A DNA stretch of 64,000 nucleotides from Curvularia clavata. Its lineage: Eukaryota. Location: contig CP089281.1 in the NCBI GenBank assembly GCA_023920165.1, positions 682,001 through 746,000 on the forward strand, given 5' to 3'. Below the pieces are notes generated by a model. That model had not been told where the DNA came from. It saw only the letters and a program-made list of their open reading frames with translations, and ran no database searches. Made by a program: the position numbers and the translations under genes. Shown here piece after piece: positions 1 to 64,000 of this stretch (its first letter is position 1; the number at the start of each line of letters is the position of its first letter).

Positions 1-529
1 ATACCAGGCGCCGCTAGCAATTGGACACATACTAGTGGCGTCTCCACCTCAAGCCACAGCAACATGAATATTCCAAGCTGCAATCGTGAAGCTTTGACAA
101 ATCCAAAGGCGTTTGAAGTATCCCCATTCAACAATAATTTCTTGGTTCCGCTTCTTTAAGTGCGACGTTTAGTAATCCCGCAAGGCTGTCAGAGCCTCAG
201 TCCAAGGTGCTCACAGGCGATGACCTGCTTGCTTGCCTCGGCTACCATCCTTGTAAAGCTTCGCCCGTTCAAGCTTTAGCCCAGCCCGCAGGTAATCTTA
301 AAACACCATGGATAGTTCCTGCTCAGCAGTGCTATTGTGTATCGCGGTGTTCAGCTACTACTGACGTCACAACTTTCCATGGGTTCCGAGCCTTCCATCT
401 GGGCAGACATGCCACTTTCGCCTAGCCTATTGATCACTCAGCACTCGAGACGCGTTCCTGTCGCACAAGAAGCAATCTCCCACAACATGCCATGAGCGTC
501 GCGCGACCCATTTGTGTGCGCACGTCATA

Positions 530-2103
530 ATGGGTAGCTTCTGGCACTCGATCGCCTACTTCTTCCGGCTTCCTTTTCATATACAATGGAGAACGGCTCT
601 GGTTCAGCTGCCCCGGTTTGTACCGCTCTCAGTCCTCCACTACACGTCGCCCAAGGGACCCCATCCGTTCCTGATAGCGCTCCCGAGCCGAAAGGGAAAC
701 CTCATTTATGCATACACGTTTGTGCCACCAGCGCCTGTTGATCTAGACGGCGATGGCGAACAGCAGCGGAAAGAGACTGGAGAATGGCACGTACCGGTGG
801 TTTTGGACTGTTGGTAAACCCATGGCCAGAAAAGGTGTTTGACGTATGCTAACTTTATTCCCGTGATGTAGTACATGGAGGCGGGTTTATTATGGGTTCA
901 CCGTTAGAACAAGCCCCGTATGCGTCCATGATGTCTCGTGAGCTTGGGGCTGTAGTGCTAAGCGTATCGTACCGCATCGGCCCTTTCCACCAATTCCCAG
1001 CGGCGATCCACGATGCAGAAGATGTGCTTTCAGCAATACTGGACACGAACGGAGCATCGGAAGCAGGCAAGGTTTTGCGACAGGAGATACACAGATACTA
1101 TTCTATGGTACGATCCAATGCATTGGAGAAGAACAAAGGGCCCATTGCTCCGCACCTTGAGTATGTCAAGGACATTGTTCTCGATCCAACGCATCTGGCA
1201 ATATCGGGTTTTTCGGCAGGAGGCAACATTGCATTGAACATGGCCCTCTCAGTTCCACCCTGTCCTGAGATGGCAATGTCGCCAACTACGGGCCCTCGTT
1301 CGTGGGCGCAACACCCCACACGTGGTGATACTTTGTCGCCAACATTGCCAACGAATCGCAGAGCTACAATGCTAGATGATCCGTTTCAGGCGTGGCCCTC
1401 ACTTCTACCCCCACCAGAAGTTCAACCGCGGATGATGCCACTGCTACTGTTTTACCCGTCTCTAGATGCACGGCTGCTACCACACGAGCGCCCCATGAAG
1501 CCAATGCCCAATGCGTTAAAACCAGACGACCACCATACAGAGAAACCGCGAAGGCCCGGTTTATTTTCTATCCTGGGACCCACGTACCTGCCCAAGAAAC
1601 TGCGTGCCCACCCACGAGCGAGTCCTGGTCTCAACGACCCAGAACACATCCAGAAGAACGCAGCCATCTTGCTCGTTTTACCGGAAAAAGACACGCTAGC
1701 GGTGCAGAGCGATGTTTGGGTAGAGAAGATGAGACAGTCGGATTGGAACGGCCCCGTGCGTTTTGGCGACGGGCGCGACGGAGACTGGGACGGCCATGGT
1801 GATGGCGGTGTTGTTGGCCAAGCGGGATCTTCAACCACCCCTAGCGCCAAGAACGGCGGACTCGAGGTATGGCACGCACCGGGTTGCAGACATGGGTGGA
1901 CACAGTTTCCGGATCGGTTTGTGCCGCAGCATGAGCGCGAAGAGAGGGAGTTGGTATTTGCTCGTACGCTGGATTTTGTGAGGGAGAAATGGAGGATGGA
2001 GTTGAAGGTGGAGGCGGGGAACCAGACAGCGTGGAGAGCAGAGGAGGAGCAGGAGGTTCGGCCGTTGGTGATTCCGAGTCGGTTTCATGGGCTGGAAGAG
2101 TAG
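530..2103 (+). CDS. Alpha/beta hydrolase, HSL/Abhydrolase_3 type (2 exons: 530-809, 872-2103)
   Basis: Removing intron 810-871 (GTTGGT..GCTAAC..TAG) rebuilds VVLDLHGGGF. Also present: SYRIGP..FPAAIHD, nucleophile motif GFSAGG, and C-terminal D (EKDTL) and HGW. Confidence 0.88.
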
Positions 2104-5100
2104 TGATGGGTCGAAGGGTACGGACCTAGATGGTTCTGTATGCCCTAAGCAGTTTTTTTTTCGTATGGGGACGTCTGATGGCGACAACCACATAACATGA
2201 CATGTACATTTTACTCCAATCACGACACAAAAAAAGATTATACTACGGCATTCACTTCCGAACAATCTAATTTCCATCTCTCACGCTTCCTCTATTTTTT
2301 CCTTTTTTCTCCCATTAATCTGGGACACACAACTTACTGCCTGGTACACTGTGCCATTAGCAACGGATTATCATCTTGGCTCTCCCCGGAAGCAGATGGG
2401 ATCACCCAGAAAAAGGCGATGGAAAGGGGCATGAGAGGGGGAGATGGGGATCAACAGGAGGTGTTGTAGTACATGCTAGGGTAGTATTGGAAACTATGGT
2501 AATATGGTTTGCAGCGTAGCGGAGATGGGCTTGGCTTTGTCTTGGCCTTGGCTTTGGATTTGCGCAAGGAAGTATGTGATGAATTTGTTTTTTTTTTGGA
2601 TAGGGAGCGGGATTGAGATATTGCCAAGGAGATATCTATTGCTTCTTCTCTAGCTTCATTCTTTTTTTTTTTTTTTTTTGAAATATTTCCTTGTGGAGGA
2701 TATAGAAATGTCATTGTGATTTACGGGTATGTGGGTGAGGAGAGAATCAATGTACCTGACTAGCCTGACCTGTCCAGGTATTCTATAGACCAAAGGAAAG
2801 CAAGAGGACCAATGTACCTGACTAACCTGCTTGCATAATCTGTCTTGCAAGGTGAGGGGTTCAAAATACTGTGTAAGGGATATGGATTGTAACAAAGAAG
2901 CAGGGGTCCGTGCACGTGGGCGTGTGTTTCATGGAAAATGCAAGTAAGTGCATGTAACACACAGATACAGGCGTGTCTCTATGTCCGGCATTTTCGTCAC
3001 TGTGCAGATTATAATGTGAGAACTGTATTTGTTTGCTTGTGTATGCGAGTCCATGTGCAGTGAGCCATTGACTTTCCATTGGCCTGGGTTTTGGCAAGTA
3101 CCCTGGATCCATGGTTCCGCTATGCTGTACTGCACTCTGAGCTCCTGACCCATCTTTTTACAGGTAAATTTGTAAGCAGCGAAGTGTTGCAGCTCTTGAG
3201 TACGGTCAATTGCCAACACAACAGGGCGGATATGGTGTCCGCAATTGATGTTATACGCAAAAGCCGGTTTGGTTGGCGGGAACCGCATCTTGGGTAACCA
3301 GTTTCCCCACTTTGCACGCCTAGGTGGATGCTGACGAGTTAGGATTTTTTACAGCTGGACATCACGCGCGCACAGAAAATACAGAGTGGCATGACGACGA
3401 CGGCGAAGACGACGACAGACTACTCTTGAACTATACGTCATTGCACCTCGTCCACAGGGATGGTGGTGGTTACTACGGCCAGATGGATACAATGTGTTGT
3501 TATCTGGAGGCCCTTGACTGCAAGAAGCAAGCCGCGGCTTTACCCGGTTGTCAGGCATACCTTGGCCCACAATTGTCCAGAAGTACCGGAAACACACTAT
3601 TCTTACGTGGACTACACAGGCGGTGGGCTGCTGCGGCAGGAAAAGAAAACGGAGCCCGGCGAGATATGCTTAAAAAAAAGAACATGGGGAAGAGCGAGGC
3701 CGGAATAGGGAGGTACACGCAGGGCTCGAGAATGTACAGCAGAGGTACTTGAGAGACAGCCAAATTTCCCCGCATGCGCAGAAGCCGGCTGGGGCGCTTG
3801 CTGTTGAAACTGGCAGCGGCGGCAAGGGATTTTTTTAAACACAATCACAGCCAAACGAAACCCCCACGCTGCCCCAGACTCGAGGGAACCTGACTGCCGG
3901 GAGCATGTATGCTGGCGACGCGACTTTGTGCATGAGGGCGACGGGCTGCAGATGAATGACAGGACGTGGTTGGTGCAACCAGTAATGGAGCAGTCTTGCA
4001 GCGGGCTACGACGGCGTCGCGCCTGCTGTGGACTTGTCAGATGATGGGAGCCGAGGTGCGGGGACTAGAATGTGAAGGGAAGGTTGAGCAAGGGGCGGTG
4101 AGTGGTGGACGTGGTGGTTGGCAGCGGTGAAGTTGCTCTGGTGGGCTGGTGGGGAGACAGGACGCGATACGAGGCGCCGGCTTGCAGAATGAGGCATTTG
4201 GACGTCAGGTTCAAGCCAAGCTGAAATGCATGTGTTCGCGTGTAGGCAGCGTAAGACGGGCTGCCATGCTGTGCCGTTTGGCCGTCGTCAATCAGGGTCT
4301 TGGTCTTGTCTGCGCCCCTGGTCGACGACGTAAGTCTCATGCCCGGCTGTGCCCTGGAAATGGTGAGACGACGTTTCTGGGATGTTCGACTTGACGTAGA
4401 CAGCACAAGCAACAAGCCGCCGGACTCGGGCGACGAGTGGATGACTGAGCATGAGCATGAGCATGAGCGTGAGCAGCGCCGTGGGAGTGAAATTGCAGGC
4501 GCGTGCAAGGCCGAGCTTATTTGCAGCTAGTGTGCGACATGGCATGGCAGTAGTAATGGAAAGCCGTGCAGTGGGCGGCGATACCCACTCTTTTGTGTCT
4601 TTGGCCCAAAGCGGTGCCGAGACGCCATTGCACATCAAATTCCTTTCTCTCCCTCCCTTTGCCCTCGCACCTCGCTCCGACTCGCCCGTCCACGCCGCTA
4701 CTGTCGCAGCCTTCAACTGCGCATAGTCGTCTGACTGACGGGCTCCGCCAGCATCTTCCACGCCAGCCGCCAAGTCCACCACCATCAACGGCCCGTCGCC
4801 ACACGTCCTCGCCCTGCCCTTCTCGTCACCAGGTACCCCTTCCTCTCCACTCTGCCTGTCGCCGCCCAATTCTGATACGCCCTCAGGTCCCTACTTTGTT
4901 CCACCCCCAGGTTCAACTCTACGCTGCTCCGCCATGTTGCCAAAGATATCATAACACCGACTCCATTGGGGCGCCCCCCACCCTTCCTTGCAACCTGCCA
5001 TCATAGCTTCCACTAGCACCACCGCTGCCACGCCTCTGCAGAGCCTGTCCAAATCCTACGCCTGGGCCTATCCGACCTCCGAGTACCTCGACTGCTACCA

Positions 5101-5264
5101 AACACCTGCAGACGAACCAACTTTTACCACTACTTCCGCTACGACTACCACGACTACCCGGTCATCTTCCTCCTACCACGTCACCAGGCCCACTTCCGCA
5201 TTTCCACGCAAATTCCACATACTTTTATTCTTTCAAAGCTGCTTCCTCGGCCAGACAGCACACC

Positions 5265-7607
5265 ATGGCCAACGATCAAGACTACATAATCAGACGGGGC
5301 ACATTGCAAATAAGCACCCCGCAGACCATGTCCACAGCATCGCCACCCCTCATGACGACCGAGGACGAGACCATGGGCGACCTGGATGAACCTCCTGAAC
5401 CCCGTGCCCACCGTCCGGCGCCCTTGGTACTCGGCACCACCACCTCGACGTCGTCATTCACAAAATCAAAGCCTGTTTGCGACCGGAAAGAGTCGCTGCT
5501 CACCTCAGCCCTCAGATCTGGATCCACCACGAGCTCTCCAGTCGAGGATCATTCCGAAGTGAGCCCAGTCCGCGGCATGTCGTGCGTCTCGACATGGAGC
5601 AACAGCGGCACCGCCGATCTCACAAGTGACGGAGGCCTCACAAGTCCTGGCACCCGGCCCTGCACACCCAGTCCACCACTTCCCTCGACAGCCTTCCAAG
5701 GCATTTTGCCCATGTTCAACAAGAAGCAATTGGAGCTACCCGTCTCGGTCGTCTCACACGATGACGAGAACATTACCCCAGTACAAAAGGCCGTTGTGTC
5801 TGCTCAGAATAACGAGCAGAACATTGAAGCAGTTTTAGGAAGAAAGAGATGTATCATGTTCGCATGTGGCGCCAAGGAGGAGAAGAAGAAGCCCGAAGAA
5901 CCAAAACCTGCCCCTGCATCAGAGGCGCCTCCAAAGCGTGTCAGCACAATCAAGTTCGCCTGCCCATCCAGGCCTTCAGAGGAAGCCCCTTCCAAACCCG
6001 CCACGGCAAAGCCCCGGAGACTGGCTAGCCCGGCGCCTCCACCACACCGGATCCCTTCGTCTCCAAAGCCGAGCCAGAAATTCCACCGCGACTCCGATTC
6101 TACTGTTCGCAACAATTCGCCTGTCAGCGTCCGGAAACCTCGCCCAGTTGACCGGACCCGCCGGCTGAGCGCCAATTCGGACCTGGCTCGCTGCGAAGCA
6201 TACCGCTTCCACGAGTTTGCTAGCTCAGAAGAGGAAGTCGAAGAGTGGACACAAGAAGTTACCTGCCACCGAAGCAGGCTCACTGTTCAAGATACGCTCA
6301 AAATCGAGAACAACTTACGCAAGCTAGGAGAAGAAGTTGCTGAAGAGGAGGCAATTGATGAAGAGGACGAGGAGGAAGACGAAGATGATATCGCCGAGAT
6401 GGATGACGATGATGATGACGATCTGCTTGACGAAGACCAGGACGACAGCGATGCACGCAGCGATACCACTGACGAGGGTTTCCAGACAGATGACGAGAAC
6501 GGATTTGCTGGATCCGATGATGAGAGCGATGCCGGGTCCGATTACAACTGGTGGGCCCCTGGAGCCTCGACTGCTGCGACATCAGTAGAGCACCTGGAGC
6601 AGCTTCGCTTGAAGCCCCGCCGAGCCGTGTCCGAGTCGTCAATTGGGTCTCTGGAGAGCCGGGATGGCCTCAAAATCATGGATAAGCCTCCAAAGCGGAA
6701 GAAGTCCAGACCGGTCAATATTCGCGTTCCAAGCCCCGAATTGCCCGACAGCACCGACTTTGTTTGCGGTACCCTTGACGAGGATAGGCCGGCAGAGGAG
6801 GCATACATGTCGACACTCGAACGCCGACGTGCTGCCAAGCACAAGCCCACTCCACAAGACATTGACCCCACCTTTCCTACGTCAGACCCTGAACTTCCTG
6901 ATGACGAAGAAGACGAGGTCTCCGAATGCGAGCGATTTGCCTCCGAGACGGATCACCTGATGATGCACGGTCGCATGGATCCTGATGCTGACTTGCGCGG
7001 TCGTCGCAAGGACATCAACAGGAAGCGGTCGCCCCTGCCTTCTCCGAAGCGCTTGCGGTCACCGCCACCCACCAAGCGTGCCGTGCATCGCTCTCCACCT
7101 CCACGCAAGTTGTTTGGCAATTCTCCTCCTAAACGATTGCATTCTCCTCCGCCTCCCATGCGTCTGAGATCGCCACCTCCTACTCGTCGGGGTTCTGTCA
7201 ATCCCTTGGCCGCCCGCCAGCGTAGCGACATTTCGATACGCTTTGGCGGTATTGCCGAACGTCCCACGCCTACAGTCTCCGCTTCTGTTCCACGCACCCC
7301 AATTACCATGAGGAACCCATTTGACCTCGAAGAAGAGGACGATGACACTGTTGACATGCCTGTGCGCCGAGCTATTGACATCAAGGTCGGGCTCGAGAAG
7401 AAGAAGCAGCGCCGCAAGGAAAAGCTGTATCGAAAGCAGCACCGTAAAGGCGCAAAAGAGAAGCGTCCTGCGCCTGGCCGTGGTGCCGAGCGCATGCGCG
7501 AAATGGGCCTAGCAGTCCATGCCCACAAGGGTAAAAATACCGTTTTCCAGCCTTTTCAGATTCGCCATCCTGCGGATGAGGAGGATATGCATGTTTTGTC
7601 TGCATAG
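5265..7607 (+). CDS. Uncharacterised, largely disordered fungal protein (780 aa) with an acidic tract, SP-rich repeats and a basic C-terminal NLS-like region
   Basis: Long intronless ORF with good start context (caccATGg). Contains conserved-looking blocks such as LPDSTDFVCGTLDEDRP and PGRGAERMREMGL. Confidence 0.8.
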   Translation: MANDQDYIIRRGTLQISTPQTMSTASPPLMTTEDETMGDLDEPPEPRAHRPAPLVLGTTTSTSSFTKSKPVCDRKESLLTSALRSGSTTSSPVEDHSEVSPVRGMSCVSTWSNSGTADLTSDGGLTSPGTRPCTPSPPLPSTAFQGILPMFNKKQLELPVSVVSHDDENITPVQKAVVSAQNNEQNIEAVLGRKRCIMFACGAKEEKKKPEEPKPAPASEAPPKRVSTIKFACPSRPSEEAPSKPATAKPRRLASPAPPPHRIPSSPKPSQKFHRDSDSTVRNNSPVSVRKPRPVDRTRRLSANSDLARCEAYRFHEFASSEEEVEEWTQEVTCHRSRLTVQDTLKIENNLRKLGEEVAEEEAIDEEDEEEDEDDIAEMDDDDDDDLLDEDQDDSDARSDTTDEGFQTDDENGFAGSDDESDAGSDYNWWAPGASTAATSVEHLEQLRLKPRRAVSESSIGSLESRDGLKIMDKPPKRKKSRPVNIRVPSPELPDSTDFVCGTLDEDRPAEEAYMSTLERRRAAKHKPTPQDIDPTFPTSDPELPDDEEDEVSECERFASETDHLMMHGRMDPDADLRGRRKDINRKRSPLPSPKRLRSPPPTKRAVHRSPPPRKLFGNSPPKRLHSPPPPMRLRSPPPTRRGSVNPLAARQRSDISIRFGGIAERPTPTVSASVPRTPITMRNPFDLEEEDDDTVDMPVRRAIDIKVGLEKKKQRRKEKLYRKQHRKGAKEKRPAPGRGAERMREMGLAVHAHKGKNTVFQPFQIRHPADEEDMHVLSA

Positions 7608-9089
7608 TTTGTTGGAGTTTGGAGGATGGGCTTCCTTTTTTCCTACCTTTCTCCTTCTATGACTACTACTACTACTTACTTCTACTTTCTACTTTTCAAC
7701 TGTATATGTATGTGATGGATCAGCGCCGCCCTGGCTCGAGTTCTCTTTTTTCTTACTTTTTAGTAGCCAGGCACACTTTACCTGTCTCTCTTCTCTCTTT
7801 CCTGCTACATCTGTCTTGCACATGGGCATGTCGCAGCAAAGAAACGCGAGAGACTTGTTGGTCGCTGATCCCACATCAGGTTTTTTTTATCACATGTGGT
7901 ATCCTAAATTAGGTCATTGCATCCTCTTTTTTTTCGCGATTTTTTGGTGGGGTTTGGTTGAGGTTTAGAATTTAGCGATTGGGCATTGTGTCGTTCATAG
8001 TGGAATGAAGCATTGGGACAGTATCCAGCTGTTCTTGGTACTCTGGTTGTTCACTTGACTTAACTCTTTTTGTTCAATCTTTTCTCCTTCTCCTTTAAGA
8101 GTCGGGAGACACATGTTCGTCTAGGCTGCTGTTACTTGGCTTGAATGTAAGAACGATGTCTGGACTCTACTTTGGACAATGCATCTGCGTGAATGCTGTA
8201 CCGTCACTTTTTTTCTCATGCTCTCCATCGTGTTCATCAGTGTGCGAGTCTGACTTTCTTCGTAACAAAAGATGTCTGGTAGGCTTCTTGCTAGACTTGA
8301 AATATGTGTGAATTTTCCCTTGTTCGTCTGGTATATCATGCCCACTGCGTTTGAGTCGATACATTAGTTTTAGCAAGGACTTATGTCCGAAGAGACATGA
8401 GAAGGGACAAAGGGGACCACGACAGTGGTAGTACAAGGATGAATGTAGTATTCACTTTCTTCATTTTTTTGGTTTCTTTCATATATGGTTTTTTCAGGTC
8501 CCTTGACCTAGGCTTTCTAGTTGAGTTACTAGGCCTGTGTCATCACCCCATCTATCCCTGGGTCTCTCTTTGTATCCCGATCCACACACGTCCGCCCCTG
8601 TGATGGCTCTCATGTTACGAGGAGAGGGGTGGCCCCTTTGCCCCGCCTATCCGCGCCCTGCCTTTGGGCGAAAACAACAAAAAGAAAAGTGTATGCTGCG
8701 CTGAGACTCCAGGAGATAACCGGGTATATCTCAGCTGTGCGGACATTTGGTGTCCGGCGAAGGAGAAGAAAGGGAAAGAATCAGGGCCGTGTCAAGGACG
8801 TCGTCGGTTGGAGTGGGTGTACATCCCCTCAGAAAATGAAGTGTTTGTTGTGATCAAGAGGTGTGATGTCCCACAGGGGACTTTTTAATCGACGGTAACG
8901 CGGAAGACTGGTAGTGCTGAGAGAGGGCAAACTGTGTAGTTCCCCAGCTACCGCACAGCATCAACGGCAACGAGGTAAACCAGATATGCCGTGTCTGTGA
9001 CAGAGTGTGCGTCGAAGGGGCGTGCTGGGACACCTTGCTTGCAGCGTTGTCGCTATCATGCATGAGACTTGTAGCCGAAACAAAAATCA

Positions 9090-9730
9090 TCAGCGCTGCG
9101 ACGTCGTTGGTGTAGCACAGGTAGCGTACTCTGCAGTCAGTGCTTTCTCTTCTCCTTCGAGCATGATTCTCTTTGTGCGGGTGGTGCATCTGTTCAGTCG
9201 TTAGCCTTGCTACTATATAATAGACGGAGGGATGAATGAACGTACCTAACCCAGATATACTCTGCAACCAGGTAGACGATGAAAAGCAGCATGAATAGCC
9301 CCACCACAGTGCCAACATAATGTATCTCTGGCTTTATTCCCGCGCTCTGACTCTCAACGTACTCGAGATCATTACCAAAGCCGCAGATGAGTCTGTTCTC
9401 GCTGCGAATCTCCTTTGAGGGATCAAGCGGTAGCGTCTTCCCCTGGTGGATGGCGTCTAGGACTGTGGTTGGGAGCGGCTTGGGGATGGAAAGGATCTTT
9501 GCAATGGCTTTATCGCTGGCGAATTGGATCTTGAGGTCATTTGCTGTGGCGAGGGAATGTGCGGTTTCCCAGTCGAGTGTGAGTAACTCCTGGTACATGC
9601 AATGGGTTGGTGCGGCGCTTGTAGAGAAGGTCAGGCAGCGGCACTGGATGTCGTCGAGATTGACTTGTTTGGCTGGCGCAGCGAAGGCGCAGGTTACGCT
9701 AAGGAGCAGGATGAGGCCTTTTGAAAACAT
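9090..9730 (-). CDS. Small secretory-pathway single-pass membrane protein (exons 9730-9246, 9189-9090)
   Basis: Signal peptide MFSKGLILLLSVTCAFA, several Cys, TM segment VGTVVGLFMLLFIVYLVAEYIW. Intron 9245-9190 (GTACGT..GCTAAC..CAG) gives the tail RCTTRTKRIMLEGEEKALTAEY. Confidence 0.75.
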
Positions 9731-11506
9731 GATGAATGAAACGAGGGGTTTCTCAGGGACTGAGGGATTTTCGAGATATGGGAAAGGAGAGAAGGCCGGG
9801 GCACACGTGGATGGAACAGGAAAGCCACGATCTATAATGGTATGGCTGTTTTCGGTGGTACTGAGTGACGGACTGGCAAATGAATCTAGACCGGCGTTAG
9901 TGCAAGCTGCTTGGGATACAAAAGGCACCACCAGGTAAACGCACGCGGGGCTCAGAAGAATCCATTCAATGGATATCGGAAAGGTCAGCCACAGGCAGGT
10001 CAAAGGGCAGGGGACAACGCTTTATGAATTTAGCATGATGAGTGGTGAGATTGGCGCGGGCCGGCCAGGGCTAATATGGCGCAGTTGAGTGAGCATCTGT
10101 TTCTGGCACAGCCTCAGCCGCCGATTCGGGGGTTCCACGGAGGGCGGCGTTGCTCAAGCCACTCTAAAAAGGACGCTGTGGTGTGCTGTTTCGTGTAGGT
10201 AGCCCCTGTCGCGCGTTTAGGCTGACGGCGTTCAGGATCCACGGCTAGGTCAGCCACAGTTATTGATGCTATACGCAGCGGATCAAGACCAAAAGTGGCT
10301 TTATTCCCGGGCAGAGAGAGATGGCAGCCTGGATGGAAATTTGCTGCCGTGTTTGCCGTGGCTGGTGCCCCGCGTATACTCTGTACAGAAGAGCAGGCCT
10401 GACGGTGCAGCCAGGGAGCGATACAGACGACGACGGCGAGGTCTCCGAAATGCATGCAGCGACAGGGGTGAGCAGAACGGTCCAACCACCAGCGGGCTGA
10501 GCGCTCGATTGGCCGTCCAAACAAGCTTTGGCGGCGCACGTCAAAGCACATCAAGCGTGGAGAGAAGGGGGGCCTGAAAAGGTCACCATGTGGGTGTGAG
10601 CCATTTGCTTGCTGCGGTCTAGTGACTAGTATCGCCCGTGCCCACCAAAGGACCCCGTGCTTCTTCCAGTCTTCCCCAATAGCATGGACCGAATTTGGAA
10701 CATACGAGCTGCGAGTCCGCTGGGGCCATGGACATGTCGGTTGGCGGCACATCATCAGCATCATCATCGGAGGCGCAGCTTACGACGACACCGCGAGCGT
10801 ATATTCCTGCAGCATCATTGCAAGCCCCGAACACTGCTGTGCCCCACCCTATAACATCACCAAGAAGTTATCCATACTTGTAGTGCCAGGATTAAATCCA
10901 GTTTGATCATCATCGACGCTTCGCAGCCGTTGGGAAACACGCGTCATGGGCTGCGGCGCCTTGCGGAAACACGAACTCGGGGCCTCATCTCCCCCTCTCC
11001 CTGCATGACACTGCCCACACAATCCACCGTCTTGGAAGCCGACCTCTCAGATGCAAATGAGAGCTTGGAGAGCCAGCAAGCAGACGACATGTCAGGGGCC
11101 CTTGGCAAAGTCCAAACGACGATGCAGAGGGAACAGCCACACCCGTGGGCCGTGGTCACACCAAAGCATATACGCCGGTCCTGGAATGTTTCAAACATTT
11201 GATGGCGCAATAGTCCGCCCGTTGTATCGACTTGCCATGTGAAACTATTAACGTCGATTGGCTATCAGAAAAACAAAACTATACTATAGGCATGTGTGTG
11301 TACTCCGCACTCTAACAAGCACCGGGCTAGTCGCCATAATCTTCTTCATCTCCATCACGCCCTGCACCCTGTGTCTCTGCATATCGATCTCGGGCATGGA
11401 AATCTTGGTTTCCGACAACAGCCGCGGCATCCGAGTCGGCATCTAGCATCTCTGGATGCTGTTGCGCGAGTCCGACCTCCATCAACCATCTCTCAACCTT
11501 GCACCT

Positions 11507-12964
11507 TCACTTTTCATCTTCGTCCTGCCCGTATCCCGTGATACCGCCCAACAGCCCACCCACTCCCCTTCCAACGCCTCCTAGCGTACTACCGACACCA
11601 CCCACCACATCTCCTTTACCCAACTTGCTGACTCCAGCACCTAGCCCACCAGTAATACCACTGACGGCGTTATTGGCCCCTTTGCCAACATTTCCCACGA
11701 CGCCGCCAACTGGGCCCCCAACGGTGCCGCCCAGCCCAGCGAGTCCATCACCAACTGTGTTTCCGAGTCCCTTTCCAACCCCGGTGACAGTGTTACCTAT
11801 CTTTGCATTAGCAGATGCGTCCAAACAAAAAGCAACAAAAGAAGGAATGACGTACCAACACCGCTCGTCGCCCCGGCCACACCCCCCCTGATATCGCCCT
11901 TGCCCAGCGCCCCCGTTGTCTTACTCACTGTCCCCTGTACGCCCTTGGTCGCACTACCAACGGTATAATACACATTATCCACTGCGCCCGTTGCTGTTTT
12001 ACCCACTCCATCAGTCACATGCTTGACAGGGCCCCCAACACCCGCAGGTAACTTGTCTAGCCCCTTTCCAGCGACGCCCGTCACGCCGTTGAGCGTACCG
12101 TTGACGCCTCTGGTCGCGGAATCGGTAATGGTATTCAGTGTGCCTGTAGTAGTGCCCACGGTTTTGTTCAGAGTGCCAGTGGCGGTGGAGACGCCTTTGC
12201 CTACGACGCCCGGTTGCTTTTTGGCTGCAGGGGCGATTTGGCCTGGTGCGGGATGAGCTTGGATTACAGAGAGGGGGGTGGGAGTGGTACCGTCTGGGTT
12301 CGCCTTGACGGCTGAAGTCTGCTTGACGGCGGGGGCTTTGGAGGCGGTGGGGGTGGATTTCACAGGAGTGGCTTTTGTGGTGGAAGAAACGGCGCCAGTG
12401 GTGCTCTTTACGGGCGTGCTGGTGGTCTTCTTGACAGTGCTGGCGGGCTTCGAGGCGGCCGTCGTGTCTGCTGCTGCTGCGGCAGGGTTCTTCCTGATGG
12501 GCAGTGGTTTGACAGTGCCAAGTGGTGTGCGTGCGGGGGCGGGCTTGGATGTCCCGTTGCCAGGTGTTTTAACTGCTGGTGCTGTGGTCTTCTTCACAGC
12601 CGGTGTCGTGTCGGCTTTCTTGACAGCCCCAGATACCGCTTTTGCGGGCGTAGTCGTCGTCGTCTTGGGTGTAGTTGATCCGCCATTGGCATCAAGTTTC
12701 TTAGGAACTTTCTTCACAGGAGTAGCAGCCGAATTTGCAGTATTCGTCGCCGTCGCAGTTGCCTTCTTCACAGGGGTGGCTTTGGTCGCTGATGTCGCTG
12801 TCTTTACTGGCGTCGCTGGCTTCTTCGCCGTTGACTGAGCAACGTTGGAGAGGTTTCCTACGCTTGCTGTAAACGTTCGGTTAGCATCCATGCATAACTG
12901 TAACGGCTGCTAGCTCACATTGCAGCGCAGCGTTTTGCTGCTTCAGTTGATCCAAGGCGGACAT
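11507..12964 (-). CDS. Low-complexity protein with a Thr/Ala/Lys/Pro-rich N-half and Gly/Val/Thr-rich repeat C-half (exons 12964-12919, 12866-11856, 11796-11507)
   Basis: Two canonical introns (12918-12867 GTGAGC..GCTAAC..CAG; 11855-11797 GTACGT..CTAAT..TAG) join three ORF pieces in frame. Confidence 0.75.
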
Positions 12965-13652
12965 GTTGTGACTTGGTAAAACTTGTTGAATCACTGTAAT
13001 TAACAAGAATGGAATAACGTATGTATTAAATGCTACAGAAGATGTTGATCGACCCTCATCTCCTGGATCCGACCTGAATATGTTTCTAGACTGCTGTTGC
13101 GCCACCCGCTACGTCATGCCTTGAGCTCAACCCTGTTGTTACAGAGATGCGCAAGTGGCCAAGGCTGCGGAGATATCCTGTTTTTGCGGACGCGGGACGA
13201 TCATAGTGGCGGAGCCATCTGGGTGGACCCTTGCAGATCCACGACATTGCACCATCACCTTCCATTCGCAGGAAATCCGAACAACGTGAAGTACGGTACA
13301 GCACAACCACCGTCGTCAACGGCCGGCCACTAGACACTCAACATGATGCTAGATGAACACCACTGCACGCTCTTGGCATCGGGAACCAACCTTGGCATCG
13401 AACACGTTACTTTTTTGAACATTTCATCATTCGTGAAAACTAACTACCCATAGGTAAAATCTACCTAAGATGCAAGTGGGATATCCATTTACTCGTGATG
13501 CATAAAGTCTCATCACTCTAAGACTCCGTCGAAGATTAAGCTCCGTTCGTCATGCAAAAAGGTGTAGAAAGAGAAAAAGAAAGCCATGACACATGAAAGG
13601 GATATCAGAGCGCCAACCCAACTTTTCGAAACCAGGCGACAAAGCAAGGCGC

Positions 13653-15761
13653 TTAGTCAACCTCCTCCATGGCGCTCTCGCCAGAGGTGGCAGGCGCCTC
13701 AGCGGCAGTCTCGCCCTTCTCCTGCTCGGTCTCAACCTCCTCGTCGACGTTCAGGCCGAGGGAGACGAGCTTGTGGATGCGCTCAGCGTACTGAACGGGC
13801 TCATCAATGGTGAAACCAGAGACAAGCAGCGAGGTCTCGAAGAGAAGGAGAGTGATGGACTTGACAGTGCGGTCGTCCTCACCGTCAGCCTCAACCTTGC
13901 GCTTGAGCTCCTTGATGATGGCGGACTTGGGAGAGATCTCAAAGGTCTTCTTGGAAGACATGTAAGAGCTCATGGAGGTGTCACGGAGAGCCTGAGCCTT
14001 CATGATACGCTCCATGTTGGCAGACCAACCGAACTGACCGGTACGGATGGCGCAAGGTGAGCCAACGAGCTTGTGGGAGACAACAACCTTCTCGACACGG
14101 TCGCCGAGAACGTTCTTGAGGCTCTTGGCCAGACCCTCAAACTCCTTCTCCTCAGCCTCGCGGGCCTTCTTCTCCTCCTCGGACTCCTCAAGCTCAAAGT
14201 CCTTGGTGATGTCGACAAGCTTCTTACCATCAAACTCCTTGAGCTGGGTCATGGCGTACTCGTCAATGGGGTCGACAAGGAAGAGAACCTCGAAGCCCTT
14301 CTCCTTGAGAGTATCGAGGAAAGGTGACTTCTGGACAGCCTTGAGCGACTCACCAGTGATGTAGTACATCTGCTTCTGGTGCTCGGGCATGCGAGTGACG
14401 TAGTCGGTGAGCGAGGTCTGCTCCTCACCAGACTTGGTGGAGTTGAAGCGGAGGAGCTTGGCGAGGGCAGCACGGTTCTGCGAGTCCTCGTGGATACCGA
14501 GCTTGATGTTCTTGCCAAAGGCAGAGTAGAACTTGTCGAACTGCTCGCGGTCCTCGGCAATCTCGTTGAAGAGCTCGAGGGTCTTCTTGACAATGTTCTT
14601 GCGGATGACCTTCATGATCTTGTTCTGCTGGAGGGTCTCACGAGACAGGTTAAGAGGAAGGTCCTCAGAGTCGACAACACCCTTGACGAAGCTGAGCCAC
14701 TCGGGGATCAGGTCAGTAGCATCGTCGGTAATGAAGACACGGCGGACGTAGAGCTTGATGTTGTTCTTGGTCTTCTTGGTCTCGAAGAGGTCGAAAGGTG
14801 CGCGCTTGGGAACGAAGAGGATGGCACGGAACTCGAGCTGACCCTCGACGGAGAAGTGCTTGACGGCAAGGTGGTCTTCCCAGTCGTTGGACAGCGACTT
14901 GTAGAAGGAAGCGTACTCCTCGGTGGTGATGTCCTGAGGGTTGCGGGTCCAGATGGGCTTGGTCTTGTTGAGCTCCTCTTCCTCAATCTTGGACTCCTTG
15001 ACCTTCTTGGTCTTCTTCTCCTTCTTCTCATCCTCCTCGTCGACCTCTTCGACCTTGGGCTTCTTCTCGTCACCCTCCTCGGTCTTCTCCTCGGTGGCCT
15101 CATCATCCTCAACCTCCTTCTCGGTCTCCTTGAGGACGTGGAGGTAGATGGGGTATGAGATGAACTCGGAGTGCTTCTTGACAACCTCCTTGATCTTGCT
15201 CTCGTTCAAGTAGTCCATCTGCTCATCCTTGAGGTGGAGGATGATCTTGGTACCACGGCCGATCTGCTCGCCCTCGGTATCCTCAGTGATCTTGAAGGTA
15301 CCACCGGCACTCGACTCCCAGATGTACTGCTCATCATCGTTGTTCTTGGAGACGACGGTGACGCGGTCAGCGACGAGGTATGCGGAGTAGAAACCAACAC
15401 CGAATTGACCAATCATGGAAATGTCGGCACCGGCTGACAGAGCCTCCATAAACTGCTTTGTGCCTGAGCGGGCAATGGTACCCAGGTTGTTGATGAGGTC
15501 GGCCTTGGTCATACCAATACCGCTGTCTTGGATGGTGAGGGTCTTGGCCTCCTTGTTGGGGATGATATCGATGCGGAGGTCCTTGCCGCTGTCGAGCTTG
15601 CTTGGGTCTGAGAGGGCTTCATATCGGATCTTGTCGAGGGCATCGGAGGCGTTGGAGATGAGTTCTCGCAGGAAGATCTCCTTGTTTGAGTAGACGGTGT
15701 TGATGATGAGACCGAGCAGCTGAGAGATCTCAGCCTGGAACTCGAAAGTCTCCCCAGACAT
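13653..15761 (-). CDS. HSP90: Cytosolic heat shock protein 90
   Basis: [44 protein letters not shown] and C-terminal MEEVD; strong codon bias. Confidence 0.99.
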
Positions 15762-15788
15762 GGTGGCGGGTGTGTGAAGTGTTCGGTG

Positions 15789-15944
15789 CTGCAGGCAGTA
15801 GAGTCAGAGGTTTGTGTTCTTGCAGCAAGTAGCGAAAGTGTAGACTAGCGGATGGTGCAGTCGGGCTGAATGTGGGGAAGACGAACAGATAGGCGGGGTA
15901 GTTCAAGTATCAGGCTCTTCTATGGCGAGTAGAAAAAGAGCAAC
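15789..15944 (-). other. Probable 5'UTR intron of HSP90
   Basis: On the minus strand: CAG|GTTGCT donor, CTGAC branch and TGCAG acceptor ending 27 nt before the ATG. Confidence 0.55.
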
Positions 15945-16048
15945 CTGCAAACTGCGCTGTCTATGTGGTGGGAGAGAAGGAGAACAATTCAATGAAGAAA
16001 AAGTGTAGAGGAGGGCTCACGTTTGGGGCTGATATAGCCTTTGGTGGA

Positions 16049-16068
16049 GCTCGAGAATCTTCTAGACA
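16049..16068. promoter_or_regulatory. Heat shock element upstream of HSP90
   Basis: gCTCgaGAAtcTTCtaGACa is a run of alternating nGAAn/nTTCn units (two perfect, two with one mismatch) just upstream of the predicted HSP90 leader. Confidence 0.7.
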
Positions 16069-16792
16069 GGACGGCAGAAAGGCAGAGAAGGTCGTCGTCG
16101 GGCCAATCAGAGCGCGGCTGCCGTTGCAATCCCGCCTCACCGCCAAACGCGACTTCCCCAGCAACGCTAGCGGCGAGGGGCAGAATTCGCGACTTCCGCC
16201 TGTCGAGAAGCGCCTACCGATTTCTTTTGCTGGCGTCTGCCTCTCACTCTCACTTCTCGGCCATGGTAGAATATTCGGTCCCTTTCAATTACAGCCGTCC
16301 GACATCAACACTACGGCACTACACACAAATCGCATCAAGACGGTACAATGGGCGAGAGCGGCTGCGGCTGTCTGCCTTACCCAGCCCACGGCACAGTGTC
16401 AGCCTCACTTGGTCTACTTGCTAAACCTCCACCAGTTGCCTAAAATAAGGCACCTCCGAATTCGTCCTCCTTGCGATGCACAAATACATCAGACCACCAC
16501 GATTCATGCAAAAACCCCCTGCCCCCACACTCGCGCACCGTCCCGACGAGCTTCCTACTTTGTACTACTATATGCTATACGCTACGCTATCTGCCACGCG
16601 CGAGACATGTTCACACGCTCCTACCTAGTAGCCATTGCACCACGTCTCAGATACGAACGTCTAGTCATGCTTCCCCTTGCCGAACAACCTGGTCTGTACA
16701 AAACAGAGTGCATTTACTAAAAGAGGGGCCATAAAATCACATGCCGACGTTGAAGCGTTCATAATGCATTGAATCTACTCGCATGTAGGCAC

Positions 16793-17929
16793 CTAGATAA
16801 AAGTCCTCATAAACTCCCCAAGCGCCATAATGGCCATGGCCTGTCCATACGGCATGCTGGTAATCTTAATGTCCTTGTAGTGCTGCAGGTCGTGCCCCAT
16901 GGCTGTGCCAAAGCTCGTCTCTGTCAGCTCGCCCTCGGCGTTGATCTTACCCAGGACGGCCTTGATTGCTTTCACGGCGCTCTGCAGGAACACATCTCCG
17001 CTAATGTATCGCTTCCGACACGCCTTGAGCATTCCATATGCGAAGCCCGCTGTGGCCGATGATTCTTCATAGCTGCCTTCTGAGATGGGAATGTCCAGAA
17101 GTGTGCGCCACATGCCGCTCTCTTCCTGACACTTTACCAGCGCCAGACACTGTGACTCGAGAATGCCTACAAGAAACTGGCGCAAGGGATCCTTCTCGCT
17201 AAGATCGAGCAGCTCGATAAAGTCCGGGATTGCGATGGTCAGCCACGAGTTTCCTCGCGCCCACCTTGCTCTTGCAAAGTTGTGACCAACCTCCAACCCA
17301 CCCTTGTCTTCCCACTTCCAGCCGTGGAAGAACAAGCCGGTGCTCGTGTCGCATAGATATTGGCAATGTAGAACGAATTGGCGCTTCGCTTCCTCCACGT
17401 ACTCTGGGCGGTTCAATGTGAGACCAATCTTGGCCAGCGGCAGCGCACTCATCATGAGCGTGTCGTCCCATAGTTCGTCCTTGTTGAACGAGTTGTACGT
17501 TTCGTGCTGGAATCCACCATACTTGGTGCGGGGCAGCCCGTGCATGACCCACTCAGCCCAGGTGTCCAGCCATGGAACAAATGTCTTGTTGCCCGTCTCT
17601 TCATAAAGGTATGCCAGTGCGAGGAATGGGCTCATGGTGTTGATGTTCTTAGTCGTGCCCTTGCTGAGTTGCTTTTCGAACCATCCTTTTATGATGTCGA
17701 GCGTCGCCGTGCTGCCTGTCAGCGTGTAGTAGTGCCATAGCCCGTACAGCCCAATGCCATGTGTCCATTCCCAACCGTCCCAGCCCTTGGTATCAATTAC
17801 GCGGCCGTCGTCGAGTTTGAGTAGGAATTCGCCCGTTGTGTCGTGGATGTTGATTAGGTTGTGCGTGAGGAGCAGGATCTTTTCGTCTATCTGGCCTTTT
17901 GTGAGGCCATGTACGGTGAGTGTGGACAT
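16793..17929 (-). CDS. Glycoside hydrolase family 105 (YteR-like unsaturated rhamnogalacturonyl/glucuronyl hydrolase), no signal peptide
   Basis: Motifs WEWTHGIGLYG, ELWDDTLMM, TGLFFHGW, WARGNSW, YEESSATAG and MPYGQA. Likely ATG at 17929 (MSTLTVHGL). Confidence 0.92.
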   Translation of the reverse strand: MSTLTVHGLTKGQIDEKILLLTHNLINIHDTTGEFLLKLDDGRVIDTKGWDGWEWTHGIGLYGLWHYYTLTGSTATLDIIKGWFEKQLSKGTTKNINTMSPFLALAYLYEETGNKTFVPWLDTWAEWVMHGLPRTKYGGFQHETYNSFNKDELWDDTLMMSALPLAKIGLTLNRPEYVEEAKRQFVLHCQYLCDTSTGLFFHGWKWEDKGGLEVGHNFARARWARGNSWLTIAIPDFIELLDLSEKDPLRQFLVGILESQCLALVKCQEESGMWRTLLDIPISEGSYEESSATAGFAYGMLKACRKRYISGDVFLQSAVKAIKAVLGKINAEGELTETSFGTAMGHDLQHYKDIKITSMPYGQAMAIMALGEFMRTFI

Positions 17930-19117
17930 GTCGAATGTGGTTCTGGAGCCTTGGGCAGACTGGTAATATGTATGCCCAGACAGTAGAAAGTAAACGTTTG
18001 AGAAGCAATATCTCAACTACGAACACGCAGTCGAGCAGAAGGAAAGGAAAGGATAACTCAGAAGCGAGACACGAGAATTGCCATAGACGTAGTTGCGTGG
18101 GCGGGTATTAGATAGCTCTTGTGGATCGCACGCGTCGGGCAAGGTCTGCAGAGTGGGGGAGTAGTGACCGGGGAAAGCCAGCGTCTCGGGATACATTCTC
18201 TGGAGGCATCACGGAGTATGCGAACCGCTATCCAATCTTCGTGCCCATCTGTACCGAACTCGTTCATCGCTGTACCGGTAGCAGGCTGGGCACACGTGAT
18301 TCCCAAGCTTTCGGGTTCCTTGGGGACGGGGCTCCCTTGCGCATATCCCTTCAACACCAAAACGCTCGACATCGCTTTGCTGAGAAGCCACATCAAGACA
18401 TCACCTACACTCGCTATGCATTACACCGACACGTGAGAGGCTATTGCGTGAGAGGTCAAGATCAGCAATGAGCCGTGGGGGAAATGACCGACACGCGAAC
18501 AATCGCCTGATGACCGACGCGCGAACAAGTTGCGGAAACCAGCCGCCACCAACCTGATGGCGGAGGAATATTTCCACCAGCCGTCTTGTGTCCGCTGCAA
18601 AAGCTTGGCTTGCTGTTCGCACCCTCGGCAGCATCTATGCCGATACGATGCCATTCTGGGACACATGCCAAGCCGTGGCTCTCTCCACATTGCTTAATCC
18701 TACGTGCGTGCCTCTCCGCATCCCACGGCACTCCACATGTTGTGTGGCTAGCAGAGTCGCGGGGATGGTAAACCCTAAAAACAGATGATCAAGGTTGCAA
18801 CATTGACGCCCGCTCGGCCGGGCTTGCTGTACGCCTGCGAAGATCCTTCACTGTCCTAGGGCGGGGAACACATGAACCTGATTACAAACGATTGAACCAG
18901 GGCCTGCCATTGGGGTGCAGGCTCGCATCACATCAAAAGATTTGCGGAGCAGCCTGCCAGTACGGGGTAGACTGGGGGACGCTCGGACGCACAATATCAG
19001 CCGGGTAGAAATATCACGTCGAGAAGGCCCTCCATTTCGACATCTCACGAGCGCTGGGGTCCTTTTGCTTCCCTCCCCTTCTTCTTCCACTGCATCCTCC
19101 CCGGAAGGCCTTTCACT

Positions 19118-20826
19118 ATGGCCGCTCCTAGAGCCAGCGTCGATAAGGCGCAGAGCTTGCCCGCAACCACGAGTCACGCCGACGATAAAGACATTAACCA
19201 AGTCGAGCGGGTGCTCTCGCTTGAAAACGAGAAAGGCGAGCATGCAAACTTTGAACGCATCGACCGAGAAGTCGCCCAGTATGCAAGCGCAACTGAAGTC
19301 CACATCTCTGAAGAAGAGAACAAGCGACTCAAGAGGTTGATCGACAGACGTGTGCTGCCTATCATGGTTCTCACATACTTTTTGCAGGCTCTTGATAAGG
19401 GCACCATGTCTATGACTTCCATTATGGGCATCCGCGACGACATTCCGGTCCTGCAGTCGAAGCAGACAGTGAGTTGCAAAGTCTGCTAAACTCCGAGAGA
19501 CCTCCCACTAACCCCGACTAGTTTGGATGGCTCACCACTTGTATTTATCTCGCTGTGCTGGTTGTCGAGTACCCGACCAACTGGATCTTGCAAAGAGTAC
19601 CTGTAGCCAAATACCTTGGCTTCAACATTCTTGCCTGGAGCACTGTGCTTGCCTGCCACGCTCTCTGCTTTAGCTTCCCGTCGCTTGTTGCCGTTCGAAC
19701 CTTGCTCGGTATGTTCGAGGCAGTCTGCCAGCCAGCCTTCCTCATCATGACATCGCTTTGGTACAAGCGAGAAGAGCAAGCTTCGATCGTCACTTACTGG
19801 TATATGATGAGTAAGTCAGACAGTGCTGAGGGTTTTATCATTCGCTAATCCAATGCCTTAGACGGTATGCAACAGATTGTCGGTGGTCTCTTGGCCTACG
19901 GGTTTTCCCAAATCAGGCACCCCAGCTTCAAATCCAATCCTGGAACGGCATCAATCCGGTCGTGGCAGGCCATTTTCATCACCTACGGCTGCTTCTCCTT
20001 TTTGTGGGGACTCTTCGTCATTTACAGGCTTCCCGACAGCCCCATGCGAGCAAAGTGCTGGTCTGAAGAGGACAAGAAACTCATGGTCGAGCGTGTCCGC
20101 TCTAACCAGACGGGTCTGCAAAACAAGAAGTTCCGCGCATATCAGTTCAAGGAGGCCCTTCTTGACCCCCAGACCTACTGCTACATGGGCATCCAGTTGT
20201 TTACTACGCTTCCCACTTCCGGACTTGGTGCTTTTTACAACATCATCATCAATGGACTCGGATTCAGTATTCTCGAGACCCAGCTTCTTGCCATGGTCCT
20301 TGGCGCCATCATCATTTTCACGCTCTTAAGTTCCGTCTGGGTCGTCAAGAGGACCAAACAGAACCTATTGACCATGGCTATCTACTTGATCCCAGCTTTC
20401 GTCGGCACTATCGTTATTATGACCGTCAAGAACAAGAACAGTGCAACTCGAGCCGGCCTGTTGATCAGTTACTGGATCGTCTTTACCTTCTGGGCAGCCC
20501 AAGGTCTCGGCATGTCCATGCTCACGCGTAACATTGGAGGCCAGACCAAGAAGTCTGTTTGCATCACCATGAACTTCTTCGCCTGGTGCGCTGGCAACGC
20601 TATTGGCCCCAAGGTCTTTTTCGATAACGACCCTCGCTACCTCAAGACACTGGCTATCCATCTCGGCTGCTACTCTGCTCTCGTCTTCGTCATTGCCTTT
20701 CTAAGATTTAACCTTACGGTCCGCAATAAGAAGAAGGATCGTGAGTTCGGCACGGAGATTACGAATGCTCACGGATTTGAGGATTTGACAGATAGAGAGA
20801 ACCCCAACTTCCGCTATGTTTACTAG
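19118..20826 (+). CDS. MFS transporter, anion:cation symporter/allantoate permease (DAL5-like) family (exons 19118-19468, 19522-19810, 19862-20826)
   Basis: IDRRVLP..YFLQALDKG, WYKREEQ, LPDSP, GQTKKS and FEDLTDRENPNFRYVY; two canonical introns. Confidence 0.93.
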
Positions 20827-21006
20827 ACGGGGGGAAGGACAATTGGATTGTGTTGTAACTAATGAATGAGTTACGAGTGCATCAATATGAGATTATATTA
20901 ATGTTGTCGCTGCTGTTCTGATTGCAGTACTTGATGGAAAAATAAATTGGCATTGAAAATACATGCCTTCATCCAGCATCTCATAAGATACTTATGCAAA
21001 TTCCAT

Positions 21007-21937
21007 TTACGCCCCCTTCTCGTCTCTGTCCGCCCCTTTCCCCTCATCCAATCTCCTATTCGCCTTCGAACTCCCCTCCAATCCTGCCAAAATCGCCTTG
21101 TCCTCTCCGGGAATCCTCATCTCAAACACCTCCCTCACAACCGCATACTCATAGTACCCACACCTCGCAATTGGCTGCGTCTTCCTAACATCAATCTTGC
21201 CATCTGTAAGCACCCTCTCATCAATATGGATCCCCACCACCTTCCCAATCACCACATCTACAGACCCCATGGGCGGATTCCCTGGAAGCCGGAGCGTACT
21301 GTAGTACTCGCACTCAAATTTAATCGGACTCTTCTTTACCATAGGGATAAAGACCTCTTTTTCCCCAGCAATGCGCACTTTACTCATCTTGCTCTCTTCC
21401 TTTTCCAGCCCTGCTTTCTCGAACTCGTCAACGCCATATGCTTCCTGTACCGCGCTGATGTTGACTTGCTCCCGTAGGTCGTACGCAGCTAGGTTCCAGA
21501 TGAATTTACCGGTTGCTTCTGTGTTGCGGACTGTGTCTTTTTGAGATGAGCTGGGCGTTTGGTTCGCGCTGAACATGACGTAGGGCGGGTCGAAGGTGAG
21601 GTTGTTGAATTGTGAGTAGGGGGCCAGATTGGCAGTACCCGTGCTCGGGGAGACGGTAGAGATCCAGCCGATAGGACGGGGAACAACGCAGGCCTGGAAA
21701 TGTGAGTTGGGGCGGTGAATGGAGTGGAGTGGGATGGGAGGGAGGTAAGGGAGGTGGGTAGGGTTGTGAGCGTATAGGGCAAGCTGATTCCCCAGGGTAT
21801 TGGAATCGAAGATGGTATTTTCTTATTTGGCAAGCATCTTGTGAATTGTTTGTGTGGAATGCAAAGAACCGTTTCTTGGTTACCTTGAACGGGTCATATG
21901 GCAGCCCATGATCTTCCTTTCCTGGTTGGTAAAACAT
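21007..21937 (-). CDS. Flavin reductase-like FMN-binding split-barrel protein (exons 21937-21884, 21693-21007)
   Basis: The spliced product reads HGLPYDPFKACVVPRPIGWIST..NLAPYSQFN..KDTVRN..PIARCGYYEY; intron GTAACC..TTTCCAG. Confidence 0.88.
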
Positions 21938-22877
21938 GTCTTCTCTTAACTTCAATCCTGTCCACTGCCAAATATTCCTACTTTTGCACAAGATCTATCC
22001 TAGCAGATATATTGGAAATAAGATGAATACCGCTGCAAGTAACTTTCAGAAAAACATGAAGATATTTGAAGCTTAAAGATCCTATCGGAGGCTTGTGTTC
22101 GGGTGGACGTCGCCCGCCTCGGGTGGACTGCGGGGTTCCCTTTGCTGGCGGTTCCGTGATCGGCAGTTGAGGACAGAAACGCCAAACCATGAAAACATAG
22201 GCACAAGAACGCTGATGTTTGAAGTTTTCCACAAAGGAGTGTCCCATAAAAACAAGCAGCAAGAAGTCACCCGGACGAAAGACTATTATCAAGACTGAGC
22301 ATTTGATAACTTCCTTGGGAACGCCTTCGCCGACTCAGAAGACCACAGATACTGGAATTACAGCCTATTCACACGATTTGAATACATTCTGAGCCGTAAA
22401 ATCTTAGATGGGCCTAACTTCAAAAGCCTTTGGGACCTCGTTCATCTGTAATCGAATTACTAAACATTGCCAAAGCATTAGGCTGCTAAAGAGACACCGG
22501 GAAGTTGTGAGGGATATTAGCCTTTTCAAATCCTCCACCAAAATTTTCATAGGAATTGCATCTTAGCAAGGCCCCACTGCCGTAAGTACTTACAACAATA
22601 TTGCAGATTTGATAGGGTGTAGTATTAGCTATACTGTTGCATGTACTAACCGCCTACGGTAGCGCTTCATCGGATCATAGCCTATGGCTTGTTACAGTAT
22701 AGTTTCCTCTTTCCCAACAACAATTTCCGAATCAAGACGTAATCTTTCAAAGAAGGATAGAAAAGAAGAATAAACATTAAAAAGAACACCTAGTTTCTCT
22801 GTCGACCAAACCCCAGAAATCTCTTACAATCACGTAGTAGGATATCCTCGACCTACCCCACAAACAACGCCTCCGTC

Positions 22878-23654
22878 ATGACCAGCAACTCCCAAACAAT
22901 CCTAATAACAGGCGCATCATCCGGCCTCGGCCTCGCCTTCATAAAGCACTACGCCTCATTACCTACGCCTCCAACCATCATCGCTCTGGACAACCAGCCC
23001 TTCCCCAGCAACACCCTCGCCACCCAAACCACCTTAAAACTCCACTTCCACAACATCGACATTACCGACACTGACAGCCTGGAAACCCTTGCCTCAACAT
23101 ACACCAGCACACCTCTCAGCCTGATCCTCCACTGCGCCGGGATCCGTGGCCTCGTCCCGTCAATCGTATCTCAGCAGCAAAATGGAGGTCAGGACGTCTC
23201 CGCCGCAGAAACACTATCAGCCATGGACAAAACCACCATGATTCGCACGTTTGAAGTGAATACCTGGGGCACATTCAACCTTGTTCGGAGCTTTGTACCT
23301 AATCTCCGATCTTCATCACCGCTGTCGTCTGCTCCGCGTCCAAAGGTTGTGGTGCTATCATCGCGCATGGGTTCTGTGTCAGCGAATTCAGCAGGCGGGG
23401 GCTATGCGTATCGGGCTAGCAAGGCGGCGTTGAATGCGATGGTGAAGAGCTTTGCGATTGATGTGCCTGGGGTGCAGTTTTTGCTGCTGCATCCAGGGAG
23501 GGTGAAGACGGGGTTAGTGGCGTGGAAGGAGGAGGGAGCGATAGATGTGGAGGAGAGCGTGGGGGATTGCTTGAGGGTAATGGAGAGGATGGGGGAGGAG
23601 GGATGGGAGAGTGGAAGGTTGGTGGATAGGTTTGGAGAGGTGATTGCGTGGTGA
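22878..23654 (+). CDS. Short-chain dehydrogenase/reductase (CsgA/C-factor-like)
   Basis: TGASSGLG, SSRMGS, YRASK and LHPGRVKT motifs. Confidence 0.92.
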   Translation: MTSNSQTILITGASSGLGLAFIKHYASLPTPPTIIALDNQPFPSNTLATQTTLKLHFHNIDITDTDSLETLASTYTSTPLSLILHCAGIRGLVPSIVSQQQNGGQDVSAAETLSAMDKTTMIRTFEVNTWGTFNLVRSFVPNLRSSSPLSSAPRPKVVVLSSRMGSVSANSAGGGYAYRASKAALNAMVKSFAIDVPGVQFLLLHPGRVKTGLVAWKEEGAIDVEESVGDCLRVMERMGEEGWESGRLVDRFGEVIAW

Positions 23655-24040
23655 GAGGAAGATAGGTTGAAATGGATGGATACTATGTGCATTTTATGGA
23701 CATCATCAAGGGTGCTTCAGATAGTATTATTGGAGCTACCGCTGAGAGTTATTTTCAACCACAGAGGGCATCCAGCCTTAGTTGGAAGGCTTAACTGTAT
23801 GTTCGTACCATCCATCTGGAGCCCGCAAGGAAGACCTGAATGGATTCGTCTGACCTGTTGTCCTGATGTGCTATACAGTGACAAACAATGTGCAATATGC
23901 TTGTGGTCCAGTCGGGCATGTCATTTCATCTATGCGGCTTTGAAGTCACACAGACAGAACTCATCTACGGCAGGTCGTAGAGACGTGTCTGATTGGCGCT
24001 TTCACCTGGAAAAGAAATATGTCTGTTCAGTAGCAGGGCA

Positions 24041-24919
24041 TTATTGCTCGTCGTCCACCGTCTTTTCTCTGTCTTCCTCGCCTATGTCTGACGTTATGCC
24101 TTCCTCGCCTTCCCTTCGGCCCGCAGTGGATATCTTCTCTGCGATGCCCAGGCCTCTCTCGATGCCTCGAACGAGCCCTTCCAACGCCCCGAATATGTCG
24201 CCTTGCTGCTCTCGTGCCTCGCTCAGTTTATTCATACCAGCTTCGCCCTTTCCTTTGCCTTTGCCTTTTCGGGGTATCTCGACGCCTTCGATGCGTAGCA
24301 TGTAGCCCGGATCTGGCGAATCTTCGTCGAAGGAGGGCGCTGTTCGCACGCCTGTGTCAGTTATCTGCCATTCCGACGAAAGCGATTGTGCATCCACGAT
24401 TGTCCTTCCGTCTGCAGCAACATCAACAATGAGGTAGTGTTCCTTGACACCTGGTATGGGTGGCGGGAAAGGTGATTCGACTGGTGGGTTCTGCTCGTCT
24501 TCGTCTCCCACCTCTTCGTCGTCACCTTCGACGTTCTGTTGTCGCTCTCCAGCAGCTGGCGCAAGTTGTGGGAGGTATCTCGTATCGTCTAGCCCTAAGC
24601 CTCGCATCGAAGCTGCGGTGATTATGGTGGGATCGTCGTCGGCAAAGACATAGTGAATGTAAGGATGATAGTACTCTCCCGATGTCGTGTCCTCGACCAG
24701 GGCGAAGAAGGGTCGGAAGTTTGGTGGTGGCAGCAACGGTTGCTCGGCATTAGGCTCGGGGTACGGTTCATCGTATTCGTCCTCCAGTGCATCATCAAGC
24801 TGCTCTTGCTCACCAGACTCAAGACCAGGAGGATATTCGGAGTGTTCTAAAGGATCGGTCCGTGGCGAGGGGGTTGCGCGAGGTATCGGTGGCTCCGGAA
24901 TGTCAGGGTTCGTAGACAT
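24041..24919 (-). CDS. Acidic hypothetical protein (292 aa)
   Basis: Intronless ORF with globular-looking blocks PFFALVED..HPYIHYVFADDD, AQSLSSEWQI and MLRIEG. Confidence 0.75.
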   Translation of the reverse strand: MSTNPDIPEPPIPRATPSPRTDPLEHSEYPPGLESGEQEQLDDALEDEYDEPYPEPNAEQPLLPPPNFRPFFALVEDTTSGEYYHPYIHYVFADDDPTIITAASMRGLGLDDTRYLPQLAPAAGERQQNVEGDDEEVGDEDEQNPPVESPFPPPIPGVKEHYLIVDVAADGRTIVDAQSLSSEWQITDTGVRTAPSFDEDSPDPGYMLRIEGVEIPRKGKGKGKGEAGMNKLSEAREQQGDIFGALEGLVRGIERGLGIAEKISTAGRREGEEGITSDIGEEDREKTVDDEQ

Positions 24920-25281
24920 GTTTAGAAGATGGATGGCGCAGTGGAGTTAGTGGAGCTCGGGGAACAAGCTCCAGCCTAGATGCTTGATCGATAACGAAGG
25001 TGGCCCATGCACACTACCCTCCCCACAGTCGAGCGGAGCGCAACGCAACGCAGGCACTGGGGAAGCCATGACTTGACCAGACCGATGCGTTAAGCAATCC
25101 TAGGGTATCAAGCGCTTCCAAAACGCCCATGTCGATAGTCCAAATAACCCAAACTCCTGCCCTGTCTGGCCCAAGCCTTAATCAATATCCCCCTCTGAGA
25201 AACTCCGTCGCTTGCTCCAAAAGACATGAACACTCAGACCAGCCCTTAGCGTGTCATTTCGCTAGCAACACGGGCCAGACC

Positions 25282-25753
25282 CTACAGAGGACTCGTATCT
25301 GGTTCCTGTGTTTGTCCGGGCGTTTCGATGGCGGGCGGCGCGTCCTGACTCTTCGACTTGAAGGCTGCAAAGGCTATCAGTAAATTCCTAGTGTTTCCAG
25401 ATAGCAGGATCTGGCTTACGCTGACGGCACATGGGACACTTTTCCAAGGAGCTCTCTTGCTTCAGCCAGTCGAAGATACAGTGCTGGGCTGTTAGCAGTG
25501 TGTACTGGATGGCTCAAGCAGTCACAGCTTACCATATGAAAGGAATGGTTGCACTCTCCGAGCACTGAATATGATAAGCTAGCGTCAAATACCAAGCATG
25601 ACTAGACTTACATAGCGGGCACTCATCGCCTGGGAACTTGCACTTGGAACAAGTGCTATCGTAGGGGTTGCGACAAATTCCGCAGACATCGTCATCGGGC
25701 ATGTCCCAGTGCCAGGCTGCGACAGCGTTCCATTCGCGGATTGTGACCTTCAT
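25282..25753 (-). CDS. APC11: Anaphase-promoting complex subunit 11, RING-H2 (4 exons)
   Basis: MKVTIREWNAVAAWHWDMPDDDVCGICRNPYDSTCSKCKFPGDECPL, then spliced exons giving GECNHSFHM, HCIFDWL..CPMCRQ and PFKSK; three GT..AG introns. Confidence 0.93.
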
Positions 25754-26262
25754 CGTGACCTTTGTCGTGCGAAGAAGCGTAGTAACAAAAGACTCGGGCG
25801 TGGGCTCAAAGCAAGAGTTGATCGGCCGCATCAAAACACGCCGAGGCGGCAGATTCGTTGGCGGTGAGTGGCGGAGATTGCACGTTAATTCCGCTAAGGG
25901 TCTGAGCTCAAGCTCAAGCTCAAGCTGCAGCCACAGGAGAGCTACGAAACGTGCAGGTGAGCGTAACATCAGCATCCAAACTACATTATGCTATCTTCGT
26001 CTGGCTAAGCTGCTAGAACCAGACTTTTTCGAGGCGATTTCGTGCAATGGGCCAACAAGCACGCCATAGCTTTGCCCTGGTCTTCCGCAGGGTCCCCGCA
26101 CTTATCAGTACCTAGCTTACAGGAGCTGCCCCTCTTGTCTGGGCCATCTAATATTCATTCAGAAAAGCATCACCTCGCCGTCTACTCCACTTATCCCATC
26201 TGCATGCTCTACATCCTCGCCGACTAACTGACTCACCACAACCAAGCACTGAATCCTTCAAA

Positions 26263-27332
26263 ATGTTTGTTCCACGTTTTCACTGCGCTTTGCGGTCCCT
26301 CTCTTCCATCTCGTCTATCCGGCACCCAATCTCTATAGCTAACAGGCGCACAATGGCAACGCACAACAAGCTCCGTTCTTATCTTGTTTCTCCAGCAGAG
26401 CTCAATTCAGCTTTGAAGCTCAATGCCAGCAAGCTCTCCCATGAGCCCCGCATCATTCCTCTCTGTGCATCCTGGTTTCTTCCCAATGATGGGCGAAATG
26501 GCTACGAAACCTTTCTTGCCCAGCACATTCCTCACTCCCAGTTCTTCGATCTAGACGCCGTCAAAGATGAGCACTCACCCTACCCCCACATGCTTCCCTC
26601 GGCTTCCGACTTCGCCGTCGCAATGAGACATTTGGGTATACGTCGCGAAGACAGTGTAGTTGTGTATGATACCAAGGAGCTGGGCATCTTCTCTGCGCCG
26701 CGTGTCGGCTGGACATTGCAAGTCTTTGGCCATCCAAAAGTCCATGTGCTCAACAACTTTCGCAAGTGGGTCGACGAAGGATACCCCACGGAGAGTGGAG
26801 AGCCTAAGACACCTGCGGTGACTGAGTACGAGGTACCGCAGCTTGATGAGAGCAAAGTTGCAGCTTTTGAGCAGGTCAAGGAAATCGCAAAGGAGTTGGG
26901 CAAAGAGGGAGCCGATGAGGTACAGATCTTGGATGCGAGGAGCCTGGGCAGGTGGAAGGGTACCGATCCAGAGCCTAGAGAAGGTATGCTGGACTTCACA
27001 CGACGTGCAAAGCGACGTTACTGACAATTGTAGGTCTATCCTCCGGCCACATCCCCTACTCCATTTCCGTCCCCATCACCGATCTTCTCGACCCCAAAGA
27101 TAAAACGTTCCTCCCTGCCTCTGAGCTCAAGGCTGTCTTCGAATCTAAGGGCATAAAAGCTGAAGTGCCCATTATAAGCAGCTGCGGCACGGGCGTCACT
27201 GCAGCAATCATTGATGCTGCACTGACTGAAGCTGGATACCCAACCCAACAGAGGCGCCTATACGATGGCAGTTGGACCGAATGGGCACAGCGCGTCAAGC
27301 CTGGCGAGGGCCTGATCCATAAGTCAGAGTAG
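26263..27332 (+). CDS. Tandem-rhodanese 3-mercaptopyruvate/thiosulfate sulfurtransferase, TUM1/MPST type (intron 26984-27033)
   Basis: HIPHSQFFDLD..PHMLPS, LDARSLGRWKG, SGHIP, active loop SCGTGVTA and LYDGSWTEW. Confidence 0.93.
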
Positions 27333-27750
27333 AGAAACAGACGGACTGTAGACATTCGTATGGTACGCGATCGGTTCGCTGGAGAAACAATTTGATACCC
27401 GTTTTCACTATGGTGTGAATAGCTTTGTTTAGTTAATGTATATGGTTGAAAGGTAAACTGCCACTGGTACCGACGCTTAGTCAAGCAAAAAATATGTACT
27501 TTGTTTGGGTTCCTACAAACGAGATACTACATGTCTGGATTTTGAGTTTAGGATAAAGTATGTACATGAAAACTTGAACGACTTCTTAGAAACAACTGAT
27601 CTGATACAACAACAATGTGCAAACGTAGATAAAAGGATGAGGCATGATATCTACCCAACGACCGACATTGGTGGTACAGCAAGATTGAAAAAAAAAAGGA
27701 AACCACACTACTTGAAGCTTTCTTCAGAACAGTGGCGGCGGGGACGGCTG

Positions 27751-30667
27751 CTACGAAGGCATTATCTGCGACGACGAAGGCAGCTCCGAGCACGTCACCT
27801 GCGACAACGACAGCTGTTGCGAATTCGTTAACTGCGATGACGGCAGAGCCGCCCCCGAAAGCAACTTTTTGGGTTTGAGACACGTCTCCAAAAACTCCTT
27901 GACCTGCTTATTCGCGCCACCCAGATTTTTCCTCGGAAGACCGAGGACCTTAAGGCCCTTGAGGGAGCGTGCTCGACTGACTATTGATTCATGCATGTTA
28001 GTTCACACCGTCTCTCTTTTGTTTGATGTCAGGAGAGGAAGTGATTGAGGGAGCAAGACTTACGAGCAACGTATATTTGACTTGCTTCGAAGGCAGCGCT
28101 CAGATCAACAATGACGCGGCTTAGTGTCATGCCCTGGTTTGGGTGGTTAGTACTCATCGTGTGTTTGTGTAGCCGCAACATTGGGCTTGGGGAAAAACGA
28201 TATACCTGTGATTTATGTACAGTGATAGCATAGCCGGCTACCAGCGGTATTTGCGTCCTGGAAAGCAGGCTGGGTTCTTGCCTGGGCTGGCCTTCTTGCC
28301 TCCTCTTCTCTTCGTTGCCGAGCTCGCTGTAAGAGCAATCGGCGTAAATAGTCCTCGTCTTACCATCGTCGAATTCGACGATAGGCCACGACGGGTGCCG
28401 ATTATCTTTAGCGTATCCAAGGATTTCATCTTCGGCGTATTCGGCGTGAGGGCCTTTGAGACACGCGTTTCTTTCGCCCGTGCTACTTGGTTTGCCGCTG
28501 GCTTTGCTAGGGAGTTTCTTGGGGTCGTATAACTCGAAACCGACGATGGTGCCTTGAGTTCCATTCACGAGATTCGACTGAGGGTCCAGGTTGGATTGCA
28601 GCACTACACGCATGCCTTCTTTAAGCTCTACACACGCCTCGTAGCGGTGTTCTTTCTGCGATGAAGTTAGTGGGACTCTAGAGGAGAAAAGGAAGACTCA
28701 TACTAATTGCTGCAAAGTGTTGCTGCCGTTTGTTGCTCGCATTGTATACTTGATCAATGATTCGTCACCTTGATGGTGTGGTTTCCAGCGAAAATTGTCC
28801 AAGCAGCGATATGTGCGGGATTCGGATGGAAGCCTACGAATGTTCTCACTGTTGACACGATCCACGTCTCGGCGCAGTGAATATATCTTGATTGCATTCT
28901 CCGTCTCTGACATGTGGTTGAGGAGAACTCTTGCGTGATTGGGGAGAATGACACCCTCTGCGGTCTGTTAGTACTTGTAAGGATGCCAAGTGCCGATTTA
29001 GCAAGACACGAATGATCTAAACATGCACATGATGATGCGAGAATATAGCAAGCTCACCTTGACGGATTGTCTGGAGGATATATTTGAACTTTTGGTCCTT
29101 CTGTCTAAAAATCTCTGTCAAGTTGATATGTTCAAATCCGCATTCCTGATATCGTTAGCGTTGCTTGACTGTAACGATCCCACGGGAAAACTATCATACC
29201 TTCCATGCTTCGCTCCGAAAGGCCCATTTGTCCGTGTCTGGCCACATGTCGTAGCGACAGCCTTTGTTTTCACATCTGTGCTGCAACTGTCCCTCCTTTT
29301 TCTCGTGGATAAGCTCCCACCCGCATCCCATACAATAAGCAAATGGCTTCACCGGGGAAAGCTGGCAGAACTACGCCCCCTGTCAGTGGTTTGCAAACCA
29401 ATAAATGTCGTTGACTTACATCTCCAGTAACGATAATCTGCACACCACCGAACGGACCTGTCCTTTTTGCCCCTGAGGCTGCCTTCATGACTTCATTCAA
29501 TCGCTCGAACTGGAGGTTCTCAACCATACTGATTTCGTCGATGACAAGGACATCAGTGGAATCAAATCTCTTCCAGGTTTGACTTTTATGAGCGTCTGCT
29601 TTCAATTTGTCGAGGGGCAGCTTCAAACTGTCAGGTGTCCACCCCGCGTAGGCCCATGTTGTTTGTCCACCAACATTCAACGCCGCAAGATTTGTTGGCG
29701 CAACAATATTCACCCTTTTCCCCTTTGCCACCAGCTTCCTGACAAAGGCTTTAAGGATGGTGGACTTGCCACAACCAGCAGATCCAGTGTAGAACACGTT
29801 GTGTCCACCCTCAACAATGAGATCTACTACATATTTCTGTTCGGCGCTCAGCTCAGGTTCAGGTTCAGGTACAAAATCATCCACTGTATCAAGGCCAGGA
29901 GATGATGGAATCAGCATCTGATCTGTCATACACTCATGCTGTGTTGGCCGAGTCATGGATAATCCCTCAGTCGTCTCGTTTGGACACAGCGGCACTCTTT
30001 TGATATCTTCACAGTCTTCGTCCGAGAAATGCCAGCTATATTCATCGTTTTTGTCCATGAAATCCCAAGCTTCTTCCTGACTCTCGAACTCCTTTTGGAT
30101 CGCTCCAGGATATCCGGAGACTTCAGCCTCAGCCACAAGCCAATTTCGGTAGAGACCTGGAACTCTCCCACGAGCTACTGCGTAATAGACAGGCCAGTTG
30201 ACAGCAGGGTCCGGTTCACACATGTAAATCTTGAACAACCCTGAATCATGGCAGGGCGGGGATGGAGGAATGCAAGACAACTTGTCCGATTTCTGCTTTG
30301 GGCTGGATTCAATCTCGATTGGGTTATGCTGGGTTCCATATTGAGTTGCGCTATGACTTTGGCCTCCATTTGATGTTCCTCTCGGTGGCATAAAGTTTTC
30401 CGGCGTTTTTTCTTGTCTGGGTCGCTTTCTGTATTCATGGTACTGCTTTTCTTCCGTCTTTCTCTTTCTTTGCCTTTGCCGTGATGTGTTGGCGGATTCT
30501 GGTGTAGCTATTGCGGGACCGTTGCTAATGCTATCATACCTTGAAGACTCCCAGTGATCGGGATATGTGCTGGTAACATAAAGAGAAGGGTTGGAGTATG
30601 CAGGTAGGTGTTGCGTGTATGATGGATCCCAATACACTATGTCGGAGTCAAGTGCTGTGTTAGACAT
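27751..30667 (-). CDS. Pif1-family SF1B helicase with an N-terminal RNase H1-type hybrid-binding (Cauli_VI) domain; 7 exons
   Basis: Helicase motifs FYTGSAGCGKS, IDEISMV, GPFGGVQIIVTGDFCQLSPV, LTEIFRQKD, LVNGTQG, RTQIPLVAGYAITVHKSQGMTL and YVALSRA. Introns 29419-29371, 29199-29146, 29057-28958, 28703-28656, 28205-28134 and 28063-27981 are canonical and keep the frame. Confidence 0.9.
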
Positions 30668-31533
30668 AATTACGCTGCTCACGTAGTCATTTATGTAGTC
30701 CCGACCCTAACTGGAAATAGCTGCGGAGTAAATGCAGACATACTGTGTGTAGCGTGTGGTATAGTGTATACTATGATAGTTGTAGTTGCTCGTTACGACA
30801 CAAACTATACGCGTTGTAGTAAAGATGATACGCGTCGTGCTGCTATATACCAGACCAACTCAAGGATCGATGGCTCGCTTAGCGACACGGAGAATTGATA
30901 AGTTCCCGCGGCAACAAAAGACTACTGCTGCAGATGCAAAGAGTTGAGTCAAGTGAACAACTCGTATTAAAAGGGGCTGGACCGTGTACTGGGTCGGCAC
31001 GGCCCCAGAATTGCTTTTCGCCTTGGCACGGCCAAACCCTCGCACCTGTCAGACCACTTCCACGGGGATCCCTGAGCCTCTTTCTGTAACTCCTACACCT
31101 TCCGCGGCTACTGCTCCAGGTTTATGCTGAGCAAGAGCCTCCAAAAGTACAAGTAGAAGAGCCTTCCAATAGAAAGAGAGGTCTGCTAGAAGAGAGAAAA
31201 TAGCGTGGGTATTCGAAATTACTTAGAGAAGCATAGCAGCTACCTCTACACGTTAGCACAAGGCTGAGCTCCTGCAACGCTGAAACGACGTGAAATTGAT
31301 GAACAGATCAGGAGATACGAAATTCGATTCGAGCATTTGCGAGTTATCACTTTGCTCAGTGGCACCGTAGTTGCAATCACCTATTGATACGATGATCCTC
31401 ACGAAATCGACTCTCAAGGGCCATGCGTGCATTTTTCTTATCCTATAACCATGTATCCACTCCTCAGCACTCAAAGCAGCCCTTGGCGCAGCCTAACTGT
31501 TGTTTTCTGCCTTTGTTTGCTTTTGTTCATGTA

Positions 31534-33186
31534 TTATGTGGGCTTTGCTTTGTTATCGTCCAGCCACCCAGATTTTAACGAGATAGGTTGTAGAAAGCCG
31601 TCAATATGCACACCTCCAGCCATCCTTGCCTCGTTCTCAGAGTCATTGGTCCTGGGATCGTATCCATGGACGCTTGTGCAGTGCTCAATAACAAGAAGTG
31701 TTGACGCGAACGTTCTCGTATAGTCTTCACAATCTGAACGTGGACAGTTCAAAGTGCCAAACTGAAAGAGCGGACGCTTGGGGGTGAGAGTGTCAGTGGT
31801 CGACAAGAGGCTTGGAGCCGTTTTGGTAGATGGCCTATACCATACTGGCTCAGGGATGGGTTTCGATGCCATTGACTCAGTGAGTGGTACGAATGACATG
31901 CTTTCGCCGAAAAGAGTCGCACAGCGTTGAGCTGTGCGCGCAATAGCACCAGGATCCCATCCTTTCACGGCTGCAAGTCCGAGTACTTCACTCCAGTCCA
32001 TAAGGGCTTCTCCTGACTCTCCACCTTGAATCGTCGAAGTGGAGCTGTTGCTTGCACGCGAGGAAGGGCGGATGTTGGAATTGCGGCTCATGACTTTCCT
32101 TGACGGAGCTCTTGATGAAGTCTTCGATGCAGCTTTTGATTTAGCTCTCGAAGCAGTCTTTGATGTAGCTCTCGGAGCAGCTCTCGAGGGAGCTCTCGAG
32201 GGAGTTTTCGACGTAGCTCTTGACGCAGCTCTTGATGGCAACCTTGAAGCAGAACGACCCGACTCCGCTCCTAACGTAAAATCACCCATGGAAGGGTCGT
32301 CCGAATCTCCCAAGCCAAAAGCATCGTGCCGTGTTCGATAGATGGCTGACGAAAGGTCGTCTAATTTGGTCATCATGGACTGGATCGATGGTTGGAGAAT
32401 CTGTCGTGCCCTCGCATCGTCAGCCAAGATAACTGGCTTTGAGAGCACATCAGTGTGAGAATCACTTTCAGTGTCAGGCGCGGACGAAGACGCATCGCGC
32501 GTGTTCCACCTGTCTTTTGCTATTCGCAGGAAAGCAGCTAGGAGTTCCTCCCTCAGTTCTTCGCCGGCTTCCTGCTTGTTGACATTTCCGAGAGTGTAAT
32601 CATCGGCCTGGTCGCTTTCTAATCCATTGTCTAGGTTTTCTCTACGTCTGAAAAGCTCTGTCGGAGGGACCGGCCAAGCTATCCATTCATTTGGCGGCAC
32701 TATATCCTCCTGTTTTATGCCCGCTGCATCTGTGTATTTCAAATCTTCCCCAGACTTCAGCCAGTCATTCTTATTATGCCAAATCTCGATTTCCGCGAAT
32801 TCGTGCACAGGTCGTTGCACTCGCCGCCTCATCGCATGCGCATTGTATAGGTGTGCAGATAAATCCGAGTTCTGTATCTGGTCGAGCGACTCCACAATCT
32901 GGCGGTCAGCCTCTGTGTAGTTCCGCCATCGTTTTGGTGCTTCTTTGAACCGGTTTGGTCGCTGAGCTTCTTCCTCTTCAGACTCGTCTTCTTCTGATTC
33001 TGTGTCGATTTCCAGCTCGTCATCTACGTCCAGTGTTCCTGGTATGTCGACTTTTTGTGCCTCTTGCGCGTTGTGCGCATCTGAGATTTGGACAATCGAC
33101 GGCGACGAGCGCATGGACGAGGATTCGGACGTGTCGGACTCATATGAAGAGCGCGATGGTGCTGCGCTACCACCAAATAACGACAT
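31534..33186 (-). CDS. Rrn9-domain protein (putative RNA polymerase I upstream activating factor subunit)
   Basis: DLSAHLYNAHAMRRR...WIAWPVPP resembles the fungal RRN9 domain as I recall it; also MDWSEVLGLAA and a C-terminal C2H2-like motif. Confidence 0.7.
   Translation of the reverse strand: MSLFGGSAAPSRSSYESDTSESSSMRSSPSIVQISDAHNAQEAQKVDIPGTLDVDDELEIDTESEEDESEEEEAQRPNRFKEAPKRWRNYTEADRQIVESLDQIQNSDLSAHLYNAHAMRRRVQRPVHEFAEIEIWHNKNDWLKSGEDLKYTDAAGIKQEDIVPPNEWIAWPVPPTELFRRRENLDNGLESDQADDYTLGNVNKQEAGEELREELLAAFLRIAKDRWNTRDASSSAPDTESDSHTDVLSKPVILADDARARQILQPSIQSMMTKLDDLSSAIYRTRHDAFGLGDSDDPSMGDFTLGAESGRSASRLPSRAASRATSKTPSRAPSRAAPRATSKTASRAKSKAASKTSSRAPSRKVMSRNSNIRPSSRASNSSTSTIQGGESGEALMDWSEVLGLAAVKGWDPGAIARTAQRCATLFGESMSFVPLTESMASKPIPEPVWYRPSTKTAPSLLSTTDTLTPKRPLFQFGTLNCPRSDCEDYTRTFASTLLVIEHCTSVHGYDPRTNDSENEARMAGGVHIDGFLQPISLKSGWLDDNKAKPT
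32095..32240 (-). repeat. Degenerate 12-nt coding tandem repeat, (R/K)(A/T)xS, about 11 copies
   Basis: Repeated AGCTCTCG/AGCTCTTG units encode RAASRATSKTPSRAPSRAAPRATSKTASRAKSKAASKTSSRAPS. Confidence 0.75.
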
Positions 33187-33723
33187 CTTCGTTGCGATAG
33201 ATATCGAAGCCAGTTGGTGGCTGTGTTGGCAGCAACATTAGGGTTCGGCGCATCGCTAGTGGGGTGTGACAGTTGCGGTCATCTTTTTTTTGGTGGGGAT
33301 TCTCGAGGTTCACGCGAAGTCACGTTGGCGCCACCACATGGCCCCGGCGGTCCTAAGACCTATACTTGACCAATTTTTTACTCAAGGTAGTTAACTCGTC
33401 ATCCTTCACTTCTTATACTTATCCATAATATGTGGTTCCCATTACGCGCCACCGCTAAATGCTAGTATAGCAATAGTCTGCCGGATTGGGCTATGACTTC
33501 ATGTCGTATTCTGATGTGAGATCGATATGGAACGTCTATAATGGCATGAGCAATCATGTAACGTTCGTTTTTGGGCCTGTCGACAGTGTGACTTGTATGT
33601 GTTTGATTTTCTGACTGGTTCGGCAAAAAGCCTACTCAACCATGGATGCAGATGCTCCCAAGTCTGACTCTACATAATACTATGCAGATGCACAAACGAT
33701 ATGCAACTCTAACACTTGATAGA

Positions 33724-34764
33724 ATGGCGGACCTTTCCACGTCTATCATGCATGTTAAAGATTCTTCCCCAGAGGCAAGGGGCTCCGCAAAGCGTACCCG
33801 GATTGAGGGCAACCACGCTCTGTCAACACCTGTCCGTTTTCTCATACTCTCTGACACACATGGTGTCGAGTTGCCATTAAGTCTCCCTCCATGCGATGTA
33901 CTCCTACATTGTGGTGATCTGACCGAAGACGGAAGTCCAGAAAGCATCTCTTTTGCTCTTCGTAGTCTGGGCAAAGTGGAAGCCAAACTCAAACTTGTCA
34001 TAGCAGGCAACCATGAAATCTCCTTGGACAAAGCATATTGGCTGTCTCAAGGAGGAGACGAGGCGGATGTGAAAAGATCGCAGGCGCTTGTTGGTCCAAA
34101 GGGCGAGGCTGCTCGGCATGGCGTAACTTTTCTCTCCGAGGGCACACATACTTTCAACCTACCATGCGGTGCTACCTTTAGAATATATGCTTCGCCATAT
34201 ACGCCTGGATTTGCTACTTCCGCATTTCAGTACCCATCCAGCAATGATCGATTCAACCACCCAGATATAACTCCATCATGGGCGAAGAATGTTGGCACTA
34301 AAAAGTCCATTATCCCAGAAGATGTTGACATTGTCATGACCCATGGGCCGCCCAAGTACATATTAGACGATACCGATAATGGCGACAGTGTAGGATGCGA
34401 GCATCTGCGAAACGCCATAGCGAGAGTACAGCCAAGGCTTCATTGTTTCGGTCATGTCCATCTTCCGGAGAAGGGTTGGAAGTACGAAGCACACAGATTG
34501 CAATACAGAACTCCCATGAAACTCAGCGGTGGTGACTCCGAGCCGATAACCAACGTCATCAAGGACTGGGTGGGATCAAATCAAGCTCGTAAAAAAGGAT
34601 TTCGATGTCTATCGCCAGGCGCTGCAGAACAGTTGCGTGAGAACAAGCGACAAACGCTGTGTGTCAATGCTGCCATGGAGGGTGGGCAAGGGATCCTTGA
34701 GCATCCTCCGTGGCTGGTTACTCTAGACTTGCCGGTAAGGAGGCATACAGAAAGCCTTGATTGA
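33724..34764 (+). CDS. Calcineurin-like metallophosphoesterase (MPPED/239FB type)
   Basis: LSDTH, HCGDLT, IAGNHE, MTHGPP and HCFGHVH motifs. The start codon is uncertain (33646-33748). Confidence 0.9.
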   Translation: MADLSTSIMHVKDSSPEARGSAKRTRIEGNHALSTPVRFLILSDTHGVELPLSLPPCDVLLHCGDLTEDGSPESISFALRSLGKVEAKLKLVIAGNHEISLDKAYWLSQGGDEADVKRSQALVGPKGEAARHGVTFLSEGTHTFNLPCGATFRIYASPYTPGFATSAFQYPSSNDRFNHPDITPSWAKNVGTKKSIIPEDVDIVMTHGPPKYILDDTDNGDSVGCEHLRNAIARVQPRLHCFGHVHLPEKGWKYEAHRLQYRTPMKLSGGDSEPITNVIKDWVGSNQARKKGFRCLSPGAAEQLRENKRQTLCVNAAMEGGQGILEHPPWLVTLDLPVRRHTESLD

Positions 34765-35116
34765 AAGAAAATCTCAATGTATTGGAAACAGAAGAGCTAG
34801 TTCTGGGTCACCCCGTATGTAAGCTGCGACCAGGCGCAGTGGTGCTCTTCTCGCAATCCGTGGAAGCCGATCAACCGGGCTCGGCGTCCGCGATCTCCGA
34901 TCAGGCCCTCAGAGCACCACCCTGCTCCTCAATCCACCCTCTCGGCGCAGAAGAGAGTGTCACAGCGAAAACATGTGCATAAGCATGAGCCACGAAAACG
35001 TTTAAAATTACGTCCAGCCGCTGCTTTGCCATTCGCTCTAAACTGAAGGTAATCCTCAGGCACCTAAACCGCAAGGACTCTACATTCCCACCATACCTAC
35101 CAACATCACACCCATC

Positions 35117-35605
35117 ATGTCCCTCTCCTCATCACTTGTACCTTACCGCCCAAGTCCCGTGAACACAATGACTCTCCAACAACAATCGAGCACCCTCATC
35201 TCCTCCCGCCTCTTCACACAACAAGCCGGAATGGCCATCGCCACCGAACTCCTCTACCGCATCCTGTTTGACATCGTCAACCGCCTGCTATCTTCCCTCC
35301 AGCGTCTGGCCGCCCAAAGCATGGATGAAGCATCTACCTGGCTGCAGCGAAAGCTTCAAGAGCGGCGTGACGCCAGGACGCTGAATTCCAGCGACGGCCT
35401 CAAGATCGTGCAGGAAGTAGGCCGGCTCGCGGAGCAACAGGGCTTCATCACATGTCCTTTGACTGGACGCGCCATGCCGGATGCGAATTTGAGAGGAACA
35501 GGGGGTCCGAGAGGCCCTCCGAAGTGGGTACGAGGTGTGTTGGAGGGAATTGATGAGGGGAGGATTCTAGAGAGAGATGTTTGGATTAACACGCATGGCG
35601 ATTGA
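35117..35605 (+). CDS. Hypothetical protein (162 aa)
   Basis: ATG in catcATG context after a C/A-rich leader; helical, protein-like composition. Confidence 0.6.
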   Translation: MSLSSSLVPYRPSPVNTMTLQQQSSTLISSRLFTQQAGMAIATELLYRILFDIVNRLLSSLQRLAAQSMDEASTWLQRKLQERRDARTLNSSDGLKIVQEVGRLAEQQGFITCPLTGRAMPDANLRGTGGPRGPPKWVRGVLEGIDEGRILERDVWINTHGD

Positions 35606-36175
35606 GAGGGTAATTAAAAGAGACAGAGAGAGATGGTTCCTACTTTGCTGTGGAAATCGATTGTACGAGCTTAATACGGAGCGCGTGCGACATGCGTTTC
35701 CAGCTGCGCGAAGAATGACTTCGAATCTGCGATGCTGAATTGGGGTCTAAGAAGGATGAAATATCGGAAAGCATGGAGAGCGTACCTGGACGCCCAAGTC
35801 ATTTGAACGCAGTTAGGACCTGCGCAAGTCAGCTTACCATTATGTCACCAAGCAAACAGCTTGTTTGACGACAGCTTCCGAGAGCTTGCATGGAGAACCG
35901 ATTCCCTTTCATCTGGGAATTTCGACAACTCTGAGCCCGAAAGTGTATGCAGTAGAGTTCTTACACAACGAATTTGCTTACGTGTGATGGTACGATGTTT
36001 GTGCAACGGTTTTCAGAAGCTACGAAGAGCTGAGGATGACCAAGGTACTACTTTGACGTTGTTCATCTAGCACATCATTAATTCATTATCTTGCTTTGCT
36101 AGTCTAATCCAAGTTTCAAATGTAGTATCCAAAGACACACCTGTTCCCTCCCTCGTGACATGCGCATACAAACAC

Positions 36176-37846
36176 TTAGACATGCCTTCTTCTGGCCCAT
36201 TTAGTCAGATACTCTCTTCCGGCCAGTCTGTATGTATCCTCTTCTACATAACTTCCATTGTACCCTCTACCTTTGGGCTGGAGGACCAGGTTGAGTCCTT
36301 TGGGACTCTTATTGTACTTCGGCCAGTACGGCAGCCCCTTGCCGTTTGGATCTCCTTTAGCAACAAAGTTGATCCATTGTGCGCTCATGTCGTCAGCCAA
36401 TGCTGCGTACTCCTTCCACGGTCCATAAAATTGTGGGTTGTTGAACACAAATCCCACTTCAGAAAAGTGCTCAACGCCCTTATATGCCATTGATGGGCCG
36501 CCCGCGCTCTCGTTCCGCCACGGTACCGTGTTGAAGCGGTAGACGTAAGTTGGTGAGTATTTAGAATATTCGCGGGTGTCTCCAAGGCGAGGTGCGTGGT
36601 AAAAGACATCACCCAAAATGGCGGCTATCCGCTTGTACTGATAGCCATGCTCGGCGAAGCGTTCGGTACCAGTATTGAGAGGGATGCCAACCGTGGGATC
36701 GTCAGGGTAGAGTTCCATTATGCGTTTGATGACTGCGTCGGGAAAGTCGAAGCCCGTGCTGTTGGCAAGGTATGCATAGAGATCCGCGTCGGTGTTGATG
36801 ACACCATCATCAGGCGCGTTGTCAGTTCCCTCATCGGAGTTTGTGCCATAGAGATGAGGGATGTGGGCGAAACGACCGGAAGCGAGGAGCTCAGTAGGGT
36901 ACAAAGGCAAAATGTCTCCATCGACAACTGGATACCAACCTGGGCCTTGGCTTGGCTGTTTTAGCAACGGAAACATGTTGTCTGATGAGACTGTGCGCAA
37001 GCAAGCCAGAGTGTCGATGGCGTCCGAGCAATTTGCCTTGTTGACGATATCATCATAAAGTGGCTGATACCAGTCTGTACCGTTTTTCCAAGCTGTTGTT
37101 GCAGATCCAGATTCCTGGATACTGCGGTGGAAGAGGCCATCGGTTCGGCCACCATACGACATGAGTAGCTCTCCAACTGCAAAACTTCCAGCTGACTCGC
37201 CCCAAATGGTGACAGTATCCTTATCGCCACCAAAAGCTCCAATGTTCTCTGAAATCCATGCAAGGGCCTTTCGCATGTCTCTCAGCCCAAGGTTCGTCTG
37301 GCCGGTGCCCTGAATCTCTCGCGAGTAGAGGAAACCCCAGCCAGCCTTGCGGTAATTGATGCTGGCTGCAATGATTGGCTGCCCGATCTCGACACTTCTT
37401 TCAACAATGTAAGTCAAATTGTAGTTTGGTAGACCGGTGGTTCCGACTTGGTAAAATCCTCCGTAGATCCACAAGGCAACCGGAAGCTTAGTGGAGTTGT
37501 GCGAGGAATAACCGGTCGGGCGAACGATATTGATGCTCAGACAATTCTCGCTCATTTTGAAGTCAGTCGCGTATAAAAAGTCTGGGCATGCATCTCCATA
37601 GGATTTGGCCGGGCGCGTGCCTTTCCATGTCGAGTTCAAAGACTGCGGTACGCGGAAACGATTATTGCCTGAAGTATCCTGAGCGTACGGGATACCTAGG
37701 AAGACGTCTTGCTTGAATGATGGGAGTTGAAAGCCTTCGTATGTGCCGTTGAGGACTGTGACAGTAGGATCAACAGCATTTGCCGTAGCTGCCAAAAGAC
37801 AGGCTGCCAATGCTTGCACCTTCCAGGCTCTTGCAGTAGACGTCAT
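36176..37846 (-). CDS. Secreted type-B carboxylesterase/lipase
   Basis: Signal peptide, FLGIPYA, SENCLSINI, WIYGG, nucleophile motif GESAG, NSDEG and catalytic His in GVEHFSE. Confidence 0.93.
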   Translation of the reverse strand: MTSTARAWKVQALAACLLAATANAVDPTVTVLNGTYEGFQLPSFKQDVFLGIPYAQDTSGNNRFRVPQSLNSTWKGTRPAKSYGDACPDFLYATDFKMSENCLSINIVRPTGYSSHNSTKLPVALWIYGGFYQVGTTGLPNYNLTYIVERSVEIGQPIIAASINYRKAGWGFLYSREIQGTGQTNLGLRDMRKALAWISENIGAFGGDKDTVTIWGESAGSFAVGELLMSYGGRTDGLFHRSIQESGSATTAWKNGTDWYQPLYDDIVNKANCSDAIDTLACLRTVSSDNMFPLLKQPSQGPGWYPVVDGDILPLYPTELLASGRFAHIPHLYGTNSDEGTDNAPDDGVINTDADLYAYLANSTGFDFPDAVIKRIMELYPDDPTVGIPLNTGTERFAEHGYQYKRIAAILGDVFYHAPRLGDTREYSKYSPTYVYRFNTVPWRNESAGGPSMAYKGVEHFSEVGFVFNNPQFYGPWKEYAALADDMSAQWINFVAKGDPNGKGLPYWPKYNKSPKGLNLVLQPKGRGYNGSYVEEDTYRLAGREYLTKWARRRHV

Positions 37847-38180
37847 GACGACGACCCCCAAGTACTGGTGACAGTTATAAGAGAAGCGAAATGGTGTAGG
37901 AGGAAAGAAAAGTCGCTCTGTTACTCCTGAACAAGAGCAAGGCGACCATCAGCACGTATAAGACCTCATGGGACGTGAGCAAAGGACCCGTGCATTGTGG
38001 CGTAACGATTGTCCCGCTTCTGTACAGATGTAATGAACGCCCATGTTCGAGAGTGGGCGGCGGAGCTGCATGCTCGGCAGTTGGGGCCAATCCGGAAGGT
38101 CCTCCAGGCCCTGCATGGCTAGTTGCGTGTACTCAACATGGGATTCTGTACGTCGGTCCGAATCCATCCGCAGTCCTGCC

Positions 38181-39462
38181 CTAGAAAAGCTTCGACAAGA
38201 AGCTTTGTCTCTTTTTCACCGCCTGGTCGCCTAGCTGTATTGTTGCCAGCTTTGGTAAAGGAGCTATTGTATCTCCTGGTAGTTCGACAGGGATCATTGA
38301 AATGCCGTGTTCCGGAGCCTTGTATGGAAAGGAGACATTCTGGACCGCGCCTTGCTGGGCTGGCTGAATGTACTGATTCATGGGGGTATTGGGTGCTGGT
38401 GGTGGCGGCGGTTGATGAATAGCTATTGGTGATGGAGGAACGCCGAAGACGCCATTTGATTGTGGTTGAAGATGCACTGGCGTATGGAGTCTTTGAGGAT
38501 GCACATGTGCATACGGCGCTACCTGTGCTTGAGCTGAAGGCGAGTTGATGACATGTTGCTGGCCCAGACGCTGGGCATTCCAGATGCTAAAAACCTCATT
38601 CATAAGAGTCGTCCACTGTGGAGGCCCACCTTGGAAGTTGTACTTGACAGATCCATCATGAAATGCGACGAAAAAGTGTTCCTGGTGATATGGCGAGATA
38701 GCGACATACTTTCTTTACGTTAGGTTGCATCCAATCAATCATTAAGGAGCATCAAAAATACTTACAGTGATGGCTCCTGGCGCAGCGTCGACGATAATCT
38801 TGTTCAATATGCTGTAGTGGCCATGAAAGTCCCAAGCCAGGCGCCGGTCAGGATACATTAAAAACCATGCATTCTTCGCTCCAAGACTGACGCAAGTAGG
38901 CGTCTCGTTGGACTTCCGTACTTTGGCCTCAAGGTCCGAAGGTATACCAGCCCAAATAGATCCGCGGCCTTGAGCGCAAGCAAAATAGCTGAAGTTCTGG
39001 CCGAAAGTGATGAAGCAAGAACGGGCTGCGTTTGAGAATGATTTCGACCATCGCGCAAGATCAGGGTAGTTGACATCAAAGTATGTTTGGGAAAAGACTA
39101 TGTTTTGGTTAGCGCAATATCGAGGATGGTCATATCTGCTAGGGAGGCTGTCACTCGCTATGCGGGGCTGGGGCGGAGCTACTCACATTGCTTATCCTCT
39201 CCGTCCAACGTCTTGCACCCTACGTACCACACTGGCTCTTGGTTATTGACATGAGGCGCGAGAGCAAGACAGTAAGGACTGGCGATTCTCCAAGGAGGGC
39301 TCATGGAGCTGCTGAATAGCTGCCGGAGCGCGGGCGGTATCTCATGGCTGTGCGCTGTCAATCATGTAGCCTTGTCTCCTTTACATCGTGCGAAGCTCAC
39401 AATTTCCATGCTTGAGGACAGTCGAAAAAGATGCTATTTCGCGGCCCGAAGACAAACAACAT
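38181..39462 (-). CDS. Hypothetical protein, 4 exons (39462-39401, 39347-39187, 39097-38766, 38708-38181)
   Basis: Three GT..AG introns join the pieces into one frame: MLFVFGPRNSIFFD..ITFGQNFSYFAC..CVSLGAKNAWFLMYPD..YVAISPY..FFVAFHDG, ending in a Pro/Gln-rich tail. The start is uncertain. Confidence 0.7.
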
Positions 39463-39891
39463 GTTGCACACTCTTTCCGATTGAATGCAATACTGGCTAT
39501 GGTGAGGGAGGGAAAGCAGGAAAGACGCGGATGCCAGCGCGTCGTGAGGCGCCCGACCAAGAAAGTGGCGCTTTAGTTAGGGCCTCGTACCTGTGGAGAG
39601 TCGGCGGTCAACGTACAGCGCAAAGCAATCGCTGGCGACCAAGACCGTATTGAGAGCCACGCTTCGAGCAGTCAGAAGGTGTTGTTCAGTTTTTACATGT
39701 TTTGCTGGAAGATTAGGACAGCGTCAACCAATAGCCAGTTGCAAAAGGGCACAAGGAAAGGAAACAAAGAAGAAGAACTGGCTCAGCCACCAAGTGCTTT
39801 TGCTGATTGATATTATGACTTGCAAGTTTTTCAGTGCTGCCAGCAGTGGCAGTGACAAGTCACAAGACTGTCGGGTCAGTAACCCGAGATG

Positions 39892-40794
39892 TCACTGCTG
39901 ACTCACGTGTTTTTGCACTGCACACTTCTTCTCTCTAACCACCATTACCTCTTCCTCGTACACCTCCTCAACATGCACATTTGGAAATGCCTTTCGTAAT
40001 GCTTCTCCCATGTAGCGGATGCCCCAGTCTTCCGCCTGTCTGTGCCCAACGCACACAACTGACATGCCTAGCGCTTTTGCGGCCTCCAGCCCACTAACCC
40101 GGGGTTGCCCTGTTAAATAAAGCAGATGCCTGCCGCCTTCTTCTGGCGCTACCCACCCACGCTCTTGAGCCATCTGAAGTACACGATGCACCTCATCCTC
40201 GTTGAACGCATTCATAATGGTAACAAATCGTATTTCGTCTGACAAACCTCCATGTGCCAGCTCAGAGGCGCCAAACTGTGCTTGTATTCGGTTCAGCATC
40301 TCTTGCATAGCCACGGTGACCGGACCAATGATCCCCATCCTCCTTTCAGGGTCGCCTTTATAACCTTGAATGCAGATGCAGTTCGTCATATCCACGCCTA
40401 AACGTTTCGCTAGCGCCGTATTCCATCCGACAGTCAGAACCTCGTCAAAGGAAGTATGACTTGAGAGAACGAGTGTGCCTTTGCGCACGTTGCGCCGATC
40501 GAGATTAAACGGCCGGTGAAGAAAACACAGGCTTCGTGGTGATCGCAGGTAGCTCTGAGAGAAAGGCACCGTCGAGCATGCAGTACTCTGATCAGACGGG
40601 TGCCCGATCAAAGAGTACACACCCGGAGTCGGCGTGACGCTGAGTACAATCTGTTCGACTATGGCCGTCTCTGGGTCGTAGCGCGGGTTTCGAGGGACAT
40701 GGTAGAGCCGTTGTACGTCGTTTCCTTTGAGCGGCAGAAACGTTTCAACGAAGCGTGTCACAGTCGCTTGGGTGACCTTGTTCGGTCTTGACAT
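39892..40794 (-). CDS. NIF3/YqfO-like dinuclear metal-binding protein
   Basis: Putative metal-ligand motifs FLHRPF, SHTSFDE, YLTGQ and VGHRQAEDWG; ATG at 40794 (MSRPNKVT). Confidence 0.7.
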   Translation of the reverse strand: MSRPNKVTQATVTRFVETFLPLKGNDVQRLYHVPRNPRYDPETAIVEQIVLSVTPTPGVYSLIGHPSDQSTACSTVPFSQSYLRSPRSLCFLHRPFNLDRRNVRKGTLVLSSHTSFDEVLTVGWNTALAKRLGVDMTNCICIQGYKGDPERRMGIIGPVTVAMQEMLNRIQAQFGASELAHGGLSDEIRFVTIMNAFNEDEVHRVLQMAQERGWVAPEEGGRHLLYLTGQPRVSGLEAAKALGMSVVCVGHRQAEDWGIRYMGEALRKAFPNVHVEEVYEEEVMVVREKKCAVQKHVSQQ

Positions 40795-41383
40795 CGAAAA
40801 ATACTGGGGTAAACCGTCTGTTCCTGAGTAGTGATCAAGCACGCTCAGTTGGAGCTTCGTGACTTTTTGGCTTCGAGTACGTCATCATCGCATCTCAACC
40901 ATGAAACATTGAACGACTAGGTCCGCAGTTCATCTGCTACTCTGCATGCCACTAAAAATGCACCTGAATGCAAAGTGCATATGCTTTGAACGCATCGTAA
41001 GCTGTGTGTCGGATCGTGAAGTTCAAAGTCAATCTGTCGTAGCATAAGGATTGGGGCACCACCAGACAAGATCAATCTAGTCCGGTTATAGCCTAGCACT
41101 AATTGCCTTCTCTCCCAACCCATTTCGCTTTCTCGAGCAACAAGAATTGCGCAGTAGAAAATACGTTGTTTTGTCACACCTGCAGTCTATATCAAGCCAG
41201 TTCTTGCTCAAAGGCTGAGTCTCTTGGCTACTCATGAATGTAGTCATTGGCTTGACTAAGTGCACTTGCGTTGCTTCCCGCGGCTTCTCTATCTTTCTAT
41301 CTAAACTCCGGCCATCATCCAGTCATACACCCTAGGTACTTCAACATCGCCTTTTGTCTATCCAGTTACACAAGACAATAACC

Positions 41384-42724
41384 ATGGGTGCCACCGCGGC
41401 TTCCGCTCCCGCCATTGTAGGTGCGCTACGATGCCAAAAAGACTCTTATCTTCAAACACTCGAGACTCGAGTGGTATCCTGCGAGAAATTTGTGCCACCA
41501 AAGTCATCGCAGCAAAATGGCAAATCCAAAACAAAAAAGTCGACAGATCCAACTAAAGCGCTCGGAAACGGGGATGCGGCAACGAGCAAAACCTGGCTGA
41601 TTGAGCTTGCCGACTCGGTGCTATTCCCTGAAGGTGGCGGGCAGCATACTGATCACGGTGTCCTTGCGCCTTTGGAAGGCGAGAGCAAACAAGAGATACC
41701 AATACGGAGTATCCAGCGCCACGGTCTGCGTTGCATCCACTTTTCTCCTACGCCCCTTGCACCTGGTACACCTGTGCGTCAGACTGTCGATTTTGCTCGA
41801 CGTTGGGACCTTATGCAGCAGCATACCGGTCAACATCTCCTTTCCGCTGTCATGGACGGCATGGATCTGCCTACTCTCGGATGGAGCATGGGCCAACCGG
41901 GTGAAATGAACTACGTTGAGCTGCCCCGGAGACCAACAGACGAAGAGATACAGAAGATACAAAAGGACTGCAACGCGAGAATTAGAGAGAGTATCCCAAT
42001 AACAGTCGAGACGCCAGAAGGAAAGGGAAGTGATAGTCTCCCTGAAGACTATGATAAAGAAAAGGGCGTTGTGAGGTTTATCAAGATTGGAGACATGGAC
42101 TACAACGCCTGCTGTGGTACTCATCTCCAAAATTCCTCGCACATCAATGTCATACTGCTGCACCACACGCAATCTGTACGAGGCACAAACTGTAGGTTGT
42201 TCTTCACGGCAGGTGACCGCGCGATCAAATTGGCAACTGAGTCTATCGCTGGCCTTCGCTCCATTGCTGTCTCCTTATCATCAGGCTCAGCACCAGCCGA
42301 TGTCGCAGCCGGCGTACAGAGAATATCCGACCAGGTCTCTGAAGCCCGAAAGAAAGAGAAGAAGCTCCTTGCTGAGATTGCATCTTTCGAAGCCGAACGT
42401 ATCAGAAACCATCTCCAGAGCCATGAGACCGCATTTTTGCACCGCGCGACAGATGGACTGGACTTCATCAACCTTGTCCTCTTTGAGATTAAAGATGCTG
42501 TCAAAGAGCGAAATGCTGTCGTGGTGTTGTCTTCAGGCGAACATAAGACACCAGGGTCGCTTGTTATCTTTGGGACACCAGAACTGGTGGAGAAGATGGC
42601 AGCAAAGGTTAAGGAAGTTGTCAAGACGGCAAAAGGTGGTGGAAAGGGTGAAAAGTGGCAAGGCAAGGTCACAGAGTGGCAGAAAGGTGAGGTCGAAGCG
42701 CTCAAAAACGCGATCGAGACTTAA
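41384..42724 (+). CDS. Free-standing alanyl-tRNA editing protein (AlaX/AARSD1-like)
   Basis: DSVLFPEGGGQ, Zn motifs MQQHTGQHLLSA and CCGTH, C-terminal GGGKGEKWQGK. Confidence 0.92.
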   Translation: MGATAASAPAIVGALRCQKDSYLQTLETRVVSCEKFVPPKSSQQNGKSKTKKSTDPTKALGNGDAATSKTWLIELADSVLFPEGGGQHTDHGVLAPLEGESKQEIPIRSIQRHGLRCIHFSPTPLAPGTPVRQTVDFARRWDLMQQHTGQHLLSAVMDGMDLPTLGWSMGQPGEMNYVELPRRPTDEEIQKIQKDCNARIRESIPITVETPEGKGSDSLPEDYDKEKGVVRFIKIGDMDYNACCGTHLQNSSHINVILLHHTQSVRGTNCRLFFTAGDRAIKLATESIAGLRSIAVSLSSGSAPADVAAGVQRISDQVSEARKKEKKLLAEIASFEAERIRNHLQSHETAFLHRATDGLDFINLVLFEIKDAVKERNAVVVLSSGEHKTPGSLVIFGTPELVEKMAAKVKEVVKTAKGGGKGEKWQGKVTEWQKGEVEALKNAIET

Positions 42725-42996
42725 TAGACTATATAGACGAGGAAGAGAAAAGAAAATGGGTATCCGAAGCTATGTATCTAAAGAAGTAGAGGATAGATCA
42801 GAGACGCAGTGTATCAGCGATCTTATGTAATGCAACGTCCATCTAGCAAACCAGACCGTGCGTCCAAAGTATATATATAGAAGAAGGTAAGAAGAAAAAT
42901 ATATGGGACAAGAAAGCGAAGTGTAGGACAGATACCGTATGCTCAAACGCAAATAGCGGCTCCGTACCCCCAGGCACAAGAGGATGCCTCGCTGAT

Positions 42997-44231
42997 TTAG
43001 GCGCTGTAAACCTTGACCGAGTTGACCAGCCAGTATGTCTAATCAACGTTAGCACAACGAAAACACTTGTTAAAAGCAGGAGACTCACGTCAGAAAAATT
43101 CTGCGGCTGACCCGCCACATAAGCCGCACAACTTGGATTCACTTGCGCACAAGTCGTGGACCCCCAAACGCCACCAGCCCAATCCCCACAAAATGTAATG
43201 TCAAACACGATGTTGAGGTCGCGGAACTTCGCATCGAAATCACAGCCGCCGTTTCCGTAATTTGCAATAGGAGTTCCCCAGGAGCTCGGGTCAGGACTGC
43301 CGCTCTTGATGTTGACGGGAACGTTGCGTGCAGCAAAGGACCAGACTTTGATGCCGGCGCTGGTCCACAGCATAGCATAAACACCGCCACCATTGGCATT
43401 GAAGGGGGTGCCGAAGGTGGCGGGGTTGTCAGCTTGAATTCCACACCCGTTGAATCCTCCCCCGGCGCCGCAGTCTCCAGCGAGGCGACGTCCAGTTTCG
43501 CCGCCGGGGCCGATGCCCGGGTTGCAGCCGAGAGAGGTATGGAGGGTAACTTGGTTGGAGCTGGAGAGGTGGACACCTTCGTAGATGTCGATTTCGCCTT
43601 GGTTGGGCCAGTTGGGACCGACCATCCAGCTGTGAGGGAGGTAAAGTTAGCGGTGTGTAGGCGTGTTGATGTTAAAAGCACTTATGGATGGGTGGAGTGA
43701 GAGAAGATGATAGAGGTAGTGGAACGTACAAGGCTGGCCATGAGCCACAGGCACTACCAGGGACATGTGCAAAGTCCGCAATGACCAGGCCGTGGTTATA
43801 CGCTGTCTTGCTTTGCACTCTGACACTCTTCCGTCCTGCTCCATTTGGGTCTAGCTGAGACGTAGAGTCTACACCCATATATACCTGGCCATTCTGCGTC
43901 TTGAAGAGTCCAAATTGCTGTGCTTGTTGTAGCGTGGTGTAGTCGACAAAGCCATCTACAATCTCGAGTCAGAAACAAGGAGTGTCAAACGTAACTAAGC
44001 AGTACGACACATACGAGTTGGGTCAGCGATGTCTTCGAAGTTGAACTTGTTCGCCCAGTTGCTCGCGTCATATGTATCGATCAAGTTGTACGCCGCCTCG
44101 GCACGAAAATCGTCCGAAGCAGAGGAGATGATAGTCGAATTACCATGTGTCCAGGACCCTGGGCCAGCAGGTAGTGCGGTAGCACCGCGCCAGAGGAATG
44201 GGATGGATACGAGGAGTGATTTGAGAGACAT
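42997..44231 (-). CDS. Secreted GH16 endo-1,3(4)-beta-glucanase, fungal Lam16A-like (exons 44231-44015, 43955-43730, 43629-43089, 43038-42997)
   Basis: Signal peptide, DPTHGFVDY, GRKSVRVQS, CGSWPAFW, catalytic EIDIYE, FCGDWAG and YWLVNSVKVY; three canonical introns. Confidence 0.95.
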
Positions 44232-47200
44232 GATAGGCAGATATCATGCATATAACCTGAGGAATAACAAGAAGGCACTGGGAGTGTAACCACACAGACA
44301 ATATCAGAGAAAACCCCAAGTGAAAACACGTTCCCATCCGTACAACTTATACCTACCCACGAGCATCGTCACGCATACCTCCCTTTCCAAAAGCCCCACT
44401 CCCTCTTCTCCACTCTGAATAGTAGACCAGCATCTGGGTCTGCTGGCTCGTAGCAGAATGTGCATTTTCCACATGGAAAGGGAGAGGACGAGATTGCGTG
44501 ACCTGCCTGGCTTTCCCAGGCACACCCTCTGATTGGATGAAAACCCCCAAATTAGGAAATAAAAGCCATGCCATGTTACAATATCTCCAAAACCCAAGGC
44601 AAAAATGAGGGTGCACGGCTTGCAGCGGTTTCGCGGGCGTATAGCCTAGTCGAGCAGGTTGCGAAATTGTAACTTGGCCTGCAGGGTCTAACAACGTGAA
44701 CATGGCCGCATGATGAGAAAGGTAGAGCGGCGGTGGGCAGAAAGGGGGGCGCCCGCGTGGTAAACGGTGGTTTGAGCGGTTAGGGCTTTTTTGTATTGGT
44801 GTTTGGCTTTTTTAGTCGGTTGGTAAGGAGAGGTTGCGTTTGACGCCTGTGAGTGGTGGAGGCGCCGGGCCTCGTTCATTAACGAAAATCTTGGTGTCCG
44901 CGGATCGTTGGGCGATGTGCGGCGAACGAGGCATGGGTTCGAGATTTAGAAGGTGAAGTCGAGTCATGCGTAGTCGACCGTCCTTGAATTTATGGGCCTT
45001 TGTTCGCTCTGCTTTCTAGATCTTTGATGTGGTTGTGCATCTCGGCGTGCACAGCATAAGTTTGTACCTGTGTTCTTGTTCCCTCATTGACGCCGGCAAT
45101 CAAATACTCGCTATATTTTTTCATCCCACCAACCACCATTTCTTCTGGTACACAAGACTCGCAAAAGGTGTAAAAGAGTCGTGGGCGTTCAGGCTCGTGG
45201 TACCGCGCTAACCCCGCAAAAGTTGCATTCCCATGGCTAGAGCATCTGATGTGGAAGGTCACACTGACAATCTCCCCCCACTGGAACGCTGCAGCAAGCG
45301 TCATTCTATGCACGACTTAGCCTCAACCCCAGATTTCTGCTGCATGCGCATCGCTCGCGTGGTGTAAAGTCGCACTGCTTAGACCGGTGGGAGTCGACAA
45401 AGGTGCCCGACTTGGTCTCCTGTCACATAACGCTCACCGCTACAGCTGTGAGACGGGGTGTCATGAGCAGAACGACAATCCTGATCAGGTGACGAATATT
45501 TTACAAGCTACTGAGACTGGTCTTGAGATGTAGGGAATATATTGGTACCGGTGGTTATGATTGCGTGCCAAAGGTGGTATCGTAGTTTAGTACTGAAAGT
45601 GGAAACTGTACCGATATTGCGTGGTAGTATCCGGGCACAGCATTCATTTACGGCTGCGTTACTCGGTTTGTAAGTGAGTGAGCATGGGGATGTCTCGTGC
45701 TCGAGTGTCACTAACGGTTATGTACGGTGAGCGCCGAACGTAGAATATTTGTGAACACTGATCAAAAGAGCAAAGAGGAGTCAGCACCCTAACAGCCAGG
45801 ATGATAGATGTCGTTTCCAAATATTCCTCAATTTGTATATAGTGTTGATAGCCCAGCGACACTCTTACGTTGATGCTATGCTTCTATTAGTTGAACCAGA
45901 GATTTCGTTCTCTTTGCCGTTCTCTTTTGAATCATGACGAGAATGTGAAGACGTATGTAACGAGTTTCCGAAATCGACATCGCGCCAGGTAGTACACACG
46001 TGACCTTGATAAGACCGATGTGCAATATCAGTATGAGGTTGGCTTAGCTAGTGATGTAGGATATCAACTGTCCGCTGAAAGTCACCTGGCTCGACTGTTT
46101 GCGGAATACCTAGTCCATGTTCAGTGCATTAGAGTACAATCATGCTTTCAGATTGACACCTAAACAGCACCTAAACAGCAGCAATATTATATCTAACCTG
46201 CTTCCTATAGGATAGGATTATAATGTTTCACGTAACATTGCCAGAGCCGGCGCCACAAGAACAAGCCAACTAACGTTAAGCGTTCAACGAATGTCCTCGG
46301 TAGACGTTCTACAAAGCTTCTTATCCATGGCGCCTACCAATTGGCATCGCAATCACTCTACCCAAGTCACCGCGAAATACGATCATCCGTGTGATTTACA
46401 TCTTGGGGCTTGTTATGTAATATACGTGCTAAGACGGAGAATTTCCAGAAGCAGACTAAAACTTGGATATTTCACTACAGTCTCCGCATGGTCCTCGACG
46501 TGAATTAGGGTAGTTTTTTTCTGTCTGTATCACTATCAGTACCCTTAAATAGATCACAGGTAAGGCGTTACATACGAAGCAACCTTCTCAACGTTGGATT
46601 TAGCATGTCATCTGAAGCAACTCAAATGCCGCTACAGCTTCAGCTCCTCAGGCCTGAGTACCCACGGGCCGAACCATAGCGGAAGTGCCACGGCCCCGCT
46701 AAGGGTCTCTGGGGTTCGCTTACAGCAGCCTCAAGCATCCAGGATCTTCTTAAGATCGTCGCCGCTCAGATAAGCCCTATCTGCAGTCAGACTCCCGTCA
46801 TCGCTGATCGCTCTAGTCAACAAATCTTCTCCCTGTGCAATGTTACAGGTCGGAGATGTTGAAGCAGTATATATTATTGCTTAATACAATGTAGATTGGC
46901 GATCGTCTTTTTGCATTCTGACAGGAGACAGTACCATACCCATCTCGTAGTTTTGCTGGACGCGTTCTCACCAAGGCTGTGTTTTCAGCCCCTTAACGAG
47001 GGCGGCTGAGTTGGCGCACCGACAGCCTGGCAGCAGCAAGGATTTGTGCTAGAGTTCACACTGCAAATGGATCTGGCTTGACAACAAATCGATACATGAT
47101 TAGATGCATCTGCCATCATGGCTTACGGGGGCCAATATCTCCCAGAACCGACTGGTATACTGATCGCACACATGATGCACGGACCGCCTAGTCCGCTGCC

Positions 47201-47348
47201 TATATGCATCCCAGCCTGACCTTTCGTCCAATCCATGAACACGACAGTACGAGAAGGACTGCATACACATATTCTTTACGCCAGTTTCGGTCACGACAGG
47301 GATTGATTTTGCCCCACATCTCATCTCTATGAGAGTCTAGAAGAGGTC

Positions 47349-49120
47349 ATGTTCCGTCTGCAACGACAGACAGTGCTGGATAAGTCGATATGGGCGCCTG
47401 CGAATGGGCAACTTCGATATATTGAAGCCTGGAGCTTTGAGAATGAAAGTAAGCTTACATGTAGCTAGCTTTGCATCACTGTAACAATAAGCGCACACTG
47501 ACACATTGGAGAATTGTAGACACATTGACACCCGATACCTATCGGGAGGGTGATCTCAATGACAAAGATGTGCTAGACTGGCTACGCCGAACGGGACGCT
47601 TCGCTCCACCATCTGATTCTCGGCTTGGAAAGGAAGAGGGCGGCATCAGGTTGCTTCTTTGCGAGCTACGTAGCTTCATGCCCTTAGCATTTGGCTTGAG
47701 TAAGGCCTCCCTCTTGGCTATCGAGAGCGAGTTCGGTTTGTCGGGCGAGATGTTGCCAATCTTCTTCTTCAATGGAGGTGGCTATTCCCACCACTTTGTT
47801 CCGTTGGCATCTCGTGGCCAGAAGCCAGAAAAACTCTGTATGGCCAATCTATCCCGACTTTTGCATTGAAGTCATCTCACATGATTTTCTAGTAATCACA
47901 GTCAAGGTTCCGCAAATGTTCCAGGTCGCAACTATGGTCTTTGCATGACTTACTGTTTCAAAACGCACACGACACTAGCTTTCCTTTATGGCTGGAATGT
48001 GATTAGCGATGAGAACTGGAAGAAATGTATGAGCTGAGAGTGCTCTACGTATCTGAAGCCGCACATCTGGCGGATTAGCGAGCTTATCAAATCACAAATC
48101 TCAAACTGGAAGCACCCGTCATTGCTACCAGCAATGTTACTGGAAGACCACGTCCACAAAGCCGACCTGTTCAAAGGCTTTGATCTCTCTGATAGAGTAA
48201 CAACATTAGAGCGCCACCTTCTAGCTACAAAAGCCGGACGCAATGTCGACCAAGACGCATCACTGGATTTCGATACAGTGGGCCAAAATATAGCCAACAA
48301 CAGATTCGAAATCACCAGGAGTATTAACACGGCCGTAACCGATGCGGTTAGTTTCGGCTGCAACATGAAATGGGACAGCAGATACTGTCAGTTCCTACGA
48401 GATATCTCCAAACAACTTGGCATTTTTCCCGAAATAGAGCAAGATAAATGGGGACCAGGGGTAGATAATGGCATTGAGCTCTTGGCTAATTTTGTCGCCT
48501 CAATCATGGAATTGACAGAGGCGCTCAAAGCCAGACTAGATATCCAACTAGACGTGGTAAGGCATCTGCTCCAAAAGTGTTTGTTCTGCTTTTAACCAAC
48601 CACGCCATAGCTCTACAACCTCGTCGCCCAAGTCGACAGCAATGTCAACTCCACCATAGCCGCAACAACCGGTCTCGACAGCGTCGCCATGAAAGCCCTC
48701 GCCTTTGTCACCACCGTTTTTCTACCTCCTACCTTCATCGCTGTAAGTCTATCTCCACCTCCATCACTCCCAAATCCCTCAAAAGTTTACAAATTAACAC
48801 CTCCCCACCAGACGCTCTTCAGCATGTCCATGTTCGACCGGCAATCCGACACCTCTTCTGATCCTGAAAAGGACAGCGACGAAATAGTGGTGTCCCGGCA
48901 CTTTGGCATCTACTGGGTCGTCAGCGTGCCGTTGACGATCGTGGTGCTGTTGTCGTGGCGCACGTGGTGGCATCGCCAGAAGAATCATTATCGGAAGAAG
49001 TACCCGCATGTGAAGATGGATCCGGATGTTCGGCTGGATAGGCTGGATAGGCTGGGTAGGATGTTGCCGAAGAAGCGGGTGAAGAGGGAGGAGGGGAAGG
49101 AGTTGGAGCGGTTGGCTTAG
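47349..49120 (+). pseudogene. Disrupted gene for a fungal protein with a CorA-like C-terminal 2-TM module
   Basis: The C-terminus reads DSVAMKALAFVTTVFLPPTFIATLFSMSMF..YWVVSVPLT. Introns at 47449-47519, 47838-47892, 48557-48610 and 48743-48811. Exon 3 needs a frameshift at about 47928-47930 and has an in-frame TGA at 48035-48037. Confidence 0.7.
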
Positions 49121-51331
49121 GAGAGAGGGTTGAAAGGTTGATGCTCAGCGCTACAATCGTAAGATGCAGGTGTCATGGGTAGGACGACAAATTCCAAACG
49201 CTGTTGGGTATGCGCGGTGATCATGTCGCTGTGCGATGCTTTACACTTTTTCATGATTCTTTTGCGCATCGCAACAGGTGAATTGGTATCCATGAAAGCA
49301 AGCATATATTAGTCTGAGACTAGTCCACTAAAACACATGTTTGGAACCCTGGCCAACTGCGACACCGACAATATCATCGCAGGTATGGCCAACAGAGAAA
49401 AACATGGGCACACACGTGTGGATATTAAATGTAGGACTCTGAATAGCCTGCGAGAATTTCCGCTCCAGTCCATTTTCTCAGAACTTCTTGTTGAAATGTT
49501 TGATTCGACGGACCAAGCTCGCCTCCTCATCCGTCAGTTTATGAAGCCGGCCATAGCATCCATTGTCTCTGGCTGCTGGACTGCTTGACGTTGTGCAACA
49601 GTGAGGTGGCGCCCGAGATCTCCCTCCAAGAGGGGGCTGTGTCAAGGCCACACGTATCGGAAAGAGTGCTGCATGTCCTGGAGCGATTCTAAACCGTGGA
49701 TAGAAGGACCACGAGAGCAGTTTCAAGTGCGAAGACGAGTGTTTGGTGAACAGTGACTATACGGCCCTAGCCAATGGCATAGGGCCAGAACTAAGGAATG
49801 ATACCCGGTGTGACGATATAAAGACTGGTCAGACCCATTAGGCAGATACTGAGATTTATGATCGGTCTCGCAGGTGTTGAGCTGTAAGCGACAATTGTCT
49901 TTGTGATCGCGGTAGGTGTTGGATGAATCGAGAAGATTGAAATGTATTTCCGGATCGCCGGAATCCTCCAGGGGAGTCTATTCCACTCCATTGCCAAAGC
50001 TAGCAACAGTCAAATGACTAACAGCGGGTGCAACATTACCTTTCAGTCAAGAAACTGAATCAGCACCCTATCATGATCTACTTGCGTGTAGGATCAATCT
50101 CTTGGTCTTGGGTTGAGCAAAGGAAAATTCAATTTCGGGTGGGCTTTTTCTAGCCCGGTGACGGTACATGCGGCAACAATGGCAAGAACACACTGAGTCT
50201 GAAAGGCGTCATCTGTTGGCGACGGTGCAAATAGTGGGCCAGTGATGAGCCTCTTGGATTTCGCCCATCTACCAACACTTAGCAAAGGGCTGTCTTGGTT
50301 ATACAACAAACCTGCCTTATGTGCTTCTTGACCTGGTTGAGGGAGAAGGAATGAGCAGAGCCAGTAGAGGGGCGGTAATGTTGAAGAAGAATACAGATGA
50401 AGTGAGGTTTACAGTGACTGTAAGGCTGAAGGAGAAAGACTGTGGTTGGTGGCCATCAGCAGCCGGAACTGGAGCTGCCCGCCTTCCAAGTATTGAGGAT
50501 AGCAGTATTGGCCTTGCGTGTGCGCTTGGAGTTATGGAGGAGAAAGTGAGGAGTGGGGGTAAGGGGGTGGCAAAGAGGGCTCGGGTGCGTGATTGTGGAT
50601 TTTGTATTTGCCATAGAGTACTAAGATACAAGGCCTGTGATGTCAATATGATTCTTAGCAGCAAAGGTAATGTAAAACAGTGATAGCGGTATGGCACCAC
50701 CAACGAACATTTCATGTGAAGCTTAGTAATGTAGCGGTGTAGAAAACTCTCGTTAAGATCTGTTTGTTTAGTGTTTTTTGTCTAATGAACCAGAACGATC
50801 GAGTTCGTTAAACGCAGAGTAAGGAGCGAACCATTGAAGCACATCTTCTGCGTTTAGACGCAAATAGTGCCCCCGTTGAATTAGACTTTGCTTCGACATG
50901 CATTTTTCATATCTTCAAGATACATAGCAATACCGCTTCAATTGATTTGAAGACAAACTCCAACTTCATCACCCCCGTCTACCTAGCTTCCCCATAGGCA
51001 CCCCAACGGCCCTATCTCTCTGTGTCAGCTCTCCCTGCCCTTGAATACAATTGTGCAAGTGGATCTCCCCCACCGTGCCCTCGCTTCCCCTTCTGCTTTC
51101 CTTCACAACGCATTATACCCACTCGCAAACGCCCTCTCTACAACGCCGCTCCAGCCTTCACAACACCATGCTTTGCGCATACACAATGCCTCGTCGGCAG
51201 CAGTATATCAGTATTTTCCCCAATCAGTCTTGGTGGAGGAACAAATCAGCAACCCGAACAACTCAGCAGCAAGTGTCAAGCCGAGTGAAAAGAAAAAGGC
51301 AAGTAAATTTTAATAAAGTGAAGACGGCAAG

Positions 51332-53053
51332 ATGCCCTACGAGCCGGCCATGATCCGATTCATGGTCGTTTTCACCATTATACCAGTTCTCTGGCTATTG
51401 TGGCTCTCCTTCCTCCCCAATGATACCCTACTCACTGTCGACAAGACTTGGAACTATGATGTCTCTGACTGGAAGACCCTGGGCGCTACGACTATCCTAG
51501 TCGCCATGTTCGGCTGGGTCCTTCAACTTCTCTTCACCATGACGGCTCGCTCGGAGCGTCTTTCCGCCATGGTAGTCACTGGTCTCTTCTTTCACACTGT
51601 TCCGGCCATGTGTCTTTTGGCTGCGGTGCTGAAGGCAAACGTAGCCAAGGACACCCAACTCGTTTGGTTTAGCGCCCTCATGGCATTTCGATACTGGCGG
51701 ACTCTTGTTGCCATCTTCTTCTGGACGCAGTATAAACTCTCCGAGAAGCGTGTTGACGGTCAGCCAGAGCGGTACAATTCAGCGGATTGTACGGTCGTAG
51801 TGGCTACGGTTGGACCCGGAAAGAACGTCGAGCTATTTACTCGGATGGTGGAAGCGATTCTCACGAATAAGCCTAAGCGTGTCGTCTTTTCTACACCCAA
51901 GCCTAGTATCGCGGATTCGGTTAGGCCGCTTGTTTCGGAGATTCAGAAGCAGTTTGAAGCGCGGAAGACGGGCCAGGCCGACACTGTATTTGACACCGAG
52001 ATCATCTGTACTGGAGAGGCTAACAAGCAGGACAAACGCACACAGACCGTTCAAGGGATTAAGATGGCCGATACCCCGATTGTGGTCATGGTGGACGATA
52101 GCGCTGTCTGGGGACCTAAGTTCCTCGAGACTACCCTTCCTGCGTTTCGAGATGAGAAAGTCGGCTTCGTCGGTACACGCAAATGGGTTGAGCGTTTGCC
52201 ACTTCCTGAGGATGACCCGAACCTTAGCCAGTATCAGAACTTCGCTGCCAAATACCGCGCAGGCTTCTGGAATACGATTGGAGCATTGTATCTTGTTCGT
52301 CACAACTTTGAGGTTCGCGCGTCCAACACTGCGGATGGAGGAGTGTTCTGTGTCTCTGGTCGCACTAGTCTGATCCTGACCAAGATCATCAAGGATGAGG
52401 AGTTCATTAACAAATTTCTGAATGAGTACATCTGGGCAATTTCTAGTCTTGGAATGGAGGGCGTTGGCCCGCTCAAGGCAGATGACGACAACTTCATCAC
52501 CCGTTGGGTTATCAACCACGGCATGGACGTCAAGATTCAGTACTGCGAAGATGCGACTATGACTACACAGCTCGGCCGTATTGACCAGTTCAAGTTCATC
52601 GACCAATGTATTCGCTGGAGCCGCACGACGATGCGCCAGAACCCTATGGCGCTATTCGTAGACCAGACCATGTGGTGGAAATGGCCCATTTCAGTATGGA
52701 TGGTGTACTTCCCCTGGCTTTACAACGCGGCCCTCTTTTGGGATATTCTGGCAATCTGGACGTTTACAACTACCGCGTTTTTCCGCGAGTCAGCAGTCCA
52801 GTATCGGTGGCTAGGTCTTCTCATCCTTGTCATCTGGATGTCGAAACTGACCAAGACAGTGGCATGGTTCTTGCCTAGGCAGAACCAGTCCGATTTCTTT
52901 TGGTACTTCTTCCCTATCCCGGCTTACCCGCTGTTCGTTTACGGCCATTCTCTCCTCAAGATCTACACCGTTGCGACCTTCTGGGTCAATGACTGGAGCG
53001 GCCGGGCCCAGGACGAGAGCCAGCGACAGTTGGAGGGAATGAAGCGCAACTAG
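51332..53053 (+). CDS. Processive GT2 membrane glycosyltransferase (Cps1/hyaluronan-synthase-like polysaccharide synthase)
   Basis: N- and C-terminal TM helices; DKRTQ, MVDDS, CVSGRT, DDDNFITRW and QCIRWSR (D,D,D,QxxRW signature); intronless. Confidence 0.85.
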   Translation: MPYEPAMIRFMVVFTIIPVLWLLWLSFLPNDTLLTVDKTWNYDVSDWKTLGATTILVAMFGWVLQLLFTMTARSERLSAMVVTGLFFHTVPAMCLLAAVLKANVAKDTQLVWFSALMAFRYWRTLVAIFFWTQYKLSEKRVDGQPERYNSADCTVVVATVGPGKNVELFTRMVEAILTNKPKRVVFSTPKPSIADSVRPLVSEIQKQFEARKTGQADTVFDTEIICTGEANKQDKRTQTVQGIKMADTPIVVMVDDSAVWGPKFLETTLPAFRDEKVGFVGTRKWVERLPLPEDDPNLSQYQNFAAKYRAGFWNTIGALYLVRHNFEVRASNTADGGVFCVSGRTSLILTKIIKDEEFINKFLNEYIWAISSLGMEGVGPLKADDDNFITRWVINHGMDVKIQYCEDATMTTQLGRIDQFKFIDQCIRWSRTTMRQNPMALFVDQTMWWKWPISVWMVYFPWLYNAALFWDILAIWTFTTTAFFRESAVQYRWLGLLILVIWMSKLTKTVAWFLPRQNQSDFFWYFFPIPAYPLFVYGHSLLKIYTVATFWVNDWSGRAQDESQRQLEGMKRN

Positions 53054-56000
53054 TGGAAAAGCCAAGACTCTGGTAACATGAACCAGCTACTGTTGACTCG
53101 GACAGCACTTTAGAAGTTGTTCGAGAACGGGCTGGCAGGTGAGTAGCATTTCTTTGCGCACTATTTTGGCAGACGAAAGTGGGGCAAATCAGGCATAGTT
53201 GATTGTACTGACAAGGACTGTGAAAAGTTTCCTTTGGCGTTATTACTTGTCTTTTCGATACTCACGCACAAATTTTCTGTGCAAGCCAAACTCGGCAGAT
53301 GGATCGGTCTAGATCCCATTGATGGACGTTTGTTTTCCAAATAACAGAATATAATTTTCTTCACCCATGAGTCCCTTGAGTGCATGCTTTGTTGATATCG
53401 TGGCTGATGCTGCATATGTGGTGGCGTTGTGTGAGTGATGGCGGGCAGTCAAGCCATGGCCAGGCTGAGAGTCAAGTGCCGCAATGGCTTTGTGCGTTAG
53501 GATCGTGTGAGAGAGAGAGGCAGTGACGCTAGCTTATCCGGGACGTGGCGATGGACTGATTGATGCAAACAAGACAATGGCTTTGGACGTGTTCTGGGAC
53601 GGCCCAGACAAGACGTTAATGCCAGCGCAGAGGCGGTTTGAAGCAGAGTGATTTCATGGCCAGGGCTTGTTCCAAAGATGAGGGTGTTGTGCTGGTGGTC
53701 TGTCATTGGGCCGTGGATGCAAGTTGGGTGTCAAGGGAGTGTGGGTGGGCAGTTTTCCCCACATGAGGATGCAGTGGGAGGATTTGATCTCATTGCAGTG
53801 GAAAGGCAGGCCGTGTAGTCCAAATAGAGTGCTGTCTAGGAGGATATGGCCTTGGGGTACTAGGGCCACCTGCCTCATCGGTACGTGCCTCCGCATGAGC
53901 TGAGGGCAGTCCAACCCGACCTGATGGTTCGTCTGGTTCCGCCTGCAAGTCGTCGTCGAAAAGCTCCGTCTTACGGTGTATGCGCTTTTGTTTTTCCCGG
54001 CGAGAAAAGAGGAGGGGAAGGCCTTGGTCTCGAATGGGGCCATTTCCCCTCGTTTGTGCTCCAGCGTCAGGACAGGCATGCATGGCAGCCTGACAGCCTG
54101 GTACAGCGAGCGTGGTCATGGGATGTAGCCAGGCTATTGGCCCCAGCCCAGTCCAGAGACAGAGGCAGAGGCAAATGGACATGCTGGCGCCACGCTCGAA
54201 ATAGCGCTGGGCGTGGGCGAAACCTTGTAGGCTAGGTGCCAGAGTACCAGACAAACACGTCGACGCTGCTGCACCATGGTCCCTAAGCAGGCAACGCGAT
54301 ATTGCGGGAGTGGCCTCGAGCACCCTGGGCCCTGAGACAAAAGCAACTCTTATCGCCAGGTTTCGGTATGGCGCGCACAGGAGTGCATCGAGATGCAGCC
54401 GGATTCATGATATGGTGACGGGGGTTAGCGAAGTTGGGGGCCAGAATCCAGCAAGCAGAGTGACAAGACAGGGCAGGCCAGGCCAGCCAAGGGAAGTGCC
54501 GCCGGCCTCGCACTATTACTCCTTGTCGTCGATTCCCTCGCCTTTGCCCCCCGGCCCAGTCGTCCAGCCAGCCATCCGGCTTTGCTTTGCTTTGATTTGC
54601 TTTGGAACACCAAACGTGGACACGAGCAGTCGCTGCCATCGCACACCCTCGCAGCCAGTCCTCTCGAGTCTGCCTGCAGACGGCGCCATGGTTGCTTATT
54701 TGTCTAGCCCGCTACTGCGCTCCCATGCGCATCCGTACCAGGTACCCAGCGGCTCCGGCCTGCCTCTGGAAACGAGACGGCGCGAGCACAGCTGGGGTGC
54801 GATTGGATACACGCATGACGGCCTGCACGGGTTTCAGGAGAAGGATGGACAGGCCCTGTGTGCGTTTGCGAATCCGAAGTCGCATTCAACCCTGTCGTCG
54901 ATCGCGCCTAGAGGCCTCTCGTACTGGTACCCTTTGGTAACTGCGCAAGGGATAGGCACCATGACGAGGCGTGGCATCACGGGAGGGGGGACTATGGAGC
55001 ACTGTGAGGCTCCGGTCCTGAGTCCATGGCCGCAGGACATGGAACGAGGGCCTAAGGGCGCCGGCGGGTGCCTTGACGACAACCACACATCGTACGTTCG
55101 GTCAGCGACCTCGTCGACGCACGCTTGGCCCTTTCATATGTCTCGCATGCTAGCAGATGGGGGCGCGGGAAGGATCATCGACCCATTTGGCCGGGACTTG
55201 AGCGCGCTCTCATCTGGGACTGTGGCTTGGCTGCGGGGTCGCGCCTTCTTAGGCGAGGCCGAAAGTGACGACTAAACCTTCCGCCTTCGGTCCATCCGTC
55301 CACACGGTGAGCCTACCCAACGGCCGTCGATAACGAATCTGGCCCCATACCAGTCCGCAACGGTCACCCCCCCTAACGCTTAGCCCTCGTCCGCCCTCGT
55401 CCTCCTCGCAACCCGACATGTGCGCTTGCAACCTGGTAGCCCATGCCAAAATCGGCTCCTCAAGCTTGCACACAGCCCGTGTGAGGAGGGTGCACAGCGC
55501 CATCGTCCCAGCACACAGTGCCGCGCCCGCCTCTGGGACCGCCCCCTCGTTCGCCCTCAGATCGTTAGTATCCCAAGAGCCCACATGCTTGATGCTGCGT
55601 TCCAGACTGCTGGTATTCACCTAGCAGGCATTGCCTGCTGATCACCCGTCGAGCGTGGCTTTGAACCGTCCATGTGTCTGCTCGACCACACACCACTTGC
55701 TCAGAAACGGGCGCCCACACAGCCTGCCTACTAGCTCTCCTCCCCCGTTATAAGCGACGGCCTCGCTCGTCGACACGGCGCGCCAGTCAACTGATCACTA
55801 ACGCGAAGCCTGTCTCTAGCCTCGAGTGTGATAGCCAAATCACACCATTCATGCTAGCACTAACCACTGTGGGGCTCATCCAAAATGGCCTGACAGAAAC
55901 CCCCATCTCTCTTTCGTGCTCAATCTGAGTGCGATTGGTACTGCCGCCTGTTTCTCGAGACTCATGGCAGCGGAAAAAGCCGCCTCGCGTACACTCAGTG

Positions 56001-58549
56001 TCAGGAAAAAAACCAGTCAGGTATTAGCCAAGCCGCCATGACCGCCCCCGCCGCACTCTCGGCTCTCGTTTCTTGTCGGCCGTATGGCTACGTATCTGTG
56101 TATACCCTGTCAACTTGTGACGCCCCGCGGACCACAAGGCTGGATGCACACCGGCACTTACACCTTTCATTACCCAATCTTACTAGGTTTTTTTCAAACA
56201 TACCATGCCCGACACAGATGCGGGTGACCTGTCTGCCCAGCGTCCTGTTGAAAGAGGCTCCACTCTTGTCGGCCCTTTCTTGAGATCTATCTCGCATGTG
56301 CAGATTCAGTTTAGGCAGGGTAATGCCAAAAGCGCAGAGCGATCTGGGCTGTGCCCAAGGCCTGGGGTGGTGCAGTGTGTGTCATGACTTGTTGTGCCAG
56401 TCACAAACATACATGCACTCATACACGCAGACATACAGTTCAGGGTGCGCCGACCCTGGATCCCTGACACGCCTGGCTCATCCACCCAATTCGTTGGGTG
56501 CTATTGTCAAGACCGCCAACAGGAGCACCTGTGGCGGTGCAGAATCACAACACTAAGACAGCCTGTCTCACTCCTGCAGTAGTTTCATTGCACTCTTAGC
56601 CTTGTCGACTGCACCAACAGGATACACACACTGGCGCGGCCGTATTACAGTATCGATTGCGTACTCAAAATCCGGCTACCCCACGGATATTGCTTCCTGC
56701 GGGCCGCAGGACCAAAATAGTCCGCAACCTTGCATATCACACAAGTCACGGTTGCTGTTCACTTGCGCCAACCACAAGGTAGGCTGCACAAACCCAAAAC
56801 TGTCCTGGTACACGGCTTCATTACCGCATAGACCACGACAACTATCCCAGAAACTAAAATGGTCTGGACTGGGGGAGCGGTGCCATTTGCTCGTCCGGCT
56901 CGTTGCCCCGCGCATGTCGCGATAAGCATGTCGACGCCGTCTTCTACATGGCATCCACGGAGCAGCAGCAGGCGTCACAACTGGTATGCGCCCATGAGAC
57001 CAGGACATGGCGCATTTCTCAAGAGATCGGACCATGGCGTAAACCCCAATATTGGGCCCATGTTGAGCAGGGGTGGGATATTTGCATCGTCAGGGTGCAT
57101 CGGGTACAGTAGCCCGCCCAACAATAAGCATGAGCAAGTTGTAGAGAGTGTGTACTCGGTAGACGGGCTTAGTTCCAGAACATGGTGCGGTTCACGCCTT
57201 GGACAACCTTATCCATCTCGTCGGGCCATAGGCGTTCAGGGACCACGCGAAGCAACTTGTCACGCTGACTACCTAGATTATGCGGCGGACATGGTACGGA
57301 ACCTGAGGTCCGTGTGTGACGGCCAGGACGGCATCGGTACGCTCTGGTCAAAGAAGCAAGAGACGTGGGTGGACACAGAGCGTGCGGTGGCCTTGCAAGA
57401 CCCTCTTCCTCCGAGCGAGATTGCTACCGCCAGGCATCCCACGTCCAAGCCGTCCCACGACCAGGACAAGGCAGGTTGTAATTTCACACCACGCTGCCTG
57501 CTATGTTCGCCGTCACATGGGGGGGTAAAAGGTAAACGGCGAGCTGTCCTGCCTGCATACACCCCTCACCCTCCTAAACAAGCAACCAAACAGGCTGTGA
57601 TTATTCAGAGGAACAGGTCACGCCACGTTACTATGGCCTCGCATTCCGCTCAGGGTCGGCGGTCAGAGTTTTGTCTGTCTCTTGATGCATTGCAACATGT
57701 CCTGCGTCAAACGAGGTCCCGCAGTGACGATGATACCGTAGGAAACGCGGTGAGGTCAGCACAATGCAATGGTGCTAGACGGGGGGGGGCAGGGCAGGGC
57801 AGGGCAGGACAGGCAGGACAGAGGACAAGGCAGTGCTGCGCCCGCTGAGCCCCATGAGAGCAAACTCGCTTAGCTGCCTGATTACAGGCAATGCTCGGGT
57901 ACTCGAAAGGACCGGTAAAATTAGCAGCACATCGACGACCAATGGCAGACCTCATAGCTGCACAGCCTCTCACTAGCCACAGTGCTTGACCACTGTGGAC
58001 CGGGCAGAGCGAAAGGATCGCCAATCACACACGCTACGGCACCAGGCCTGTGGAATGGCAGCACATGGCTCCATGCCCTCCCATGGCTCCCCGACTGGGA
58101 GCGGTGATCTAGCGTACGCTTTCTTCAGGGCCTATCCCCAATCCGCTTGTCTTTACCAGTTTCAGCCTGGTCGCTTTCCCCCTCTGCACGCCTACTCGCC
58201 GACGTCTCTCTGCCCCTCGTTGTTTTCGGTATGGCTTGCTCAGTGGGTGGCCCGACTCGCGCGGACGGGGGTCGGGCACACCGCGACTGCGAGCCAAGCT
58301 AGCCTACCACAAAGCGGTCGGGGCGCGCGATCGAGGCGGGGAGCAGAAGAGACGGCGGCCGGTAACTTCTGCCTTCTTTTGTTTTTTTTTAGCGTGGCCT
58401 GATTGCTCCAAAACAGCCACCTCATGCTAGAGGTCCAGGCGCCCGTAGGGCAGCATACTCTCCAGGCAGGGGTATGGGTATGCTGCCGTGTGGCTTCGTG
58501 CACTGTTTCCCGCTGGGGGCCACTTTGGTCTCTTCTCTGGGGCCTGATG

Positions 58550-58555
58550 TATAAA
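58550..58555 (+). promoter_or_regulatory. TATA box of the C2H2 transcription factor gene
   Basis: TATAAA followed by a CT-rich leader, about 470 nt upstream of the main ATG. Confidence 0.5.
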
Positions 58556-58754
58556 CCTACTTCGCCCCCGAGGCATCGTCCTCCAGTCCCAGGCCTCTGA
58601 TCAACAGAAACACTTCTTTGTTGAGCCCACTCTCCGACATCTTGGTTCCGGACCTGAGCCTCTCCCGCATCTTGATCTGTACCTCGCTTCTTCAGCTAGC
58701 CTCGAGGACTTGTACGGCACTACGTGCTGTCAACCCAGTCACCGGAAACAGTAT

Positions 58755-58820
58755 ATGATCTGCAAAAGCATCGTCGATAACCCACTCGTCGCCGACCCGT
58801 ACGTCAACTTCAGAAATTGA
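58755..58820 (+). other. uORF MICKSIVDNPLVADPYVNFRN* (21 aa)
   Basis: It is the only AUG in the predicted spliced leader; weak context (tatATGa). Confidence 0.55.
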
Positions 58821-58840
58821 TCGGCGCTGTCCACTACAGG

Positions 58841-58944
58841 GTAAGCTTTCCCCTGCTGGTCCCTATAATTTGCTCTGCCAACCAAACCACGGCAATTCGG
58901 GTTGCAATGATTCAGTGCTGGTGCTGACCCGTTTTCGCAAATAG
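58841..58944 (+). other. 5'UTR intron of the C2H2 gene
   Basis: G|GTAAGC donor, GCTGAC branch and AATAG acceptor. Confidence 0.75.
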
Positions 58945-59018
58945 GCATCGAGCTGCACTTGAAGCTGCACGCCTTTTCTTTTCATTTCCCTATTGCATTA
59001 CCTACCACATCTTCCACC

Positions 59019-60774
59019 ATGGTTGACTACGCCCCATACACGCCAGGCATGGCTCACGACTTTGAGCTCTATGCCCACAATCAGGAACAGCACATCGATT
59101 ACCAACAGAACCAGTCTTTCATGCCCAGCTCAACATTCGGCATGGATCACTCTTTCACTGCACCTTTCGACCACATGGCTCCTCTGTCAGAGGCCTCAAG
59201 GCTACAAGACCTTCAGTTCCACTACGACGCCATTGCACAGGGAGTCAAGCCATACCAGTACCAAACACCAGCGGGATCTCCTCAATCAACATCGAACTCT
59301 TTCCACGAGATGCCTCCTGTTCTTTCAGCCTCGTCAGAGTCTGGTGCTTCAGTATCCTCATCAGCTATGGGCTCTCCATCACTTGTACCCCAATTCGACA
59401 ACTCATGGCAGCCAATGCCTGTGGGCCTCACATCCGGCTACGAGTACTCAGGCATGGTAGCAAACGACAAGTCGTATGTGGGTAAGTCAACAACAATTTC
59501 TTCCACAGTCACCGCGTCTTCTTCTTTCTCTCCTTCATCTGTCGTGTCTTTCACATCGCCAATCTCGAACAAAAACGTCTTCAAGACACCTGTTACTCCG
59601 GCTTCGGCCACTAGGAGGTCGAATTCCCTTTACTGCCTCCAAGCTCATCAACGCGACTCTTCGTTGGTTGTTTCTTCTTCTATCTCATCAACGCCGCGTT
59701 TCTCTAAGTCATTTCCAACTTGTTGGTTACCTTCAACTTTGAAAGGCTCTATATGCTAACATGTCTCAAGTAGATCCTAATCTCATCCAGCCTTTCGCCT
59801 TCGCGCCTCAGAGCCCCTACCCTGAGATCAGGACTACCCCATCTCCCTATTTCCCTGTTATTGAGCAACCACCCTCTCCAGCTCTCTCCCAGTTCTCCTC
59901 ACACAGCCAGCGACCAGGCTCCGCAAACATCAAGAGGGGTAGCGCCAGCCCCTACCTTCACACTCAACAATATCACCCTTACAACACCCAACGTCGAAGC
60001 TCAGTCAACTCCATTCACTCACACCACTCTGCTACGAGCCGCAAGAGCTCCAGCAGCTACGACGTGGACGATGAAACACGCGAGAAAGGCATGTGCCCGC
60101 TCCCAGAGTGTGGACGTGTCTTTAAAGATCTCAAAGCACACATGCTCACCCACCAGAACGAGAGACCCGAGAAGTGCCCGATTACCACTTGCGAGTATCA
60201 TGTCAAGGGGTTTGCAAGGAAGTACGACAAGAACCGTCATACTCTCACTCACTACAAGGGCACCATGGTCTGTGGCTTCTGCCCGGGTAGTGGTTCAGCG
60301 GCTGAGAAGTCGTTCAACCGCGCTGATGTCTTCAAGAGGCATCTCACATCTGTCCATGGCGTTGAGCAAAACCCTCCAAACAGCCGCAAGAGGAGCTCGT
60401 CAGGCCGCAAGTCATACAGTGGCGCACAGCCCAACGTCGCTGGTACTTGCTCCACTTGCTCAGTAACCTTCGCCAACGCACAAGAGTTCTACGAGCACTT
60501 GGATGACTGTGTGCTGCGTGTCGTGCAGCAAACCGACCCCACCGAGGCCATCAACCAACGCCTCCTCACATCTGTTGCAGAGGACAAGAACGTCACCGAG
60601 ACTCTTGACCGAAACGGTCTCTCCAAGAGCATCGAGTACACAATCCCCAAGTACGAGGATGATGATGAAGAAGATTACGAAGAAGAAGAGATCGACAACG
60701 ACGACCAGGATGATGCAACATGGGGCAGCCGTCGCTCAGGCAAAGGCAGTAGCAAGTCAGCCAAGTCGCATTGA
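59019..60774 (+). CDS. C2H2 zinc-finger transcription factor with four fingers; 487 aa using intron 59482-59773; probable readthrough isoform ending at 61242
   Basis: ccaccATGg start. Fingers: CPLPECGRVFKDLKAHMLTH, CPITTCEYHVKGFARKYDKNRHTLTH, CGFC..FKRHLTSVH and CSTC..FYEHLDDC, followed by an acidic tail. Size and finger number recall Magnaporthe COS1, but I cannot confirm orthology. Confidence 0.92.
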
Positions 60775-61242
60775 CAATCAACACATCCTCGAGGTGTCGG
60801 CGCAACGCAGCACGTCGAGGGTGGTAACCCAGCTCAACAAATTTCTTCATCTCGCGTTACCAGGTCTGGTCCGCGTCCTGGTCTCACCTTCTCTAAAGGC
60901 GGTGTGGCCATCACCGGTGCCGGACGCAAGAAGCGCAAAAACTACCCTGTCTCATGGGGCTGCGCTACCGACAAGATGAAGATGAAGAAGCGTGTCCTGT
61001 GTGTATATGACGGACAACGCAGACTGTGGAAAGACGATATGATGCTTGACCAAGAGTTTGAAGTACGCATGAAGCTGCCTGATGGCAAGGCGTACGTCAC
61101 AGACTTGGATGTGCAGACGCTTAACCGCGCCGATGCACTACACGGTGCCACTGCCGAAGAGAGGGGCACGTGGGTACCTGACAACATCATTGGCAATAGC
61201 GCTCCATCCATGGAGCCAATGCCACTTGAATGGACTGTTTAA
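60775..61242 (+). CDS. In-frame 155-aa C-terminal extension after the TGA (putative readthrough domain)
   Basis: Same frame as the finger exon with no stop until TAA at 61240-61242. Protein-like sequence: GLTFSKGGV..GRKKRKNYPVSWG..KMKKRVLCVYDGQRRLWKDDMMLD..YVTDLDVQTL. Confidence 0.75.
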   Translation, partial: QSTHPRGVGATQHVEGGNPAQQISSSRVTRSGPRPGLTFSKGGVAITGAGRKKRKNYPVSWGCATDKMKMKKRVLCVYDGQRRLWKDDMMLDQEFEVRMKLPDGKAYVTDLDVQTLNRADALHGATAEERGTWVPDNIIGNSAPSMEPMPLEWTV

Positions 61243-62012
61243 AGTACCTGTGGGGCAAACATCACTTGAAGTTTGTCTTTCTTTGGATTCGAGCATTTGG
61301 AAGCGAACGCATTTGTGCAACAATTTTTTTGGGATTTCCAAATGACACACAAAGCAAACAAAAAAGGTTACATGGGCAGGTTTCATGGTTGACCCGTACA
61401 CAGAGACGGCTGATGACATGCAATGACTACGAGAATTGTTTGTTGTACTACCAAGATTTTGTTATTTATTTTTCTCTATTACCGATCGATACCACTGGGA
61501 GTTTTGTACTCTTGTCTTGTCCTTCCTCATTCTCGGGCTTGTTGGCGTTGACAAGGGAAGGACTAATGAGTGGATATGAATGGAAACAACATATATCATA
61601 CGTGGCTGGCCGCAGGATGTAGTGTTTTTCTCTGATCTCTCTCACTCAGAATCATGCTCCTGCATTTAGCACAATCAATTAAAACATACTAGTTAAATAT
61701 TCCAGGTCTTTTGTAATGCGCAAAATGTGATATTAGCTACGATAATCACAGCTTCAGAATTATAGTAAAGTCGACGTTTAGCATGAAAACCCAATTTCAC
61801 GTTAAGGATTCATCCTTGCCATACATGTAACTGCATTCTCAATGACAGCAGATTATGATGCGAAAGGAAAGGGTCCGTGCTCAGTCACGGCTCAGCAGCG
61901 CCCCGCCGTGGGGAAGGCAACAGCGGCGGAGGCAGCTTGGAGCTCCATCATCGCCTGCCCGCCCGTCCGCTTGCCCAGCGCCGCAACGACACTACACACG
62001 ACTCACTCCATA

Positions 62013-63572
62013 ATGGCTTCCAGCATTGAGCAGTCACCATTCTTCCTGCAGCAGAAGTCCAGAGGCGAAATCATCGTCAAAGGTATGAAGCCAGTCGATA
62101 CTGTGTCGTGGGGGCAAACGTGCTAATGTATTAGACCCTCCCAAGTTCGATCTTGAGTCTTATATTGCTAATTACACCGGTATGGAAGTAACACACATGC
62201 GACACTTGGCGCATACTAATGCTCTCTGCTAGGCTATACGCGGATTGATCGCCTTTACCACATCGGCGCCCACTCACCGTACCTTGCCGTTGACGCGTAT
62301 CGCCTTGCCATTGCGGAAACAAAGAAGGGAAAGAATGTCGGACTGTACACAAGGTTGGTCGAGGATTTCAGCAGCATAGCACCAAACGATCCTGCTGCGC
62401 TGCTCGATACAGCATGGGCCGAAAAGAAGACACGGGAAGTTCGAGAGGAGCATGACAGGCTGGAACACGAGCTGAAGTCGTATAAGAACAACTTGATCAA
62501 GGAAAGCATACGGGTAAGTGGATAGGAATGGTGAATCTAATGTGGCTCTAACAGACCGCAGATGGGCAACGAGGATCTTGGCCACTTCTACTATGACACC
62601 GGCGACTTCACCAATGCACACAAGGCATACATGAGGATGCGTGAACATTGCACTTCGTCGAAGCACCTCGCCGATATGACACTTCGCCTCGTATTCGTCA
62701 GCATCGGACAAAAGTCATGGACAAACGTACTGGCAAACCTAGCTAAGTCGGAAGCTACCCAGATTAAAGGTGAAGAGAAGGCCAAGCTGGAGCTCATTGT
62801 ATCTGCATGCAATGGTCTATGCAACATGGAAATGGGCAGCTTCAGGGAGGCCGCGACGGCCTTCCTCAACACGTCGGCAGCATACATCACGGCTGAACCT
62901 GCGGCAGGAATCAAATGGCAGAAGGAGGTCATTTCTCCCAATGACATCGCTGTCTACGGTGGTCTCTGCGCGCTCGCATACATGGACCGAAGTGACCTGC
63001 AAAGCAAAGTACTCGCAAACGCCGAGTTCCGGAACTTCCTGGAGCTCGAACCGCACATTCGCCGCGCCATCAATCTTTTCTGCAACTCCAAGTACAGCGC
63101 CTGTCTCGAGGTGCTCGAGGGTTACCGAAATGACTACCTCCTCGACGTGTATCTTTCAAAAATTCTGCCTACAATCTACAGTCGGATCCGCAACAAGAGC
63201 ATTGTACAGTATTTCATACCTTTCAGCTGTGTCACACTGGACGAGATGGCATCAAAGTTTCCTCCAGCCGAAGGCAGAACCATCGAAGAGGACTTGGAAG
63301 AGATGATCAAAAACCGCCAGCTGGACGCACGGATAGATCTCGTCGACCGTTTACTCATCTCTCCACCAAAAGATCCTCGCCATGAAGTTCAAGAAGAGGC
63401 TCTCAAGATGGCAGAGTCGTACGACCATACCCTTCGCCTCCGACTAACACGTCTAAATATGTTGGCAGCTGGGTTGGAGGTCCAGCCAAACAAAGCAGGC
63501 GACAAGGCACCTGGCATGGGCAGCGGCATTGGTGACACATTCCGGGGTCTGGGTTCCAAAATGGGCTTCTAG
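62013..63572 (+). CDS. CSN1: COP9 signalosome subunit 1 (exons 62013-62082, 62135-62179, 62233-62513, 62562-63572)
   Basis: PKFDLESYIANYTG, ELKSYKNNLIKESIRMGNEDLG, YGGLCALA, FRNFLELEP and PCI-domain LDARID; three canonical introns. Confidence 0.93.
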
Positions 63573-64000
63573 GCGAAGTCGGCGACCAAATAAGATAGAA
63601 TACCGGGCGACGACGACAACGAGGAGAGCAGTAGCAGCGACAGCCCAGAGGCTTAGGAAACGGAGGAGACTGTCCTACAACACCTAACACGAGAGCCGAC
63701 CGTGCCGAGACGGCTCCTGAGGCGGAAGCGTAGAAGTAGTTATTAGCATTTGCAAGGAGTTTTTGTTTTTGTTTGTTTACTTTATCATACTTTGGGGGCA
63801 AGTACTACGGCGCGCGTTCAGGTTAGCGAAGACCCGGGCATAAGCAAAGCGGCATTCTGGCGTTGGGGGAAGGAGAGCGGCTGTGAATCAGATGGGAAAT
63901 GCGAGACATGGACAGAAAGGAAGAGCATATAACAGAGTTTCTTGTAATCAGCATAATTACATGAAACTCTTCGGTTCCTCTTTTTGGTTCTGCCTTGAAG

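Follow-up and report, generated by a model that had tools for sequence, protein, structure and literature searches.

We analyzed a 64-kb stretch of the Curvularia clavata genome (64,000 nucleotides, hereafter the window; position 1 is its first letter), in which a gene encoding a probable C2H2 zinc-finger protein lies on the plus strand, as do all the features described below. The coding region begins with the ATG at 59019–59021, giving a MVDYAPY N-terminus that is also found in named orthologue models, and consists of exon 1 (59019–59481), a 289-nt GT..AG intron (59482–59770) and exon 2 (59771–60771), which encodes the zinc fingers together with an acidic segment. Within exon 2, the Pfam zf-C2H2 profile matched positions 60094–60153 (E 3.8e-5) with 24.3 bits, just below its gathering score of 25.2. 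The homologues are named only generically by their sources, as "C2H2-type domain-containing". An additional GT..AG intron of 104 nt (58841–58944) is located in the 5′UTR, and a minor alternative intron of 49 nt (59722–59770) was seen as a low-depth skip in two runs of the RNA data described below (X2 and X7), at approximately 1–8% of the depth of the main joint.

Exon 2 is followed by an in-frame TGA at 60772–60774, which we propose to be a leaky stop. The letters around the junction are AAG TCG CAT TGA CAA TCA, and past the TGA another 155 codons (60775–61239) can be read without a frame change before a TAA is reached (61240–61242), the predicted terminator of a long isoform. The six nucleotides immediately 3′ of the TGA, CAATCA (60775–60780), provide a context of the CARYYA type, and an RNA hairpin (60781–60825) starts 9 nt past the stop. 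With the start and the intron placed as the RNA contigs support (ATG at 59019 and removal of 59482–59770), the short and long products were calculated to be 488 and 644 aa, respectively. The first-pass annotation of this DNA had proposed programmed readthrough giving products of 487 and about 643 aa; the scheme of two products is supported, and the lengths are corrected here.

Public RNA contigs and gene models at the junction

We compared the window with contigs assembled from four public runs (X1, X2, X6 and X7), each belonging to a different study. The contigs of all four runs lack both the 289-nt intron and the 5′UTR intron, and since both introns are removed, we infer that these contigs, whose runs are not recorded as RNA, represent RNA. 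In the case of the 5′UTR intron, the contig letters before 58944 were those of window positions 58810–58839 in every run, and the exact intron ends were chosen from the GT and AG. The same intron-less contigs continue unbroken over position 60772, reaching far more than 31 letters to each side with no joint, and the letters at 60772–60774 are unchanged in all four runs, with no A>G at 60774. Note that the RNA data consist of assembled contigs, from which rare or stage-specific variants drop out. Given that the stop is crossed intact in spliced contigs, it is not spliced out, and it is neither a sequencing error nor specific to one strain; furthermore, the runs differ from one another in SNPs elsewhere, indicating that several haplotypes share the stop. 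The first-pass annotation had named two events that would speak against readthrough, namely splicing out of the stop, for example by an in-frame 84-nt GT..AG at 60749–60832, and its editing to UGG. In the contigs of the four runs, the 84-nt intron is unused and the A>G change at the stop is not seen.

It had also been anticipated that gene predictors would hide such a stop by inventing an intron. This is what we found in public models: all 15 of the named Pleosporales gene models examined have a gap at the junction, where they pass over the stop by introns that vary in placement and whose 5′ boundary is inconsistent. The junction introns of these models are without support in the RNA contigs of this species, and we regard them as a systematic annotation error.

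A rare or condition-specific splice, removing for example the 84-nt segment or a 45-nt segment at 60749–60793, would also connect the two halves of the protein, and the public models would then be correct in principle. The placement of an intron here in every one of the named Pleosporales models speaks for such a splice, as does a branch-site-like CTAAC that follows the stop in some relatives, and a rare spliced form could be lost from contigs. We nevertheless consider this explanation very improbable, because no joint was present at the junction in any of the four runs, even though the minor 49-nt intron elsewhere in the same gene was detected, and because the public models disagree on the 5′ boundary. 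Moreover, the peptide is conserved in frame up to the stop on both sides, the roughly nine codons between the conserved blocks are too few for an intron, and in some relatives the 12 nt that precede the stop do not contain a GT. Unconventional splicing of the Ire1/HAC1 type was considered separately and rejected, since it would have to leave the frame as it is, the stop is not flanked by paired loop motifs, and there is no joint.

Conservation of the extension and of the stop context

The reading frame downstream of the TGA had been described as unlike a UTR, and our results agree with this description. All five peptide blocks on which it was based (GRKKRKNY, YPVSWG, KKRVLCVYDG, RLWKDDMML and YVTDLDVQTL) are present in the extension, and 646 homologues of the extension were found at E ≤ 1e-3, with PF28332.1 as a precomputed label. 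The median dN/dS of the extension was 0.139 (616 pairs, dS approximately 1.35) and that of the domain core was 0.082, both being well below 1, as the first-pass annotation had expected of a translated region. The extension is, therefore, a conserved coding domain under purifying selection. Specifically, residues 1–36 form a linker, and the conserved domain occupies approximately 60880–61194, including the basic GRKKRKNY at 60922–60945; the alignment of homologues shows invariant and nearly invariant residues. In other lineages, the same domain and the fingers are fused in one unbroken ORF. A search of the extension against Pfam families gave none, the best match being TOC159_MAD with an E-value of 0.027, below the cut-off of that family. 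Searches of NCBIfam and of PDB sequences returned chance-level matches only, and a protein atlas search returned no usable match. The AlphaFold2 model of the extension, built from a 59-row alignment, was poor (mean pLDDT 57.9, pTM 0.27), so that no function could be read from the structure.

The junction was compared among relatives in the best 80 of 133 loci obtained from a metagenome scan. In 51 of these 80 loci, a TGA occupies this junction and is preceded by the finger ORF in the same frame, and in all 51 it is immediately followed by CAAYYA, in the form of CAATCA, CAATTA, CAACTA or CAACCA; the distinct junction sequences number 43 with the window included. The first-pass annotation had recognized that CAATCA fits CARYYA and had predicted that orthologues would keep the stop and this motif at the same position and in the same frame, and the 51 loci bear out this prediction. 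The remaining 29 loci have an unbroken frame, with a sense codon or no cassette at the junction, and among the 80 loci examined, the sense codon occurs only in more distant lineages. In an alignment of 34 distinct sequences, columns 13–15 and 18 within CAAYYA are invariant. On the other hand, the terminator at the end of the extension is free to change among relatives, unlike the leaky stop (TAA 12, TGA 29 and TAG 1; n = 42). The codon preceding the leaky stop shows no conservation among relatives. Note that TGACAAYYA occurs once in the 64 kb of the window, where 2.21 matches are expected. This is within chance, so that the motif by itself is no evidence; it counts because of where it lies and because it is conserved.

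These data also bear on the possibility that the UGA is a true terminator, with the domain arising as a product of its own through internal or non-AUG initiation, through reinitiation or from a second transcript. An ORF that is under selection must be translated somehow, and the joining of both halves in one polypeptide is a prediction for this lineage; both points can be counted in favor of a separate product. The extension, however, has no in-frame ATG before residue 68, 201 nt in, and this ATG lies inside the conserved region, which starts upstream of it at about residue 36, consistent with the earlier judgement that a separate gene is unlikely. Moreover, an independent cistron would not need the conserved TGA-CAAYYA together with the hairpin described below, the stop-less lineages carry both halves in one ORF, and the RNA contigs are continuous over the junction. 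We therefore regard a separately initiated product as highly unlikely.

A conserved hairpin downstream of the stop

The hairpin at 60781–60825 has a folding energy of −26.5 kcal/mol (z −4.05), and none of 200 shuffled sequences folded as well. Its core stems pair 60784–60792 with 60815–60823 and 60794–60797 with 60810–60813, corresponding to the consensus of 9 + 4 bp, 13 bp in total, which was obtained by RNAalifold from the 34 distinct sequences. In this alignment, 98.4% of the paired cells are able to pair, as compared with 42–59% when the partners were slid. Changes on both sides of a pair were found in 17 cells belonging to four pairs, compared with 1.7 in shuffles, and none of 500 shuffles reached 17; in the window itself, the 5′ arm carries a C>U that is balanced by a G>A in the 3′ arm. 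In addition, Gly codons whose wobble position is paired show no variation there (34/34 sequences are identical at columns 33, 60 and 63), and the unpaired wobble position at column 66 is divided between C (19) and T (15). These results indicate that the hairpin is conserved with covariation.

A covariance model of the hairpin gave one match in the window (67.8 bits) with no second copy. Among the relatives, it matched 45 loci with at least 57 bits, plus one further locus (L045) with 25.8 bits, and it matched none of the 29 stop-less loci. The canonical hairpin is absent in 5 of the 51 stop-bearing loci, which instead fold a less stable one at an equal distance from the stop (z −0.55 to −2.29). 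Weak single-sequence fold scores were obtained for the relatives L054 (z −1.29), L060 (z −1.69) and L045 (z +0.42). The hairpin was missing from the first-pass annotation, and its presence 9 nt downstream of the stop strengthens the case for readthrough.

A hairpin close to a stop codon also brings RNA editing into consideration, by which a UGA changed to UGG at some developmental stage would yield the long form. Filamentous ascomycetes are known to lose stop codons by editing at particular stages, with local hairpins involved, and PMC13123824 describes A-to-I editing of this kind in Sordariomycetes (DBF2 and others), which takes place in the sexual stage at a TAG located in a hairpin loop. 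The resemblance to the present locus is that one gene with a local hairpin gives a fungal regulator isoforms with a longer C-terminus (PMC13123824), and rare or stage-specific edited forms would be invisible in contigs. However, the stop is TGA in all 51 stop-bearing loci and is located 9 nt upstream of the hairpin, outside its loop, and the closest relatives that carry a name belong to the Dothideomycetes and to lichen fungi rather than to Sordariomycetes. No edited letter, i.e., no A>G at 60774, is present in the contigs of the four runs, and editing would leave the invariant CAAYYA unexplained. Taken together, we give editing only a slim chance. Lastly, a UGA with a nearby hairpin recalls selenocysteine recoding elements, but a selenocysteine codon is hardly conceivable here, since no SECIS or relevant Rfam family was found at E ≤ 10 in 60300–61800 (the Rfam scan of this region gave five matches, none of which came near its gathering score), the residue at the stop position in stop-less relatives is Leu or another one but not Cys, and selenocysteine machinery is not known from Dikarya.

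UGA readthrough as the proposed mechanism

The reading that we favor, with a probability of roughly 0.8, is programmed UGA readthrough, by which one mRNA would give rise to isoforms of 488 and about 644 aa. According to this mechanism, most ribosomes would stop at the UGA (60772–60774) and produce the 488-aa protein, and some would decode the UGA by a near-cognate tRNA and continue to the TAA at 61240, producing the protein of about 644 aa. The putative signal would have two parts, namely the CAA-UCA of the CARYYA type directly 3′ of the stop and the 13-bp hairpin that starts 9 nt past it. In the mRNA, the UGA lies between the C2H2 finger body with the acidic stretch and the conserved C-terminal region of 155 codons with its basic GRKKRK. 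The passage of ribosomes through the stop, the ratio of the isoforms and the role of the long form are what we infer from these features of the locus. The tests that the first-pass annotation had named, on orthologues, RNA and coding constraint, all gave results in favor of readthrough. A literature search found, within the limited literature covered, no published report of readthrough for this gene family.

The proposed signal can be compared with known systems as described in PMC3542737 and PMC4132726. CARYYA stimulates readthrough on UGA as well as on UAG, and stem-loops located approximately 8 nt 3′ of the stop are common stimulators (PMC3542737, PMC4132726). CARNBA is active in yeast, meaning that the fungal translation apparatus responds to it (PMC4132726). 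With the type I signals (the tobamovirus type, as at the leaky stop of the TMV replicase), the present locus shares the CAA-YYA right after the stop, with all six positions conserved; it differs in that the stop is UGA in 51/51 loci, where the usual type I stop is UAG, and in that it belongs to a cellular fungal gene with a conserved 3′ hairpin and not to a plant virus. Type II signals consist of UGA-CGG or UGA-CUA and an extended stem-loop approximately 8 nt downstream, and a Drosophila readthrough case with a 3′ stem-loop has also been described (PMC3542737, PMC4132726). As in type II, UGA is here combined with a covarying stem-loop, which starts 9 nt past the stop, but the UGA is followed by CAA in 51/51 loci and not by CGG or CUA. 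Because a CAA context is joined to a type II-like structure, the signal is a hybrid of type I and type II.

Yeast PDE2 is said to be an example of the CAR-NBA readthrough context, which CAAUCA in the present gene also fits; the difference is that the extension here, 155 aa long, forms a domain whose conservation spans classes, and that it is accompanied by a hairpin. Regarding transcription factors, a Drosophila POU/Oct factor is reported in which readthrough alters the C-terminus and the activity, as is proposed here for a fungal regulator (PMC8417969). The two cases differ in kingdom and in protein family.

A further and more speculative possibility, which we think somewhat doubtful, is that the UGA-CAAYYA-hairpin cassette is an ancient regulated switch with a tunable isoform ratio, predating the split between Dothideomycetes-like and Lecanoromycetes-like lineages. 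The short form would then supply the fingers and the acidic region, and the long form would add the basic NLS-like stretch and the conserved domain. The hairpin could be the adjustable part, being sensitive, for example, to temperature, a helicase or an RNA-binding protein, and the lineages without the stop would make the long form only. If the cassette is such a switch, the regulator would be under a translational control that has been kept over long evolutionary times and that current fungal annotations misrepresent. Lineages that have no stop and others that have no hairpin serve as natural controls, by which the role of the isoform ratio can be tested directly.

In viruses, and in a small number of animal and yeast genes, programmed readthrough is an established phenomenon. 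A case of such deep conservation in a fungal transcription factor would offer a clean model, in a cellular gene, of the way in which a six-base context and a covarying hairpin are combined.

Transcript structure around the in-frame TGA

Contigs from four public sequencing runs (X1, X2, X6 and X7, from four studies) were aligned to 58900-61500, where the C2H2 zinc-finger gene lies on the forward strand. None of the runs is on record as RNA; we infer that all four are, because introns were removed from their contigs. Specifically, a 289-nt GT..AG stretch placed at 59482-59770 was absent from contigs in all four runs, and this intron itself was covered by low-depth contigs. A 5'UTR intron at 58841-58944 was also evident, since 58810-58839 was joined straight to ~58945 in 4/4 runs. 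With the start ATG at 59019, the product is 488 aa long if translation ends at the TGA and 644 aa long if it reads through. As the first-pass annotation described, the window reads ...AAG TCG CAT TGA CAA TCA (TGA at 60772-60774), and the same frame stays open for 155 codons, hereafter the extension, until TAA at 61240-61242; every peptide block it listed was present in the extension.

An alternative 49-nt GT..AG intron (59722-59770), minor and of low depth, was seen in X2 and X7 contigs; this splice form retains 59482-59721, an in-frame stretch that would contribute 80 more residues. Among the named models, P0024 (Pyrenophora seminiperda) carries an insert of this kind. In seven related metagenome loci (L010, L011, L012, L015, L019, L026 and L031), the frame upstream of the stop was open for 611-689 codons, longer than exons 1 and 2 of the window gene together, and the sequence of the window's intron region may in these loci be coding or kept in frame. 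Strain differences included an in-frame 3-nt deletion in an acidic stretch at 60679 (X7) and G>A at 60832 (X1 and X2).

In each run a single contig spanned 60772 with hundreds of letters on each side: record 4 of X1 (59770-61500), record 7 of X2 (59771-60991), record 13 of X6 (58944-61500), whose only skip was the intron, and record 18 of X7 (59771-61500). Since the runs differed from the window and among themselves at other sites (12 listed positions) while the stop was constant, several haplotypes carry the stop, and sequencing error does not explain it. Rare or condition-specific splicing might remove the stop, and the 84-nt GT..AG stretch at 60749-60832 had been named as a possible intron; in none of the four runs did a contig use it, show a joint near the stop or carry a variant letter at 60772-60774. 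Rare variants can escape contigs, but detection of the low-depth 49-nt intron in the same data indicates that minor forms can surface there. As in-frame conservation moreover extends right to the stop, we regard splicing as improbable.

Conservation of the stop and of the extension

When metagenomes were scanned with the extension, 523 stretches matched; 133 of them encode a relative, and the best 80 of these 133 were examined. The junction was located by following the frame back from the conserved ...KDDMML... anchor until a stop was met, except in L032 and L033, for which the start of the tblastn match was used. A stop was present at the same place in 51 of these 80 loci; it was TGA in 51/51, followed in every case by CAATCA, CAATTA, CAACTA or CAACCA, and a same-frame finger ORF lay upstream in every sufficiently long locus. 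The proposed ortholog check was thus borne out, with TGA and a CARYYA-type context at the same position and in the same frame. The 51 loci and the window gave 43 distinct 150-nt junction sequences. The remaining 29 of the 80 loci had no stop in frame and no cassette (TGA-CAAYYA with a downstream hairpin). The motif by itself is no proof, since TGACAAYYA was found once in the 64-kb window versus 2.21 expected by chance. The terminal stop of the extension varied, in mixed contexts (TAA 12, TGA 29, TAG 1; n=42, a set chosen by the junction motif and used for this count only), indicating that TGA serves these organisms as an ordinary terminator.

Searching for homologues of the 155 residues returned 646 proteins (E <= 1e-3) among 1212 candidates; the homologues listed span many ascomycete classes, and 120/120 of them bear PF28332.1 as a precomputed label. 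Finger region and extension domain form one unbroken ORF in 22 gene calls made on metagenomes, ENA and Logan assemblies. Three of these calls (P0025, P0028 and P0030) read ...H-W-Q-L... versus ...H-stop-Q-L... in close relatives, and this Trp is probably an accidental artefact of TGA translation by a code-4 (table-4) gene caller; the three continue beyond the usual end with many more W residues. Nei-Gojobori estimates (own script) for 44 distinct extensions from stop-bearing sequences gave a median dN/dS of 0.139 (616 pairs, dS ~1.35), with 0.082 in the domain core and 0.361 in the linker; the upstream finger part gave 0.069. Low dN/dS with saturated synonymous sites indicates that the extension was maintained as protein throughout, with the stop in place, and together with the 646 homologues it agrees with the earlier view that the extension is coding rather than UTR-like. 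The G-R-K-K-R-K stretch was invariant or nearly so; our guess is a nuclear-localisation signal. The downstream domain might instead be initiated separately, but the first in-frame ATG is extension codon 68 and conservation begins upstream of this AUG; we consider separate initiation improbable.

Public gene models mask the junction, as had been anticipated: 15/15 named Pleosporales models had a gap exactly at the stop when aligned to the read-through translation, and the 5' boundary of the gap differed between them. Among 11 locus-model pairs, Alectoria- and Flavoplaca-like ones included, 9 models were gapped, and those of Pycnora (P0041) and Bogoriella (P0068) crossed the junction with unrelated residues.

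The hairpin downstream of the stop

An alignment of 34 distinct sequences, reaching from 9 nt ahead of the stop to about +80, was clean, and RNAalifold predicted for it stems of 9 and 4 bp separated by a 1x1 internal loop, starting 9 nt after the stop. Standard pairs occupied 98.4% of 442 cells, versus 42-59% after the partner was shifted 1-3 columns, and changes on both sides of four pairs occurred in 17 cells versus 1.7 in shuffles (reached by 0/500). The closing pair was G-C in 12, A-U in 11, G-U in 10 and unpaired in 1, a synonymous CGA/CGG change covarying with a Val/Ala change; the window's C>U (CCUCGA) is compensated by G>A (UCGAGG). Paired Gly-codon wobbles (columns 33, 60 and 63) were identical in 34/34, and the next, unpaired Gly wobble was C19/T15. 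For the window hairpin (60781-60825) the folding energy is -26.5 kcal/mol (z -4.05), a value matched by 0/200 shuffles; the G>A of X1 and X2 lies shortly beyond it. A covariance model of stop and hairpin had one match in the window (67.8 bits; next E 0.93). It matched 45 loci at >= 57 bits, mostly training sequences or near-copies, and L045 at 25.8 bits; 0/29 stop-less loci matched.

Five of the 51 stop-bearing loci (L021, L027, L030, L039 and L065) kept TGA-CAAYYA and lost the canonical hairpin, having weaker substitutes at the same offset (z -0.55 to -2.29). These loci form a subclade near Neocucurbitaria-like sequences; their deletion also removes the HPRGV...HVGGG peptide, and the substitute is a shorter GGUGG/CCACC-type hairpin, again at 9 nt.

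A-to-I editing of the stop fits poorly and seems unlikely: the known fungal cases involve TAG within a hairpin loop in Sordariomycetes (PMC13123824), whereas the stop here is always TGA and outside the hairpin. Decoding of UGA as selenocysteine is most improbable, as no SECIS was found in 60300-61800.

Distribution and proposed readthrough

By best BLAST match among named proteins, a likeness label and not a classification, stop-bearing loci were nearest to Stemphylium, Alternaria, Pyrenophora, Neocucurbitaria and Didymella, with Neodidymelliopsis, Lophiotrema, Massarina and Trematosphaeria as further neighbours, and also near Alectoria (79%), Flavoplaca (75%), Pycnora (69%) and Bogoriella (67%). 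For stop-less loci the nearest names were Hymenoscyphus, Cladophialophora and Aulographum. A rapid maximum-likelihood tree covered 105 rows, of which 48 carried the stop, 27 were open and 30 were named models with the state unknown; L009, L020, L032, L033, L074 and L080 were left out as too short or without anchor. It required at least 3 state changes and, being unrooted, does not distinguish gains from losses. On either side of the tree the stop comes with the same hairpin sequence, which suggests that the cassette arose once, long ago, and was lost later in some lineages.

According to two papers (PMC3542737, PMC4132726), CARYYA right after a stop, UGA included, promotes readthrough, the related CARNBA is active in yeast, and extended stem-loops starting ~8 nt 3' of the stop are frequent stimulators. 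The window cassette, with its CARYYA-type context and 3' hairpin, is alike in anatomy. In the paper collection searched, no description of readthrough in this gene family turned up. We favor programmed UGA readthrough, with a probability of roughly 0.8: the majority of ribosomes would terminate at UGA and a fraction would continue into the extension, so that one mRNA would give isoforms of 488 aa and ~644 aa.
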